Positions 1 through 64,000 are shown, counted from the first letter of the stretch. The stretch is DNA of 64,000 nt from an uncultured Verrucomicrobiota bacterium (GCA_937872095.1 CALMNW010000014.1:18512-82511); one strand, 5' to 3'. Numbers and translations: made by a program. The notes: a model not told the origin generated them from the sequence alone.

Positions 1-1
1 G

Positions 2-1051
<1,050 letters not shown>

Positions 1052-1060
1052 AACCTTGAA

Positions 1061-1126
1061 ATCTCAATATTCAATATCCAATGAACAATCTTCAATATTC
1101 AGCTCCGTTGAACATTGGATATTGAA
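1061..1126. repeat. AT-rich palindromic intergenic module (14-bp perfect stem 1070-1083 / 1113-1126)
   Basis: 'ttcaatatccaatg' pairs with 'cattggatattgaa'. The 24-mer at 1061-1084 recurs exactly, inverted, at 24536-24559. Confidence 0.7.
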
Positions 1127-1159
1127 CATTGAATATTGGATATTCCTCCGGAGATCTCC

Positions 1160-1474
1160 ATGCCTTGGCTAACGGACACTCCCCAAGGCACCGTCTTGAA
1201 CCTGCGCATCGTGCCGCGCGCTTCGAAAAACGCCATCCAGGGCGAACACGGCGACGCCCTCAAGGTGCGCCTCTGCGCCCCGCCGGTGGACGGCGCCGCC
1301 AACGCGGCCCTGATCGAATTCCTCGCCGACGCCTGCGATCTCCCCCGCGCCCGCGTCCAGCTCCTCTCCGGCCAGACGTCCCGCAACAAACGGGTGCTGC
1401 TGACCGGCGTTTCCGCAGCCGCCATCCGATCCCAGATCCAAGCAGGAAAACAGGAAGGACTCAGGAAAACATGA
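1160..1474 (+). CDS. yggU: DUF167/YggU-family protein
   Basis: 'LNLRIVPRASKNAIQGEHGDALKVRLCAPPVDGAANAALIEFLA' matches the DUF167 pattern. ATG at 1160 has GGAG 6 nt upstream. The TTG at 1136 lies inside the repeat module. Confidence 0.75.
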   Translation: MPWLTDTPQGTVLNLRIVPRASKNAIQGEHGDALKVRLCAPPVDGAANAALIEFLADACDLPRARVQLLSGQTSRNKRVLLTGVSAAAIRSQIQAGKQEGLRKT

Positions 1475-1605
1475 AAATTCCGATTCCTGATTTCGGCTGT
1501 TCCTCCCAAGAATCTCCGGCTGTCCTCCTGTTTTCTTGTGTTTCCTGTATTCCTGCCAAAATTCCTTCGGCTTTTTTCTTTTCATGAGTTCCTGAGTTCC
1601 GATTG

Positions 1606-2706
1606 ATGAAACACCTCACGGAATATTCCGAACCCGACAAAATCCGCGCCCTCGCGGCGGAGATCGCGCGGATTTCGAAGCGCCCGGCGCGCATCATGGA
1701 AGTCTGCGGCGGCCAGACCCACGCCATCCTGCGCCACGCGCTCGACACGCTCCTCCCCCCGCATGTCCAGCTCCTGCACGGCCCCGGCTGCCCCGTCTGC
1801 GTCACGCCGTCCGCCTACCTCGACCACGCCATCGCCATCGCCCAGCGGCCCGACGTCGTCGTGACCACATTCGGCGATTTGCTGCGCGTGCCGTCCAACG
1901 CCTCGGGCGACCTCTACGCCGCCAAGGCCCGCGGCGCCGACGTCCGCATGGTGACTTCCCCCCTGCAGGCGCTCGATTTCGCCCGCGCAAATCCGGACAA
2001 GCAAATCGTCCATCTCGCCATCGGCTTCGAAACCACCGCGCCCGCCAACGCCATGCTGGCCTATCTCGCGAAAGAACGGAATCTGGCCAACGTCAGCCTC
2101 CTCGTCTCGCAATTTCTCGTGCCGCCCATCCTGCGCGCCATCTGCGCCGATCCGGAAACCGCCCCCGACGCCTTCCTCGCCGCGGGCCACGTCTGCGCGA
2201 TCGTCGGCTCCGATCCCTACGTTTCGCTCGCGAAGGAATTGAACCGCCCCATCGCCGTCACCGGCTTCGAGCCGGCCGACATCCTGCTCGGCGTCCTCGA
2301 TGTCCTGCGCTTGTTCGAGCAGGGAAAGGCCGAGATGATCAACGCCTACCCGCGCGTCGTCCATCCCGGCGGCAACCCCGAAGCCCTGCGCGTCATGGAC
2401 GCCGTCTTCCAGGTCTCCGACCGCGAATGGCGCGGGCTGGGCTTCGTGCCCATGAGCGGCCTGTCCCTCCGCCCGGAATACGCGGCCTACGACGCCGCCT
2501 TGAAATTCCCCTCTCAAAAAACAATTGTTTGCAAACAATTGCAGGAGGCCCCGGAGTGTCCGGCCGCCTCCGTCCTGCTTGGCAAGCTGCAACCGCCCGA
2601 CTGCCCCCACTTCGGCACGCGCTGCACCCCCGACCACCCTCTCGGCGCCCCCATGGTTTCCCCCGAAGGCCCTTGCGCCGCGTTTTATCTCCACCGGCGG
2701 GCGTAA
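1606..2706 (+). CDS. hypD: [NiFe]-hydrogenase maturation factor HypD
   Basis: 'MEVCGGQTHAI', 'LHGPGCPVCVTP' and C-terminal 'CTPDHPLGAPMVSPEGPCAAFY' are hallmark HypD motifs. Confidence 0.9.
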   Translation: MKHLTEYSEPDKIRALAAEIARISKRPARIMEVCGGQTHAILRHALDTLLPPHVQLLHGPGCPVCVTPSAYLDHAIAIAQRPDVVVTTFGDLLRVPSNASGDLYAAKARGADVRMVTSPLQALDFARANPDKQIVHLAIGFETTAPANAMLAYLAKERNLANVSLLVSQFLVPPILRAICADPETAPDAFLAAGHVCAIVGSDPYVSLAKELNRPIAVTGFEPADILLGVLDVLRLFEQGKAEMINAYPRVVHPGGNPEALRVMDAVFQVSDREWRGLGFVPMSGLSLRPEYAAYDAALKFPSQKTIVCKQLQEAPECPAASVLLGKLQPPDCPHFGTRCTPDHPLGAPMVSPEGPCAAFYLHRRA

Positions 2707-2782
2707 TCCCGCGCCGGCGCCTTCATCCGGCCTTCATTCTGCCCGCCTTGACAATTTCCGCGTCCCGGCGCACTGTGCGACC

Positions 2783-5326
2783 ATGAAATCGTTGTCGTCT
2801 CTCGCCGTTTGCTTTCTGGTTTGGCTCGCTTCCGTTTCGGCGGGTTTCGCCGCCGCAGAACCCGCAGCCGCCCTCGTCTATTTTTCCCCGTATCCGGCCG
2901 TCCCCGAACAGGTCCGCACCAACCGCGACGTCGTCCGCTGGCGCCTGGGCGATCAACTCTTCGACGAAGGCCCCTGCCTCGAAGGCGTGCCGTTCCCCGT
3001 GCTCGTCGGCACCACCCAGCAGGTCGCCGCCGTCAGCCAGCTGCTCGCCACTTCCGTCCAAACCTTCGGCCCCATGCGCGGCTATGAACAGATCCTGCCC
3101 CAGTTCTGCGCTCCGGAGCCGGAGCCCGGGCTCGGAGCGATCATCGTCACCAACGGCTATCACGACGAAGAGGCCGTCGCTTCTTTGCTGACCCAATTCG
3201 AGACAAACTTTCCCGCCTTGGCTCAAAAGATCCAGATCGGGTGCACGACCATGGGCCGGCCCATCTGGGCGCTCAAGATCTCCGACAACGTCGAGACGGA
3301 AGAACCCGAACCGCGCGTCGTGATCGACGCCAACATCCACTCGCGCGAATTCGCCCCGCCGGAAGTGGCGCTCGACGTCATCTGGCAGCTTCTCTACGGC
3401 TACACCAACAATGCCACCTTCGCCGCCTGGGTCGACGGAATGGAGATCTACGTCATCCCCTGCCTCAATCCCGACGGCCGCTACTATTGCGACACCGTCA
3501 GCACCAGTTGGCGCAAAAACGGCCGGGACAACAACCGCAGCGGCACGTGGACCTATCCGACCGACGGCGTGGATCTCAACCGCAATTCGTCGTTCTATTG
3601 GGGCAGCGACGACGAGGGCTCCACGTCCTATGCCGCCGACGACACCTACCGCGGTCCCTACCCGGCCTCCGAACCGGAAATCCAGGCCTACGACGCCTTC
3701 CTGCAACGCGTCCGCCCCGGGTTCACCTTGACCTTGCACAGCTACGAAGGATCGATTTACAGCCCCTACGGCGACTACAACGTCGGCATGCCGTCCCCCG
3801 ATCCGTTCAAACCGCTCGGCACCAACATCGCCCGCGTCTGCACCAACGACGACAATTCCGCCTACGTCTACTACAGCGGCCCGGAATTCAGCTACACCGT
3901 CAACGGCGACCGCACCGATGCGAATTACGGTCTCTACGGCATCCAAGCCTATGGGGCGGAAATCGGCTCCGCATTCCAACCCACCTACACCACGACCCGC
4001 GACAAACTCGTGCCCGGCCTCCGGCGCGGCTGGCAGCAGTTCCTGGCCGCCGCCCACACGAACTGGCCCAAGGTCCGCGGGTGGTCCACCGATCCGCTCA
4101 CCGGCCAGCCCGCGCCCGTGCGCATCCATTCGCTCAATTTCACCAGCCGCCCCAACGACGAGCATTGGACCAGCCGCGACGACGGCTTCTTCGAATGCCC
4201 GCTGCCGACCGCCGGCACCTACCGCATCGTCTTCGCGCCGCTGGGCCAGGCTTCCCTCGCCGTCACCCAGACGCTCGCCATCTCCTCCACGGCCCGCTCG
4301 ACCAATCTGGCGTTCGGCACGGCGCCCGTCCTCGGCGCGCCCACGACCAACGGCCTGATGACCTGGAGCAACCAGAACGAAAACGGCACGCTGCTCCTGG
4401 AATTCGCGGATCAAGTGGAAGGTCCCTGGATCCCGCTCCTCGCCCAGGCCAGCACCGGCCGCACCGGGCAGGTTGCGCTGCCGACGAATTCCGCCACGCC
4501 GTTCATCCGCATCCACGCTTCGGCGCGGCTCTTCTCCGCCAACACCAATCTGGCTTGCGTTCCCGCCGGCCAATTCCGGATGGGCGCCGACGGTTCCGCC
4601 GACACCAACGAGGCGCCCGCCGCCGCGATCCACGTCGATGCCTTTGCCATCGACGCCCGCGAAGTCACCTACACCAACTGGGCGATGGTCCGCCGCTGGG
4701 CCCTGACCAACGGCTACCACTTCGCCACCGGCCAATGCGGCGTCGTGTCCGGCGGCGGGGCCGCCGCCTCGAGCAACCACCCCGTCGTCAAGGTGGGTTG
4801 GTACGATGCCGTCAAGTTCTGCAACGCCCGTTCGCAATACGAAGGCCTGATGCCCGCGTACTACACGACCGCCGGGCAAACGAACGTCTACAAGTCCAAC
4901 GTCGTGAGCCTGTCCTCCGCCTGCGTGAACTGGGACGCCAACGGCTACCGCCTGCCGACCGAAGCCGAATGGGAAAAGGCCGCGCGCGGCGGCGCCACCG
5001 GCCGGGAATACCCGTGGGGCGATTCCATCGCCGCCAGCAACGCGCTCTATGCTTCCGTCGGCACGTCCAACGTGGCCTCTTATGCCGCCAACGGCTATGG
5101 CCTGCGCGATGCCGCCGGCAACGCCGCCGAATGGTGCTGGGACTGGTCCGGCTCCTATGCCGACCGGACCGATGCCAATCCAACCGGCCCGGCCACCGGC
5201 ACCCTCCGCGTCGTCCGCGGCGGCTCGTGGAGCAACGCCGCCGCCGGCCTGCGCTGCGCCGCGCGCTCGTCCCTCGCCCCCGCCGCCAGCAACACCGTCG
5301 TCGGCCTCCGCTGCGTCCGGCGGTAA
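2783..5326 (+). CDS. Secreted M14 zinc carboxypeptidase fused to a C-terminal formylglycine-generating-enzyme (FGE/SUMF1-like) domain
   Basis: Signal peptide 'MKSLSSLAVCFLVWLASVSAGFAAA'. M14 motifs 'IDANIHSREFAPPE', 'LNRNS', 'TLHSYEG', 'AYGAEIG'. FGE-type 'GYRLPTEAEWEKAARGG...YPWGD' and 'RVVRGGSWSN'. Confidence 0.8.
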   Translation: MKSLSSLAVCFLVWLASVSAGFAAAEPAAALVYFSPYPAVPEQVRTNRDVVRWRLGDQLFDEGPCLEGVPFPVLVGTTQQVAAVSQLLATSVQTFGPMRGYEQILPQFCAPEPEPGLGAIIVTNGYHDEEAVASLLTQFETNFPALAQKIQIGCTTMGRPIWALKISDNVETEEPEPRVVIDANIHSREFAPPEVALDVIWQLLYGYTNNATFAAWVDGMEIYVIPCLNPDGRYYCDTVSTSWRKNGRDNNRSGTWTYPTDGVDLNRNSSFYWGSDDEGSTSYAADDTYRGPYPASEPEIQAYDAFLQRVRPGFTLTLHSYEGSIYSPYGDYNVGMPSPDPFKPLGTNIARVCTNDDNSAYVYYSGPEFSYTVNGDRTDANYGLYGIQAYGAEIGSAFQPTYTTTRDKLVPGLRRGWQQFLAAAHTNWPKVRGWSTDPLTGQPAPVRIHSLNFTSRPNDEHWTSRDDGFFECPLPTAGTYRIVFAPLGQASLAVTQTLAISSTARSTNLAFGTAPVLGAPTTNGLMTWSNQNENGTLLLEFADQVEGPWIPLLAQASTGRTGQVALPTNSATPFIRIHASARLFSANTNLACVPAGQFRMGADGSADTNEAPAAAIHVDAFAIDAREVTYTNWAMVRRWALTNGYHFATGQCGVVSGGGAAASSNHPVVKVGWYDAVKFCNARSQYEGLMPAYYTTAGQTNVYKSNVVSLSSACVNWDANGYRLPTEAEWEKAARGGATGREYPWGDSIAASNALYASVGTSNVASYAANGYGLRDAAGNAAEWCWDWSGSYADRTDANPTGPATGTLRVVRGGSWSNAAAGLRCAARSSLAPAASNTVVGLRCVRR

Positions 5327-5416
5327 GGACCCGTTCCGAAACCGGATCGTCTGAAGATCCGGCGATGACCGGACTGGAGCGTCTCCCGGTGCGCCACGCC
5401 GGATCAGCCCCATGCA

Positions 5417-5449
5417 ATGAAAACGCCGCGCCCCTTTCGGGGCGCGGCG
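5417..5449 (-). terminator. Rho-independent terminator for the S8 protease gene
   Basis: 11-bp GC stem 'cgccgcgcccc'/'ggggcgcggcg' with loop 'tttc'. A T-run follows on the minus strand (plus-strand aaaa at 5420-5423). Confidence 0.65.
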
Positions 5450-5468
5450 CGCGCGGCGACCGCTCGGT

Positions 5469-8400
5469 CTAGGGTGCGAGCAGGCGATAGTACCGCTTCA
5501 CGTCGACGTTGTTGGTGTCCGTCAAGGTGAGATTGCCGCCATCGCCGATGCCGCTGTCCACCTCGGTCCACGTCACCGGATCCGCCAGGAGGTCGAGGCT
5601 GAATTCCAGGCGGTATTCCTGGCCGTTCACCGTCGGGAAGGTGGCGGAAGCCGGCGCGCCGCCGCTCACGTCGAACGTCCGGACCACCGGCAAGGGATAG
5701 ACGGTTATGCCCACGGCCTCCCCGTCGCTACCGTCCTTGTCGGTGGCGTAGAAGGTAACGCTGTACTCGCCCGTCGGCGCCGCGGCCGTCCACAGGAACG
5801 TGCCCAGTTCGTTCGTCGGATAGAACGCCGCGCCGGCCGGCAGATTGCTCGCCGTCAGGGTCACCGGATCGGCTTCCGTCGGCGTGGCCGACACCTCGAA
5901 CTGCAGATCGTGTCCCACGAACGTTTCCTGGCCGCCGATCGCGTTCAGCACCGGGGGCGTGCCGCCGGCGGCCGCCGTCGTCACGTTCGTCGTCTCCGAA
6001 TACGGGCTGTTGGACACGGCGTTGTAGGCTTTCGCGCGGTAGTAGTACGTCGCGCCTTCCGTCAGGCCGGTCACGACCGCCGTCGTCACGTCGCCCACGT
6101 CGAGGTTCTCGTAGCCCGGAACGTAGGCAGGAACGCCACCGCTCGTACCCCAACCCATCACGACCAGATTCGACACCCCCACACCGACTCCGGAAAGCGC
6201 ATCCAGCGACTGCCACCGAATGCGAGTCTGGGCATTGCCAAGATTGGCCGTATTGGTCAAAGTCGGGATCGTGCAGAACGTGCTGCCAAGGAAGGGATTT
6301 ACGACGCCGATGACCGTCCAGGACCCGCCATTGTCTTCCGAAATGGACAGGGTAATGTTCGAATGCGTCGTTCCGCCATAGGTGCGTGCGCGGAAATCAA
6401 CGGTCAGATTGGTAAATCCAACGGTGGAAAACGCCGGCGAGACGATTTCGGCCGCTGCATTGGTCATCTGGACGTAGGTAGTCCCGCCCAAGGCGACACC
6501 GGACCAATCCCCTGTGATCAGCGCGGGAGAAGTAGCGGCATTGCTGGCCAAGAGAAATTGTCCGCTCGCACCGCCACCGCTTGAGAACGTGTCGTTCGTG
6601 CCAACGTCCAAAATATAGCCGGTGGCGCCGGCGGAAGCCAGCCAGTTGGCGTTGAACTGTTCGGCCTGCACGCTGCTGGCCGCCTGGATGACCGGCGCCG
6701 CCAATTCCGCCGGGGCTTCGCCCACGGTGATGGCGATGGTCTCCTCGTCGGTCCCGTCCTTGTCCGTCGCGTAGAACGTCACGCTGTATACGCCGGTCGG
6801 CGTCGCGCCGAGCCACTCGAAGGTGCCCGCCTCGTTGGTCGGATAGAACGCGGAGCCCGCCGGCAGGTTGCTCGCGGTCAGCGTCGCCGCGTCGCCGTCC
6901 GTGGGCGTCGCGACGACCTCGAACAGGAGGTTGCTGCCCAGTTCGACGTACTGGTTGCCCACCGGATTCAGGATGGGCGGCGTCGGCAGGCCGGGACCCG
7001 AGCAGTCGCTCGTGTGGGTGCCCAACCCGTCGAAGGTGTCGACGGCGTAACCGTCCCATTCCGTCGCGGGATCGAAGGCGTCCACGGTGTTGGTGTCGCC
7101 CACCTTGATCGTGCTCTTGCGGCGCAGGGTATTGTCGGCGGTGGACGTCAGGTTGGTGCCCCATTCCGAACCCGGATCCGTGCCGACCACGCCGATGGAG
7201 TCCACCACCGGACCGTTCGTTCCCCCGCTTCGCAGGACCACGGCATCGTCGCCGTTGAAGGTCAAGACGGCGCTGGTCATGTCGGCCAGGGCCAGCAACG
7301 CGGCGTCCGCCGAACTGTTGGCCAGCACGAACACGTCCTGCGACGGAATCGTTCCGGTCAGGGGAATCGTATAGCCCACGCTGGTCGCTCCGTTCTGATA
7401 ACCCATAACGTAGTACTGGTCGGCCGTCAGGTCGATGGCTTCCGCCGTCGGGTTGTAGATTTCCAGCGCCTTGTTGTTGCCTGAACCTTCGACGTATTCC
7501 GAGACGAGCACGTGGCAGTTGGTGTCGACGAACGGCGTCGGCTGGACATCGATGGAGATCGTCTTCTCGGTCGTGCCGTCCTTGTCCTCGGCATAGAAGC
7601 TGACGTAGTAGGTCCCCGTGGGAGCGGGGCTGTCCCAGATGAAGGTGCCGGCGCTGCTGCCGACGCCGTTGGTGAGCGGGAACGTCGCGCCGGCCGGCAG
7701 GTTGCTGGCCGTCAGCGCGATCGGATCGCCGTCGTAGGGATCCGTCGCGACGACCGCGAAGCTCAGCAGGTTGCTTTCGACGATGCTCTGGTTGGGCAGG
7801 TAGCCGAAGACCGGCGGCTTGTTGCTGCCGCAGCACAGCGGTTCGGAAGCCGTCACCGAAATCGACCAGCCTTGCGCGATGCTGCCGGAATCCACCTCGA
7901 ACTGGTCGGCGCAATACAGAGACCACGTGCCGTTGGGATTGCCGCCGTTGAATTCGGACAACGAAACGGCATACGGCTCGGCGGGTCCGGGCGACGGCAG
8001 GGCCAAGGGATCGCCGCCGGGGAGATACGTGCCCGAAACCATCGGATCCGCGATGGACGCGCCAGCTTCGTCGTCGAACGTCAGCGTCACGCCGCTGACG
8101 GACGTTTCCCCGCCGGCCCCGCCCATCAGGCAGACCTTCTGACCGTCCGGGCTCACCAGCACGACGTCCACGTCGGAGGGATAGTCGTGCGCGAACCCGC
8201 GCAGAGTGGCCGTGACCTTGCTGATGGTGCCCGGCAGGTTCGAAATGGAGAGAGTGCTGGGATACGGCGAGGCGGCGGCGTAGTCCACCAGCGTGATGGC
8301 CGAGGCGTTCGTCCGGGATTGTCCGACGTCCGAGGTTCCGCCCAGGCCGAACTCGAAGAGGACCACGCCCAGATCGAGGCCGTTGTCGTCCAGCGTCAGC

Positions 8401-10982
8401 GTCGCGGTCAAGGTGCCGCCGCATTCGCCGGTGGCCATGAAGGTGAACGAATTCGTGACCGGCGCGCCGCCGGCGAGCAAGGCGCCGTAGCTGTGCGGCC
8501 CGTCGGGAGCGGTCACGCCGCCGGTGGCCAGCAGCGTCGCCACGACGTTGGTGGTGTCGGCCGAGCCGGCGTTGCGCAGCACGAAGTCCACCGTGACGGT
8601 CTCGTCGGGATCGATGGCGTCGTTGCCGACCACTCCGCAGCTCTCCGCGACCAGATCGCTGCCCTCGCCCATCACGACGGGCATTTCGACTTCCAGGAGG
8701 TTGTAGATCACCAGCGCGTAGTCCTGGTCGATGGCGGGCTCGACGTTCGGCACGCCGTCCGAATTGATATTGGCCGCGGTGACGACCACCGTCACCGCTC
8801 CGGTCGTCCCGGCCGGCAAGAAGACGCTTTCGGAATTGTTCCGGGGGTCGGCGGTGCCGCCGTTGGTCGAAACCGCGCCGTTGAAGACGTTGCCCAGATA
8901 GGTCTTGCCGCCCGCCGCGACGGTCAGGTTCAGGTCGTTGTTGTAGGCATTGCCGGAGGTCGAGCCGGGCGCGTCCGTCCACGACAGGCTGATGCGCACG
9001 GGCTTGCCGGGATCCACGACGAGGCCGCTGATCGCCCGCGACTGGCCGCTGGCGGTGAAGACGTCGGCGGGAACCTGGTCCCGCAGGATGCGCGCGGTGC
9101 CGTCGAAGGCGAAATCGAGGTTCATCATGCCCATGCCCTGGTCGTTGGACCAGAGGTCGTCGTTGGCGTCCGCCCCCGTCATGTAGCGGGCGGAGTTCAT
9201 CAGGTAGGCCTTGACCATGGCCGGGCTGGGCGGATTCGTCCATTGGTTGATGAAATACTGGTAGACCAGCGCGGCGCCGCCGGCCACGGCCGGCGTCGAA
9301 TGGCTCGTGCCCGACGACGTGCTGTACCACTGCTGGTTCGTCGGGAAGAAATTGACGTAGCTGCCGGAATTGTCCTTGAGACCGCACACGCCGGAGGCGT
9401 CGAAGCAGGCCAGGTCGTTGCCGGTGCCGCTCATCGCCTTGACTTCCTGCGCCACGCCGCCGGTGACGTGCGTGCCGGGCGCCAGGATTTCGGGTTTCGC
9501 GCGGCCGTCGCTGCAGGGCCCGCGGCTCGAGAAGGTGGCGACGTCGTTGGCGCTGTCGGCCTCGTCGTCGGCCGTGTCGCAGCCGTCCGTGCCCAGCGTG
9601 GCGGCGCCCCAGTTCGTGATGGCGTGCGAATGGACGTTTTCGGCCGCGCCGACGGTGATGACGTTCTTGGCCGTGCCGGGCGAACCGACGGTGCCGGCGC
9701 CGGAACCCGCGTTGCCCGCGGCGAACACGATGGTGATTTCCTGGTTGCCGGCGGTCGGCACGGCGGAACCCGTTTGCTGCGCGTCGCGGACCAAGGCGTC
9801 GTACTGCTGCGCGTCGATGTCGTAGCCGCCGTAGGTGTCCGCGCCCCAGCTGTCCGAGCTGATCCGCGCCCCGTCGCGATACGCGCGGGAAATCATGTCC
9901 TCGTAATCCGGCGTGGTGAACTCGCTGGAGTCGAAGATGACGGACGAGCCCAGCTTGACGAACGGGGCGACGCCGAGGCCGTAGCGGAACCCGGCGGAAT
10001 CCTGGTGCGGGAAGCCGGCGCTGCTGTCGTTGTAGCCGCCGATGATGTGGGCATTCAGGTTGCCGTGGCCGTCGCAGCCCTGGAGCGTGCTGCCGGTGTT
10101 GGGCGTGCCTTCCAGGCGGTTGTAGACCACGCGGCTGGCCAGGCCCGTGTTGCCGCTCACGTACAAGCCGAAGTGGTTGGGATTGTTGGTGCCGTTGTCG
10201 ACGCCCGAGTCGCATACGTCGACCAGCAGGCCCGAATTGTTGAACTGGTCCTGGTTGAAGCCCTTCGCGGCCAGCCACGCCAGATAGCCCGGACCCGTGG
10301 GGCCGTTGCCCGTCAGCTGCCCCGCCACGATCATGTCTTGCCGTTCGTCGAACTTCCGGGGCATCGCGTAGGGCGCGATCGAAATCACGTCGGGCCGCGC
10401 CGCGACGGTTTCCACTTCGGCCGGCGCCATGCGGACGACGACGTTGCGATAGTGGCGAAACGCGTGGTTGCGCTTCAGCGGTTCTTTGGCCAGCGCCGTC
10501 AGCAGGGCCACCGTCTCCGCGTTGGCGGCCTCGTCCAGCACGAGCTGGACCGCGAACAGGTCGTCCTCGCCCGTTTTCGCGCGGCGCTCTTTCGCCGCGG
10601 ACGGCAGCGCGCGCGGATGGATCTTGTCGCTCGCCAAGTAGGCGCCCTGCCATTTCACGTGCTTGGCGCGCCCCTGCAGCGTTTGCCGCGCCGCCGCCCC
10701 GCCGTACACCAAGTAGGCGTTTGCGGGAATGTAATCCACGATCTGGAAGCCGCCGGCCTGCAGCTGCGCCACCCATTCCGGCTGGATCGGGCCGTCGAAC
10801 TGCACGAGGTGCAGCTGGTTGCCGGTTTCCGTCGCGGCGACGGCGCGCGCCGGCGCCTGCTTCGCGGCGCGGCTCGTGTCGATGGCGCCGGCATTCAGCT
10901 GGATGGATTGGGCCGAACTGACCGCGATGGCGCAACCGAACGCCAAGAGTCCGAGCAGGGAAATGCGGAGGGAAGGCTTCAT
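5469..10982 (-). CDS. Giant secreted subtilisin-like (S8) serine protease with P-domain, lamin-tail domain and four He_PIG-like Ig repeats
   Basis: Signal peptide '[26 protein letters not shown]'. Catalytic triad contexts 'VDVCDSGVD', '[13 protein letters not shown]', '[16 protein letters not shown]'. P-domain '[29 protein letters not shown]'. LTD '[29 protein letters not shown]'. Repeated '[17 protein letters not shown].W....PTG.[12 protein letters not shown]'. Confidence 0.85.
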   Translation of the reverse strand: [1837 protein letters not shown]

Positions 10983-11191
10983 GTAGATAAACTCCTGTAT
11001 TGTGTTAGACACTACCCCATTCCCCAAGCCTCTGGCAAGCGTTCCATGGCAAATGAATCCGCGCCGGCCGGGTCAATCGTTTTTTCCGGAACGGAAGATG
11101 AAACCCGTTGCGCGATATGGCGAAACGAAGAAAGAAAGCGCCCCCGCCCACCCGTCCGAAGGCGCGCGGGCCCGACGCGGAGACGATCGAT

Positions 11192-12937
11192 TTACCAGCG
11201 CTGGCGGTCGGCCAGGATCAGCTGGTCGGTGCCGGCGAGAAACCGCCCATGCGTCAGCGGGAAATTGCCGGGCACCTTGCCGGCGGAAAACACCTGGTAC
11301 CAGCTGTATTCCGGCGCGGTGGGATCGGACAGGCCCCGCACCCACGGCTTGTCGCGCGTGACCGTCGTGAAGTAGGCCAGCGCGATCTTCTGGTAGCGGT
11401 CGTTGAGTTCGTAGAACCCGTCGATGTTCCTCGGCAGCAAGATGGAAGTCCGGCCGCCGTACCAGGCGGTGGCCCAGGGAATGTCCGTCGTCAGGCATTC
11501 GCCGGGCTCGATCATCGTCGACACCCAGCCGATGTAGCGATGGAAGTACGGCGGATACGGCAGGCCCGTGCGCGGCGGCACCACGTTCATCAGCAGCGGG
11601 AACGCCGTCAGCGCCATCACCACCGCGATCACCGCCGACGCGAAGTAGCGCATCTCGAATTGCAGCCGGTCCAGCAGCACCAGGAAAAACGCCCAGCCGT
11701 AGGGAATCGCCAGCGGCCAGAAAACCGCCAGCCCGCGCAGGCTTTCCTCGCCGAAGGCCGCGGCGTTCAGGATCGCCAGCGCGGTCGCCGGCAGCAGGCA
11801 CCAGCGGAGCGTGCGGCTCGTCGGCCGCACGAACCGGTGCAAAAACATCGCGCCGAACAGCGCGAGCAGGAAACCGCCGCCCGCCGCGCAGCCGGTACCC
11901 TGCGCCATGTAGTCGCGGAGATTCGCGATCATCTTGATCTGCATGGCGTAGAAAATCGCGACCATGTCCGGCATGTCGGGATTCAAGGAACGGGCCAGCG
12001 AGTCCTCGGGAAACAGATAGGTGCCCGCCAGCAGTTCCTGGCAGATCCCGCCGCAGGGATTGCCGCAGACCGCGGCGTTGCGCACCAGCCAGGGCACGAC
12101 CGCCAGCGCCGCCAGCGCCGCGAAGAGGCTCGCCTTCGCCCAGGGCCGCCGCCGGCGCGAGAAGCCCAGAAACAGGAACACCGTCGTCAGCGCGAAGAAG
12201 CCCGTCGCATAGCGGGTCAGGTACGCCAGCGCCGTCAGCAGCGCCGAGACCGCCAGCGGCACCAGCCAGCGCCAAGCGGGACCGTGGTCCTGGTCCGGGC
12301 CGGTCCCCGGAGGCACTTCCGCCGCCCACAGCGCGGCATAGACCGCGCCCAAGGCGAAGAACCGCGCCGCCGAAACGTCCGAGCCCAGCAGGCTTTGGCG
12401 CCAAACCAGATCGCTCGCCAGAAACGCGCTGGCCGACAGCACGCCGACGCGGTGGTCGAACAGCTTGCGCCCGAGCAGCCAGACCAGCAGCGCCGACAAG
12501 GCGGTGAAGAAATGGCTCAGCGCCACCGGCGCGTAATCCCAGGAATACGTGTAGGCCGTGGTCGGCACGCCGGGTTTCGGCAGGCCGCCCAAGCGGAACG
12601 CGCCCGCCAGGATCGCCGGCCACACCGGCGGATGCAGGACGTCCGGCTGCTCCGCGACGTTCGCCACGCCGTCGGGCGAGCGCGCCGCCAGCCGCCCGAG
12701 GGAGTACGGCCGGATGCATTGCGTGACGAGACTCCCCCGCTCCGCAAAATTGCGCGCAAGCTGTGCTTCCTCCATCGCCCGGGCATCCCGGAGCCCTTGG
12801 AAGTTCGTGAAGGTGTAGACCGCCGCGATCCCGAACGCGAACAGCGAAAAGAGCACCGCGTGGATGACCTTCCGGCCGGAGCCCTGGTCCATCTGGTAGA
12901 CCAGATTCTGCATGTTGGATTCGAATTGGAGAGCCAT
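11192..12937 (-). CDS. Polytopic membrane protein, GT-C fold (PMT_2/ArnT-like) glycosyltransferase candidate
   Basis: More than 10 predicted TM helices. The N-terminal loop 'RDARAMEEAQLARNFAERG...PDVLHPPVWPAILAGAF' resembles the GT39/ArnT signature. It lies 16 nt downstream of the response-regulator gene. Confidence 0.6.
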   Translation of the reverse strand: MALQFESNMQNLVYQMDQGSGRKVIHAVLFSLFAFGIAAVYTFTNFQGLRDARAMEEAQLARNFAERGSLVTQCIRPYSLGRLAARSPDGVANVAEQPDVLHPPVWPAILAGAFRLGGLPKPGVPTTAYTYSWDYAPVALSHFFTALSALLVWLLGRKLFDHRVGVLSASAFLASDLVWRQSLLGSDVSAARFFALGAVYAALWAAEVPPGTGPDQDHGPAWRWLVPLAVSALLTALAYLTRYATGFFALTTVFLFLGFSRRRRPWAKASLFAALAALAVVPWLVRNAAVCGNPCGGICQELLAGTYLFPEDSLARSLNPDMPDMVAIFYAMQIKMIANLRDYMAQGTGCAAGGGFLLALFGAMFLHRFVRPTSRTLRWCLLPATALAILNAAAFGEESLRGLAVFWPLAIPYGWAFFLVLLDRLQFEMRYFASAVIAVVMALTAFPLLMNVVPPRTGLPYPPYFHRYIGWVSTMIEPGECLTTDIPWATAWYGGRTSILLPRNIDGFYELNDRYQKIALAYFTTVTRDKPWVRGLSDPTAPEYSWYQVFSAGKVPGNFPLTHGRFLAGTDQLILADRQRW

Positions 12938-12953
12938 GTGTTCCGCCCTTTCT

Positions 12954-14308
<1,355 letters not shown>

Positions 14309-14312
<4 letters not shown>

Positions 14313-15496
14313 GGCGCATCCTTTCCGGGTTCCGCCGCTTTCGGCGGGGTCAGCAGGCGGATGCGCTGGTCGTCGCGCGGGAAATTCAGCTGGATCCGGG
14401 CGCCGTTCGGCAAGCTGTCCACCAAAACGTTCCCGCCGTGGTCGCGCACGATGCGCTGGACGATCATCAGGCCCATGCCGTGCCCGTTCGCCTTCGTGGT
14501 GCGGAACGGCTCGAACAGCTCGCCCATCTGCCCCGGCGGAATGCCCGGCCCCGTGTCCTGGAACACCGCCCCCACCAGACGGTCCTCCACCGCGAACGAA
14601 ATGCGCAGCACCCCGCCGCCGGCCATCGCCTGGATGGCGTTGCGGATCACGTTGAAAAACGCCTGCTTCACCTGGCCCGCGTCCACCCAGGCCGTCGGCA
14701 GATCGTCCGCGGGATCGACTTCCACCACCACTTTCCGGTCGTGGATCTCCGCCGCCAGCGTTTCCAGCGTCTCCGCCACCAGCTCCGGCAGCGCCCGCCG
14801 CTCGAAATTCGGCAGGCTCGGGCGGATCGCCTTCAGGAATTGCGAAAGAATCTGGTCCAGCCGCTGGATCTCCCCGCGCGCCACGTCCAGCAGCTCGCGC
14901 AGCGGGACGGAATCGGCGTCCGGCAGCGTCCGCAATTCCCGGTCGATCAGCTGCAGATGGATCGCCAGCGAGTTCAGCGGATTGCCGATTTCATGCGCCA
15001 CGCCCGCCGCCAGCATCAGGATGGCGTTCAGCCGTTCCGATTCGACCAGCTCGGCTTCGTGGTCGCGCTCCTGCGTCACGTCGCGCAGGATCATCACCAC
15101 GCCCGTCCGGCCGTCCGTCGGATTCTCGAGCGGCGCCAGATAGAGCGCCAGAAAGCGGTGCTCCGGATAGGAAATCTCGATTTCGCGGCTGGCCAGCCGC
15201 GCCCATTCCTTCTCGTCCAGGCGCAGGAGGCTCTCCCATTCGATCTCCGGCACGTAGCGCTTCATCGGCTGGCCCGTCGCGCCCGCCTCGTCCATCCCCA
15301 GCAGGCGGCAGGCCCCCCGGTTCACGTAGACGATCCGGCCCTCCGCGTCCAGCACCAGGATCCCCTCCCGCAGCGCGTGGAAAATCGTTTCGAGCAGCCC
15401 CCGTTCCGACGCCAGCCGCAGAAATTGCGCCTGCACGCTGCCCGGATCGAGCCGGTCCAGCCGTTCGATCAACTTGTTCCAGAATGCCGACTTCAT
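14309..15496 (-). CDS. Cytoplasmic PAS-domain sensor histidine kinase (NtrB/AtoS-like)
   Basis: PAS 'GILVLDAEGRIVYVNRGACRLLG'. H-box 'AAGVAHEIGNPLNSL'. N/G boxes 'NAIQAM', 'DTGPGIP', 'GHGMGL'. Overlaps the regulator gene by 4 nt. The start was chosen at 'MKSAFWNK', but the ORF extends to 15697. Confidence 0.85.
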
Positions 15497-15689
15497 GTCT
15501 TCCGCGATCCGCGCATCCCCGTACTTTCCACGATGCATCCCCCCGCCGCAAACAAAAAAACGGGCCCCGATTTTTTCGGATATTCGCCGCTTGACGATGG
15601 GCCGATCCCGTGAGAACAGTAAGGGCATGAAGGCGCGGGCGTTCCCGCGTCGGGATTTCAGCGACAACCCCGGAACCACAGGCACGACC

Positions 15690-16196
15690 ATGAACATGGA
15701 TGAAGAGGACTACAACCCCTTCGGCGGCTACAGCAGCGGATGCGAACTTCACGGCGAGGATTTCCTCCGCGAATGCACCATGTGCGGCATCGAGTTCTGC
15801 TCCGCCTGCTTCCCCCAATCCACGCTCTGCCCCGACTGCGCCGCCCAGGGCGAACTCGACGACGACGACGAGGACGAAGAGCCGACGGAAGAAGAAAAGG
15901 AACTCCTCCTCCTCGAAGGCTTCAACGACGACGAACCCGAAGCGACGGAAGAAGCGCCCGTCGCGCCGCCGCCCGCCCCGGCCGCCAAAGCCAAGGCGAA
16001 AGCCAAAGCGGAACCCAAGGCCAAGGTGAAAGCCAAAGCGCAGCCCAAGGCCAAAGCCAAGGTGAAAGCCAAAGCCAAGCCCAAAGCGCAGCCGAAAGCC
16101 AAGGCGAAGGCCAAGCCCCAAGCGAAAGCCAAGGCCAAAGCTCAGGCGAAGCCGAAGAAGGCCAAGTCCAAGGCCCCCGCCAAAAAGAAGCGCTAG
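15690..16196 (+). CDS. Small tripartite protein: CxxC zinc-ribbon, acidic linker, lysine/alanine-rich histone-H1/AlgP-like tail
   Basis: 'CTMCGIEFCSACFPQSTLCPDC' (three CxxC pairs), 'DDDDEDEEPTEEEKE', then about 75 aa of 'AKAKAKAEPKAKVKAKAQPKAKAK...'. It sits 32 nt upstream of miaB. Confidence 0.6.
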   Translation: MNMDEEDYNPFGGYSSGCELHGEDFLRECTMCGIEFCSACFPQSTLCPDCAAQGELDDDDEDEEPTEEEKELLLLEGFNDDEPEATEEAPVAPPPAPAAKAKAKAKAEPKAKVKAKAQPKAKAKVKAKAKPKAQPKAKAKAKPQAKAKAKAQAKPKKAKSKAPAKKKR

Positions 16197-16228
16197 GGCC
16201 GGACTCCCTTCCGCCCGCGAGCGCGCCG

Positions 16229-17542
16229 TTGACGTCTCCCGCCTACCATCTCTGGACCATCGGGTGCCAGATGAACGAAGCCGACGCCCTGCGCGCCGCT
16301 TCGCTCCTTGAATCCGCCGGCTACCGCCCCGTCGCCCGCGCCGACGCCGCCGGCTTGCTCCTGCTCAACACCTGCGTCGTCCGCCAGCAGGCCGAAGATA
16401 AAATCTACTCGCGCCTCACCTACGTCGCCGAACTCAAGCAGAAGCATCCCGACCTCGTCGTCGCCCTCATGGGCTGCCTCGTCGGGAAGAACCCGCGCGA
16501 AACCGCCCGGCTCCGCGAGCGCTTCCCGTTCGTCGATCTCTTCCTGCCGCCGTCCGATCTCGCCCCGCTGCGCGCCTTCCTCGAAGCGCGCGGCTTCTCC
16601 CCCGCCCGCGCGGCCGACGACGACCTTCCGCCGCCGCCGCTGCCCGATTCCCAAACGGGCCGTTCCGTCGTCGCCCATCTGCCCGTCGTCCTCGGCTGTT
16701 CCCACGCCTGCACCTACTGCGTCATCCCCTACCGCCGCGGCGGCGAACGCTCGCGGCCCTCCGCCGAAATCCTCGCCGAAGCCGCCGCGCTCGCCGCGCG
16801 CGGCGTGCGCGAAATCATTCTGCTCGGCCAGATCGTCGACCGCTACGGCCTCGACCGCCCCGGCGAAATCTACCTGCCCGAACTGCTTCGCCGCGTCGCC
16901 GCCGTCCCCGGCCTGGCCCGCGTCCGCTTCCTCACCAGCCATCCGCGCTGGATCACCGACGACCTGATCGCCGCCGTCGCGACCGTCCCCGGCCTCGCCC
17001 CCTACTTCGAAATCCCCGTGCAGGCCGGTTCCGACGCCGTGCTCGCCGCCATGCGCCGCGGCTATACCGCCGGCGAGTACGAAGCGCTCGTCGCCAAGGT
17101 CCGCGCCGCCGTCCCCGGCGTCGGCCTCTCCACCGACGTCATCGTCGGCTTCCCCGGCGAAACCGCCGCGCAGTTCGAGGACAGCATGGCCCTCATGCGC
17201 CGCATCGATCCCGACATGATCCGCATCGCCAAATACTCCCCGCGGCCCCTGACCTACTCCGCGCGGCATCTGCCCGACGACGTCCCCGAAGCCGAAAAAG
17301 AGCGCCGCCGCGTCGCCATGGAAGCCCAGCTCCGCGCCCGCCTAACCGAAAAAAACGCCCCCCTCCTCGGCCAGACCGTCGAAATCCTCGTCGAAACCAT
17401 CGAAAAGACCGGCCGCCGCCACGGCCGCACCCCCGACTACAAACCCGTCTTCGTCGATGCCTCCTCCGCCGCCCCCGGCGAGCTCATCCAGGCCCGCATC
17501 ACCTGGGCCGGCCCCTTCAGCCTCATCGCCGAAGCCCTCTAG
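16229..17542 (+). CDS. miaB: tRNA-i6A37 methylthiotransferase MiaB (radical SAM)
   Basis: 'YHLWTIGCQMNEADA', radical-SAM 'GCSHACTYCVIPYRRG', C-terminal TRAM-like region. An in-frame TTG at 16229 is the only start before the conserved N-terminus. Confidence 0.88.
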   Translation: MTSPAYHLWTIGCQMNEADALRAASLLESAGYRPVARADAAGLLLLNTCVVRQQAEDKIYSRLTYVAELKQKHPDLVVALMGCLVGKNPRETARLRERFPFVDLFLPPSDLAPLRAFLEARGFSPARAADDDLPPPPLPDSQTGRSVVAHLPVVLGCSHACTYCVIPYRRGGERSRPSAEILAEAAALAARGVREIILLGQIVDRYGLDRPGEIYLPELLRRVAAVPGLARVRFLTSHPRWITDDLIAAVATVPGLAPYFEIPVQAGSDAVLAAMRRGYTAGEYEALVAKVRAAVPGVGLSTDVIVGFPGETAAQFEDSMALMRRIDPDMIRIAKYSPRPLTYSARHLPDDVPEAEKERRRVAMEAQLRARLTEKNAPLLGQTVEILVETIEKTGRRHGRTPDYKPVFVDASSAAPGELIQARITWAGPFSLIAEAL

Positions 17543-17582
17543 GCCGAAGAATTCTCACACAAAGCCACGAAGACACGAAGGA

Positions 17583-17654
17583 TTCCGCCCTTCGACATTC
17601 AAATTTTTCTCCTCTGCGCCTCCGTGTCTCCGCGTGAGACCGGTTTTCGATCCC
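17583..17654 (+). repeat. Intergenic repeat family A, copy 1
   Basis: 'ttccgcccttcgacattcaaa...ctccgcgtgagaccggttttcgatccc'. Similar to 18278-18354. Confidence 0.75.
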
Positions 17655-17848
17655 TCAACGCAAACGGCGCAAACGGCGCAAAAGCCCCGCAAGCGTTCCA
17701 TCCGCCATAAATCGCGGCTCAAGCCCTTTCTGACTCCCTCTTGGTTGACCCCTTCCTTCGATTTGCCTAATATCAGGCCGATAGAGGCCGACCTATTTGC
17801 AATCGCCTCCTCGGCCCGAACGCCGATGATCAACTGAAAGGCCGTTTC

Positions 17849-18238
17849 ATGAAATACTTTTTGAGTGCGATGTTCGTGGTGCTGTTGGCAAGCACGACCG
17901 TTCTGGGCCAGAGCAACATGTGGAAGAAGGGGCTGGTCCTGGAGGCCATTCGAATCGATATCAGAGAAACGCCTTCCGGCATGCAGATCTGGCTCAACGA
18001 TGTGGAAAAAAACGCGAACGAATTAAACGAGTACCTGGAACAGTTCCCGCCTGAACGAAAACCCATCTGCGCAATTCTATGCGTGGGAAAAACCGTAACG
18101 GCAGGACAAATTGCCGCGATCATGGATAAGCTTTGCGACACGGGCTTCAATTACCCCATGCTCATCGTTGAACATTCAAAACACAGCCATCTCGTCGATC
18201 TCGGCGGCGCGGAAAAGTATATGGATAGTTGGCCTTAG
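17849..18238 (+). CDS. Small signal-anchored/secreted protein, possibly ExbD/TolR-like fold
   Basis: N-terminal hydrophobic 'MKYFLSAMFVVLLASTTVLG'. 'PICAILCVGKTVTAGQIAAIMDKLCDTGF' resembles the ExbD periplasmic-domain pattern (weak). AT-richer than its flanks. Confidence 0.4.
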   Translation: MKYFLSAMFVVLLASTTVLGQSNMWKKGLVLEAIRIDIRETPSGMQIWLNDVEKNANELNEYLEQFPPERKPICAILCVGKTVTAGQIAAIMDKLCDTGFNYPMLIVEHSKHSHLVDLGGAEKYMDSWP

Positions 18239-18277
18239 TGGCTTGAACCCGTCCCGCTTCACGAAAAACGCTAAGTT

Positions 18278-18354
18278 TTCCGCCCTTCGACATTCAAAAT
18301 TTCATTTTTCTCCCCCTCCGCGCCTTCGTGTCTCCGTGTGAGACCGGTTTTCGG
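18278..18354 (+). repeat. Intergenic repeat family A, copy 2
   Basis: 'ttccgcccttcgacattcaaaa...ctccgtgtgagaccggttttcgg'. Direct repeat of 17583-17654. Confidence 0.75.
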
Positions 18355-19104
18355 TCTTTTCCCCCTTTGCTGTCCTTGCGCCTTTGCGAGAATAGGCTCT
18401 CCCGGCTCGAAAAATCGCGGCTCATGCCCCCAAACGGCCAAGCCGAAGAATTCTCTCGCAGAGAACGCCAAGTCCGCCAAGAACCCTCTGGTTTGCCTGT
18501 AGCCGCTTCGCGAACTTTGCGTTCTTGGCGAGAAATCGGCTGTTGGAGGTGTTTATGGCCAATTTTGAGGCACTCACGCCCTGGCGGGACAATTTTCGGC
18601 CCCAAAATCGAAAAAACGACTAAAAATGGGCCCAAAATGGATCTGACGACCTCGAAAACCGCCCATTCTGGGTACGCCGAGCGTCCGCTCGGCTGTTTTT
18701 CGTCGTTTCAACCCGTTCCAAGCCCCCCTGTAGGCCACCACGGTGGGGTGGCCCGTCCCAAACGGGTCGCTCCCTCCTTCCGGTCCTGTTTTCCTGCCCA
18801 TTTCCTGTTTTCCTGCTGAAAATCCCCGTTTTCATCGACCGCAAATCAACGCAAATGGACGCAAATGGACCCCGACGGCCCTCAAAACCGAAAATCTGAC
18901 CACGGATGAACACGGATTGGGCTTTTTCGGCCCTCAAAACCGTCAGCCGACCGCCCACCGGCCCCGCTACCCCATTGCAGACTTGCCAGACGATCCATTT
19001 TCCGCCATGATTTTGTCGCCAGCCAAAGAACTATGTATTCCGATCCGTCGGGACCGCTTCAAAGAGCTGATTTTATAGTACGACAACCCCCTTATCTGAC
19101 CAAT

Positions 19105-19131
19105 TTGAAGCTTACTTATCGATGGTAAAAT
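19105..19131 (+). promoter_or_regulatory. Putative sigma-70 promoter with extended -10 for the TIR cassette
   Basis: -35 'TTGAAG' (19105-19110), 15-nt spacer, 'TGgTAAAAT' (19123-19131). RBS 'AAGGA' before the ATG at 19162. Confidence 0.35.
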
Positions 19132-19161
19132 ATATCCTCTTAGCCACATAAGGAATATGCG

Positions 19162-19899
19162 ATGACCAGTCCTGTAGCATTTATATCCTATTCTCACGAT
19201 TCTCAGGAACACAAGAAGTGGGTCCTCGACTTCGCCACACGGCTACGAAACAGCGGAATCGACGCGGTGCTCGACCAGTGGGAACTTCAGCCGGGCGATG
19301 ACATTCCGCACTTCATGGAAACGCATCTCGCCCGCGCCGAACGCGTGCTCATGATCTGTACTGAACGCTATGTCCAAAAGGCCAACTCCGGTTCCGGCGG
19401 TGTCGGCTACGAAAAGATGATCGTTACCTCAGAATTGCTCAAGCGCATCGACAGCAATAAGGTCATCCCGATCATACGGCAGCAGGGGACACACCAAGTG
19501 CCGACATTTCTGAAGTCAAAGCTATTCATTGACTTCTCCCGTGACGAGGAGGCTGAATTCGGTTTCGATGAACTTCTCCGAGCTCTCCATGGTGCACCGC
19601 TATTCGCCAAACCCCCCATAGGTAATAGTCCATTCACGCCAATCGGCGATCTCCCTGAAGAGCGAACGGGAGATCCGGTGCGCAAGCTAATGGAAGTTGT
19701 TGTAGCGGACTTCGAAGCAAGCCATTTAAGGTACACAAAGTACGAGGATGTTCGCCTCGTTGTCGGCATGTCGAGAATCATGCTGGACGCGGTAATAGCG
19801 CAGGCGAAGGAAAACGGCCTCATAACGCAGGATTCAGACGGCGATGTCCGTTTGACAGATGTGGGCAAGCAGTACGCACTCAGGCACAAGTTGGTGTGA
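19162..19899 (+). CDS. Soluble TIR/SEFIR-like domain protein with C-terminal winged-helix-like domain
   Basis: 'VAFISYSHDSQEHKKWVLDFATRLRNSGIDAVLDQWELQPGDDIPHFM', 'RVLMICTERY', 'GGVGYEKM', 'KVIPIIRQ'. C-terminal 'MSRIMLDAVIAQAKENGLITQDSDGDVRLTDVGKQY'. Confidence 0.75.
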   Translation: MTSPVAFISYSHDSQEHKKWVLDFATRLRNSGIDAVLDQWELQPGDDIPHFMETHLARAERVLMICTERYVQKANSGSGGVGYEKMIVTSELLKRIDSNKVIPIIRQQGTHQVPTFLKSKLFIDFSRDEEAEFGFDELLRALHGAPLFAKPPIGNSPFTPIGDLPEERTGDPVRKLMEVVVADFEASHLRYTKYEDVRLVVGMSRIMLDAVIAQAKENGLITQDSDGDVRLTDVGKQYALRHKLV

Positions 19900-20087
19900 T
19901 CTGACTAGCAGATGACCAACACCCATATCGGGCACACCATAGATATACAGACTAAAATATATGTTGCAACATTCTGGGGGGCCAACAAATAACAAGCACA
20001 TAAAGGCCAGCATTCGATTGCAGGATACGCCCAATAAAGTGTCGGGTCCCCTAAACTGTGGCATTGGCTAAGAGATGAGAAGATAGG

Positions 20088-20513
20088 ATGCGAGACATAA
20101 TCCTACAGCCGTATTTCTTGTATATCGCCGTGCCTCTTGTGACGGTAGCCCTTGGTGTCTTCCTTAAAATCGTCACCCGGAATGACCAGCACACTGCATT
20201 CAAGAAAGATGACCTCGCTGTCGGACTCAATATCTCGATCACTGCCCTCATCATGTTCATCACATACAGCGTCCGGCTTGCCCACCAACTAAAGTCACAG
20301 AATCCGCAGGCTCTCGCCCAGTCTGCTGACAGGTTGGTCATGGTTCCTTGGGTTCTCTTGGCGTTTCTGGTTGGGATTTGGTGCGTGTCCACCCTGGTTC
20401 GAAAGGTCGGATGGAAGTCCGATTCAGAACTACGTGTGTTCTGGGGTATCATCGTGCCCGACATTTTCGGGATTGTGTCGCTAATCTTCGTCGTGAATTG
20501 GATTGGAAGGTGA
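20088..20513 (+). CDS. Minimal four-TM membrane protein (141 aa), unknown function
   Basis: Four hydrophobic segments ('FLYIAVPLVTVALGVFL', 'LNISITALIMFITY', 'VMVPWVLLAFLVGIWCV', 'IIVPDIFGIVSLIFVV'). Its stop is coupled to the next gene (TGAtATG). Confidence 0.55.
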   Translation: MRDIILQPYFLYIAVPLVTVALGVFLKIVTRNDQHTAFKKDDLAVGLNISITALIMFITYSVRLAHQLKSQNPQALAQSADRLVMVPWVLLAFLVGIWCVSTLVRKVGWKSDSELRVFWGIIVPDIFGIVSLIFVVNWIGR

Positions 20514-20514
20514 T

Positions 20515-21114
20515 ATGAACATGCAAACACAACTCAGAGACCGTAGACGGATCGAGATCGCTCTGTATCTTTTGGGCGCACTCTCTTCGGTCACGGTCTT
20601 CGCTGTCTTTGCCAATAATGTTCTATCCTCGTGGCATTCGCCGACGATTCTCGGCGTCGTGGGTTCTGTACTCGGCGCCCTTGTGGCGTTCGCCGTCTCG
20701 CTGCTTCTCCCCCGCCGCAAAATAACCGTCTTCATCACCCACATCGCGAAAGACCGGGCGATCGTCATGAAGGTGCGAGAAGCCCTTCAGATCTATGGTA
20801 TCAGGACCGTTACGGGTGATGATGTTGTCATGGTTGGGGATGAAATCTCCAAGAAGATCAGCAACGCAATCATTGAAGCGGATTTTCTCGTGGTCATCCT
20901 TTCTCAAGAGGCGACAAAGTCAGACTGGATGAAACAAGAAATCGCCAAAGCCATTGAAAACCACAAGCGGATTTTCCCCGTTCTCGCCGAGAACGCTGAA
21001 ATCCCCGAAGACTTAAGAGCTTTACGTTTTGCGGATCTCAGAACGGATGACAAGAAAGAGTTGCCACTTCTCGCCCGATCCTTGCGGAATGCAGCCCGGA
21101 GCGAGAGAAATTGA
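20515..21114 (+). CDS. Membrane-anchored (2 TM) TIR-domain protein
   Basis: TM helices 'IALYLLGALSSVTVFAVFA' and 'ILGVVGSVLGALVAFAVSLLL'. TIR_2-like 'ITVFITHIAKD', 'EADFLVVILSQEATKSDWMKQEI', 'RIFPVL'. Confidence 0.75.
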   Translation: MNMQTQLRDRRRIEIALYLLGALSSVTVFAVFANNVLSSWHSPTILGVVGSVLGALVAFAVSLLLPRRKITVFITHIAKDRAIVMKVREALQIYGIRTVTGDDVVMVGDEISKKISNAIIEADFLVVILSQEATKSDWMKQEIAKAIENHKRIFPVLAENAEIPEDLRALRFADLRTDDKKELPLLARSLRNAARSERN

Positions 21115-21125
21115 GAACAAAGGAA

Positions 21126-21195
21126 AAGGGGTCAGATAAGGGGTCAGGATAAGGGGTCAGGAAAAGGGGTCAGTCCTATAAGGAAAAGGGGTCAG
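21126..21195 (+). repeat. Array of five AAGGGGTCAG decamers (spacings 12, 13, 13, 22 bp) followed by TATAAT-like boxes
   Basis: Copies at 21126, 21138, 21151, 21164 and 21186. The longer unit 'aggaaaaggggtcagtcctata' occurs twice. 'tataatttataattt' follows. Confidence 0.8.
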
Positions 21196-21258
21196 TCCTA
21201 TAATTTATAATTTCGCCCTTTCGACCAGTAAGCCGCGCCTCAGATCCGATTCATCAGG

Positions 21259-21855
21259 TTGAAACTCGTTCCACATAATTTCGCTTTTGGGATAAGCCTC
21301 GCCGTCGTGGCGTGCCTGTTCACGTCATGCACCTGCCTTATCATGGATAAAGGCGTGATGCCACGGTCGGCAAACGGACATACCCGAGAATGGGTCCACG
21401 ACAACTACGGCCAGCCCATCCGGCAAGGCCCCGCCGAAGAGGCGCTCGAAATCAAAATATCCCCGACCACCGCATGGGGAGAGATCAACGGCCCGTTCGC
21501 CGGCTACGAAGTGGTCCCGATCCGAGGTCCATATGCCGAGACCGACGAGACCAAGCAGCTCGAAATGCTGTACGTGGCGGCATTCACCTTGGGGATCTCG
21601 GAACTCGTGACCTTCCCCGCCGAACTTCTCAAACGGGGCGTGGAATGGAGCATTCGCAGAAAGTTTCTCCTGCTCTACGACTCGAACTCGAAGGTCGTTT
21701 GCGTCTGCGACATGGAATACGACGACGGGAAGTACCCTCTCAAATATATTCGGGCGCGCAACGATGGCGTCGATCCCGCCACGTTGGAATCGATGCTTGC
21801 TGCTTCGGAAAAGTCCGAATCAAGGCCCTCCCGCAGGCGGTTTCACCGCCGATAA
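21259..21855 (+). CDS. Hypothetical lipoprotein
   Basis: TTG start. The signal-like 'FAFGISLAVVACLFTSC' has a lipobox-like Cys. No recognisable domain. Confidence 0.45.
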   Translation: MKLVPHNFAFGISLAVVACLFTSCTCLIMDKGVMPRSANGHTREWVHDNYGQPIRQGPAEEALEIKISPTTAWGEINGPFAGYEVVPIRGPYAETDETKQLEMLYVAAFTLGISELVTFPAELLKRGVEWSIRRKFLLLYDSNSKVVCVCDMEYDDGKYPLKYIRARNDGVDPATLESMLAASEKSESRPSRRRFHRR

Positions 21856-21862
21856 TCGGCTC

Positions 21863-22032
21863 AAGCCGCGATTCCCCTCGCCCCTAGGCGAGCATTGGGG
21901 ATTGAGCGCGGAAATCCAGCCTGAAGGCTGGACTACGAACTAGGGCCGTACGTAGTACACGCTTCAGCGTGGATCTTTTGAAATCATTCTCCGTGCCCTC
22001 CGCGTCTCCGCGTGAGAACGGATTGCCGATCC
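21863..22032 (+). repeat. Intergenic repeat family B, copy 1 (first half only)
   Basis: 'aagccgcgattcccctcgccc...ggaaatccagcctgaaggctggactacgaac...ctccgcgtgagaacggatt'. Confidence 0.8.
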
Positions 22033-22202
22033 TCGCCGGGGCCATCGCCCCCGACGACAACGGGACCGGAGCCGCCCGCCGACGGGAACGCGTGTAGCGT
22101 TGACATTCTTGGGGTTGCGCGTAAAATCCAGCCTGACAAGATCCCAACAAATCATAAACGCCGGCGGTCTCGAGACATAACGCCATATCCAACAGGAGAA
22201 TC

Positions 22203-24101
22203 ATGAGCATATTCAAGTCGGTCCCCGCGCGCATCATGACGGCCTCCGCATTTTCCTTGCTGGCCATCGCCGCCCAGGCCGCCCAGCTGGGTACCCGCCA
22301 ACAAACGATCCTGCCCCTCGCCGTGCCGCCGGAAACGCCGGCGATCGCCCCGTCGAATGTGTCCCAATACCTGACCACCCCGTACGGCACGTGGACGCTG
22401 GGCACCGGCACGAACGAAGGCCAGAACCTCGCGCTGATGCCGGCCGGCTATGCCGGCGCGACGAATGCCGCGCGGCTTCTGGCGTTCTTCTCCATAAGCG
22501 ACGTCCACATCACCGACAAGGAATCCCCCGCCCAGGTGCCCTACGTCGGCTGGCGCGCGGGCTTCCAGGAAAGCGGCCCCGGCGGACTGAACCAATCGGC
22601 CTATTCGCCCGCCATGCTCTACTCGACCTTCCGCCTCGATGCCGCCGTCCGGACCATCAACGCCCTGCACCGGCTGGCTCCGTTCGATTTCGGCATGGTG
22701 CTGGGCGACATTTGCAACTCTTCCCAATACAACGAACTCCGCTGGTTCATCGACGTCATGGACGGACAGTACATCGTCCCCAGTTCCGGCGACCACGCCG
22801 GCGCCGACGACGTCGATTACCAGATGCCCTTCCAGGCCGCCGGGCTCGACCGCTCCATCCCCTGGTACGAGGCCATCGGCAACCACGACCAATATTGGAT
22901 GGGCATCGGCCTGCCGACCCCGAAAATCCAGCAGGCCTTGATCGGCAGCAACGTCCTCGAAATCTCCACCAACGGCCCGTTGTACCCGAACGGGTCCGAG
23001 GGCACCGGCATGTACGGGGGCACGGTGGACGGCTCCACGCCCTACGGCGACGTGGTCGATTGGGGGCCGACGAACCTGTTCGCGACGCCCCCGACGGTCG
23101 CCGCCGACACGAACCGCCACACCATCACGCAGGACAGCACGTCGCCCACGAATTTCGTGCGCGAGTTCTTCAACACCGCGACCTTGCCGCAGGGGCACGG
23201 CTTCAACCTGGCCGAAACCAATGCGGGCAGCCTGGCGGCGTGCTACGTGTTCGAGCCGCTGACGAACGTGCCGATCAAGATGATCGTGCTCGACGACACC
23301 TGCAAAACGAACAAGCCGGGCCAGTTGCCGACGTATTACGGCGGCGGCTGGGTCGATGCGGCGCGCTACGCGTGGCTCACCAACGAACTCCAAAAAGGCC
23401 AGGACGCGGACCAGCTCATGATCGTCGCCTGCCATATCCCCATCAACCCGCAAGCCAATCTGTTCGACACCAACCAGTCCCCCGGCCGGGCGTTCTACGT
23501 CGATCCCGGCAATGAAACCGAAACGAACTTGATCGCCACCCTGCAGCGGTATCCGAATCTCCTGATGGTGATCGCCGGGCACCGCCATTTGAGCGTGGTG
23601 ACGCCGTTCCCCTCGCCGGACCCGGACCATCCGGAAAACGGCTTCTGGGAGGTGGAAATCCCCTCGCTGCGGGACTTCCCCCAGCAATTCCGCACCTTGG
23701 AGATCCTCCGCAACGCCGACAACAGCGTTTCCATCCTGACGACCTGCGTGGACCCCGTGGCCGAATCCAACTCGCCCACCTGGAAGGCGCTGGGCTACGC
23801 CGTCGGCGCCTGCCGGCTGTTCGGCCTCAACGCCCTCGACGACACGTCCTCGCACACGTACAACGTGGAGCTGGTCAAGCAACTGACCCCCGCCATGCAG
23901 GCGAAGATCGCCGCATGCGGCGAACCGCTGGGCCGCAAGGTGGCCATCGACTCGACCGGGACGAACGCGGAAATCCATTTCCTGGGCGACTTGCAAGCCA
24001 CGACCAACGTCGCGAGCGGTTCCTGGGACGTCGTGGCCCAGGACAGCCCCTACGTCGCGGACGAAACGAATCGCGCCGCATTCTACCGCTCGGCGGAATA
24101 G
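22203..24101 (+). CDS. Secreted calcineurin-like metallophosphoesterase (large, TIGR03768-like family, from memory)
   Basis: Signal peptide 'MTASAFSLLAIAAQAAQ'. Motifs 'FFSISDVHITD', 'LGDICN', 'AIGNHD', 'VACHIPI', 'IAGHRHL'. Confidence 0.8.
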   Translation: MSIFKSVPARIMTASAFSLLAIAAQAAQLGTRQQTILPLAVPPETPAIAPSNVSQYLTTPYGTWTLGTGTNEGQNLALMPAGYAGATNAARLLAFFSISDVHITDKESPAQVPYVGWRAGFQESGPGGLNQSAYSPAMLYSTFRLDAAVRTINALHRLAPFDFGMVLGDICNSSQYNELRWFIDVMDGQYIVPSSGDHAGADDVDYQMPFQAAGLDRSIPWYEAIGNHDQYWMGIGLPTPKIQQALIGSNVLEISTNGPLYPNGSEGTGMYGGTVDGSTPYGDVVDWGPTNLFATPPTVAADTNRHTITQDSTSPTNFVREFFNTATLPQGHGFNLAETNAGSLAACYVFEPLTNVPIKMIVLDDTCKTNKPGQLPTYYGGGWVDAARYAWLTNELQKGQDADQLMIVACHIPINPQANLFDTNQSPGRAFYVDPGNETETNLIATLQRYPNLLMVIAGHRHLSVVTPFPSPDPDHPENGFWEVEIPSLRDFPQQFRTLEILRNADNSVSILTTCVDPVAESNSPTWKALGYAVGACRLFGLNALDDTSSHTYNVELVKQLTPAMQAKIAACGEPLGRKVAIDSTGTNAEIHFLGDLQATTNVASGSWDVVAQDSPYVADETNRAAFYRSAE

Positions 24102-24127
24102 GCGCGGGGAAAAGCCCGGCGGCAAAT

Positions 24128-24403
24128 AAGCCGCGATTCCCCTCGCCCTCAGATGCGCAAGGGGGATTGAGCGCGGAAATCCAGCCTGAAGGCTGGACTA
24201 CGAACTGGGCCGTATGTCGTACACGCTTCAGCGTGGGTCTTGTGAAATCATCCTCCGTGCCCTCCGCATCTCCGCGTGAGAACGGATTTTCGATCCCCAA
24301 CCCAGAAACTCTCTCGCCAAGCGCGCCAAGACCGCCAAGCGGCCTCCGCTCCGCTACCCCTTCTTTGCGCCCTCCGCGTTCTTTGCGAGAGGAATTCTTC
24401 CGG
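24128..24403 (+). repeat. Intergenic repeat family B, copy 2 (full, ~276 bp)
   Basis: Near-identical to 24643-24920. Contains the hairpin 'tccagcc tgaa ggctgga'. Confidence 0.85.
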
Positions 24404-24642
24404 CTGAAAGGTCGGGACGGCTCTCCGAGCCGTCCGGGCTGTTGGATTTGAAGAGCGGACGCCTCGGAGAGGCATCCCTACCTAAAACAAATCCTGAGAA
24501 CGGATTTTCGATCCCCGTTGAAGATGGAATATTGATCATTGGATATTGAATATTGAGATCCCCCGCCTCAAATCCCGCCGGGGATACAACCCCGGCCTAC
24601 ACCGACCTCGGACTTCCGACCTCCGACCTCGGGCAGCAAACG

Positions 24643-24920
24643 AGCCGCGATTCCCCTCGCCCCCAGATGCGCACGGGGGAATGCGCCTGGCGGAAATCCA
24701 GCCTGAAGGCTGGACTACGAACTGGGCCGTATGTCGTACACGCTTCAGCGTGGGTCTTGTGAAATCATCCTCCGTGCCCTCCGCATCTCCGCGTGAGAAC
24801 GGATTTTCGATCCCCAACCCAGAAACTCTCTCGCCAAGCGCGCCAAGACCGCCAAGCAGCCTCCGCTCCGCCACCCCTTCTTTGCGCCCTCCGCGTCCTT
24901 TGCGAGAGGAAATCTTCCGG
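24643..24920 (+). repeat. Intergenic repeat family B, copy 3 (full, ~278 bp)
   Basis: Near-identical to 24128-24403, offset 515 bp. A further 22-bp fragment lies at 25041-25062. Confidence 0.85.
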
Positions 24921-25139
24921 ATGATCGATGTTGTCTTTTTTGTAGCTGGCCCCGTTGGGGCCGGCCATGAAGAGAAAACACCGGCCTCAGCAAGGCCGGC
25001 TACAATGGAGCCGAACAGTCTGCCGCCCGCGGCGGCAGATAAGCCGCGATTCCCCTCGCCCCGAGGGCTTCGTTTTCTGTGATTGCCCCCGGGGCGGTCC
25101 CGCGCTATTTTTTCGGGACGTTTTGTCTATAGGAGCAAC

Positions 25140-27818
25140 ATGAGCAAATCCCTTTCGACCTTGAAGACCTTCGCGCACGCCGGCCAGACGGTGGCCTACC
25201 ACGATTTGGCGGCGCTGGAAGCCCTGCGCGGCGCGCCGCTGGCGCAACTGCCCTACGTGGTGCGGATCCTGCTGGAATCCGCCGTGCGCAACCAGGGCCA
25301 CCCGGCCTACCGCTGGGAGCACGTGGAGGCCCTCGCCCGCTGGCGGCCCGGCGCGGACGGCGCCGCGGAAATCCCCTACCTGCCCGCGCGCGTCCTGCTC
25401 CAGGACCTCACCGGCGTGCCGTGCGTCGTGGATTTGGCCATGCTGCGGTCGGAAGTCGTCCGCCGCGGGGGCGATCCGGGGCTGATCGAGCCGCTCGTGC
25501 CGGTGGACATGGTCGTGGACCATTCCGTGCAGATCGACTGCTCGGCGTCGTTCGACGCCCTGCTCAAGAACATGGAAATCGAGTTCGGCCGCAACCACGA
25601 GCGCTACGAGTTCCTGCGTTGGGGCCAGCAGACGTTCCACAAGCTGCGCATCGTGCCGCCCGGCGTCGGCATCTGCCACCAGGTCAACCTCGAGTTCCTC
25701 GCCGACGGCGTCCACGCGGAGCCGCAGGCCGACGGCACGGTCCTGGCCTATCCCGACACGCTGGTGGGCACGGATTCGCACACGACGATGGTCAACGGCC
25801 TGGGCGTGCTCGGCTGGGGCGTGGGCGGCATCGAAGCGGAAGCGGCGATGCTGGGCCAGCCCATCGCGCTGCTGACGCCCGTGGTGACGGGCGTGCGGCT
25901 CACGGGCGCGCTGCGCCCGGGCGTAACCGCCACGGATCTCGCCTTGGTCGTCACCCAGCTCCTGCGCAAGCACAACGTCGTGGGCCAGTTCGTCGAGTAT
26001 TTCGGCCCCGGCCTCGCCAGCCTCTCGCTGGCCGACCGCGCGGTGCTCGCCAACATGGCGCCCGAATACGGCGCGACGACCGGATTCTTTCCCATCGACG
26101 CCGAAACCGTCGCCTATCTGCGCATGACGGGCCGTTCGGCCGAGCATTGCGAGCTGGTGGAGCAGTACGCCCGCCGGCAAGGGCTCTTCCTCGAAAAGGG
26201 CGCGCCGGAACCGACCTATTCGCGCACGCTCGACCTGGATCTGTCCGGCGTGGTGTCGGCCATCGCCGGGCCCAAGAAGCCCCACGACCACCAGCCCGTC
26301 GGCGAGATCAAGCAGCGCTTCCTCGCCGCGCTGCCGGCGCCGCACGACCAAGGCGGCTTCGGCGTGGCCGCCGACCGCCTCGGCGCGAAGGCCCAGCTGC
26401 CCGACGGCTCGGAAATGCGCCACGGCTCCATCGCCATCGCGTCGATCACGTCCTGCACGAACACGTCGAACCCCGTCCTGCTGCTGGCGGCCGGCCTGAT
26501 CGCGAAGAAAGCCGTCGCCCGCGGCCTGAAGGTGCCGCCGTACGTGAAGACGTCGCTGATCCCCGGCTCGCGCGTGGTGACGGCCTATCTGACGAACAGC
26601 GGCCTGCTGGCCGAACTGGAGAAGCTCGGCTTCGGCGTGGCGGCCTACGGCTGCGGCACCTGCATCGGCAACAGCGGCCCCCTGCGCGAGGATATCGCCG
26701 CCGCCATCCGCGGGCAGGATCTCGTCGCCGCCGCGGTGCTCTCCGGCAACCGCAACTTCGAAGGCCGCGTGCATCCGCAGTGCAAGGCCAACTACCTGTG
26801 CTCGCCGCCGCTCGTCGTCGCCTTCGCCCTCGCCGGCCGCGTGGACGTGGATCTCGACGCCGAGCCCGTCGGCGCGGGCGCCGACGGCCAGCCCGTCTTC
26901 CTGCGCGATTTGTGGCCCTCCGCGGCCGAGATCGACGCCCTGCTTGCGCAGGCGAACGATCCGAAGCTCTACGCCGAGGCGTACCGCGACGTGAACCAGT
27001 ACACGCCCGAGTGGAACCAGATCGAAGTCACCGACAAGCCGACGTTCGACTGGCATCCGGACTCGACCTACGTCCGCGAGCCGCCGTTCCTGGCCGCCGC
27101 GAAGCCCTCGCCGGAAATTTCCGGCGCGCGCATCCTCGGCCTGTTCGGCGATTTCATCACCACCGACCACATTTCGCCCGCCGGCACCATCGCCAAGGAA
27201 TCGCCCGCGGCGCGCTATCTGGTCGAGCGCGGCATCGAGCCGAAGAACTTCAATTCCTACGGCTCGCGCCGCGGCAACCACGAAGTCATGATGCGCGGCA
27301 CTTTCGCCAACGTGCGCCTGCGCAACCGCCTGGCCTCCCGCGAAGGCGGCTGGACGAAGCTGCAGCCCACGGGCGAGGAAACGAGCATCTTCGACGCCGC
27401 GATGGCCTACCGGCAGGCCGGCACGCCCGCGATCGTCGTCGCCGGCAAGCTCTACGGCGCCGGCAGCTCGCGCGACTGGGCGGCGAAGGGCCCGATGCTT
27501 CTCGGCGTCCGCGCCGTGATCGCCGAAAGCTTCGAGCGCATCCACCGCTCCAACCTCGTCGAGATGGGCGTGATGCCCTTCGAGTTCGTCGATGGCCAGA
27601 CGGCGGATGCCCTGGGGCTGGACGGCACCGAGACGGTCTCCATCCGCGGTAGCGGCCCGCTGGCGCCGCGCGGTGCGCACGAGGTCGTCGCGACCAAGCC
27701 CGACGGCCGCGAGATCCGCTTCCGGGTCCGCAACCGCATCGACGCGCCCATCGAGATCGCCTACTACGAGGCCGGCGGCATCCTGCCCTACGTCCTGAAC
27801 AACCTGCTGGGCCGCTAA
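25140..27818 (+). CDS. acnA: Aconitate hydratase A
   Basis: 892 aa. 'LLQDLTGVPCVVDLAMLR', 'GTDSHTTMVNGLGVLGWGVGGIEAEA', 'ASITSCTNTSNP', 'GCGTCIGNSGPL', 'YGSRRGNHEVMMRGTFAN'. Confidence 0.95.
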   Translation: MSKSLSTLKTFAHAGQTVAYHDLAALEALRGAPLAQLPYVVRILLESAVRNQGHPAYRWEHVEALARWRPGADGAAEIPYLPARVLLQDLTGVPCVVDLAMLRSEVVRRGGDPGLIEPLVPVDMVVDHSVQIDCSASFDALLKNMEIEFGRNHERYEFLRWGQQTFHKLRIVPPGVGICHQVNLEFLADGVHAEPQADGTVLAYPDTLVGTDSHTTMVNGLGVLGWGVGGIEAEAAMLGQPIALLTPVVTGVRLTGALRPGVTATDLALVVTQLLRKHNVVGQFVEYFGPGLASLSLADRAVLANMAPEYGATTGFFPIDAETVAYLRMTGRSAEHCELVEQYARRQGLFLEKGAPEPTYSRTLDLDLSGVVSAIAGPKKPHDHQPVGEIKQRFLAALPAPHDQGGFGVAADRLGAKAQLPDGSEMRHGSIAIASITSCTNTSNPVLLLAAGLIAKKAVARGLKVPPYVKTSLIPGSRVVTAYLTNSGLLAELEKLGFGVAAYGCGTCIGNSGPLREDIAAAIRGQDLVAAAVLSGNRNFEGRVHPQCKANYLCSPPLVVAFALAGRVDVDLDAEPVGAGADGQPVFLRDLWPSAAEIDALLAQANDPKLYAEAYRDVNQYTPEWNQIEVTDKPTFDWHPDSTYVREPPFLAAAKPSPEISGARILGLFGDFITTDHISPAGTIAKESPAARYLVERGIEPKNFNSYGSRRGNHEVMMRGTFANVRLRNRLASREGGWTKLQPTGEETSIFDAAMAYRQAGTPAIVVAGKLYGAGSSRDWAAKGPMLLGVRAVIAESFERIHRSNLVEMGVMPFEFVDGQTADALGLDGTETVSIRGSGPLAPRGAHEVVATKPDGREIRFRVRNRIDAPIEIAYYEAGGILPYVLNNLLGR

Positions 27819-27858
27819 TTACGCTCCCCGCTTATTCCCCAAGCAATCGCTCTTCGCC

Positions 27859-27928
27859 GGGGACTGTTTTATAAAACGATCCCCATTTTGCCTTGTCGTT
27901 TTGGAGATTGTTTTATAAAACAGTCCCC
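27859..27928. promoter_or_regulatory. Twin 26-bp palindromic operator-like sites (core GTTTTATAAAAC) upstream of the ArsR-like gene
   Basis: Site 1 is 'ggggactgttttataaaacgatcccc' (27859-27884). Site 2 is 'ggagattgttttataaaacagtcccc' (27903-27928), nearly the reverse complement of site 1. Centres are 44 bp apart. RBS 'aaagagg' follows. Confidence 0.6.
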
Positions 27929-27947
27929 GAACGAAAGAGGAACGCAG

Positions 27948-28496
27948 ATGAGACAACTCCATCCCACTTTGTGGCGCACCTGCCGCACGTTGGCCAACCC
28001 CACGCGGCTACGCCTGCTTCAGCTTCTCCTGGAACGACCGGGTTCCAACGTCTCGCAACTGGCGGAAAGATTGGACCTCGGAATCTCCGCCGCCAGCCAA
28101 GAACTACGCCGCCTGCAATCGCGCGGCCTCATCAAGCGGACTATTCAAGGACCGTCCGTGATCTATCTGCCCGTGCCCGACCCGCAAGTCCCCTCGGCCG
28201 CCCCTCTTTTGAAAGCGCTGCAGGCCGCCTGGGAGGCCGATCGCAACGGATCCGAAGCCATCGCCCGGCTGGCCAAAGGCCTGGCTTGCGAGCGCCGCAT
28301 CTCGCTGGTTCGCGCGCTGGTTCCGCAACCGCAACCCAGCGATCAATGGGCCCATCTCGTTCGCACCCGCTCCGACAATCTGAAAAAGCACGTCCGGATC
28401 CTCCGCGAATCCGGCTGGGTGACGAAGATCGACAAGCGCTTCGCCCTCCTTCCGGCCGGCCACCCCGTTCAGGCCACCCTGCTCAAGCTGCTCTGA
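27948..28496 (+). CDS. ArsR-family transcriptional regulator with a second degenerate wHTH
   Basis: 'LANPTRLRLLQLLLERPGSNVSQLAERLDLGISAASQELRRLQSRGLIKR'. The second half 'ISLVRAL...NLKKHVRILRESGWVTK' is ArsR-like again. Confidence 0.75.
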   Translation: MRQLHPTLWRTCRTLANPTRLRLLQLLLERPGSNVSQLAERLDLGISAASQELRRLQSRGLIKRTIQGPSVIYLPVPDPQVPSAAPLLKALQAAWEADRNGSEAIARLAKGLACERRISLVRALVPQPQPSDQWAHLVRTRSDNLKKHVRILRESGWVTKIDKRFALLPAGHPVQATLLKLL

Positions 28497-28585
28497 TCCG
28501 CATCCTGCATCCCCCGAAAGTTCAGCATTGGTTTTCATTTCCTTTTCGGATAAGACATATCCCCCTCCATGCAAAAGGATCCGCC

Positions 28586-30214
28586 ATGAAATTCGACCGA
28601 CTCCGCGACAGCTATCTCGCCCGCCTGCAGGCCGCCGCGCCCGTCGCCCAGGGCAAATTCGTCGCCAAGGAAAACGCCCTGGCGCTCCTGCAGGCCGTGG
28701 TGCGCAGCGGCGACCGCGTGTGCATCGAGGGCGACAACCAGAAGCAGGCCGATTTCTTCGCGCGCGAGCTGGTCAAGCTGGACCCCGCGCAGGTCAACCA
28801 CCTGCACATGACGCAGTCCACGCTCGTGCTGAACGAGCATCTGGACCTGTTCCGGCTGGGCATCGCCGACCGCCTCGACTTCGCCTATTCCGGGCCGCAG
28901 TCGAAGGCGCTCTACCAGCTCGCCGCCGAAAAGAAGGTGCAGATCGGCGCCATCCACACCTATCTCGAGCTCTACGGGCGCTACTTCGTGGATCTCTATC
29001 CGCAGGTGGCCATCCTCGTGGCCGAGGCCTGCGACGAAGCGGGCAACGTCTACACCGGCAACAATACCGAGGACACCCCGCTCATCGCCGAAGCCACGCG
29101 CTTCAAGATGGGCGTCGTGATCGTGCAGGCGAAGAAGAAGCTGGCGCAACTGCCCCGCGTGGACGTGCCGGCCTCTTGGGTCGATTTCATCGTGGTGACG
29201 GACGAGGACTACCACCTCCAGCCGCTGTTCACGCGCGACCCGGGCAAGATCACCAACCAGCAGATCCTGATGGCGATGATGGCCCTGAAGGGCATCTATG
29301 CGCCCTACGGCGTGCAGGCGCTCAACCACGGCCTTGGCTACGCCACCGCCGCGATCGAGTTGCTGCTGCCGACCTACGGCGCGCAACTGGGCCTGAAGGG
29401 CAAGGTCGCCACGCGCTGGGTGCTGAATCCCCATCCCACGCTCATCCCGGCCATCGAAGCCGGCTTCGTCGAGCACGTCTACGCGTTCGGCGGCGAGCCG
29501 GGCATGGACGACTACGTGCAGGCGCGGCCCGACATCTTCGCCGTCGGCCCCGACGGCTCCATGCGCTCCAACCGCTGCTGCGCGCACATCGCCGGCCTTT
29601 ACGCCATCGACCTGTTCATCGGCGCGACGCTGCAGATCGACCGCTTCGGCAATTCCTCCACCGCCATCAAGGGCATGATCGCCGGCTTCGGCGGCGCGCC
29701 CAACCTCGGCGGCACCCCGCCCGGCCGCCGGCACAACTCGCCGGCCACGACCGCCGCCGGCGGGATGCGCGAGCAGGTCTTCCGCGGCCGCAAGCTGGTC
29801 GTCCAGCTCACGCCCACCCGCTCCGAGAAGAAGAACATCCCCGTGTTCGTCGAGGAGCTCGACGCCCAGCAGCTGCACAAGGACGGGATCTTCCCCGAGC
29901 CGCCGGTCATGATCGCGGGCGACCAGGTCACGCACGTCGTGACCGAAACCGGCATCGCCTATCTGGACAAGTGTCCCGACGGCGAGACGCGCCAGAAAGC
30001 CGTCGCGGCCGTCGCGGGCGACACGCCCGTGGGGCTGACGCTCGACGCCGCCGGGCGCGACGCGCTGCGCGCCGCCGGCCTCGTGAAGACCGTGGCCGAT
30101 CTCGGCATCGATCCGGCGGCGGCCACGACCGACCTCCTGCCGGCGCATTCGCTGCAGGACCTGGTGACGGCGTCCGGCGGGCTCTACCGGATTCCGGCCG
30201 GCTGCAAGGGGTAA
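28586..30214 (+). CDS. mdcA: Malonate decarboxylase alpha-subunit-like acyl transferase (MdcA family), orphan
   Basis: Strong recalled similarity to MdcA along its length: 'IEGDNQKQADF', 'GAIHTYLELYGRYFVDL', 'PRVDVPASWVDFIVV', 'PLFTRDPGKI', 'LNHGLGYATAAIELLLPTYGAQLGLKGK', 'LNPHPTLIPAIEAGFVE', 'GSMRSNR', 'GFGGAPNLG'. Confidence 0.85.
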   Translation: MKFDRLRDSYLARLQAAAPVAQGKFVAKENALALLQAVVRSGDRVCIEGDNQKQADFFARELVKLDPAQVNHLHMTQSTLVLNEHLDLFRLGIADRLDFAYSGPQSKALYQLAAEKKVQIGAIHTYLELYGRYFVDLYPQVAILVAEACDEAGNVYTGNNTEDTPLIAEATRFKMGVVIVQAKKKLAQLPRVDVPASWVDFIVVTDEDYHLQPLFTRDPGKITNQQILMAMMALKGIYAPYGVQALNHGLGYATAAIELLLPTYGAQLGLKGKVATRWVLNPHPTLIPAIEAGFVEHVYAFGGEPGMDDYVQARPDIFAVGPDGSMRSNRCCAHIAGLYAIDLFIGATLQIDRFGNSSTAIKGMIAGFGGAPNLGGTPPGRRHNSPATTAAGGMREQVFRGRKLVVQLTPTRSEKKNIPVFVEELDAQQLHKDGIFPEPPVMIAGDQVTHVVTETGIAYLDKCPDGETRQKAVAAVAGDTPVGLTLDAAGRDALRAAGLVKTVADLGIDPAAATTDLLPAHSLQDLVTASGGLYRIPAGCKG

Positions 30215-30223
30215 AGGCCGCAT

Positions 30224-31666
30224 ATGGTTTTCAGTTCAGCCACCTTCCTGTTCTACTTCCTGCCGGCGGTCCTGACGCTGTACTTCCTGACGCCGCCGCG
30301 ATTTCGCAATCTCTCCGCGCTGGTCGCCAGCCTGGTGTTCTTCGCGTGGGGCGCGCCGCGGTTCGTCTTCGTGCTGATCGCGTCCTGCTTCGTCGACTAC
30401 CACGCCAGCCGTTGGCTGCCGCCGGGCCGGCTGCCGGTGCGGCGGCGCAAGCTCCTGCTCGGACTGGGGCGCGCGCTGGATCTGGGCCTCTTGCTCTATT
30501 TCAAGTACGCCAACTTCTTCGTGGCGGAAATCCAGGCCATGCTCGGCCTGTTCGGGCGGGGGCCGTTCCCGTGGGCGGCCGTCGTGCTGCCCATCGGCAT
30601 CTCGTTCTTCACCTTCCAGAAGGTCAGCTATCTCGTCGACGTCTACCGCGGCACGGCGCAGGTGGCCGGCAGCGCGGGGCGGCATCTGCTCTACATCGCC
30701 CTCTTCCCGCAGCTCATCGCCGGCCCCATCGTGCGCTACCACGACGTGGCGCGGCAGATCGACCAGCGCTCCACGACCTCGGGCCTGTTCCTCGACGGCC
30801 TCTGGCGGTTCTCCGTCGGCCTCGCGAAAAAGGTGTTCCTGGCGAACACCTTCGCGCGGCTGGCCGACCTGGTCTTCGACACGCCGCCGTCGCTCATGAC
30901 CACGACGCAGGCCTGGGCCGGCGTGATCGCCTACACGTTCCAGCTCTACTACGATTTCGCGGGCTATTCGGACATGGCCATCGGCCTCGGCCGCATGCTG
31001 GGCTTCCATTTCCTCGAAAACTTCAATTTCCCCTACGCGTCCGCGGGCATCGGCGAATTCTGGCGGCGGTGGCACATTTCGCTCGGCCGGTTCATGATGG
31101 AATACCTCTACGTGCCGCTGGGCGGCAACCGCAAGGGCCATGGACGCACGGTCTTCAACCTGTGGCTGGTGTTCCTCGTGTCCGGCTTCTGGCACGGGGC
31201 GGCCTGGACGTTCGTCCTGTGGGGCATCTGGCACGGCACGCTGATCTCCCTCGAGAAAACGCTGGGGCCCGAGCGCATGAAGCGCATTCCGCGGCCGCTG
31301 GCGATCGCGGGCACCTTCTTCCTGGTGGCGCTGGGCTGGGTGCTGTTCCGCTCGGGCACGATCCACCGCGCCGGCGGCTTCTACCTGCTGCTGTTCAACC
31401 TGCTGCCCGACGGCGCCGGGCTGATGGCCTTCCCCGAAATCATGGCCGACCGCGCGCTCTGGCTGGCGGCCGCCATCGGCATTCCCTGCGCGTTCGCGCC
31501 GGCGTTCGGGCTGGACCGCTTCCTGCCCCGGGATCCGGCCGACCCCGACGCCGTGCCGCTCGTCCGGGTCGCCGGACGCTTCGCGCTGAGCGTCGTGATT
31601 CTCGTCGTCGTTTCGTGCGAACTGTGCGCCACCGGCTTCAACCCCTTCATCTACTTCCAATTCTAG
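30224..31666 (+). CDS. MBOAT-family membrane O-acyltransferase (AlgI/DltB/PatA-like)
   Basis: 'FFTFQKVSYLVDVYRG', 'FPQLIAGPIVRY', 'FWRRWHISLGRFMMEYLYVPLGGNR', 'SGFWHGAAWTF'. It lies 9 nt after mdcA. Confidence 0.9.
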   Translation: MVFSSATFLFYFLPAVLTLYFLTPPRFRNLSALVASLVFFAWGAPRFVFVLIASCFVDYHASRWLPPGRLPVRRRKLLLGLGRALDLGLLLYFKYANFFVAEIQAMLGLFGRGPFPWAAVVLPIGISFFTFQKVSYLVDVYRGTAQVAGSAGRHLLYIALFPQLIAGPIVRYHDVARQIDQRSTTSGLFLDGLWRFSVGLAKKVFLANTFARLADLVFDTPPSLMTTTQAWAGVIAYTFQLYYDFAGYSDMAIGLGRMLGFHFLENFNFPYASAGIGEFWRRWHISLGRFMMEYLYVPLGGNRKGHGRTVFNLWLVFLVSGFWHGAAWTFVLWGIWHGTLISLEKTLGPERMKRIPRPLAIAGTFFLVALGWVLFRSGTIHRAGGFYLLLFNLLPDGAGLMAFPEIMADRALWLAAAIGIPCAFAPAFGLDRFLPRDPADPDAVPLVRVAGRFALSVVILVVVSCELCATGFNPFIYFQF

Positions 31667-31668
31667 CC

Positions 31669-32958
31669 ATGACGACCACCCCCTCCATCCCGCGCCGCTG
31701 TTTCCAAGGTTTACTGGTCGCCCTGACGGCCGCGCTGCTGCTCTTCCCCTACGTCCAGCACGCGACACATTGGCCGGCGGACAAGCGCCTCGGCGGCTTC
31801 CGCCCCCGCATGGACACTTTCCCCGATCTGACGCGCACGACCTGGTTCGACGGCTCCTTCGCCGCGGCGGTCGATCTGTGGGCCCGGGAACACGTCGGCG
31901 TCCGCGGCTGGCTGGTCGCCCTCGATCGCCAGATCCGCTATACCTGCTTCGGCCAGGTCGAACCGTCGCCGCTGCGCAAGCGCGCGCTGGTGATCGGCAC
32001 GCCGCCGATCCTCTACGAAAACATCCTGCTCGTCGACGCCCTGCGCCCGCCCCAGATCAATCCCGAGAAAATGGATTTCTTCGCCGGCCGCCTCGCGCGG
32101 GTCCAGGAACTGCTGAAGCAGCAAGGCATTCCTTTCGTCGTCGTCCTCGCGCCCAACAAAGCCATCGTCTATCCCGAATCGCTTCCGGCCTGGGCGCGCG
32201 ACCGCGTGTCGGAAACCAACTCCGACTACCGGGCGTTCATCGCGGCGCTGGCGCAGCACGACGTGCCTTTCCTGGACACCTTGGCGCTGTTCCGCGAACT
32301 GCGGCCGCAATATCCCGACCTCGTCCCGCCGCAGGCCATCCACTGGGGCCATCAGGGCGCCTGGATCGCCTGGCAACGAACCATTCCGCTCATCAACCGC
32401 CAGGGCCTCCTGCCGGAAATCCCCGTGCCGGAAACCGAAGACGTGATCATGGACAAGCCGTCCAGCATGAATCAGGAACTCCTCGGCCAACTGAACATTT
32501 TCGCCGGCCCCCACTTCCGCACGATTCCGTCGGCCTATCCCGTCGCCGGTCCGCTGCCGGCCGGCACGGAGGAAACCCTCCGCGCCCTCGTCGTCGGCGA
32601 CAGCTTCGGGTTCATGTTCGTGGACGCGATGGCCCGCTCGCGGCTCTGCGCCGACGTCCATTTCTGGTTCTATCTTCGGAGCGCCAAGGGCGCGTCGCCG
32701 GCCTCCTTCGACAGCCGCGTGCACCGCGGCTTGCCGGCCGTCGACGGGCTGGGCGCTTTGCCCCGCAACGTCGAAAACGGCCGGCGCATGATGGAAGGCA
32801 AGAATCTCGTCGTGTTCGTCATCACGACCTTCAACATCGACAAGTTGAGCTGGGGGTTCGACCGCCTCGTCGAACAGCTGTACGGGGATCCGGAATACGC
32901 CGCGCCGGCGCCCCCCGCCGGCTTCGACGACGAAATCGAAGTCAATCTGGGCGATTAG
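31669..32958 (+). CDS. AlgJ/AlgX/DltD-like SGNH-type periplasmic acyltransferase partner (signal-anchored)
   Basis: N-terminal anchor 'GLLVALTAALLLF'. 'AIHWGHQGAW' (His motif, with no Asp at the usual DxHW position) and 'LVVGDSFGFMF' (GDS). It lies 2 nt after the MBOAT gene. Confidence 0.6.
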   Translation: MTTTPSIPRRCFQGLLVALTAALLLFPYVQHATHWPADKRLGGFRPRMDTFPDLTRTTWFDGSFAAAVDLWAREHVGVRGWLVALDRQIRYTCFGQVEPSPLRKRALVIGTPPILYENILLVDALRPPQINPEKMDFFAGRLARVQELLKQQGIPFVVVLAPNKAIVYPESLPAWARDRVSETNSDYRAFIAALAQHDVPFLDTLALFRELRPQYPDLVPPQAIHWGHQGAWIAWQRTIPLINRQGLLPEIPVPETEDVIMDKPSSMNQELLGQLNIFAGPHFRTIPSAYPVAGPLPAGTEETLRALVVGDSFGFMFVDAMARSRLCADVHFWFYLRSAKGASPASFDSRVHRGLPAVDGLGALPRNVENGRRMMEGKNLVVFVITTFNIDKLSWGFDRLVEQLYGDPEYAAPAPPAGFDDEIEVNLGD

Positions 32959-32961
32959 CGC

Positions 32962-32993
32962 GCCGCCCGTCCCGGCGGGCGGATTTCATTTTT
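32962..32993 (+). terminator. Putative terminator after the acyltransferase operon
   Basis: Stem 'ccgcccg'/'cgggcgg' followed by the T-rich 'atttcattttt'. Confidence 0.45.
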
Positions 32994-33074
32994 CCTCTAT
33001 TGCCGCTTGCAATCCGCCGGAAATCCTTTCATTTTCAAACTGCGGGAGCGCACCACCCCGGAAAGGAACGAAAA

Positions 33075-33467
33075 ATGAAAAGATTCCAGATCGCCAGAGG
33101 ACTTGTGGCCTTGGCTTGCCTAGTGGCCGCCATCGGCCTCGCCGGATGCGACGACAACAGTTTGTACGACGTCCCGGAAAACATTTCCGGCACGTGGTCC
33201 TGCACCTTTACCCGCGCCGGGGAAGCCGCGCTGAGCGAAACCTGGTCCATCAACCAAAGCGGCAGCACCGTGTCCGGTTCCTATACGTTCAAAGAGGAAA
33301 GCTACACGTTCTCCGGAACCTACGTCGACGGTCGATTGAGCGCCGTCGATTCGGACAACTGGACGCTCAGCCTGGAATTCGAAAAGGACGACAAAGGCAA
33401 CGGCACCATCGCCGGCAATTCGGGCGACGAGTCCTATCAGGTCTGGAACGCCGACCTCTGGCGCTGA
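33075..33467 (+). CDS. Small lipoprotein, paralogue A
   Basis: Lipobox 'IGLAGC'. 'GTWSCTFTRAG...INQSGSTVSGSYTFK..SYTFSGTY...AVDSDNWTLSLEF'. Roughly 60% identical by eye to 34076-34474. Confidence 0.6.
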   Translation: MKRFQIARGLVALACLVAAIGLAGCDDNSLYDVPENISGTWSCTFTRAGEAALSETWSINQSGSTVSGSYTFKEESYTFSGTYVDGRLSAVDSDNWTLSLEFEKDDKGNGTIAGNSGDESYQVWNADLWR

Positions 33468-33494
33468 CCGGCCCGGCCGGGCCGGCGCGCGGGA

Positions 33495-33875
33495 TCAATC
33501 GTAGTCGAGATCGACGTCGTAGTCGTCGAAATCGCCGAAATCGGCGGTCACCTTCAGGATCGCGAGCCGCCCCTGCAGCACGTCGACGTCGTCCGCCCAG
33601 TTCCGGTCGACGTCGTCGCCGTCCAGCACCACGCGGTGTTGCCCTGGATCGAGATCGTAGTACCGCTCGTCGCCGATGCCGACGCTGGCGACCTGCAGGC
33701 CGTCGAGATAGACCCGGATCCGATCCCCCGTGCGGTTGTCCACCACGATCGAGCCCTGGCCAGCCGGCACGTCGTGGTCGTAATCGTCGTCCTCGCAACC
33801 CGCGGTCCCGGTGGTGATCACCGCCGCCAGCGCCAAGACACCCAGCCCCTTCATCCAACCCGCGCGCTTTTTCAT
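33495..33875 (-). CDS. Acidic small lipoprotein
   Basis: 'MKKRAGWMKGLGVLALAAVITTGTAGC' lipobox. D/E-rich mature part ending 'FDDYDVDLDYD'. Confidence 0.55.
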   Translation of the reverse strand: MKKRAGWMKGLGVLALAAVITTGTAGCEDDDYDHDVPAGQGSIVVDNRTGDRIRVYLDGLQVASVGIGDERYYDLDPGQHRVVLDGDDVDRNWADDVDVLQGRLAILKVTADFGDFDDYDVDLDYD

Positions 33876-34075
33876 CCGTTGCCTGCCTTTCTCCATCGTT
33901 TGCCGCGATCCTACGCCCATCGCGGAAATATATAAAGGTTTCCGCGCGGATTTCGGCGCGCCGGCGGCCATTTCTTCATGAAAATTTCATTTGGGCTCGA
34001 TTCCCGCTTGCAAAACAGCGCGAATCTTTTCACCATGAAAGTAAGGGAGCACACTTCCCCTTGAAAGGAGCGGAA

Positions 34076-34474
34076 ATGAAAAAATTCGATATCGCAAAGG
34101 GCCTCGTGGCTTTGGTTTGCCTGGTTGCCGTCATCGGCCTGACCGGATGCGACGACGACGTGTTCGACGTCCATCCGAACAGCATTGGCGGGGCTTGGTC
34201 GTGCACCTTCACCCGGGCCGGCGACGTCACGCTGTATGAAAGTTGGTTCTTCAACCAGAGCGGCAGCACCGTGTCCGGCTACTACACCTTCAAGGGCGAC
34301 CGCTACACCTTCAGCGGCTCCTACGACGACGACGACGGGGAATTCCGCGCCGTCGATTCGGACAACTGGACGCTCAGCCTGGACTTCGACGAGGAAGACG
34401 AGGGCAAAGGCACCATTTCCGGCGTCTCGGGCACCGGCGGTTTCCAGACCTGGAACGCCAAGCTCTCGCGTTGA
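34076..34474 (+). CDS. Small lipoprotein, paralogue B
   Basis: Lipobox 'IGLTGC'. 'GAWSCTFTRAG...FNQSGSTVSGYYTFKGDRYTFSGSY...AVDSDNWTLSLDF'. The upstream region is also similar to that of paralogue A ('ccgcttgcaa', 'gaaagga.cg.aaaatg'). Confidence 0.6.
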   Translation: MKKFDIAKGLVALVCLVAVIGLTGCDDDVFDVHPNSIGGAWSCTFTRAGDVTLYESWFFNQSGSTVSGYYTFKGDRYTFSGSYDDDDGEFRAVDSDNWTLSLDFDEEDEGKGTISGVSGTGGFQTWNAKLSR

Positions 34475-34498
34475 TCGGCTTTGGGAAGCCGGGCGGCG

Positions 34499-35281
34499 TC
34501 AGCGCGCCGCCCGGCAGATGAAAATGCGGTAGTCCAGATCGGCCTGGAAGCCAGCGGCCGTTTCCCGATAAGCCGGGCAGCGGCCGTCGAATTCCGCCGC
34601 CATTTCCGCTCGGATCCGGCGCAGATCGGACTCATTCAGGCCATAGCGCAAGCCGAGTTCCCGGGCCTCCAGATGTAGGGTCGGCGCGGGGCGGACGTCC
34701 TCGATCCGCCAGCCGGCGGCCGCCAGCCGCTCCCGCAGATCGGCCATGGTCGGATACCATTTTTCCGTGCGCATCTTGCGGTAGAGCGCGTTGAGACAAG
34801 CCGCATCCTCCGCCCGTTCGAAGCACGCGGTCTGGTGCACCCAGCCTTCGTCCGGCTCCGCCTGCGCGCGCAGATGCCGCAGCAGCGGATCGAGGCCGTC
34901 TTCGCCCGCGTAGTGCAGCACCGAGCGCATGATCCACAGCGTCCGCCGACCCGCCGCCGCCACCGCGGCGCGCCGGAAGGCTCCCGCGCTCGCCCGCACG
35001 CAGGCCAGTCCCGCCTTTTCGGCTTCGGCCAATTGCGGCGCCGAGTCGTCCAGGACCGTCAGGGGCACGTCGGCGACGCCCGCCGCGCGGATCTGCGCCA
35101 GCAAATAGCCCGTCCCCCCGCCCAAGTCCACGATCCGGTCCGGCCGCGCCGCGTTCCAAACCTCGCGCACCGCCGCGACCAGCGGCCGCGCGACGTCCGG
35201 ATCCCCAAAGTAGCCGCCGTGCATCCGCGCCCACGATACGCCGTGGATCGACTGCTCCGGACCCAATTCGTCCGCGTTCAT
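34499..35281 (-). CDS. Class I SAM-dependent methyltransferase
   Basis: Motif I 'RIVDLGGGTGYLLAQI'. Its start overlaps the stop of the upstream beta-helix gene by 4 nt. Confidence 0.75.
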   Translation of the reverse strand: MNADELGPEQSIHGVSWARMHGGYFGDPDVARPLVAAVREVWNAARPDRIVDLGGGTGYLLAQIRAAGVADVPLTVLDDSAPQLAEAEKAGLACVRASAGAFRRAAVAAAGRRTLWIMRSVLHYAGEDGLDPLLRHLRAQAEPDEGWVHQTACFERAEDAACLNALYRKMRTEKWYPTMADLRERLAAAGWRIEDVRPAPTLHLEARELGLRYGLNESDLRRIRAEMAAEFDGRCPAYRETAAGFQADLDYRIFICRAAR

Positions 35282-36777
35282 GGCGCCCGCCGTTTCGCCG
35301 GCGTATGGCTGATCAGCATCCGGAACAGCAGGTGCTCCGGCATCGCTCCCGGCGCCGTGACCTCCTGGGTATGCACTTGGAACTGGCCGGCGGCCATGCC
35401 GGCGTTGGTATGGGCCAGCACGGGTTCCCAATACGGATGCAGGGGATCGGTCGCCACGTTCGTCGCGGCCTGCAGGCGGTAGATGCCCCGATCCTGCACG
35501 TCCCACTTGAATTGCAGCACGTTGGCGGCCACCGACCGGATGTCGTTGAAATGGAACCCGTATTCATAGGCCCCCATGTCGCAATTGGTGCTGACCATCC
35601 CCGGCTTGCCCTGGCGCGGCCGCGGATTTCCGTCGATGTCCGTCTGCGGCGCGCCGTTGGTCGTGCCGGCGTCGATGCAGAACGAGGCCGTCGCCAGCCG
35701 GAAATCCCATGCCCCCGCATCTACGAAAGCGGGGGCGTTCGTTATGTTCGGCCAGAAGTAGTTGGAGGTCGTGCAGCAATTGCTGACGATGCAAGACGAG
35801 ACCGTATCGTGCGCATCCAGATTGGCGATGCCCGGCGCCGAATTGAAATAGAGGATATCGTTGACGAACCGCGTGGTATAGGCGAACGCTCCGCCCCCGG
35901 AATTGCCCGCGACGTTGGACACGATCGTGCAGTTGACCACGGGCGACAGCGTGCCCGCCGGCCCGCTGGACCGGATACCTCCCCCGTACTGTACCGCGTG
36001 GTTGCCGGCGATCACGCAGTTGACGACCATCGCGGGATTCGTCGAACCCTCATTGGCCATGTAGATTCCTCCCCCGCCCTCGCCGATGGCCTCGTTTCTG
36101 ATGATCTGGCAATTCGAAACCGATCCGCCTTCCTGAATCCAGATGCCGCCCCCGTAGGTAGCCGCCAAGTTGCCAGTGACAACGCAGCGGTTGATGCGGG
36201 CGTATGAGTTGTTGTACAGCACGATCCCCCCGCCGGGTCCGTTGGTGGCGACGTTGCCCGCGATCGTGCAATCCTCCACCAGCGCGTTGGTGGCTTCGCC
36301 GTCGACCATGATGCCGCCGCCGCTCGACGACCAGTTGTTCGTCACCAGGCAATCGCGGACGACGGCGGTGCGGCTGATTTCGATGCCGCCGCCGTAACCG
36401 AAGGACCGGCGGCCGTTGCGCACGGTGAACCCTTCGACCAGGCTGTTGGTGCCGTAGACAAGGAGGCCTTGGCTCAAGCCCTGCGCATCGATGACGGCCG
36501 CCCGGCTCTGCGTGCTTTTCAAGGTCAGCGTTTTGTCGATGGGGATCTGCACGGCGCTGCCCGACAGGAGATACATCCCCGGCGCCACGAGGACTTCGTC
36601 GCCGCTTGCCGCGACGGCGATGGCCGGCTGGATGGCTGCGGCGGCCGTGGCCCAGCTGGTGTACGGCGCCGCCGGCGCCGCGTTCGACACGTCCACGTAG
36701 CGCGTCGTCGCGTACGAGGCGGTGACGCAAACCATCCCCAAAACAATCTCAACACCGGCCAACCGATGGTTCTTCAT
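35278..36777 (-). CDS. Secreted right-handed parallel beta-helix (PbH1/Pmp-like) repeat protein
   Basis: Signal peptide 'MKNHRLAGVEIVLGMVCVTASYA'. At least six rungs of '..C.(I/V)..N.A....GGGI' (GGGIEIS, GGGIMVD, GGGIVLY, GGGIWIQ, GGGIYMA, GGGIRSS). Confidence 0.7.
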   Translation of the reverse strand: MKNHRLAGVEIVLGMVCVTASYATTRYVDVSNAAPAAPYTSWATAAAAIQPAIAVAASGDEVLVAPGMYLLSGSAVQIPIDKTLTLKSTQSRAAVIDAQGLSQGLLVYGTNSLVEGFTVRNGRRSFGYGGGIEISRTAVVRDCLVTNNWSSSGGGIMVDGEATNALVEDCTIAGNVATNGPGGGIVLYNNSYARINRCVVTGNLAATYGGGIWIQEGGSVSNCQIIRNEAIGEGGGGIYMANEGSTNPAMVVNCVIAGNHAVQYGGGIRSSGPAGTLSPVVNCTIVSNVAGNSGGGAFAYTTRFVNDILYFNSAPGIANLDAHDTVSSCIVSNCCTTSNYFWPNITNAPAFVDAGAWDFRLATASFCIDAGTTNGAPQTDIDGNPRPRQGKPGMVSTNCDMGAYEYGFHFNDIRSVAANVLQFKWDVQDRGIYRLQAATNVATDPLHPYWEPVLAHTNAGMAAGQFQVHTQEVTAPGAMPEHLLFRMLISHTPAKRRAP

Positions 36778-36859
36778 AAAACGCATCCCTCCACGAACGA
36801 TCTGGCCGGAAGTGTGCGCCGCAACGCCCTCCGTCGCAAGCGGGAAAACCGCGGCCGGC

Positions 36860-37336
36860 CTAGTTGGTCGGTTCGGCTTCGTCGAGCACGGGCGCAAGCG
36901 TCGCGCGCAGGGTTTCGCGGTTGCCGTTTTCCAGCACGCGCCGGAAGCCGTCTAGGAAATACAGGCCCGAGCTGCCGGCCGGCGCCCCTTCCGGATAGAC
37001 GACGGCGGTCAGATAGTAGGCCCGGCGCACGGCGGTCCGCCCGGCGCACGAAAAGCGCAGCGCGGTTTTCTGGCCCGGCCGGTGGAGAATGCCCGGCAGC
37101 GTCGTCCGACCGATTTCGCGCGCCCGGGCATCGGCCTGGCGCGGATCGTATTCATAGAGGCGCGCCACCAGCACGCCCCGTTCCACGGCGGGACCGACCG
37201 GCGGCAAGACGCAGACCGCGTCCACCCGCACCGCGCCGCCCGGCGCGGCGCGATCGGCCGCCGGCGGCGGCCCGTCGATCCGCACGCACCCCGCCCCCAG
37301 CAGGAGCAGTCCCAAAAGCCAACCCATCCGGCGCAT
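36860..37336 (-). CDS. Hypothetical lipoprotein
   Basis: 'MRRMGWLLGLLLLGAGC' lipobox. No recognisable domain. Confidence 0.5.
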   Translation of the reverse strand: MRRMGWLLGLLLLGAGCVRIDGPPPAADRAAPGGAVRVDAVCVLPPVGPAVERGVLVARLYEYDPRQADARAREIGRTTLPGILHRPGQKTALRFSCAGRTAVRRAYYLTAVVYPEGAPAGSSGLYFLDGFRRVLENGNRETLRATLAPVLDEAEPTN

Positions 37337-37628
37337 CGCTTCGTTTCCCTTCCCTCGGGATTGAACCCCAATCCGTCCTGTCCGTCAACCCGTCCCCCAG
37401 GCGCAATAAATCGCGCTTCAAGCCCCCAAAACCCCATTTTTCCACGCTACGGGAATAGCCGAGTGCCGAGCCCAAGCCGCAGGCGCAGGGCGAACGCGAG
37501 GTCTATAGCGCCGCGCTTTGCGCGGCGAGCGAGCGAGGCTCCGCGAGCGGAGCGACAAAAACTTTGCTGGATTTTTCCACACCGTGGAAAAAAAGTTTCC
37601 ACGCTACGTAAAACTTTCGAACCGCGAT

Positions 37629-38339
37629 TTAGCGCGCGGGGGTGCGCAGGGCGATCTGGAGGCACATCAGCGACCAGAAGCAGCCCAGCAGGGCCGAGAG
37701 CGGCATCTGGAGGGCCGTGGGCAGGGCGTAGAGCACCAGCAGGCACGGCGCCCAGAACGTCCAGCCGGGCACCTGGTTCGGCAGCACGATCCGCCGGTAC
37801 CAGCCGGGGCCCAGCTGGAGGCGCGTGGCGCGGAAGGAGTAGTTCTGGTCCTGCCAGAGGTGCGCGACCGCCACGATCGGCGAGGCGTAGAACGGCGAGT
37901 AGACCAGCATGTCCGTCGCCGTCTTCAGCAGCACCGTCGCCAGGGAGGCGTCCGCGCCCCAGATCCGCGCCTGGAGGGCGTAGAACAGATGCGTGTTCGC
38001 GCCCATGAAGCCCCACCACGCCATGCCGAACAGCAGCGCCGCGAACGGCCGCCGCACGCGCAGGCCCGGCGTCAGCGCGCAAAACGCCGCCGGCACCAGG
38101 CCGTTGAAGACCACGCGGGTCAGGACGGTGAATCCGATGCCGTAGCGGGTCTGCCAATCCTCGAGGTGCCGCAGCAGGGCGTGGAAATCCGGCGAAAAAT
38201 AGTAGGCGGCGACGAAGGCCGCCGCCGCGGCCTGCAGCACCAGGCCCGGCACGAGGTTGGCCCGCGCCGCCCGCACGCCGATCTGCCAGGGCGTCGCCCC
38301 GGCCGCCATTTTCCCGGTGGGAACGAATTCGTTTTCCAT
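37629..38339 (-). CDS. Integral membrane protein (weak Mpv17/PMP22-like resemblance)
   Basis: About six hydrophobic helices. C-terminal 'LPNQVPGWTFWAPCLLVLYALP...LLGCFWSLM'. Confidence 0.45.
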   Translation of the reverse strand: MENEFVPTGKMAAGATPWQIGVRAARANLVPGLVLQAAAAAFVAAYYFSPDFHALLRHLEDWQTRYGIGFTVLTRVVFNGLVPAAFCALTPGLRVRRPFAALLFGMAWWGFMGANTHLFYALQARIWGADASLATVLLKTATDMLVYSPFYASPIVAVAHLWQDQNYSFRATRLQLGPGWYRRIVLPNQVPGWTFWAPCLLVLYALPTALQMPLSALLGCFWSLMCLQIALRTPAR

Positions 38340-38351
38340 GGCGCGGACATC

Positions 38352-38948
38352 CTAGGCGCGGCGGGCGCGGAGGAAAAATTCCTCCGGCTCGTCTACGACG
38401 TCGGTCACCGTCCAGCCGGCCGCGCGCAGCTCGTGCGCCAGCTCCGTGCCGGCGGGCATGGCATCGTCCTGGACGCCGGCGTGCCGGGCGTGCATCGCGT
38501 TGAGCTCGCGGCTGCCTTCGAGGTTGGCGACCACCAGTTCCCCGCCGGGCGCCAGCGCCTGCGCGCAACGGCGCAGAAATGCGGCAGCATCGTCCAGATG
38601 CGGGTAGAGGCGGAAACACAGGATCAAATCCCAGGCGGCCGGCTCCAGTTCCGCGTCCTCGGCCCGGCCGCGGATCGCGCTCACGTGGGCGTGTTCGGCC
38701 ACCGCCTGTTCGCAGCGGGCCACCATGCCGGGGCAGGCGTCGAGCGCCAAAACGCGCCCCGCGGCCCCTACCCACTCCGCCAGGCGCGCGGTCAGCGGCC
38801 CCGCCCCGCAGCCGGGCTCGAACACGCGCTTGCCGCGCAGATCGCCGAGCCGGAGGCGCAAACGCTCGATCCGGGGCTCGTGCTCCGGCTTGAAGGCCAG
38901 CGGGTCGTTCTCCGCGGCCAGCGTCTCGAAAAAGGCTTGGCGGTCCAT
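38352..38948 (-). CDS. Class I SAM-dependent methyltransferase
   Basis: Motif I 'RVFEPGCGAGPLTARLA'. Post-I 'VLALDACPGMV'. It lies 13 nt upstream of the membrane protein gene. Confidence 0.75.
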   Translation of the reverse strand: MDRQAFFETLAAENDPLAFKPEHEPRIERLRLRLGDLRGKRVFEPGCGAGPLTARLAEWVGAAGRVLALDACPGMVARCEQAVAEHAHVSAIRGRAEDAELEPAAWDLILCFRLYPHLDDAAAFLRRCAQALAPGGELVVANLEGSRELNAMHARHAGVQDDAMPAGTELAHELRAAGWTVTDVVDEPEEFFLRARRA

Positions 38949-39043
38949 ATCGGGCGGGGATGATGGCGCGACCGCCCCCGGCGGACAAGCCAAAAGCGTT
39001 TTTCGGGTTGCGTCCCGCGCCGGGAGGGTCGAAACTGGTCCCG

Positions 39044-39553
39044 ATGAAGATCGGGTTGCTATCCGATACCCACAACCACTTGCCCGCGACGCGGGGCGCG
39101 CTGGATTTGCTGGTGGCGCGCGGCGCCCGGCATCTCGTCCATTGCGGCGACGCCGGCGAAGACGTCGTGGATCTGCTTTCGGCGACGTGCCAGGCGCACG
39201 GCATCCGCGCCCACGTCGCGCTCGGCAACTGCGATCGGCCGCAACTGGAAGACGCCCGGTTCCGGACCAGTCCCGCCGGCATCGAACGCGCCGAAGCGCC
39301 GGATTTCGTGCTCGCCGGCAAGCGGTGTCTCGTCGTCCACGGCGACCGCGCGGAAGTCCTGCGGCAGGCGCTGCTGTCGAGCCGGTTCGATTTCGTCTTC
39401 ACCGGCCACACCCATGCCCCCGCCGACCAGCGGACCGGTTCCACCCGCCTGCTGAATCCCGGCTCGGTCGCCCGGCCGCGGCAGGGTCCGCCCACGGTCG
39501 CGCTGCTCGATCTCGAAACGGACCAGGTCGATTGGTTCCCGGTGCCCCCATGA
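39044..39553 (+). CDS. YfcE/MJ0936-family metallophosphoesterase
   Basis: 'MKIGLLSDTHNH', 'LVHCGDAG', 'VVHGD', 'FTGHTH'. Confidence 0.8.
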   Translation: MKIGLLSDTHNHLPATRGALDLLVARGARHLVHCGDAGEDVVDLLSATCQAHGIRAHVALGNCDRPQLEDARFRTSPAGIERAEAPDFVLAGKRCLVVHGDRAEVLRQALLSSRFDFVFTGHTHAPADQRTGSTRLLNPGSVARPRQGPPTVALLDLETDQVDWFPVPP

Positions 39554-41505
39554 ACGAACCGAAACGCCCAGCCGACGCCCCCGCCGGGCGGCCCGAAATC
39601 GCGGCCGCCAACGAGGAACGCTACCGGTTGATTTCGTCCGTGGCGACGGACTACGTGTTTTCGTCGGCGCTGACTCCGGAGGGGCAGCTCGTTTTGCAAT
39701 GGGTCGCCGGCGCCTTCGAGCAGATCACCGGCTATGCGTTCGACGAATACGTCGCGCGCGGGGGCTGGCGGGCCGCGGTCCATCCCGACGATTTGGCGCA
39801 GGACGACCGCGATCTGGAAGCGCTCCGCGCCAACCGGGATCTGCGCAGCGAACTGCGCACGCTGGCCAAGGACGGCCGCGTCGTCTGGGTGGAGGTTTCC
39901 GCGCATCCGGTGTGGGACGAAAAGCAAAACCGGCTGGTCGGCATCTACGGCGCCGTCAAGGACGTCACCCGGCGCAAACAGGCCGAAGCCGAAACGCGGG
40001 CCACCTACGAAACGCTGAACGCGTTCATCGATTCCGTCCCGGCCTTCGCCTCGTTCGTGGATGCGGAGGAGCGCTACCAGTTCGTCAACCGCTACCACGA
40101 GAACTGGTTCAAGGATTCCCGGCGGCACTTCATCGGCCGGCGGCTGGCGGACGTCCACCGCCCCAGCACCTACGCGGTCATGCGGCCGTACAGCCAACGG
40201 GCCCTGGCCGGCGAATTCGTCCGCTACGAGCACGAAATGACCGGGCGGGACGGAAAATACTATTGCTTCGACGTCCAGTACATCCCGCGCCGCGCCAGCG
40301 ACGGCACCGTTCTGGGCTATTTCACGCTGGTCTTCGACGTGACCGAACGCGTCTTGCGGGATCGCCAGCAGCTGCGCGCCCAGCGGCTGGAAAGCGTGGG
40401 CCGGCTGGCCAGCGGCATCGCGCACGACCTGAACAACATCCTCTCGCCCGTGCTGATGGGCTCCGACCTGCTGCTCGAAACCGTCCGCGATCCCGCCGAT
40501 CGGGACCTGCTGGAACTGATCAAGGCCAGTTCCCTGCGGGGCGCGGCCATCCTCCGGCAGTTGCTGATGTTCGGCCGCGGGGAACAGGAAGAGCGCGACG
40601 TTTTGCCGCTGGGACCGTTGATCCGGGAGATGCTCAAGATCATCGAGGAAACGTTCCCGAAAAACGTCTCGGTCCGCTCCCGCGTCGCGCCGGAACTCCC
40701 GTCCATCCGCGGGAACGTCACGCACCTACACCAGGTGCTCATGAACCTGTGCATCAACGCCCGGGACGCCATGCCCGGCGGCGGACGCCTGACGCTGGAC
40801 GCCCGCGTCGAGAACGTGGACGAGACCCTGGCCAAAACGTACGCGGCGGCCGCGACGGGACCGCACGTCGTCCTGACCGTGGAAGACACCGGCGGCGGCA
40901 TCCCGGCCGAAATCCTGGACAAGATCTTCGATCCATTCTTCTCGACGAAGCCGGCGGGCAAGGGCACCGGCCTCGGGCTGTCGACGGTCCTGGGCATCGT
41001 CCGCAGCCACCGGGGGTTCATCCGGATCGACAGCCGAACCGGCCAAGGCACGCGGTTCCGGATCTATCTGCCGGTTTGCGCGGAAGAAGAACCGGAGCAA
41101 GCGGCCGCCGTACCGGCGATCCCGCCGAAGGGCCAAGGCGAAGGAATCCTGGTGGTGGACGACGAAGCCGCCGCGCGGCGGATCGCCCGGCAGATCCTGG
41201 AAAAGCACGCCTATCGCGTGTTCGAAGCCAAAAACGGCGAAGAAGCGCTGGCGCTCTACGATCGCGATCCGGCCCGGATCCAGCTCGTGATCACGGATCT
41301 CATGATGCCGGGCATGGATGGAGCCGCGCTGCTCCGGCATCTCCGCCAGACCACGCCGGCGCTGAAAGCGATCGCCATGACCGGCGGATTGTCTCCCGCG
41401 GAAATGGCGCAAGCCATGGAAGCGGAATCCGCCGAATACCTGTTCAAGCCGTTCGGCGCAGACGTGCTGCTGGAGACCGTCCGGCGCGTCCTGCACGACG
41501 GGTAG
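39550..41505 (+). CDS. Hybrid sensor histidine kinase (2 PAS, HisKA, HATPase, REC)
   Basis: PAS regions 'LQWVAGAFEQITGY' and 'RYQFVNRYHENWF'. H-box 'LASGIAHDLNNIL'. 'NLCINARDAM', 'DTGGGIP', 'GTGLGLS'. REC 'ILVVDDE...DLMMPGMDG'. Its start overlaps the upstream stop (ATGA). Confidence 0.85.
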   Translation: MNEPKRPADAPAGRPEIAAANEERYRLISSVATDYVFSSALTPEGQLVLQWVAGAFEQITGYAFDEYVARGGWRAAVHPDDLAQDDRDLEALRANRDLRSELRTLAKDGRVVWVEVSAHPVWDEKQNRLVGIYGAVKDVTRRKQAEAETRATYETLNAFIDSVPAFASFVDAEERYQFVNRYHENWFKDSRRHFIGRRLADVHRPSTYAVMRPYSQRALAGEFVRYEHEMTGRDGKYYCFDVQYIPRRASDGTVLGYFTLVFDVTERVLRDRQQLRAQRLESVGRLASGIAHDLNNILSPVLMGSDLLLETVRDPADRDLLELIKASSLRGAAILRQLLMFGRGEQEERDVLPLGPLIREMLKIIEETFPKNVSVRSRVAPELPSIRGNVTHLHQVLMNLCINARDAMPGGGRLTLDARVENVDETLAKTYAAAATGPHVVLTVEDTGGGIPAEILDKIFDPFFSTKPAGKGTGLGLSTVLGIVRSHRGFIRIDSRTGQGTRFRIYLPVCAEEEPEQAAAVPAIPPKGQGEGILVVDDEAAARRIARQILEKHAYRVFEAKNGEEALALYDRDPARIQLVITDLMMPGMDGAALLRHLRQTTPALKAIAMTGGLSPAEMAQAMEAESAEYLFKPFGADVLLETVRRVLHDG

Positions 41506-41570
41506 ACCCGGCGGCCGCCGCGCAAATATGTCTCGCCAGCGCGCGGCGTCTCTGCGCATGATGGCCGCCG

Positions 41571-43886
41571 ATGACAAATTCCAACGACCTGGCGCGCCGC
41601 GTGGCCGCGCTCCTTTCTTCCCCCCGCTACCGTCCCCTGCCCGAACGCGATCTGGCCAAAAGCCTCCAACTCGATCCCGGCCAGCGGGGCCTGTTGCGGC
41701 AAATCCTCCGCGATCTGCAAAGCCAAGGCCAAGCCGCGCCGCTCGGCGGCGGCCGCTGGGGTGCGGCCTCCGCTTCCGCCGGACCGATCTCCGGCACCTT
41801 CTGCGTCCGCCCCAACGGCTCTTGCTGGCTGATTCCCGACGGTCCGAGGCAGCCGCCGATGTGGATCGATCCGGCCTCCGCCGGCGCCGCCATGAACGGC
41901 GACAAGATCCAGGCGCTGCCGATCCGGCGCGAGCCGTTCGCGCGCATGCTGGGGGCGCGCCCCGACACGAAGGCGGTCCGCCTGGTGCGCATCCTGGAAC
42001 GCAAGCGCAAATGGCTGGTGGGCATCCTGCAGGCGACCCCGCACCACGCCTACGTGGTGCCGCGCGACCCGCTCCTGCGCGCCCACATCCGCCTGGTCGA
42101 TCCCCTCGCCAAGCTCGAAAAGCATCTGGGCAACCTCGTCGTCGCCCGGATCGTCGACGACGAGCCGGCCGACGGTCAGCCCGTCACCGCGCGATTTTCC
42201 GAGGATCTGGGCGATCCCGAAAGCGCCGCCAACGACGTGCCCGCCCTGCTGAAGGATCGCGGCCTGGACGAAACCTTTCCGTCGGACGTGAAGAAAGCCG
42301 CCGCCCATGCCCATGCGGCGCTGGCCCGGCACGGCGCCGATCCGCGCGGGCGCGTCGATCTGCGGAAGGCGCTCATCGTGGCCATCGATCCGGCCACGGC
42401 CCACGACCACGACGACGCGGTTTCCATCGAACCGCTGCCCGGCGGACGCTGGAAGCTCGGCGTGCACATCGCCGACGTGGCGGCCTACGTCGAACCCGGT
42501 TCCGCGATCGATCGCGAAGCCCTGCGCCGCGGCAACAGCACCTATCTGGTCGATCGCGTCATCCGCATGCTGCCGAAGGACCTCACCGTGTCCACGTGCA
42601 GCCTCCTGCCCGGCGAAGACCATCTGGCGCATTCGGTCGAAATCGTCTACGACGACCACGGGCGCGTGCTGGAATCGACGTCCTTCCGTTCCATCATCCG
42701 GTCCAAGGCCACCCTGTCCTATGAGCAGGTCCAGGAATTCTTCGACAAGGGCCGCCTCGACGGGGTTTCCGACGAATTGCGGACGGCCCTGCGGGACCTG
42801 CGCAAGCTGGCGAAGAAGATCCGAACGCTCCGCTTCGAAAACGGCGCGCTGGACTTCGCCCTGCCCGAAGTGCACTGCGAGCTGGACGCCGCCGGCAATC
42901 CGGTCGGATTCACCCGCCGCGGCGCCACCGAGGCCTACAACCTGATCGAGGAATGCATGCTGGCCGCCAACCAGGCCGTCGCCCGCCGGGTGGTCGAAGC
43001 CGGCGTCCCCGGCATCTACCGCGTCCACGACGAACCGTCCGACGAGCAGTGGGCGCGCATGGCCACCGAGCTGCGCGCGCTCGGCCACCGCGCGCCGCCT
43101 GCGGACGCGCGGGCCCTCAATCGCATCGCCCGTGCCGCGCTCGGCAAGCCCGAGCAGTACATGACGACGCTGACGCTCCTGCGCAACATGAAGCGCGCGA
43201 CCTACGAGGCCGAGTGCCGGCCCCATTTCGGCCTCGGCTTCGACCGCTATGCGCACTTCACCTCGCCCATCCGGCGCTATCCCGATCTCGTTTTGCACCG
43301 CATCCTGATCGGCATCGAGGAAGGCCGCAAGCAGCCGGCCTATTCCGCCGCCGAAATCGAAAAGCTCGCGCTGCACTGCTCCGACACCGAGCGCGAATCC
43401 GCCGAAATGGAAAGCCAATCCATCCAGATCAAGCGCATCCGCTATTTCGCCGCGCTTCTGGACAAGGGCGAAACCGGCCCGTTCCGGGGCACGATCATCT
43501 CCCTGAATCCCAAGGGCCTCATCGTGGAACTCGCCGATTCGCTCCAGCAGGGCATGCTGCCCTATGCTTCCCTCGGCCGCGACCGCTTCATCCTCGCCGG
43601 CGACGGTCTTTCCGCCGCCGCGCACAAGGGGGCCACCTATCGTCTCGGGCAAGCCATCGACGTCGGCCTGGCCGCCGTGGACGAAGCCCGCCGCCGCGTG
43701 GATTTCTTCCTGCCCGGCGCCGCGCGGCGGACCGAGGGACGGCCGGGGCCTTCCGGACGGAAAACCCGGCCGGCCGCGCACCGCGGATCGCCGGATAAAC
43801 ACGTTGACAAAAAGCCCGGAAAAGCCGGAAATAAACCCGTACAAAATCCGGGAAGAACCCGGCATCCAAGGAGAGCCACGAAATGA
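41571..43886 (+). CDS. rnr: Ribonuclease R
   Basis: RNB motifs 'AIDPATAHDHDDAVS', 'YLVDRVIRMLP', 'HFGLGFDRYAHFTSPIRRYPDLVLHR'. S1-like domain and basic C-terminal tail. Confidence 0.9.
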   Translation: MTNSNDLARRVAALLSSPRYRPLPERDLAKSLQLDPGQRGLLRQILRDLQSQGQAAPLGGGRWGAASASAGPISGTFCVRPNGSCWLIPDGPRQPPMWIDPASAGAAMNGDKIQALPIRREPFARMLGARPDTKAVRLVRILERKRKWLVGILQATPHHAYVVPRDPLLRAHIRLVDPLAKLEKHLGNLVVARIVDDEPADGQPVTARFSEDLGDPESAANDVPALLKDRGLDETFPSDVKKAAAHAHAALARHGADPRGRVDLRKALIVAIDPATAHDHDDAVSIEPLPGGRWKLGVHIADVAAYVEPGSAIDREALRRGNSTYLVDRVIRMLPKDLTVSTCSLLPGEDHLAHSVEIVYDDHGRVLESTSFRSIIRSKATLSYEQVQEFFDKGRLDGVSDELRTALRDLRKLAKKIRTLRFENGALDFALPEVHCELDAAGNPVGFTRRGATEAYNLIEECMLAANQAVARRVVEAGVPGIYRVHDEPSDEQWARMATELRALGHRAPPADARALNRIARAALGKPEQYMTTLTLLRNMKRATYEAECRPHFGLGFDRYAHFTSPIRRYPDLVLHRILIGIEEGRKQPAYSAAEIEKLALHCSDTERESAEMESQSIQIKRIRYFAALLDKGETGPFRGTIISLNPKGLIVELADSLQQGMLPYASLGRDRFILAGDGLSAAAHKGATYRLGQAIDVGLAAVDEARRRVDFFLPGAARRTEGRPGPSGRKTRPAAHRGSPDKHVDKKPGKAGNKPVQNPGRTRHPRRATK

Positions 43887-44725
43887 AGAAGATCATTGCC
43901 CTGCTGATTCTTGCGGCGGTCGCCGCGACGCCGCTGGCCGCGTCGGCCGCGGAAGCGAACGTCTACGCCGACGTCATGTCCGCCTACGTCTATCGCGGCG
44001 CGATCGGCAACGACGAAGCCGTCTTCCAGCCCGGTCTCGACGTCGCCGGCCCCTTGGGCTTCGGCTACAGCCTGTGGGCCAACATGAACCTGACGGATGC
44101 CGAATCTCCCTGGTATCCCGACACGTACGGCAAATGGGGCGAAGTGGATCTCGGCCTCAACTGGACCTGCCCGGCGGAAGGCCCGGTCAGCTTGACCGTG
44201 GGCGCCACCTACTTCCTGTATCCGCAGGACAGCAGCGAAGTCCTCACGGACGACGAAACCGGCGAGCCGCTCGTCGATGCGGACGGCAACGTGCAGGTTT
44301 CGAAGGCCCCCGCCGACGACGGCTACGAACTCTACGTCGAGCTGGCCGCCGCGGACGTCCCGCTCGCTCCCACCGTCACGGTCTGCCACGATCTGGAAAA
44401 CAGCGACGACTGGATCGTCATCTTCGGCATCGGCCACTCGGTCGATCTGGCCGACGCGCTGTCGCTGGATCTCGGCGCCAGCATCGGCTACGCCGGCGAC
44501 TATTACCTCGCCAGCAACTTCGGTTCCGACACCGGCGACGCCTTTGCGCACGCCCAGCTCGACGCGGCGCTGAACTACGCCGTCAGCGAGGCGTTCTCCG
44601 TCGGGCTGAAGGGCACGTTCAGCACGCTGGTCGATTCGGAACTGCGCGACGACGTCGATGCCGACGGCTACTATCCCGATACGGACATTTTCTTCGGCGG
44701 CGTCTCGGCCAGCTATTCGTTCTGA
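43883..44725 (+). CDS. Outer-membrane beta-barrel protein (TorF/TIGR02001-like)
   Basis: Signal peptide 'MKKIIALLILAAVAATPLAASA'. 'VMSAYVYRGAIGNDEAVFQPGLDV'. Alternating beta pattern with terminal '...SASYSF'. Its ATG overlaps the rnr stop. Confidence 0.65.
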   Translation: MKKIIALLILAAVAATPLAASAAEANVYADVMSAYVYRGAIGNDEAVFQPGLDVAGPLGFGYSLWANMNLTDAESPWYPDTYGKWGEVDLGLNWTCPAEGPVSLTVGATYFLYPQDSSEVLTDDETGEPLVDADGNVQVSKAPADDGYELYVELAAADVPLAPTVTVCHDLENSDDWIVIFGIGHSVDLADALSLDLGASIGYAGDYYLASNFGSDTGDAFAHAQLDAALNYAVSEAFSVGLKGTFSTLVDSELRDDVDADGYYPDTDIFFGGVSASYSF

Positions 44726-44751
44726 CCGCCTTACGTCCCGCCAGGGAAACG

Positions 44752-44785
44752 AAAACGCCCCGCGCAGCCGCGGGGCGTTTTTTTT
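44752..44785. terminator. Bidirectional Rho-independent terminator
   Basis: 'aaaa cgccccgcg cagc cgcggggcg tttttttt' between convergent genes. Confidence 0.8.
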
Positions 44786-44797
44786 GTGCCGCCGGCG

Positions 44798-45817
44798 CTA
44801 CTGCCAAACCCCGGAGCAGATCCGGCCGCAGACTTGGCAACGGCCGTCCGGATCCATCCGCGCGAGCCGGGAGCGAAAGCCTTCCCGCTCGATCAGGCGC
44901 GCGCCGCAATCCGGACAAAACGTGGCCGTGGCATCTTCCTCCCCCCGGACGTTGCCCACATAGACGTGATGCAGACCGTTTTCCCGGGCCTGGTCCCGGG
45001 CCCGCCGCAGCGTCGCCGGCGGCGTCGGCGGCCGATCGCGCATCTCGCCGTCCGGATGGAAGGCGCTGAAATGCAGCGGGGTGTCCTCGCCCAAGTGCTC
45101 CGCCACCCACGCCGTCAGTTCGTCGAGTTCCGTCTCGGAATCGTTGAGTCCCGGAATCAGCAGCGTCGTGACTTCCAGCCAACAGTCCGTTTCCTGCCGG
45201 ATGGCCTCCAGCGTCTCCAACACCGGCGCCAGCCGCGCCCCGCACCACTTCTTGTAGAAGTCGTCGCGGAACGACTTCAGGTCCACGTTCGCCGCATCCA
45301 TCTTCCGGAAAAACTCCAGGCGAGATTCCGGCGAGAAATAGCCCGACGTCACTGCGACCATGCGGAGGCCGTTCGCGTGGCAGGCGTCGGCGACGTCCAG
45401 CGCGTACTCCGCCCAGACCGCCGGCTCGTTGTAGGTCGCCGCCACCGCGGGAATCCGGCGCTCCGCCGCCGCGCGCGCCACTTCATCCGGCGATACTTCG
45501 TTCCCCGCGGGCATCCCGTCCGCCGCGGGATGGCTCAGCTCCCAGTTCTGGCAAAACCGGCACGACAAGTTGCAGCCCAGCGTGCCCAGCGAAAGAATTT
45601 GGCTCCCCGGCAGGAAATGGTTCAGCGGCTTCTTCTCGATGGGATCCACCTGCATCGCCACCGGGTGCCCCCAGGTTTCGGCGATCAACGTGCCGGCGCG
45701 ATTTACGCGCGCATGGCACCGGCCGCGCGCCCCCGGGGCGATCCGGCAACGGTGGGGACACAATTGGCAGCTCACGGAACCATCTTCCGCCGCTTGCCAA
45801 AACCGGGCGGTTTTCAT
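44798..45817 (-). CDS. AmmeMemoRadiSam-system radical SAM enzyme (PflA-like activase family)
   Basis: 'VSCQLCPHRCRIAPGARGRCHARVN', radical-SAM 'LGCNLSCRFCQNWELS', C-terminal Cys cluster 'CPDCGARLI...CQVCG'. Overlaps sufU by 4 nt. Confidence 0.8.
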   Translation of the reverse strand: MKTARFWQAAEDGSVSCQLCPHRCRIAPGARGRCHARVNRAGTLIAETWGHPVAMQVDPIEKKPLNHFLPGSQILSLGTLGCNLSCRFCQNWELSHPAADGMPAGNEVSPDEVARAAAERRIPAVAATYNEPAVWAEYALDVADACHANGLRMVAVTSGYFSPESRLEFFRKMDAANVDLKSFRDDFYKKWCGARLAPVLETLEAIRQETDCWLEVTTLLIPGLNDSETELDELTAWVAEHLGEDTPLHFSAFHPDGEMRDRPPTPPATLRRARDQARENGLHHVYVGNVRGEEDATATFCPDCGARLIEREGFRSRLARMDPDGRCQVCGRICSGVWQ

Positions 45818-46239
45818 TTTTCGTTTCGCTTGTTCGCCAGCGCCTTTTCCAGCGCCTGCCAGACCAGCATGGCGCAATGGATCCGCGCCGGGTATTTCTC
45901 AATGCCGTTGAACGCCTGGAAATCGCCCCATTCCTCCGCGAAACCCGCATGCCCGAGGCGCGCCGCAAAGGCGGCGGCCATGGTCGCGATCTCGGACGGC
46001 AGCATGCCTTCCAAGCGCCGCGCCGCCATCGAGGCCGAGGCCATGCTGACCGCGCATCCGTGGAGCTCGTAGGTCATCCGTTCCAGCCCTCCGCCCGAAG
46101 TCCAGGACAGCTTCAAGCGGATTTCGTCTCCGCAGGCCGTGTTGAGGGCCTCGGCGTCCTCGCTGCCCGCCGGCACGCGTCCCGCGCCATGGGGATTCTT
46201 GGCATGCGCCAGCAGGGTCGCCTGGTAGATGTCGTTCAC
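45814..46239 (-). CDS. sufU: SufU/IscU-type Fe-S cluster scaffold/sulfur acceptor
   Basis: 'LLAHAKNPHGAG', 'NTACGDEIRL', 'HGCAVSMASASM', 'ARIHCAMLVWQAL'. Confidence 0.85.
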   Translation of the reverse strand: MNDIYQATLLAHAKNPHGAGRVPAGSEDAEALNTACGDEIRLKLSWTSGGGLERMTYELHGCAVSMASASMAARRLEGMLPSEIATMAAAFAARLGHAGFAEEWGDFQAFNGIEKYPARIHCAMLVWQALEKALANKRNEK

Positions 46240-47474
46240 GTGAACAGCTCCTGGGCGGCCCGCACGCCCTCCAGCAACCGCCGGATTTCATCCGTCGTGT
46301 TGTAGGGCGCGAAACTCGCCCGCACGGCCGATTCGATCCCCAGCCGCCGCATCAGCGGCTGCGCGCACATGTGCCCGGCCCGCACGGCGATGCCGCGGCT
46401 GTCCAGCACTTGGGCGACGTCGTGCGCATGCACGCCCTTCACGCTGAAGCTCACCAGCGAGACGCGTCCCTCCGCCGGCCCCCAGACCCGCACGTCTTTC
46501 AGCGCCGCCAGCCGTTCCGCGGCCTCCCGCGCCAAGTTCGCCACGTGTTCGTGCGCGGCCGGCGGCAGCGCCCGCACCCATTCGATCGCCGCGGCCAGAC
46601 CCACGGCCCCCGCCACGTGGGGCGTGCCGCCTTCGAACCGGTACGGCACTTCCGCCCAGGTCGACGTCTGCTCGTCCACCCGCGCGATCATTTCCCCGCC
46701 GAAGATCGACGGATGCATCTGCTCCAGCAACTCGCCGCGGCCCCACAGCGCGCCGATCCCCATCGGGCCATACATCTTGTGGCCGGAAAACGCGAAGAAA
46801 TCGCAATCCATCGCCGCCACGTCCGCCGGCAAATGCGCCACGCCTTGCGCGCCATCCACCAGCACCCGCGCGCCGGCGGCATGGGCGGCGGCGCAGATCG
46901 CGCGCACGTCGTTGGCGGCGCCCAGCACATTCGAGACCCACGTCGCGGCCACCCATTTCGCGCGATGCGCGGACAACCCCTTGCGAAACGCCGCCAGATC
47001 CAGCCGACCGTCCGACGTCAGCGGAATGACTTTCAGGGACGCGCCCACGCCCTTGACCGCCTCCTGCCAGGGAACCCAGTTGCTGTGGTGCTCCATGGCC
47101 GACACCCAGACCTCGTCGCCCGGCCCGATCTCCCAGCGCGCGAAACCGGCGACCGCCAGGTTGATGCTCGCCGTCGTCCCGCCGGTAAAAACGATTTCCG
47201 CAGGCGATTTCGCGCCGATGAACGCGGCCACGGCCGCCCGGGCCCCTTCGTAAGCCGCCGTCGCCTCCGCGCCCAGCCGGTGCACGCTGCGGCGGGTATT
47301 GGCGTTGTGCAGCCGGTAGAACTGGTCCATGGCCTTCAGCACCGGTTCCGGGCGCTGCGTCGTCGCCGCGTTGTCCAGCCAAGCCAGGTCGCGGTTGAGG
47401 ATGGCGAAGGGACGCCGAATCGATCCCGGATCGAATACTTCGCCCTTGCCTGCCGATTCCGGCCGTTCGCTCAT
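46236..47474 (-). CDS. sufS: Cysteine desulfurase SufS (class V aminotransferase, group II)
   Basis: 'LDNAATTQRPEPV', 'HRLGAEAT', 'MEHHSNWVPW', 'FSGHKMYGPMGIGALWG', 'RAGHMCAQPL'. Confidence 0.9.
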   Translation of the reverse strand: MSERPESAGKGEVFDPGSIRRPFAILNRDLAWLDNAATTQRPEPVLKAMDQFYRLHNANTRRSVHRLGAEATAAYEGARAAVAAFIGAKSPAEIVFTGGTTASINLAVAGFARWEIGPGDEVWVSAMEHHSNWVPWQEAVKGVGASLKVIPLTSDGRLDLAAFRKGLSAHRAKWVAATWVSNVLGAANDVRAICAAAHAAGARVLVDGAQGVAHLPADVAAMDCDFFAFSGHKMYGPMGIGALWGRGELLEQMHPSIFGGEMIARVDEQTSTWAEVPYRFEGGTPHVAGAVGLAAAIEWVRALPPAAHEHVANLAREAAERLAALKDVRVWGPAEGRVSLVSFSVKGVHAHDVAQVLDSRGIAVRAGHMCAQPLMRRLGIESAVRASFAPYNTTDEIRRLLEGVRAAQELFT

Positions 47475-47517
47475 TACACCTTGCCCTCGGGCATCATCAT
47501 GCTACAGTTCCCCCGTC

Positions 47518-47781
47518 ATGCGCAAGAACATCGGCTGGCAAGAAAAACAGGATGACGCCAAGTACCGGATCCGCGTCATCTTCGGCGGGGGCGACCAAAT
47601 TCTCTGGCGCCGCATCACCAAGGCGATGGAACGTTGGGAGCCGTTCGAGCCCGCGCCCGAACACTGGCAGATCCTGCTCGAAAAGACCAAGGCCCGCTAC
47701 GTCCGCCGCCAAGCGCCCTACAAGGACTTGCAGCTCGTCGAACGCCTGGCCGCCGCCCATCCGCTTCCGCCCGAGCCGTGA
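47518..47781 (+). CDS. Hypothetical 87-aa protein
   Basis: ORF only. Its stop overlaps the GTG start of the downstream permease-like gene (GTGA). Confidence 0.35.
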   Translation: MRKNIGWQEKQDDAKYRIRVIFGGGDQILWRRITKAMERWEPFEPAPEHWQILLEKTKARYVRRQAPYKDLQLVERLAAAHPLPPEP

Positions 47782-49211
47782 GACAGATCGCCGCCATCGC
47801 GCTGCTTGCCCTCCGCCACGTCTTCCGCTCGCGCGTCGTCCTCGTTCTCTCCGTCCTGCTTTTCGCCGCGGCTTTCTTCTTGCCCCTCGCCCTGCGCAGC
47901 GACGGCACGCCCGAGGGGCTGATCCGCATCCATCTCGCCTACGTCCTCGGCATCGCCTCGTTCCTGCTGAGCCTGGCCACCCTCTGGGCCGGTTGCGCCG
48001 CCGTTTCCCAGGAGGCCGACGACAAGACTCTCCAGCTTTTGCTCGTGAAGCCCGTCCCGCGCCTGCGCATCTGGATCGGCAAATGGACGGCGCTCCTCGT
48101 CCTTGACGCCCTGCTGCTGGCATTCGTCGGCGCCGTCGCCGCCGGCACGCTCCAGGCGAAGCTGCGCCGCGGCGGATTCGAGCCCGACGCCCTCGCCGCC
48201 GCGAAGCAGACCGTGCTTGCTTCCCTGCAAACTCTCCGCGCACCGCTGCCCGACGTGGAAGCCGACGTCCGCGTCGAATACGAGCAGCTCCGCGCCGCGC
48301 ATCGCTTGCCGAACAACGCGTCCGAATCCGCCATTCTCGATTCCCTCCGCCGCACCCGGCTGGCGCACCTTTATTCCATCGCGCCCGGCGCAACTCGCGG
48401 CTGGCTTTTCACCATCTCTCCTCCGGCGCGGCAGGGCAGCCCGACGACCTTGATCGTCCAATTCAAGGCCGATTCCTCCGTGCCCGGCGCGGCCGAGATG
48501 GAGGCTTCGATCGAACTCGACGTGGCCGGCCAAATCTTCTCGCGCCCTCTCCGCGCCATGCCCGGCACCCTTCAAACCGTCGTGTTCGACGGAATTCCCG
48601 TCGCGGCCTCTTCCGCCACCGTATCTTTCGCCAACCGCGGCACGCACGGCGCCACGCTGTTCTTCGATCCCGCCGACGGCCTTGTCCTGCGACGGCCCGT
48701 CGGCACCTTCGCCGGCAACTATCTCCGGGCGCTGGGCCAACTGTATCTGCGCCTCGCCCTGTTTGCCGCCATCGGCGTGACGCTCGGCACGTTGTTTTCC
48801 ATGCCCGTCGCCACTTTCCTCACGCTCGTGCTGATTCTCATTCTCCAGCTTTCCGGATTCATTTCCGCCGCCGCGCAGGTCGATCGCGCCACTTTCGTCG
48901 CCAACGTCGCGCCGTTCGGCGCGGTCGCCCCTGACCACGGCGGGAACGACGCCCGCGAGGTCGCCGCGCCCTCTCCCGTCGCCCGCGCCGCGGCCACCGT
49001 CTTGTTCTACGCCTATCGCGCCACCTATCTGACCCTCCGCCCGCTGCTCGAAGACCAGACCCTCGACGATCTCTCCACCGGCACCTACCTCCCGCCCCGC
49101 GATCTCCTGCGGAACGTCCTCCAGCAGGGCCTTGTCCTCCCCGCCCTCCTCGCCGTCCTTTCCACCGCCGTCCTCCGCCGCCGCGAATGGGCGCTGCCGG
49201 CGGGCAATTAA
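47778..49211 (+). CDS. ABC-2-type permease-like polytopic membrane protein
   Basis: N-terminal TM bundle with 'DDKTLQLLLVKPVPRLRIWIGKW', a central extracytoplasmic domain and a C-terminal TM cluster. No ATPase gene is adjacent. The stop codon lies inside the left inverted repeat. Confidence 0.5.
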   Translation: MRQIAAIALLALRHVFRSRVVLVLSVLLFAAAFFLPLALRSDGTPEGLIRIHLAYVLGIASFLLSLATLWAGCAAVSQEADDKTLQLLLVKPVPRLRIWIGKWTALLVLDALLLAFVGAVAAGTLQAKLRRGGFEPDALAAAKQTVLASLQTLRAPLPDVEADVRVEYEQLRAAHRLPNNASESAILDSLRRTRLAHLYSIAPGATRGWLFTISPPARQGSPTTLIVQFKADSSVPGAAEMEASIELDVAGQIFSRPLRAMPGTLQTVVFDGIPVAASSATVSFANRGTHGATLFFDPADGLVLRRPVGTFAGNYLRALGQLYLRLALFAAIGVTLGTLFSMPVATFLTLVLILILQLSGFISAAAQVDRATFVANVAPFGAVAPDHGGNDAREVAAPSPVARAAATVLFYAYRATYLTLRPLLEDQTLDDLSTGTYLPPRDLLRNVLQQGLVLPALLAVLSTAVLRRREWALPAGN

Positions 49212-49667
49212 GAATGAAAAATGAAGAATTAAGAATTTTGAGTTGAGAGTTCAGAATTGTGAAAGCCGACAACCTGATCCAGGAAAAGAGCTACGCGTTT
49301 GCCCTGCGTACGGTGAAGCTCTATCGGCATCTCACCGCCGGCAAAAAGGAGTTTGTCCTTTCCAAGCAGTTGCTTCGCTGCGGTACGGCGATCGGCGCCA
49401 ACGTCGAAGAAGCCATTGGGGGCCAATCCCGCGCCGATTTCATTTCCAAGATCTCCATTGCCTACAAAGAAGCCCGCGAAACCTGCTACTGGCTCCGCCT
49501 CCTCAAAGACTCGGATTTTCTCGCCTTGCGCGAATTCGAGAGCATGATCGCCGACGCTGACGAGCTCTGCCGCATCCTTTCCAAGATCATCACGACAACG
49601 AAAAAGCCCACCCCATGATCTTTGGTTCGCGAAAATTCTTAATTCTTCATTTTTCATTCTTAATTGC
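49203..49667. mobile_element. IVS-like cassette: four-helix-bundle ORF bracketed by a perfect 36-bp inverted repeat
   Basis: Left arm 49203-49238 'gcaattaagaatgaaaaatgaagaattaagaatttt'. Right arm 49632-49667 is its exact reverse complement. Confidence 0.7.
49259..49618 (+). CDS. Four-helix-bundle protein (23S rRNA intervening-sequence protein family, TIGR02436-like)
   Basis: 'SKQLLRCGTAIGANVEEAIGGQSRADFISKISIAYKEARETCYWLRLL' matches the family signature. GTG start. Confidence 0.85.
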   Translation: MKADNLIQEKSYAFALRTVKLYRHLTAGKKEFVLSKQLLRCGTAIGANVEEAIGGQSRADFISKISIAYKEARETCYWLRLLKDSDFLALREFESMIADADELCRILSKIITTTKKPTP

Positions 49668-50538
49668 TGCGGCGCTTGCCGCCGCGCTGGCCGGCGGGCT
49701 CAACGTGCGCCTGCTCGCGGAGCGCGGGCGGAAGCATCTGACCCAGGCGCCGCCGACGCAAAACATGCCGCCGGCCGTCGCGTTCACCACCGTCGCCCTC
49801 GGCGGGTTCCGCGGCATCCTGGCGGACGTCCTCTGGATGCGCGCGGGCACCCTGCAGGACGAAGGCCGCTATTTCGAGCTGGTCCAGCTGTCCGACTGGA
49901 TCGCCAAGCTCCAGCCCCGCAGTCCCGCGATCTGGGCCTACCACGCCTGGAACATGGCCTACAATCTCTCCGCGCTCATGACCGATCCCGCCGAAAAATG
50001 GCGCTGGGTCCGCAACGGCATCGTCCTCTTGCGCGATGAAGGCATGGTCGACAACCCCGACTCCCCCCGTCTCTGCCAGGAACTCGCCTGGCTGTTCCTC
50101 CACAAACTCGGGACCGATTATGATCCCGCCGCCGGCTATTACCGCGCCCAATGGGCCGCCGAGGTCGATGCCGGCGCCGTGACCCTCGACCCCGATCTGG
50201 TCCGGAAAATCGAAACCGCAATCGCCCCGCTCGACTGGCACACCCCGCAAGCGCAGGCCATCTATTGGGCCATGGCGGGCCTCCCCTTCGCCCGCTCCGA
50301 TTTCGACGATCTCGCCCTCCGGCGGCTGGTCTACCAGGCGCTGCTGCAGCGCGTCGGACTCGGCGACCGCGATCTGCTCGTTCCCGCCATCGCCTTCGTG
50401 CAGGAAACCCAGAAACGGCATCCGCACGTCGGCGCGGTCCAGGAAATCCTCAAGCAGTTGAATCAGGTCCGCGAGTCGCTGCCGGCCGTCAGCCCACTTC
50501 GCGGCCGATCACCTTCGAGACCAGCAACCGGTCCTTGA
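49615..50538 (+). CDS. Hypothetical membrane-anchored protein; N-terminus partly encoded by the right inverted repeat
   Basis: ATG overlaps the four-helix gene stop (ATGA). 'RKFLILHFSFLI' is IR-encoded. Conserved-looking 'GGFRGILADVLWMRAG...YFELVQLSDWIAKLQP'. The true start is uncertain. Confidence 0.45.
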   Translation: MIFGSRKFLILHFSFLIAAALAAALAGGLNVRLLAERGRKHLTQAPPTQNMPPAVAFTTVALGGFRGILADVLWMRAGTLQDEGRYFELVQLSDWIAKLQPRSPAIWAYHAWNMAYNLSALMTDPAEKWRWVRNGIVLLRDEGMVDNPDSPRLCQELAWLFLHKLGTDYDPAAGYYRAQWAAEVDAGAVTLDPDLVRKIETAIAPLDWHTPQAQAIYWAMAGLPFARSDFDDLALRRLVYQALLQRVGLGDRDLLVPAIAFVQETQKRHPHVGAVQEILKQLNQVRESLPAVSPLRGRSPSRPATGP

Positions 50539-51364
50539 GCCGCGCCGGGAAAAAGCGCGCCGCGAAATCCCCCAGCCAAGCCGCCCCCGTCACGGGATAC
50601 CGCGCGCGCGGGCAGCGCGATTCCAGCGCATGGACGATTTTCTTCGCCACCGCCTCGGGCGGCTTCTGGAAAACGTCCGTCGGCCGCGCATACGTGCGTT
50701 CGGGTCCGGCCAGTTCCTTCGCGTACTGTTTCGCGAAAACGGAATCACGCATTTCGAGGCCGCCCCGCGCCGCCTCGCTGACGACGCGCTTGCGGAAACA
50801 CGTCTTGATCGGCCCCGGCTCCACGAGCGACACCGAAATGCCGGCCGGGCCCAGTTCCATCCGCAGGCCGTCGCCGATGGCCTCCAGCGCGAACTTGCTG
50901 GCGGAATACGCCCCCAGGAACGGAATCACGACGCGGCCCACCACCGAACTCACCAGCACGATGCGCCCGCTTTTCTGCGCCCGCAACACGGGAATGAACC
51001 GGTTCGTGAAATCCAGCGTGCCGATCACGTTCGTTTCGAACTGCTTCCGGACGGCGGAGCGCGAGAGGTCTTCCAGCGCGCCGGGCTGGCCATAGCCCGC
51101 GTTGTTCACCACCGCTCCGATCACCCCCTGCGACAGTTCCAAGACTTCTTTCGCGGCATAGTCCACCGAATCGGGATCCGACAGGTCCAATTCCACCGGC
51201 TGGAATCCCTCGCCCCGCAGCAAATCCAGATCCGTCCGGCTGCGCGCGGCGGGAAACACCCGCCAGCCGCGCGCCTTCAGCATCCGCGCCGTCGCCCGGC
51301 CGATGCCGGTCGATGCCCCCGTCACCACCGCCGTTTTTTCGCCCACCATCGGATATCGTTTCAT
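50489..51364 (-). CDS. Short-chain dehydrogenase/reductase
   Basis: 'VVTGASTGIGRA', 'NNAG', 'YSASKFALE'. Confidence 0.9.
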   Translation of the reverse strand: MKRYPMVGEKTAVVTGASTGIGRATARMLKARGWRVFPAARSRTDLDLLRGEGFQPVELDLSDPDSVDYAAKEVLELSQGVIGAVVNNAGYGQPGALEDLSRSAVRKQFETNVIGTLDFTNRFIPVLRAQKSGRIVLVSSVVGRVVIPFLGAYSASKFALEAIGDGLRMELGPAGISVSLVEPGPIKTCFRKRVVSEAARGGLEMRDSVFAKQYAKELAGPERTYARPTDVFQKPPEAVAKKIVHALESRCPRARYPVTGAAWLGDFAARFFPARLKDRLLVSKVIGREVG

Positions 51365-51480
51365 GCGGCCATGTTAGGCCGGCGCGCGCATTTCAGCAAT
51401 CCCATTCGGGCCGCCGCCGATCGGCCCCTAAAAAAGGGTTGAACCGCTCCGCATTTGTGGCATATTGCCCCTCGTCTTTC

Positions 51481-51557
51481 GGGCGATTAGCTCAGTTGGT
51501 TAGAGCACTTCCTTGACATGGAAGGGGTCGGAGGTTCGAGTCCTCTATCGCCCACCA
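51481..51557 (+). tRNA. tRNA-Val: tRNA-Val (anticodon GAC), CCA encoded
   Basis: Cloverleaf: acceptor 'gggcgat'/'atcgccc', D-arm 'gctc..gagc', anticodon stem 'cttcc'/'ggaag' with loop 'ttGACat', T-arm 'ggagg ttcgagt cctct'. Confidence 0.9.
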
Positions 51558-51570
51558 CCCTCCGCTTTTC

Positions 51571-51674
51571 GGCTCTCCACCAAATGCGGGGGCAAGACCG
51601 CTCGATTCACTAACAACAACATGGCTCTCCACCAAATGCGGGGGCAAGACCGCTCGATTCACTAACAACAACAT
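51571..51674. repeat. Tandem duplication (2 x 52 bp) of an ISL3-type terminal end
   Basis: 'ggctctccaccaaatgcgggggcaagaccgctcgattcactaacaacaacat' at 51571-51622 and 51623-51674. The 'GGCTCT...' terminus is typical of ISL3 inverted repeats. Confidence 0.8.
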
Positions 51675-51805
51675 GCTCTCACCCGGAGCCTGTAGTTGTC
51701 AAAGTTCTTAAAGCCGTAGGCGCGGCGGCTGATCATCTCCATCTTGGTATGGAAGCCTTCCGTGATGCCGTTGTTGCGGCTGAAGCGCCACATGCGGGCG
51801 ATCTC
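51662..51805 (-). pseudogene. ISL3-family transposase, C-terminal ~47-aa remnant
   Basis: 'SRNNGITEGFHTKMEMISRRAYGFKNFDNYRLRV' is the conserved ISL3 transposase C-terminus. Nothing transposase-like lies upstream of it. The junction coordinate is approximate. Confidence 0.7.
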
Positions 51806-52024
51806 CGCAGCGCGGAACACCCCGACCAGCGTTACATTGGACTTACCAACGATCTCGACGCCCGGCTGGCCAAGCACAATTCCGGCGGCTCTCTCCGCAC
51901 GGCCAAATTCCGGCCGTGGAAATTGGAAACCGCCATCGTCTTTTGCAGCCAAGAAAAAGCAGCCGCATTTGAGCGCTATCTCAAAACGGGCGCTGGCTTC
52001 GCTTTCGCGAAAAAACACCTGTAA
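51806..52024 (+). pseudogene. GIY-YIG nuclease-family small protein, N-terminally truncated by the IS remnant
   Basis: 'HPDQRYIGLTNDLDARLAKHNSGGSLRTAKFRPWKLETAIVF...ERYLKTGAGFAFAKKHL'. The usual 'M.YVYIL' beginning is missing. Confidence 0.7.
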
Positions 52025-52083
52025 TCCACCGAGCGTTCTGCACGAGGAGGGCAAGCCCCCCCTCTGCCACTCCATGCAACCGC

Positions 52084-53613
<1,530 letters not shown>

Positions 53614-53658
53614 GATTCACTCTCCACTGGCAGGATGGCCAGAACGTCAAAATATCGC

Positions 53659-53707
53659 AAAACGCCCCGGATTTGTCGAAGCGTTTTATCGCATCCGGGG
53701 CGTTTTT
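53659..53707. terminator. Bidirectional terminator-like hairpin
   Basis: 'aaaa cgccccggat (20-nt loop) atccggggcg ttttt' just downstream of the giant gene stop. Confidence 0.55.
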
Positions 53708-53728
53708 ACATGGAATTTGTTCTGGCGC

Positions 53729-56700
53729 TTATGGTTCCGCAAGCAGGGAGCGGATTTCGCCGTACCAGACGCCCAGCGACTCGTTGGTGAGGATCATGTC
53801 GGGCACGCCCCACCCCAAGTTGCTGGTGATCGTGGGACTGAACAGGTTGGTGGAATAGATCAACTGATAGAACCGGCCCGTGCTGGCGGGGAACGAGAAC
53901 AGGAGCTTGCCCGTGGCGTTGCTGACGCTGGCGCGCACGTAGGTGCCGGACAGCGCCAGGACGCTGCTCGCCAAGGTCGGATCGGTATCGGCGATAAACT
54001 CCTCGTAGGTGGTCATGCCGTCGCCGTCGTCGTCCGCCGTTTCCTCGTAGCGGACGTCTTGCGGATCCAAGGACTGATCCTGCAGCCAAAGCACGAAGGG
54101 ATCCTCGCCTTCCGCGGCGATCGTCAGGGTGCCGGAGGCCGATCCTTGGTAATTGATTTCCGTGAGCGTGGCGACCACCGCATAGCTGCCCGTGTTGATC
54201 GGCAAAGTGGCCGAGCCGTCGTAGGTCACGGAAACGGCGAGCCCGTCCGGATCGGTCGTCACCGTCGCGCTCTTGGCGTAGCCGTCGTAAACGTAGTACA
54301 GCCCGGACAGCGACACCGTCGCCGCCGCCTTGGCGACCATCAGGGTGCCGGTAGCGCTTCCCGCGTAGTTCGCGTCCGAGACCGTTCCGGTCACGGCGTA
54401 GCTGCCGGCGTTCGACGGCGCGATCGCCGAGCCGTCGTAGGTCAGGTTCACGGTCAGGCCCGCCGGTTCGGTGGTCGCCCCCGCGTTCTTCGCGGTGCCG
54501 TCGAAGGTCTGGCTCAAGCCCGTCAGCGTCACCGCGGCAGAGCCTTGGGCGACCGTGAAGACGTCCGTCGCCCCGCCCTGGTAGTTGGCCTCGTCGATCA
54601 AGGCCACCGCGGCATACATGCCCACGGCCACGGGCAACGTCGCGGAACCGTCGTACGTGACGCCGACGTTCAAGCCGTCCGGAACGGTGGACACCGCGGC
54701 GGCCTGGCCCGTGCCGTCGTAGTAAGCCGTCAAGGAGTCGAAGGACACGTCGGCCTCGGCTTTGGCCACGGTCAGCGTGCCGGTGGCGCCGCCTTGGTAA
54801 TTGGCGTCGGTCACCGTCGCGACGACTTCGTAGCTGCCGGCGTTCGTCGGCGCGGCCGGCGAACCGTCGTAGGTCAGGGCATACGAGACGGCCGGCACGC
54901 AGACGGCGGCGGCGGGCCGCGCGGTGCCGTCGTAGACCTGGTCCAGATTGGTCAGGACGACGCCGGCCGCGGCCGGCGCGATCGTGAGCGTGCCCGTCGT
55001 TCCGCCGGAATAGCCGGCTTCGACGACTGTCGCGACCACGGCGTAGCTGCCGGCGTTCGACGGCGCGACATAGGAGGCGTCGTAGGTGACGGCCACGGAC
55101 AGGCCCGTGGGCGCAGTTGTCACCGTCGCCGTCTTGGCCGTGCCGTCGTAGACCTGGGACAGATTGGACAGCGTCACGGAGGCTTCCGACGCGGCGGCAT
55201 ACGGCATCACCGTGATGTCGTCGACGTTCACGCGGTTCCCGGCGGTGCCATCGACCATGAGGAAGCGCAGGTAGGCGGACTGGGCGACGGAAATCGTGTT
55301 GGACAGGTAGGCGAAGGTGCCGTTGATGCCATCGGCCACCACGTTGGTGTGCGTGGTCCAGTTCGTCCCGTCGGAGCTGGTCTGCAAGGCGAACGTGCCG
55401 GCCACGTCGGAGCTGAACATCGCGTAGTTGAACGCCACCGAGTAGATGCCGTTGGAGAACGGCGTCAAGCTCTGCACCACGCCGTTGGTTTCCGCCGTCA
55501 AGCTGATGAAGCGCAGGCGGATGGAGTTCGTGGTGATTCCGCAGGAATTCCGGACGTCCGTGGACGTGTTGCCGCGATAGGCGTTGTTGAGGAACCAATC
55601 CGTCGGATCCGCCGCGTTCAGCACGTTGGTATGGGGTCCGTAAACCGCGCTGGGCAGCCCGCTGCAATCGAAGTCGATCACGTACGGATCGCCGATGGCC
55701 GTCCCGCCGCTGGAACCGGCGGGCTCGATCACCACGGCGGAGGAAAACACGTTCGTGACGCCGACGTATTCGGCGCTGCCGGTCACGCAGACCGTGACGT
55801 CGTAGACGCCGACGGCGATCGGCACGGACGGCGAATACGCCGCCGACCAGGCCAGTCCCGGCGTGACCGTGAAGGTGTTGGTATGCACCGCCCCGTCGTA
55901 GGTCGTCGTGATCTGCGCGTCCAGCGTGCAGGTCGCCTGCGCTTCCGAAATCGCCACGGCGTTGCTGAAGACGAACGTGCCGCCGAGATAATGGGCGTCG
56001 CCCGTCACGGTCACCGTGGCGTCGTAGGTGCCCGGATCCACCGGATTGGTCGGCGCATAGGTGACCGACCAGACCAGGCCCGTGGTGACGTCGAAGACGT
56101 TGGTGTGCGGCTGGCCGTCGTAACCGACCGAGACCGGCGCGACCATGTCGCAGGTTGCCACGCCCTGGGTGATCGTCACGGCGTTGCTGAAGACGAACGT
56201 GCCGCCCATGATCAGGTCGGTATCCGGGACCGTCACCGTCGCGTCGTAGGTCCCGATCTCCACCGGATTGGTCGGCGCGTAAGCGACCGAGTACGGAATG
56301 CCGGCCGGCGTGACCGTAAAGGTGTTCGTCTGCGCCGCGCCGTTGAAGGGTGCCGAGATCGCCGCATCCAGCGAACATTCCGCCACGCCCGTCTCCGGCG
56401 GGATGTAGGAGCTGATCCAGACATTGTCCAGGTTGGCGTAGGCCTTGCGGGTCGTCGTCCACAGAATGCGGAAATCCACCGGTCCGACCACGTTCACCGT
56501 CGTGGCATTCGTCGTCAGCGCCGTGATGTTCGCGGTGTTCGCCGTCGCGAAGGTGACCCAGCCGGCGCCGGCATTGTATTGCACGGAGAAATCGACGCCC
56601 GCGCTCGTGCCGTAGCGGGCATAAGCGAAGCGGAAGTCGCCGATGCCGTTGGTCAAGGCACCCTGCAGGTAAATGCCGCCGTCGTAGTAGCGGGTCTTGA

Positions 56701-59599
56701 CGCCCCGGGTCCCGTCGATGCGGTCGTTGGCGTCGTTCGTCGCCACCACCAGCGCATTGGACAGCACCCAAAAGCGACCCGCGATCTCCTTGGGCGCGTA
56801 ATCCGTGTAGGTCGGCTTCAGGGCGGCATCCTCGAAGTCCACGTTCAGGTTTCCCGTGAAATACGGATCCGGATCCTCTTCGTTCGGGATGCCGTCGCCG
56901 TCGATGTCGTCGTCGCATTCATCGCCAATGCCGTCCGCGTCGATGTCCGATTGGTTGGCGTTCGCGTTGTACGGGCAGTTGTCCGCGCCGTTCAGGTCGC
57001 CGTCGCCGTCGAGGTCCGGATCGCAGGCGTCGCCGATGCCGTCGCCGTCCGTGTCGGTTTGCGTCGGGTTGTAGGTTTCGGGGCAGTTGTCCATGTCGTC
57101 CATGATGCCGTCCAGGTCCTGATCGCCCGGCGCGAGGATCAGGTCTCCGCTCGTTTGCTGGGCGTTGATCGCGCCCGGCGTCGCCAAGGCGTTGTACCAG
57201 GTGCCCGTGGCCATCAGCACGTTGTTGGGCGCTTGGGGACAAGTGTCGGTGCTGGAGTCGGTCCCGACGATATGCAGGTAGTTCTTGCTGCCGGGCGGGA
57301 CGTTGGTCGAAACCGTGGACGGATCGTCCACTCCGATGTCGAAGGTGTCTCCCAGCCAGACCACGGCGTCGAGGATGGTCCCCGTATCGTCGTACAGGAT
57401 CAGCCCGTCTCCCGCATTCAGCAGACCGCCGGGCAGGATGAAATCGGTGTTGGCGACGTAATTCGAATTCTGGCTGACGACCGCGAAGCCCAGCGGATTG
57501 CTGCCGCTGTCGACCACGCCGTCGTCCGGCAGCGTGAAAGCGGGAAACGTGAAGGTCCAAACCGCGCCGTCGGTGGTGTCGGCGCCGTTGCGATGCTCGA
57601 TCCGATATCCGGCCAGATTCATTCCCGCCGGCCCGATGATTTCGATGAATTCATTGGTGTCCGCGCCGTTGCCGTCGGCCTGCACCTCGTTGAACATCGG
57701 CTTGAGGTTCGCGGAGGCGCCGAACACCGGGAAGGAGTAGGAATTGGTCTCCGAAAAATCCACGTGCAGTCCTTCCGGCCCCTGATAGGAATACTGCACG
57801 TAATAATCCAACACGTCGCCCTGCTCTTTGGCCACGCTGATATCCGGCGTCCGCCACGTGGTTCCGGAATTGGTCATCGCGGCGCCGATCCAGCTGCCGC
57901 CCGCCACCCGGAACACCCCGGTCGCCGTCAGGTTGGAAGCCAGCAGGTTCGGCGTGATCCCGACCATGATGGCGAAGTCGTTCGTCGCCCGCGGCGCGGA
58001 CGGGTCCAGCGCGGGACCCGCCGAAACGTAGGCTTCCGCGTTCGCCAACGCCTGGTGCCAGCCGGGCGTCGCCGCATTGGTTCCCGCCACGATCGTCCAC
58101 TCGTTGGAATCCCAGGTGGACAGCGGATCGCTGACGCCCACGTTGCGCGCGGCGGCGGAATTCGTGAAGGCCCAGGCTCCCGGCAAGGCTCCGATCTGGC
58201 CGAAGACGTCCGACAGGCTCCCATTCGGTTTCAGCAGCGCGACCGTATCGTTGCCGTTGACCGAACCGATGATGGCCGCCTGCTGGTCGGCCGCCACGCC
58301 CCAATAGGTCGGAAACGCGTTCGTCGAAGCCGCCAGCAAGTAGGTTCCGCCGGCGGCGATCGTCCCGCCCAAAGCGATGGAGGTGGGATTCGTCGATCCG
58401 TTCAGGTACACCGCCAGGGAGTAGCCGGTCAGATCCAGTTCGGAACTGCCCGTGTTGCAGATTTCGACGTAGGTGCCATTGGTCAGCGAATGGTCCACCA
58501 CTTCGCTGATGATCCCCACCGGCGTGACGCCGGGCACGGCATCGACCAGATGGAAGTCCGAAAAGACCATTCGGTGGTCCGAAGCGTCGAAGCTGGCGTT
58601 GGCCGGCGGCAGCGGGCCGGGCTTGTAGAGTCCGACGCCCGGACCGTCGAACTCCGCGTTGTAGATCTCCCCCGTCGGCGCCCCGTAGGCGCTGTTCATG
58701 ATTTCATCGCTGAACAAGATGTAGTCCAGCCGGTAGCGACCGCTTTCCAGTACGTAGTAATGCGTCCACGTGAGGTTCGTGCCGGTGTGGGCCGGATTGA
58801 TCCAGCCCATTCCCGCGGCCGAGAGGCGCTCGGTGGGGAATTTGCTGTACGGCATCAGCCAGCCAGAATTCGTGGGATTGTTCCACGGAATGTCGAATCC
58901 GTCGTTGAAGCCCGCCGACAACGAGCCCAAAATGGAGTCGTAATAGGCGATATCGAAACTGTCGTTCTGCGTCAGGGCGATGTCGTCGTTGAAATCGCCC
59001 ATGATCGCGTATTCCGTGTCCAAGGGGTATTGCGCAACCATGTTGGTGATGTAGTTCACGATCCGATGCATCTCGAACGCCCGCTGCAGCCGGGCCGACT
59101 TGGTCGTCGTGCCGGCCTTGTTGTGGGTCACGAACACGTGGAACGGATTGAGCGCTCCCGGCACTTCGATTTGCGCATGCAACGGCCAGCGCATGATTTC
59201 CGCCGCGGCGGGGTCCACGACGGTTTCCCGGATCTGATCGGTGTACGTGATGGGGTATTTGCTCCAGACCCCCACCCGCATGGAGCTGTCGAACGTCCCC
59301 CCCACGGACATGGCATAATAGGGATACCCCAGCGCCGCCGCCGCCGCGATCCACGTGTCCCGATCTTCATCCGCATACAATTCTTCGAAGCAAAGAATGT
59401 CTGGCTGCACGCGCTGGACGATCGAGGTCACCGCGACGTAGTCGACGTCGTTGGTGGTGCCGCGGTCGCTGTCCGTGTCGATGCCGTACGCGACGTTGAA
59501 CGCCGCAATGCGCACGTCCACCGCCTGGGCCGAAAGCACCCCCAGACAGAAAAAGGCCAAAGCGCCCCAGCCCACTTTCAAGAGTTTCGCCTGCATCAT
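53729..59599 (-). CDS. Giant secreted ExeM/NucH-like protein: EEP nuclease/phosphatase domain, 2 lamin-tail domains, thrombospondin type-3 repeats, ~8 MBG-type repeats, C-terminal beta-sandwich-like module
   Basis: Signal peptide '[26 protein letters not shown]'. EEP '[11 protein letters not shown]', 'ILCFEEL', 'MGDFND', '[10 protein letters not shown]'. LTD '[30 protein letters not shown]' and '[31 protein letters not shown]'. TSP3 '[32 protein letters not shown]'. Repeats with 'YDGTAK...AGSYAV.ATV..ANY.G'. Confidence 0.85.
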
Positions 59600-59709
59600 T
59601 TTTTCCGCTCCTCGACACCCGTGCACACGCTTCCCGTGCAAGAAGGTTCAGGAGATCAATTTACTGCACTCCCCCCAAATGTCCAAACACAATTTTAACA
59701 TTATGTTAC

Positions 59710-61662
59710 TTAATTGTCGTTCAGGAGTTGTGTCGCCAGACGGTCCCGACGCTGCCCCGCGTCCTCCCACTCCGCCAGCTTTGCGCGCAAATCATCCTCA
59801 ACATCCTTGAGTTTCCGCCCCGTGGCCGCCCGATCTTCCTCCGGAGTTCCAACGGCAGCAAGTCGCTCGTATAGAGCCGATTGCTCTCTTTCAAGCGCAG
59901 GGATTTCTTTTTCCAATTTCTCGACTTCCCGCTCCATGCGGCGCAGTTCGTTTTTCAGCATCTTGCGATCCCGAAAAGCTTCTGCTCGCGCCGCTTTCGC
60001 CGCATCCGCGGCAGGGGTGGGTTCGGGGCTATCCATCTTCCCCCCCGCCTCGCGTTCGATTTTTTCGCGATAGTAGTCATAACCGCCGGCAAACCGACGC
60101 ACCCCGCCCCCGCCCGGCGCAACGGCAATGATTCCCTCTGCCACCGCCCGCACGAAAGCCACGTCGTGGGAAACCAGCACCACCGTGCCCTCGTAGGCGG
60201 CGATCGCATCCTGCAAAGCCTCGCGGCTTTCCACGTCCAGATGGGTCGTGGGCTCATCCAACAACAGCAAATTCGGCGGACGGATCAAAATCCGGGCGAA
60301 CGCCAGCCGGATGCGCTCGCCGCCCGAGAGCACCTCCACGCGCTTTTCCGCCGCCTCTCCGGAAAATCCGAAACCGCCCAGCAGGGTCCGGATCTCCACT
60401 TCGGCGGCATCGTTCGCCACGGCCTTGAGCGTGTCGAGGCAACTCCGCGTCCGGTCCATCGTGTCGGCCGTCTCCTGGCTCTGGTAGCCCGGCACCACTT
60501 GATGCCCCGCCACGCGCTTGCCCTCTCCCGGCGCCAGTTGTCCCGCCATCACCCGCAGCAGCGTCGTTTTGCCCGCGCCGTTGGGCCCCACCACCGCCAA
60601 CTTCTCCCCCTTCTGCACCGCCAGATCCACCCCGCGGAAAATCCACTTGTCCGCTTCGTAGCCAAATCCCACCCCGTCGCAACGCAATACCTCTTGTCCG
60701 CAATGCGGCGGCTTGGCCAAGCGGAAATGCCCGCGGCCGCGCGCGATCTCGACCACCTCGGTGCGTTCCAGCTTTTCCAGCATCTTGATCCGGCTCTGCA
60801 CGCGCGAAGACATCGTGTTCTTGGCCCGGAACCGCTCCACGAACCGTTCGATCTGCTCGCGCTTCCGATCTTCGTTCGCCTGCCGCGCCAGCGACACCTC
60901 CCGGCGCTTTTCGCGCTCCTGGGCATACCAGGAATACCGTCCCGGATACCGCGTCACCCGACCGACCGCCACCTCGACCGTGACCTCGCACAGCGATTCC
61001 AGCAAATAGCGGTCATGGGAAATCATCGCCAGCGTGCCGCGAAAGCCCTCCAGACGCCGGCGCAGCCATTCCACGGCCGGCAAATCCAGATAATTGCTGG
61101 GTTCGTCGAGCAACAGCAAATCCGGCTCCGCGATCAACGCCCGGCTGAGTTCCGCCCGCATCTGCCACCCGCCGGAGAATTCGCCCAGCGGCCGCTGCAA
61201 ATCCTCCACGCGAAAACCGAGTCCCGTCAAGGCCGCGGCCGCCCGCGCATGCAGATCGTAGCCGCCCTGCGCTTCGAAGCTCGTTTGCAGTTCGCCCAGA
61301 CGGCGCAACAACACGCGCGCTTCGCCGGCGTCGTCGTCCGCCAAATGCTCTTCGATGTGGTGGATCTCCGCGCGGATCGTCTCCAAATCCGGCGCAGCCC
61401 GTTCCACGTATTTCAAGAGCGGGGTCCGTTCTTCGCCGGGTTTCACCTGCTGGCGCAGGTGTCCGATGCGGATGTCCTTCGCCCGCTCCACCGAACCGGC
61501 ATCCGCGTCGGATTCCCCCGTGATCAGGTCGAAGATCGTGGATTTACCGGCTCCGTTGGGCCCGACGATCCCGGCGCGTTCCCCCGCCAGCAAGCGGAAA
61601 TCCACGCGGTCGAGCACCACCTGCCCGCCGTACCGCTTGCTCACTTGCCGGAATTCGATCAT
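59710..61662 (-). CDS. ABC-F family ATPase (two ABC domains, C-terminal coiled coil)
   Basis: Walker A 'GPNGAGKST' and 'GPNGAGKTT'. Signatures 'FSGGWQMR' and 'LSGGERIR'. 'LLLDEPSNYLD' and 'LLLDEPTTHLD'. No TM segments. Confidence 0.9.
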   Translation of the reverse strand: MIEFRQVSKRYGGQVVLDRVDFRLLAGERAGIVGPNGAGKSTIFDLITGESDADAGSVERAKDIRIGHLRQQVKPGEERTPLLKYVERAAPDLETIRAEIHHIEEHLADDDAGEARVLLRRLGELQTSFEAQGGYDLHARAAAALTGLGFRVEDLQRPLGEFSGGWQMRAELSRALIAEPDLLLLDEPSNYLDLPAVEWLRRRLEGFRGTLAMISHDRYLLESLCEVTVEVAVGRVTRYPGRYSWYAQEREKRREVSLARQANEDRKREQIERFVERFRAKNTMSSRVQSRIKMLEKLERTEVVEIARGRGHFRLAKPPHCGQEVLRCDGVGFGYEADKWIFRGVDLAVQKGEKLAVVGPNGAGKTTLLRVMAGQLAPGEGKRVAGHQVVPGYQSQETADTMDRTRSCLDTLKAVANDAAEVEIRTLLGGFGFSGEAAEKRVEVLSGGERIRLAFARILIRPPNLLLLDEPTTHLDVESREALQDAIAAYEGTVVLVSHDVAFVRAVAEGIIAVAPGGGGVRRFAGGYDYYREKIEREAGGKMDSPEPTPAADAAKAARAEAFRDRKMLKNELRRMEREVEKLEKEIPALEREQSALYERLAAVGTPEEDRAATGRKLKDVEDDLRAKLAEWEDAGQRRDRLATQLLNDN

Positions 61663-61728
61663 CTTTTCCCCATACCACGCCGTCCGAGGAGCGGCAAGCG
61701 CGCCGCCGGATCCCGCCGCGCAAAACGG

Positions 61729-62457
61729 TCAGAGTTTCTTGGTCTGCCGGATGACCTGCTGCTCGCTGGCCGTCAGGAGGCGATGCAGTTCCTGCGGGTC
61801 GTCCGTTCCGCGCATTTCCAGCAGCAGGCTCGTTTGGTGGCACATCATGCAGAGCCGCGCCAGCACGTGCAGGTGGATGCGGTCGTCTTGGCAGCAGATG
61901 AGGAAGAAGACGTCCGTCGTCGAGCGGTCGGGCGAACCGAAGGGCACCTGCGCAATGGTCTTGCCGACGACCACGAACGAATCTTCGAACATGTACGGCT
62001 CGTGGTTGCGCGGATGCAACAGGGCCAAGCCGCCGGACAAGGCCGTGGAACAGAGTTTTTCGCGCTCGACGAGGCTTTCCAGCAATTCGTCGCGGTAGCA
62101 CAGCAGCTGCGTGGCATCGGCGAGCGCCACCATCTCCCGGATCACGGACGATTTCGAGCGGCAGGTCATCCCCGGCCGGATCCATTCCGGCCGGGTCAGC
62201 GCCGGCATGATGGCGGCTTCGTCCGACAGATCGTGGTATTTCGCCGTGCTGCGGCGATGGAAATCCGCCAGTTTTTCCGCGCTGGATTCCAGCAGCTGGC
62301 GCGAAGCCCATTCATCCACGGCGTTGTGCCGGAAAACCAACCGTTCGCCTTGGCGTTCGCAGGGAATTTCCCCGCGCCGCGCCAGTTCTTCGACCCGGTC
62401 TTCCGGCAAGTGCAGGTAATCGGCCGCCTCGGACAGGTTGAAGATCCTGAATGGCAT
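61729..62457 (-). CDS. Excisionase-type HTH domain fused to PTS EIIA(Ntr)-like (PtsN-type) domain
   Basis: N-terminal 'FNLSEAADYLHLPEDRVEELARRGEIPCERQGERLVFRHNAVDEWA'. EIIA-2-like 'STALSGGLALLHPRN' and 'FFLICCQDDRIHLHVLARL'. Confidence 0.75.
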   Translation of the reverse strand: MPFRIFNLSEAADYLHLPEDRVEELARRGEIPCERQGERLVFRHNAVDEWASRQLLESSAEKLADFHRRSTAKYHDLSDEAAIMPALTRPEWIRPGMTCRSKSSVIREMVALADATQLLCYRDELLESLVEREKLCSTALSGGLALLHPRNHEPYMFEDSFVVVGKTIAQVPFGSPDRSTTDVFFLICCQDDRIHLHVLARLCMMCHQTSLLLEMRGTDDPQELHRLLTASEQQVIRQTKKL

Positions 62458-62479
62458 GCCGCGTCCCCGTTCCGTCCGC

Positions 62480-62890
62480 CTAGATGCCCAGCAGGCCGGT
62501 CGCAAACGCCAACAGGAGCGCCAGCGCCAGCGCCAGCAAGCCCGCCGTGAACTTCGGGAACGGACTGCCGTCCGCCTGCCGCCGCAGCCATTTCGCATAG
62601 AACGCCGCGCCGCCCGTCGCGAGGGTCAACAGCAACGTCGCGAGGAAAAACGCCTGGTTCTTCCAGAGGGTCGCGGCCGGACCGGCCCCCGGCGATCCCG
62701 AACCGCCGACCGCCGCCTTGCCTACCAGCGGCAGGATCATGCACTGGAAGAGAAACAGCAGGCCGAACAAAACGGACAGCGCCTGTCCCGCCGCCGGAGC
62801 GGCCAGCAGCTTGCGGAGGGCTTCCGCCCCGGATTCCACGGGAACGGACTTTTGCTTCGTTTCTTTGTTCATCAGGCGGACATTCTCCAT
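62480..62890 (-). CDS. Small membrane protein (3-4 TM), unknown function
   Basis: Hydrophobic segments 'LSVLFGLLFLFQCMILPLV', 'FFLATLLLTLATGGAAF', 'GLLALALALLLAFATGLLG'. It lies 22 nt upstream of the HTH-EIIA gene. Confidence 0.45.
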   Translation of the reverse strand: MENVRLMNKETKQKSVPVESGAEALRKLLAAPAAGQALSVLFGLLFLFQCMILPLVGKAAVGGSGSPGAGPAATLWKNQAFFLATLLLTLATGGAAFYAKWLRRQADGSPFPKFTAGLLALALALLLAFATGLLGI

Positions 62891-62990
62891 ATTCCGCGGC
62901 GCCTTTCAAGCAAAACGCGCGGTCCGCCCCTTCTTTGCGCTTCTTTCCCGGCGGGACGCGCGCTAAGATGCGCTCGAAAGGTATTCCGCC

Positions 62991-63554
62991 ATGCGCAAAC
63001 GATCCAAGCAGATCCTCATCCTTCTCGGCAGTCCCCGCGAAGACGGCAATTCCACCCGGCTGGCCTTCGCCTTCGCCGATGCCGCCAGCCGCAACGGACA
63101 CGCCGTGCGCTCCATCCGCCTCCCCGCGCTCGACGTCGCGCCCTGCGACGGCTGCCGGCAATGCTGGGCCAAGGCCTCCCAGCCCTGCGTCATCCGCGAC
63201 GACATGGATTCCGTCTATCCCCTCCTGCGCGCCGCCGACGTGCTGGTCTTCGCGACGCCTCTGCATTTCTACACCTGGTCCGCGCCGATCAAGACGCTGA
63301 CCGACCGCCTGGTCTGCCTGACTCCGCAGTTCAAGCGCAACCTCAAGGGCAAGACGTCCGTGTTGCTGGCCACCGCCGCCGACGAACGCCCCGCCGCGTT
63401 CGCCGGACTGACCGCGACGTATCGCCTCGTGGCGGACTACATGGGTTGGAAACGGCTCGGGGAAGTTCGAATCGGCGGCCTCGCGGCCGAAGACGACGTG
63501 TCCCGCGCCGGCCGGGCGCTGGCCAGGGCCGACGCGCTCGGTTCCCGTCTCTGA
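62991..63554 (+). CDS. Flavodoxin-like NAD(P)H-dependent FMN reductase / iron-sulfur flavoprotein-like
   Basis: 'ILILLGSPREDGNST', compact Cys motif 'CDGCRQC', 'LVFATPLHFYTWSAPIKTLTDRL'. Confidence 0.75.
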   Translation: MRKRSKQILILLGSPREDGNSTRLAFAFADAASRNGHAVRSIRLPALDVAPCDGCRQCWAKASQPCVIRDDMDSVYPLLRAADVLVFATPLHFYTWSAPIKTLTDRLVCLTPQFKRNLKGKTSVLLATAADERPAAFAGLTATYRLVADYMGWKRLGEVRIGGLAAEDDVSRAGRALARADALGSRL

Positions 63555-63623
63555 TCGCCCGTTGATTCGCCCGCAACCCCGTGGTATATTGACCGACCGA
63601 TCGACCATCGAAACCGAGACACC

Positions 63624-64000
63624 ATGAGCACAACCTCGCCCCTCATCCGCAAAGCCTGCTTCAGCGACGGCCCCGCCATTTTCAAATGCATCAAGGCGCA
63701 CCCCGGCGAGCTGGTGCCGCGGCCCCTCAGCGACATCCTGCTGCACATCGACCGCTTCCTGGTCGCCGAACTCGACGGCGAAATCGTCGGCACCGCCTCC
63801 TGGGCCGTCTTGCCCGAACTCGATCCGAGCAAAAATCCGTCCATCGAGATCCAATCGGTCTCCGTGCGGGACGACCTCCAGAAGCAGGGCCTCGGCCGCC
63901 GTCTCGTCGAAACGGCGCTGGCGCGCGTCGCCGAATTCAAACCCGACCAGATCATCGTGCTGACGTTCACGCCGCCGTTTTTCGCCAGCCTCGGCTTCGT
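63624..64000 (+). CDS. GNAT-family N-acetyltransferase (3' end outside window)
   Basis: My own translation from the ATG at 63624: 'MSTTSPLIRKACFSDGPAIFK...FLVAELDGEIVGTASW...IQSVSVRDDLQKQGLGRRLVE' (acetyl-CoA motif Q/RxxGxG). The frame is open to the window end and the ORF is not in the supplied track. Confidence 0.7.
   Translation, partial: MSTTSPLIRKACFSDGPAIFKCIKAHPGELVPRPLSDILLHIDRFLVAELDGEIVGTASWAVLPELDPSKNPSIEIQSVSVRDDLQKQGLGRRLVETALARVAEFKPDQIIVLTFTPPFFASLGF

Follow-up and report, generated by a model that had tools for sequence, protein, structure and literature searches.

Localization of an MdcA homologue within a compact four-gene array

Canonical MdcA is an acetyl-S-ACP:malonate ACP transferase and the alpha subunit of malonate decarboxylase. 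In an uncultured Verrucomicrobiota bacterium, a homologue of this protein is encoded next to an MBOAT gene and an AlgX/AlgJ-like gene, which raises the question of whether MdcA serves the acyltransferase pair or merely shares a transcript with it. We interrogated a 64,000-nucleotide stretch of DNA (the window) together with the genome it comes from and related loci, and we favor, on balance, two self-sufficient modules that are joined on one transcript in this genus.

Profile matches confirm the four genes of the original prediction, all on the + strand and arranged head to tail: an ArsR-like gene (27948-28496), the MdcA homologue (28586-30214), the MBOAT gene (30224-31666), and the AlgX/AlgJ-like gene (31669-32958). 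The MdcA stop codon lies 9 nt from the MBOAT start and the MBOAT stop 2 nt from the AlgX-like start. A hairpin with an 8-bp GC-rich stem (7 G-C pairs), followed by a T-rich tail, is located on the + strand at 32963..32992, 5 nt past the AlgX-like stop. It is the top + strand terminator-like site in 27700-33600 and the sole strong one, and it likely marks the 3' end of the operon. The 9-nt gap between MdcA and MBOAT implies co-expression, and the arrangement suggests that all four genes are transcribed together, consistent with the tight operon that had been proposed.

The ArsR-like protein matches NF033788 at 66 bits (cut-off 55), HTH_20 (1e-12, residues 15-64), and HVO_A0261_N (residues 113-179), and is an ArsR/SmtB-like regulator with two winged-helix domains. 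The palindromic operators predicted to accompany it were also found, 5' of the gene. These are two candidate 26-nt palindromic boxes (27859-27884 and 27903-27928; together 27859..27928, without strand), forming a direct repeat of an inverted repeat with the core GTTTTATAAAAC and with centers 44 bp apart. The GTTTTATAAAAC 12-mer occurs within the 64-kb window only in these two copies, and the boxes are likely the operators of the ArsR-like regulator. They are kept 5' of the regulator gene in related loci, with two copies each in L004, L010, L045, and L063, two variant copies in L019, and one copy in L007/L008, and are conserved regardless of the presence of the MBOAT cassette. Orthologues of the regulator (49-68% identity) likewise lie 5' of MdcA in loci with and without MBOAT. 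An aconitase gene (25083..27818, + strand; PF00330 at 1.2e-152, PF00694) is a conserved neighbor 5' of the regulator-MdcA unit, found upstream of MdcA in L004-L008, L010, L019, L045, L063, G184, and others; we claim no functional link for it.

The MBOAT protein matches PF03062 at 103.3 bits (cut-off 27), with the catalytic-His motif RRWHISL, including WHISL, and the FWHGAAW motif visible. It is of the AlgI/DltB/PatA type, and its best solved relative is DltB (PDB 6BUG, 3e-22). Its score against the DltB equivalog model TIGR04091 is 135.5 bits, below the cut-off of 375, and no carrier or ligase gene (DltA/DltC) is present in the operon. The genome encodes five MBOAT paralogues including this one, and one of the five has two AlgX-like genes 3' of it. 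The AlgX/AlgJ-like protein has an N-terminal hydrophobic anchor, matches PF16822 over residues 140-245 (45.2 bits, cut-off 26.5), and weakly matches AlgJ (PDB 4O8V) across the catalytic-His region. All nine aligned PVC copies keep the His of IHW and the Ser of GDSF, and all have Ala or Gly where the D-x-H motif calls for Asp.

The MdcA homologue is an orphan

The MdcA homologue matches PF16957 over its full length (765.7 bits, profile positions 3-541/546), finds P. aeruginosa MdcA (PDB 5VIT) by phmmer at E = 2e-177, and is ~55-57% identical to canonical MdcA from end to end. Its TIGR01110 score of 735.2 bits is under the equivalog cut-off of 789.15. This is shared by its relatives, as PVC orphans score 687-758 bits and canonical MdcA proteins 846-928 bits (cut-off 789), and the homologue falls in a PVC-specific orphan clade.

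Using profile searches of the genome (3.33 Mb, 102 contigs, 93% complete), we found a single MdcA, no MdcC-type ACP, and no CitG/MdcB. MdcG gave no match either, with a model that is silent in control genomes too, and the MdcD and MdcE models gave only weak matches far under their cut-offs, similar to those in 12/14 control genomes. A tblastn search of the genome with a canonical Gluconacetobacter MdcC/D/E/G/B set returned nothing better than E = 0.001. With the six family models and the canonical protein set, no complete mdc cluster was found at another site in this genome; no mdc partner is found, and MdcA is truly an orphan, as originally proposed. Across the order, the MdcC-type ACP model (PF06857) matches nothing in any of 31 genomes, among them eight other genomes of the same genus. 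Genomes of Dialister (MadL-MadM-MdcA) and Bradyrhizobium, whose MdcA proteins are independent orphans, also have no MdcC-type ACP, and a canonical control genome has one.

We also looked for other malonate metabolism. A MadL/MadM malonate carrier (tblastn) and an OadB-type decarboxylase are not found in the genome, and malonyl-CoA decarboxylase has no match with a model that is silent in every control genome and is thus uninformative. Since none of the three was found, a full malonate catabolic route is not evident, and we take the fate of malonyl-CoA to be entry into the general pool.

Most active-site residues are retained and carrier-contact residues are replaced

We aligned the MdcA homologue residue by residue to 5VIT, with residue numbering and roles following PMC5534430, and compared it within a 79-sequence alignment that includes 29 mdcCDE-linked MdcAs, 26 PVC orphans, and 9 Dialister orphans. 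Nine residues are proposed for malonate binding or oxyanions: N59, Y134, R228, N258, N292, F312, R341, Q345, and G381 (PMC5534430). The window protein retains eight of these (N59, Y134, R228, N258, N292, F312, R341, and G381). N59, Y134, N258, N292, R341, and G381 are invariant across the alignment, R228 is Lys in two sequences, and F312 is altered in four. The ninth, Gln345, is His in the window protein and in 24/26 PVC orphans vs Gln in 28/29 canonical enzymes. The substitution falls at a contact with malonate's distal carboxylate and could point to a different substrate.

On this reading, the orphan MdcA might transfer CoA to some carboxylate that is not malonate, with a pocket retuned by the Gln345-to-His substitution and a role tied to the aconitase or to the amidase of basal clade members. 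The near-uniform His345 of the PVC orphans fits this reading, as do the clade's position under the TIGR01110 equivalog cut-off, the adjacency of aconitase and MdcA across at least two genera, and CN_hydrolase-MdcA pairs, with stop and start codons that overlap, at seven loci and in G154, G205, and G106. However, Arg341, Asn292, and Phe312 are all retained, as are the residues of the narrow pocket that has been described for malonate, His can still hydrogen-bond a carboxylate, and the full-length identity to canonical MdcA is ~55-57%. We therefore consider a non-malonate substrate unlikely.

The surface that contacts MdcC is lost. An F424A mutation breaks the holoenzyme (PMC5534430). Position 424 is Phe in 29/29 mdcCDE-linked MdcAs, Arg or Val in 25/26 PVC orphans, and Val in 9/9 Dialister orphans. 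Position 466 is Glu in 28/29 canonical enzymes and varies among orphans. At position 490, 29/29 canonical enzymes have Tyr or Phe, whereas PVC orphans have Asp, Glu, Asn, or Ser. At these MdcC-contact sites the window protein carries Phe424 to Arg, Glu466 to Thr, and the aromatic 490 to Asp. Because the active site is kept and the carrier interface is lost, we infer that CoA would be exchanged between malonate and acetate as free thioesters.

A carrier unrelated to MdcC, unrecognized and encoded elsewhere, could in principle still present a protein-bound thiol to MdcA, given that canonical MdcA is an ACP transferase, that the genome is 93% complete, and that small carrier genes are easily missed. 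This is highly improbable, as PF06857 matches are nil in the 31 genomes of the order, neither CitG/MdcB nor MdcG (the latter with a model silent in controls) is found for prosthetic-group synthesis, the MdcC-contact sites carry other residues, and no small conserved ORF lies alongside MdcA across its varied contexts.

The linkage of MdcA to MBOAT is local

We read gene neighborhoods by tblastn with defined queries and from gene calls on record. Neighborhood clustering based on longest ORFs was dropped, since antisense shadow ORFs make it unreliable at 65% G+C. The MdcA-MBOAT-AlgX order is found at six genus-level loci and, between unrelated flanks, in a single rumen lineage of Kiritimatiellae, and the MdcA-adjacent MBOATs of both lineages cluster together in the tree, apart from other paralogues (support 83/78). 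Recurrence in a second genus and a joint MBOAT group go beyond what adjacency by chance would readily produce, and the linkage could have been selected for. In the rumen lineage, 255 nt separate MdcA from MBOAT, and a 64-codon ORF of doubtful standing lies in between. We rejected this ORF as a carrier, as it is proline/alanine-rich, has no family match on record, and is absent from the window; it looks like a gene remnant.

The original prediction had cast MdcA as the enzyme that makes or exchanges a cytoplasmic acyl donor, malonyl or some other acyl thioester, which the MBOAT would pass across the membrane to the AlgX-like protein, yielding a glycan that bears an unusual O-acyl group. The 9- and 2-nt gaps, the lack of a notable internal terminator-like site with a hairpin only at the end, the recurrence of an identical order in the six genus-level loci and the rumen contigs, and the single MBOAT group all speak for this, as does one clade member in which MdcA overlaps a WbsX glycosyltransferase gene within a glycan cluster. 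Against it, the adjacency is missing at 19/26 PVC-clade MdcA loci, in 10/15 further genomes of this family that carry MdcA, and in one of the two genomes of the rumen genus, and the genes of the rumen lineage are separated by the 255-nt gap and doubtful ORF. Relatives whose MdcA is 88-91% identical have the aconitase, regulator, operators, and MdcA, with all catalytic residues retained, and are missing the cassette; homology between cassette-bearing and cassette-free loci stops at the MdcA stop codon. From the MBOAT side, metagenomic loci of MBOAT homologues have an AlgX-like neighbor in 62/80 cases and MdcA in 0/80. The literature searched holds no paper joining malonate decarboxylase and MBOAT, and none on stand-alone MdcA was found. 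Moreover, acetyl-CoA and malonyl-CoA are already present in any fatty-acid-making cell, so that central metabolism supplies both and a dedicated supplier is unnecessary.

Together, these comparisons make donor supply by MdcA a distinctly unlikely explanation. The predicted conservation of the linkage stands for the genus and one rumen lineage and fails across most of the PVC clade and all 80 MBOAT loci, and the recruitment of MdcA as donor maker for the MBOAT is not borne out, as the linkage is largely not conserved and MdcAs of 88-91% identity do without the cassette. A narrower version, in which an ACP-independent MdcA of this genus and of one rumen Kiritimatiellae genus feeds a dedicated MBOAT/AlgX-like pair with a donor other than acetyl (malonyl-CoA derived from recycled or imported malonate, for example), and the cell surface carries an O-malonylated glycan under control of the ArsR-like repressor, is more doubtful still.

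The other contexts of PVC-clade MdcA include CN_hydrolase, WbsX glycosyltransferase, MtnA, and the aconitase-regulator pair alone, and one genome of the same genus has MdcA paired with MtnA instead of MBOAT. An amidase orthologous to the CN_hydrolase partner (64% identity) lies ~160 kb from the window MdcA on the same contig. Almost every relative has one part without the other, so that what joins them here is most likely gene arrangement at the genus level rather than a new donor pathway. On present evidence, the MdcA-MBOAT linkage is a local gene-order feature, and a donor-supplying role of MdcA for the MBOAT is unlikely.

A proposed model of two autonomous modules

The explanation that we consider probable is that this genus transcribes two self-sufficient modules together and that MdcA is an ACP-independent malonate:acetyl-CoA CoA-transferase. 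The first module would comprise the ArsR-like repressor, its twin palindromic operators, and an MdcA enzyme that no longer uses an acyl carrier protein, and would bring malonate into the malonyl-CoA pool, as salvage or detoxification. The second would be an ordinary MBOAT with a periplasmic AlgX/AlgJ-like transferase, which would take an acyl group (acetyl being the most likely) from a donor in the cytoplasm and attach it to a glycan outside the cytoplasm; this module is a presence/absence cassette between the MdcA stop codon and the conserved downstream genes. Co-transcription in the genus probably reflects gene order, not biochemical dependence. Gene content, orphan status, residue patterns, and the spread of the linkage are observed here, whereas the CoA-transferase activity of MdcA and the substrate it uses are predicted, as are the acyl group that is transferred and the glycan that receives it.

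Should members of the orphan clade prove to be free malonate CoA-transferases, genes could be assigned to EC 2.8.3.3 (malonate CoA-transferase), an entry listed without a KEGG function number (PMC8307300). Phe424, Glu466, and the aromatic 490 would then give a simple rule that separates ACP-dependent from ACP-independent MdcA homologues, two kinds to which annotation pipelines currently give similar names. The MBOAT linkage matters only if MdcA does supply the donor, in which case it would define the cytoplasmic donor step of bacterial glycan O-acylation.

Comparison with known systems

Similar to the AlgI-AlgJ/AlgX, PatA-PatB, and DltB-DltD pairs, the window encodes an MBOAT with a conserved His followed by a signal-anchored AlgX_N-type protein that has a conserved His and a GDS-type Ser. 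It differs from DltB-DltD in that its MBOAT is no DltB equivalog and DltA/DltC are absent, from alginate systems in that AlgF and the alginate genes are absent here, and from the AlgX/AlgJ triad in that PVC copies carry Ala/Gly for the D-x-H Asp.

The CN_hydrolase-MdcA unit of other Kiritimatiellae/Verrucomicrobiota belongs to the same orphan MdcA clade and, among the contexts of that clade, is the most frequent and the most basal in the tree, whereas the window MdcA has a regulator 5' and the MBOAT cassette 3'. Canonical MdcA/MadA (P. aeruginosa 5VIT/5VJ1, PMC5534430) resembles the window protein in full-length homology, in the malonate and oxyanion residues except Gln345, and in the two-domain family I/II CoA-transferase fold expected for it. 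In contrast, no MdcC, D, E, B, or G is found for the window protein in the genome or the order, Gln345 is His, the MdcC-contact residues are replaced, the TIGR01110 score is below the cut-off, and the gene is under an ArsR-like regulator in place of an MdcR-type one.

The reaction expected if MdcA works on free CoA esters is that of EC 2.8.3.3. This activity has been known for decades from malonate-fermenting and Pseudomonas extracts. The setting of the window genome differs in that no malonate carrier or malonyl-CoA decarboxylase is detected in it, while the Dialister orphan MdcA is encoded directly 3' of madL-madM, without decarboxylase subunits, and fits the role of a malonate CoA-transferase.

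Organization of the operon

The four genes of the unit lie on the plus strand, and their families were assigned by profile matches. An ArsR/SmtB-like regulator gene (27948-28496; NF033788, 66 bits, cut-off 55) is followed by an MdcA homologue at 28586-30214 (PF16957 end to end, 765.7 bits, cut-off 25.4), an MBOAT gene at 30224-31666 (PF03062, 103.3 bits, cut-off 27) and an AlgX/AlgJ-like gene at 31669-32958 (PF16822, 45.2 bits, cut-off 26.5). Gaps of 9 nt and 2 nt separate MdcA from MBOAT and MBOAT from the AlgX-like gene, respectively. Two palindromic boxes of 26 nt each (27859-27884 and 27903-27928) lie 5' of the regulator gene, with an aconitase gene (25083-27818) further upstream. The top-scoring plus-strand terminator-like hairpin of the region begins 5 nt past the AlgX-like stop codon, and the genes downstream of the unit are convergent. 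Genes, order, spacing and families all agree with the original prediction. Elsewhere in the window, the G+C content of the segment 18000-22000 is 0.52-0.53, compared with about 0.65 for the rest. We consider it probable that this operon joins two autonomous modules, of which the first would be a regulated, carrier-independent MdcA-type CoA-transferase and the second a standard glycan O-acylation pair formed by the MBOAT and AlgX-like proteins.

The MdcA homologue lacks its decarboxylase partners

The genome that contains the window (3.33 Mb in 102 contigs, 93% complete, Verrucomicrobiota/Kiritimatiellae-type) has one MdcA copy by genome-wide search, and the nearest records to it are uncultured Verrucomicrobia MAGs at 96% identity. 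We found neither an MdcC-type carrier nor CitG/MdcB in this 93%-complete genome. The MdcG model gave no match there and was silent in all control genomes too, while the MdcD and MdcE models gave only weak matches, far under their cut-offs and similar to those in 12 of 14 control genomes. A tblastn search of the genome with the canonical MdcC/D/E/G/B set of Gluconacetobacter also returned no meaningful match. Because the carrier family was found in none of the 31 genomes of the order that were searched, including eight of the same genus, an assembly gap does not account for the missing carrier. The genome-wide check for mdc partners that the original prediction called for found none in this 93%-complete genome.

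In a tree of 79 MdcA sequences drawn from the genome collection, the window's MdcA falls within a 26-sequence clade made up almost entirely of PVC bacteria, and no member of this clade has mdcC, mdcD or mdcE nearby. The other half of the tree holds the mdcCDE-linked (canonical) enzymes of Proteobacteria, Actinomycetota, Bacillota and some Verrucomicrobiota or Lentisphaerota. Residues described for the P. aeruginosa holoenzyme (PMC5534430) were mapped by alignment to 5VIT and tabulated across these groups. The window's MdcA retains N59, Y134, R228, N258, N292, F312, R341 and G381; N59, Y134, N258, N292, R341 and G381 are invariant across the alignment, R228 is replaced by Lys in two of the 79 sequences, and F312 differs in four. 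The sole exception among the active-site residues is position 345, which is His in 24/26 clade members versus Gln in 28/29 canonical enzymes, and Gln345 hydrogen-bonds the distal carboxylate of malonate (PMC5534430). That the orphan enzyme acts on a carboxylate other than malonate has, in our view, a small but appreciable chance; malonate is the most likely acid substrate, corresponding to malonate CoA-transferase (EC 2.8.3.3), an activity that a review gives without a KEGG function number (PMC8307300).

The carrier contacts differ between the two groups. Phe424, whose replacement by Ala abolishes holoenzyme formation (PMC5534430), is Phe in all 29 mdcCDE-linked sequences versus Arg or Val in 25/26 PVC orphans and Val in 9/9 Dialister orphans. 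Likewise, Glu466 is kept in 28/29 mdcCDE-linked enzymes and is variable in orphans, and position 490 is Tyr or Phe in 29/29 versus Asp, Glu, Asn or Ser in PVC orphans and mostly Lys in Dialister. PVC orphans score 687-758 bits against the NCBIfam equivalog model (cut-off 789), compared with 846-928 for canonical sequences. This clade, together with its residue signature, represents a new variant within a known enzyme family, and we found no description of either in the literature searched. The simplest reading is that the orphan MdcA has retained thioester-exchange chemistry and dropped the protein carrier, so that it would act as a CoA-transferase on free CoA esters. We regard it as very improbable that the enzyme instead works with an unrecognised carrier protein.

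An MdcC-type carrier is also missing genome-wide from Dialister and Bradyrhizobium (none found in the two genomes searched of each genus), and it is present in a canonical control genome. In L040, a Dialister locus (4260-7587), and in eight more loci of this genus, MdcA lies immediately 3' of the madL-madM malonate carrier genes, with no mdcC, mdcD or mdcE nearby; gut Veillonellaceae may in this way activate malonate without a protein carrier. Bradyrhizobium (L064, L077, L079) and Steroidobacteraceae (L066, L078) also have MdcA homologues that lack neighbouring mdcC/D/E genes, and these form a clade of their own.

Linkage of MdcA to the MBOAT pair

The order aconitase-(regulator)-MdcA-MBOAT-AlgX is shared by the window and five genus-level loci (L004, L005, L006, L045, L063) whose MdcAs are 90-96% identical to the window's, although the regulator has no match in L005. 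A goat-rumen Kiritimatiellae lineage, from a different genus of the same family, also has the MdcA-MBOAT-AlgX order (76%, 58% and 29% identity, respectively), with flanks unrelated to the window's and a 255-nt spacer holding a doubtful 64-codon ORF. This ORF (L084:7670-7864), called between MdcA and MBOAT, begins, judged by eye, like the N-terminus of a GNAT acetyltransferase, is Pro/Ala-rich in the rest, and may be a gene remnant.

The original prediction was that MdcA had been recruited to supply the acyl donor to MBOAT. Its best evidence is the MBOAT tree, in which the MdcA-adjacent copies of both genera cluster (support 83/78) beside another group of paralogues that these genomes encode; the arrangement, as read from this tree, may therefore be old. 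Against this, three loci whose MdcAs are 88-91% identical to the window's (L008, L010, L019) retain aconitase, regulator and MdcA, and both the MBOAT and the AlgX-like gene are missing at that site. When loci that have the pair are compared with loci that lack it, nucleotide homology ends at the MdcA stop codon, and the small gene downstream in L010 is the same as the window's. The genomes lacking the pair at MdcA have no orthologue of it elsewhere, their best MBOATs being other paralogue types, and MdcA is therefore kept under purifying selection without it. Across the family sample, MdcA occurs in 15 of 20 other genomes and adjoins MBOAT in five of these 15; in the rumen genus, one of two sampled genomes lacks MBOAT after MdcA.

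Clade MdcAs also pair with other genes. A nitrilase-superfamily amidase overlaps MdcA stop to start in seven loci, and the pairing recurs in three further genomes of the phylum sample; it is the most basal context in the MdcA tree. This amidase matches PF00795 and no NCBIfam equivalog. One same-genus genome has MdcA followed by MtnA at a different location, and some other clade loci have unrelated neighbours.

The amidase-MdcA loci, from PVC bacteria, are L097 (7033-9629), L099 (7036-9632), L009, L018, L022, L025, L026 and L125-L127, with genes that overlap or abut. An orthologous amidase (64% identity) lies about 160 kb away on the window's own contig. In L092 (6845-9629), an orphan MdcA gene that is 81% identical to the window's shares 14 nt at its start with a WbsX-family glycosyltransferase gene, and both belong to a gene cluster with epimerase, methyltransferase and GT2 genes.

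Among 80 metagenomic loci that carry MBOAT homologues of 41-61% identity, 62 have an AlgX-like gene next to the MBOAT and none has an MdcA. The window's genome has five MBOAT paralogues; the one most similar to the window's copy, at 55% identity, has two AlgX-like genes after it and no MdcA. This paralogue (G000:C7:263-3903; L112, L117, L118) begins 263 nt from a contig end, with the AlgX-like genes in tandem, and in L063 its orthologue immediately precedes the aconitase gene but is encoded on the other strand. The linkage is thus conserved locally, in genus-level loci and one rumen lineage, and does not extend to most clade members or to the 80 MBOAT loci. With MdcA persisting without the pair and the pair without MdcA, we consider recruitment of MdcA as donor enzyme improbable and favor two autonomous modules.

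The regulator and its probable operator boxes

Ahead of the regulator gene, L004, L010, L045 and L063 each have two boxes with the same core, spaced 42-46 bp; L019 has two variant copies there, and L007 and L008 have one each. In L006, a run of N (5260-5385) takes up the sequence 5' of the regulator gene, placing this locus outside the comparison. The twin boxes are a phylogenetic footprint. Since they are kept with or without the MBOAT pair, the conserved unit is operator-regulator-MdcA, with the MBOAT pair as an appendage.

Comparison with known O-acylation systems

The MBOAT carries the conserved His motif, and its AlgX-like partner has an N-terminal anchor, a catalytic-type His (IHW, with its surrounding residues at 32350-32380) and Ser (GDSF). 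The acyl group transferred by this pair is presumably acetyl, by analogy with AlgI/AlgJ/AlgX and PatA/PatB. DltB is the nearest solved structure to the window's MBOAT, yet the protein falls far under the DltB equivalog cut-off. Unlike AlgJ and AlgX, all nine aligned PVC AlgX-like proteins have Ala or Gly in place of the Asp of the D-x-H motif; they retain its His as well as the GDS-type Ser.
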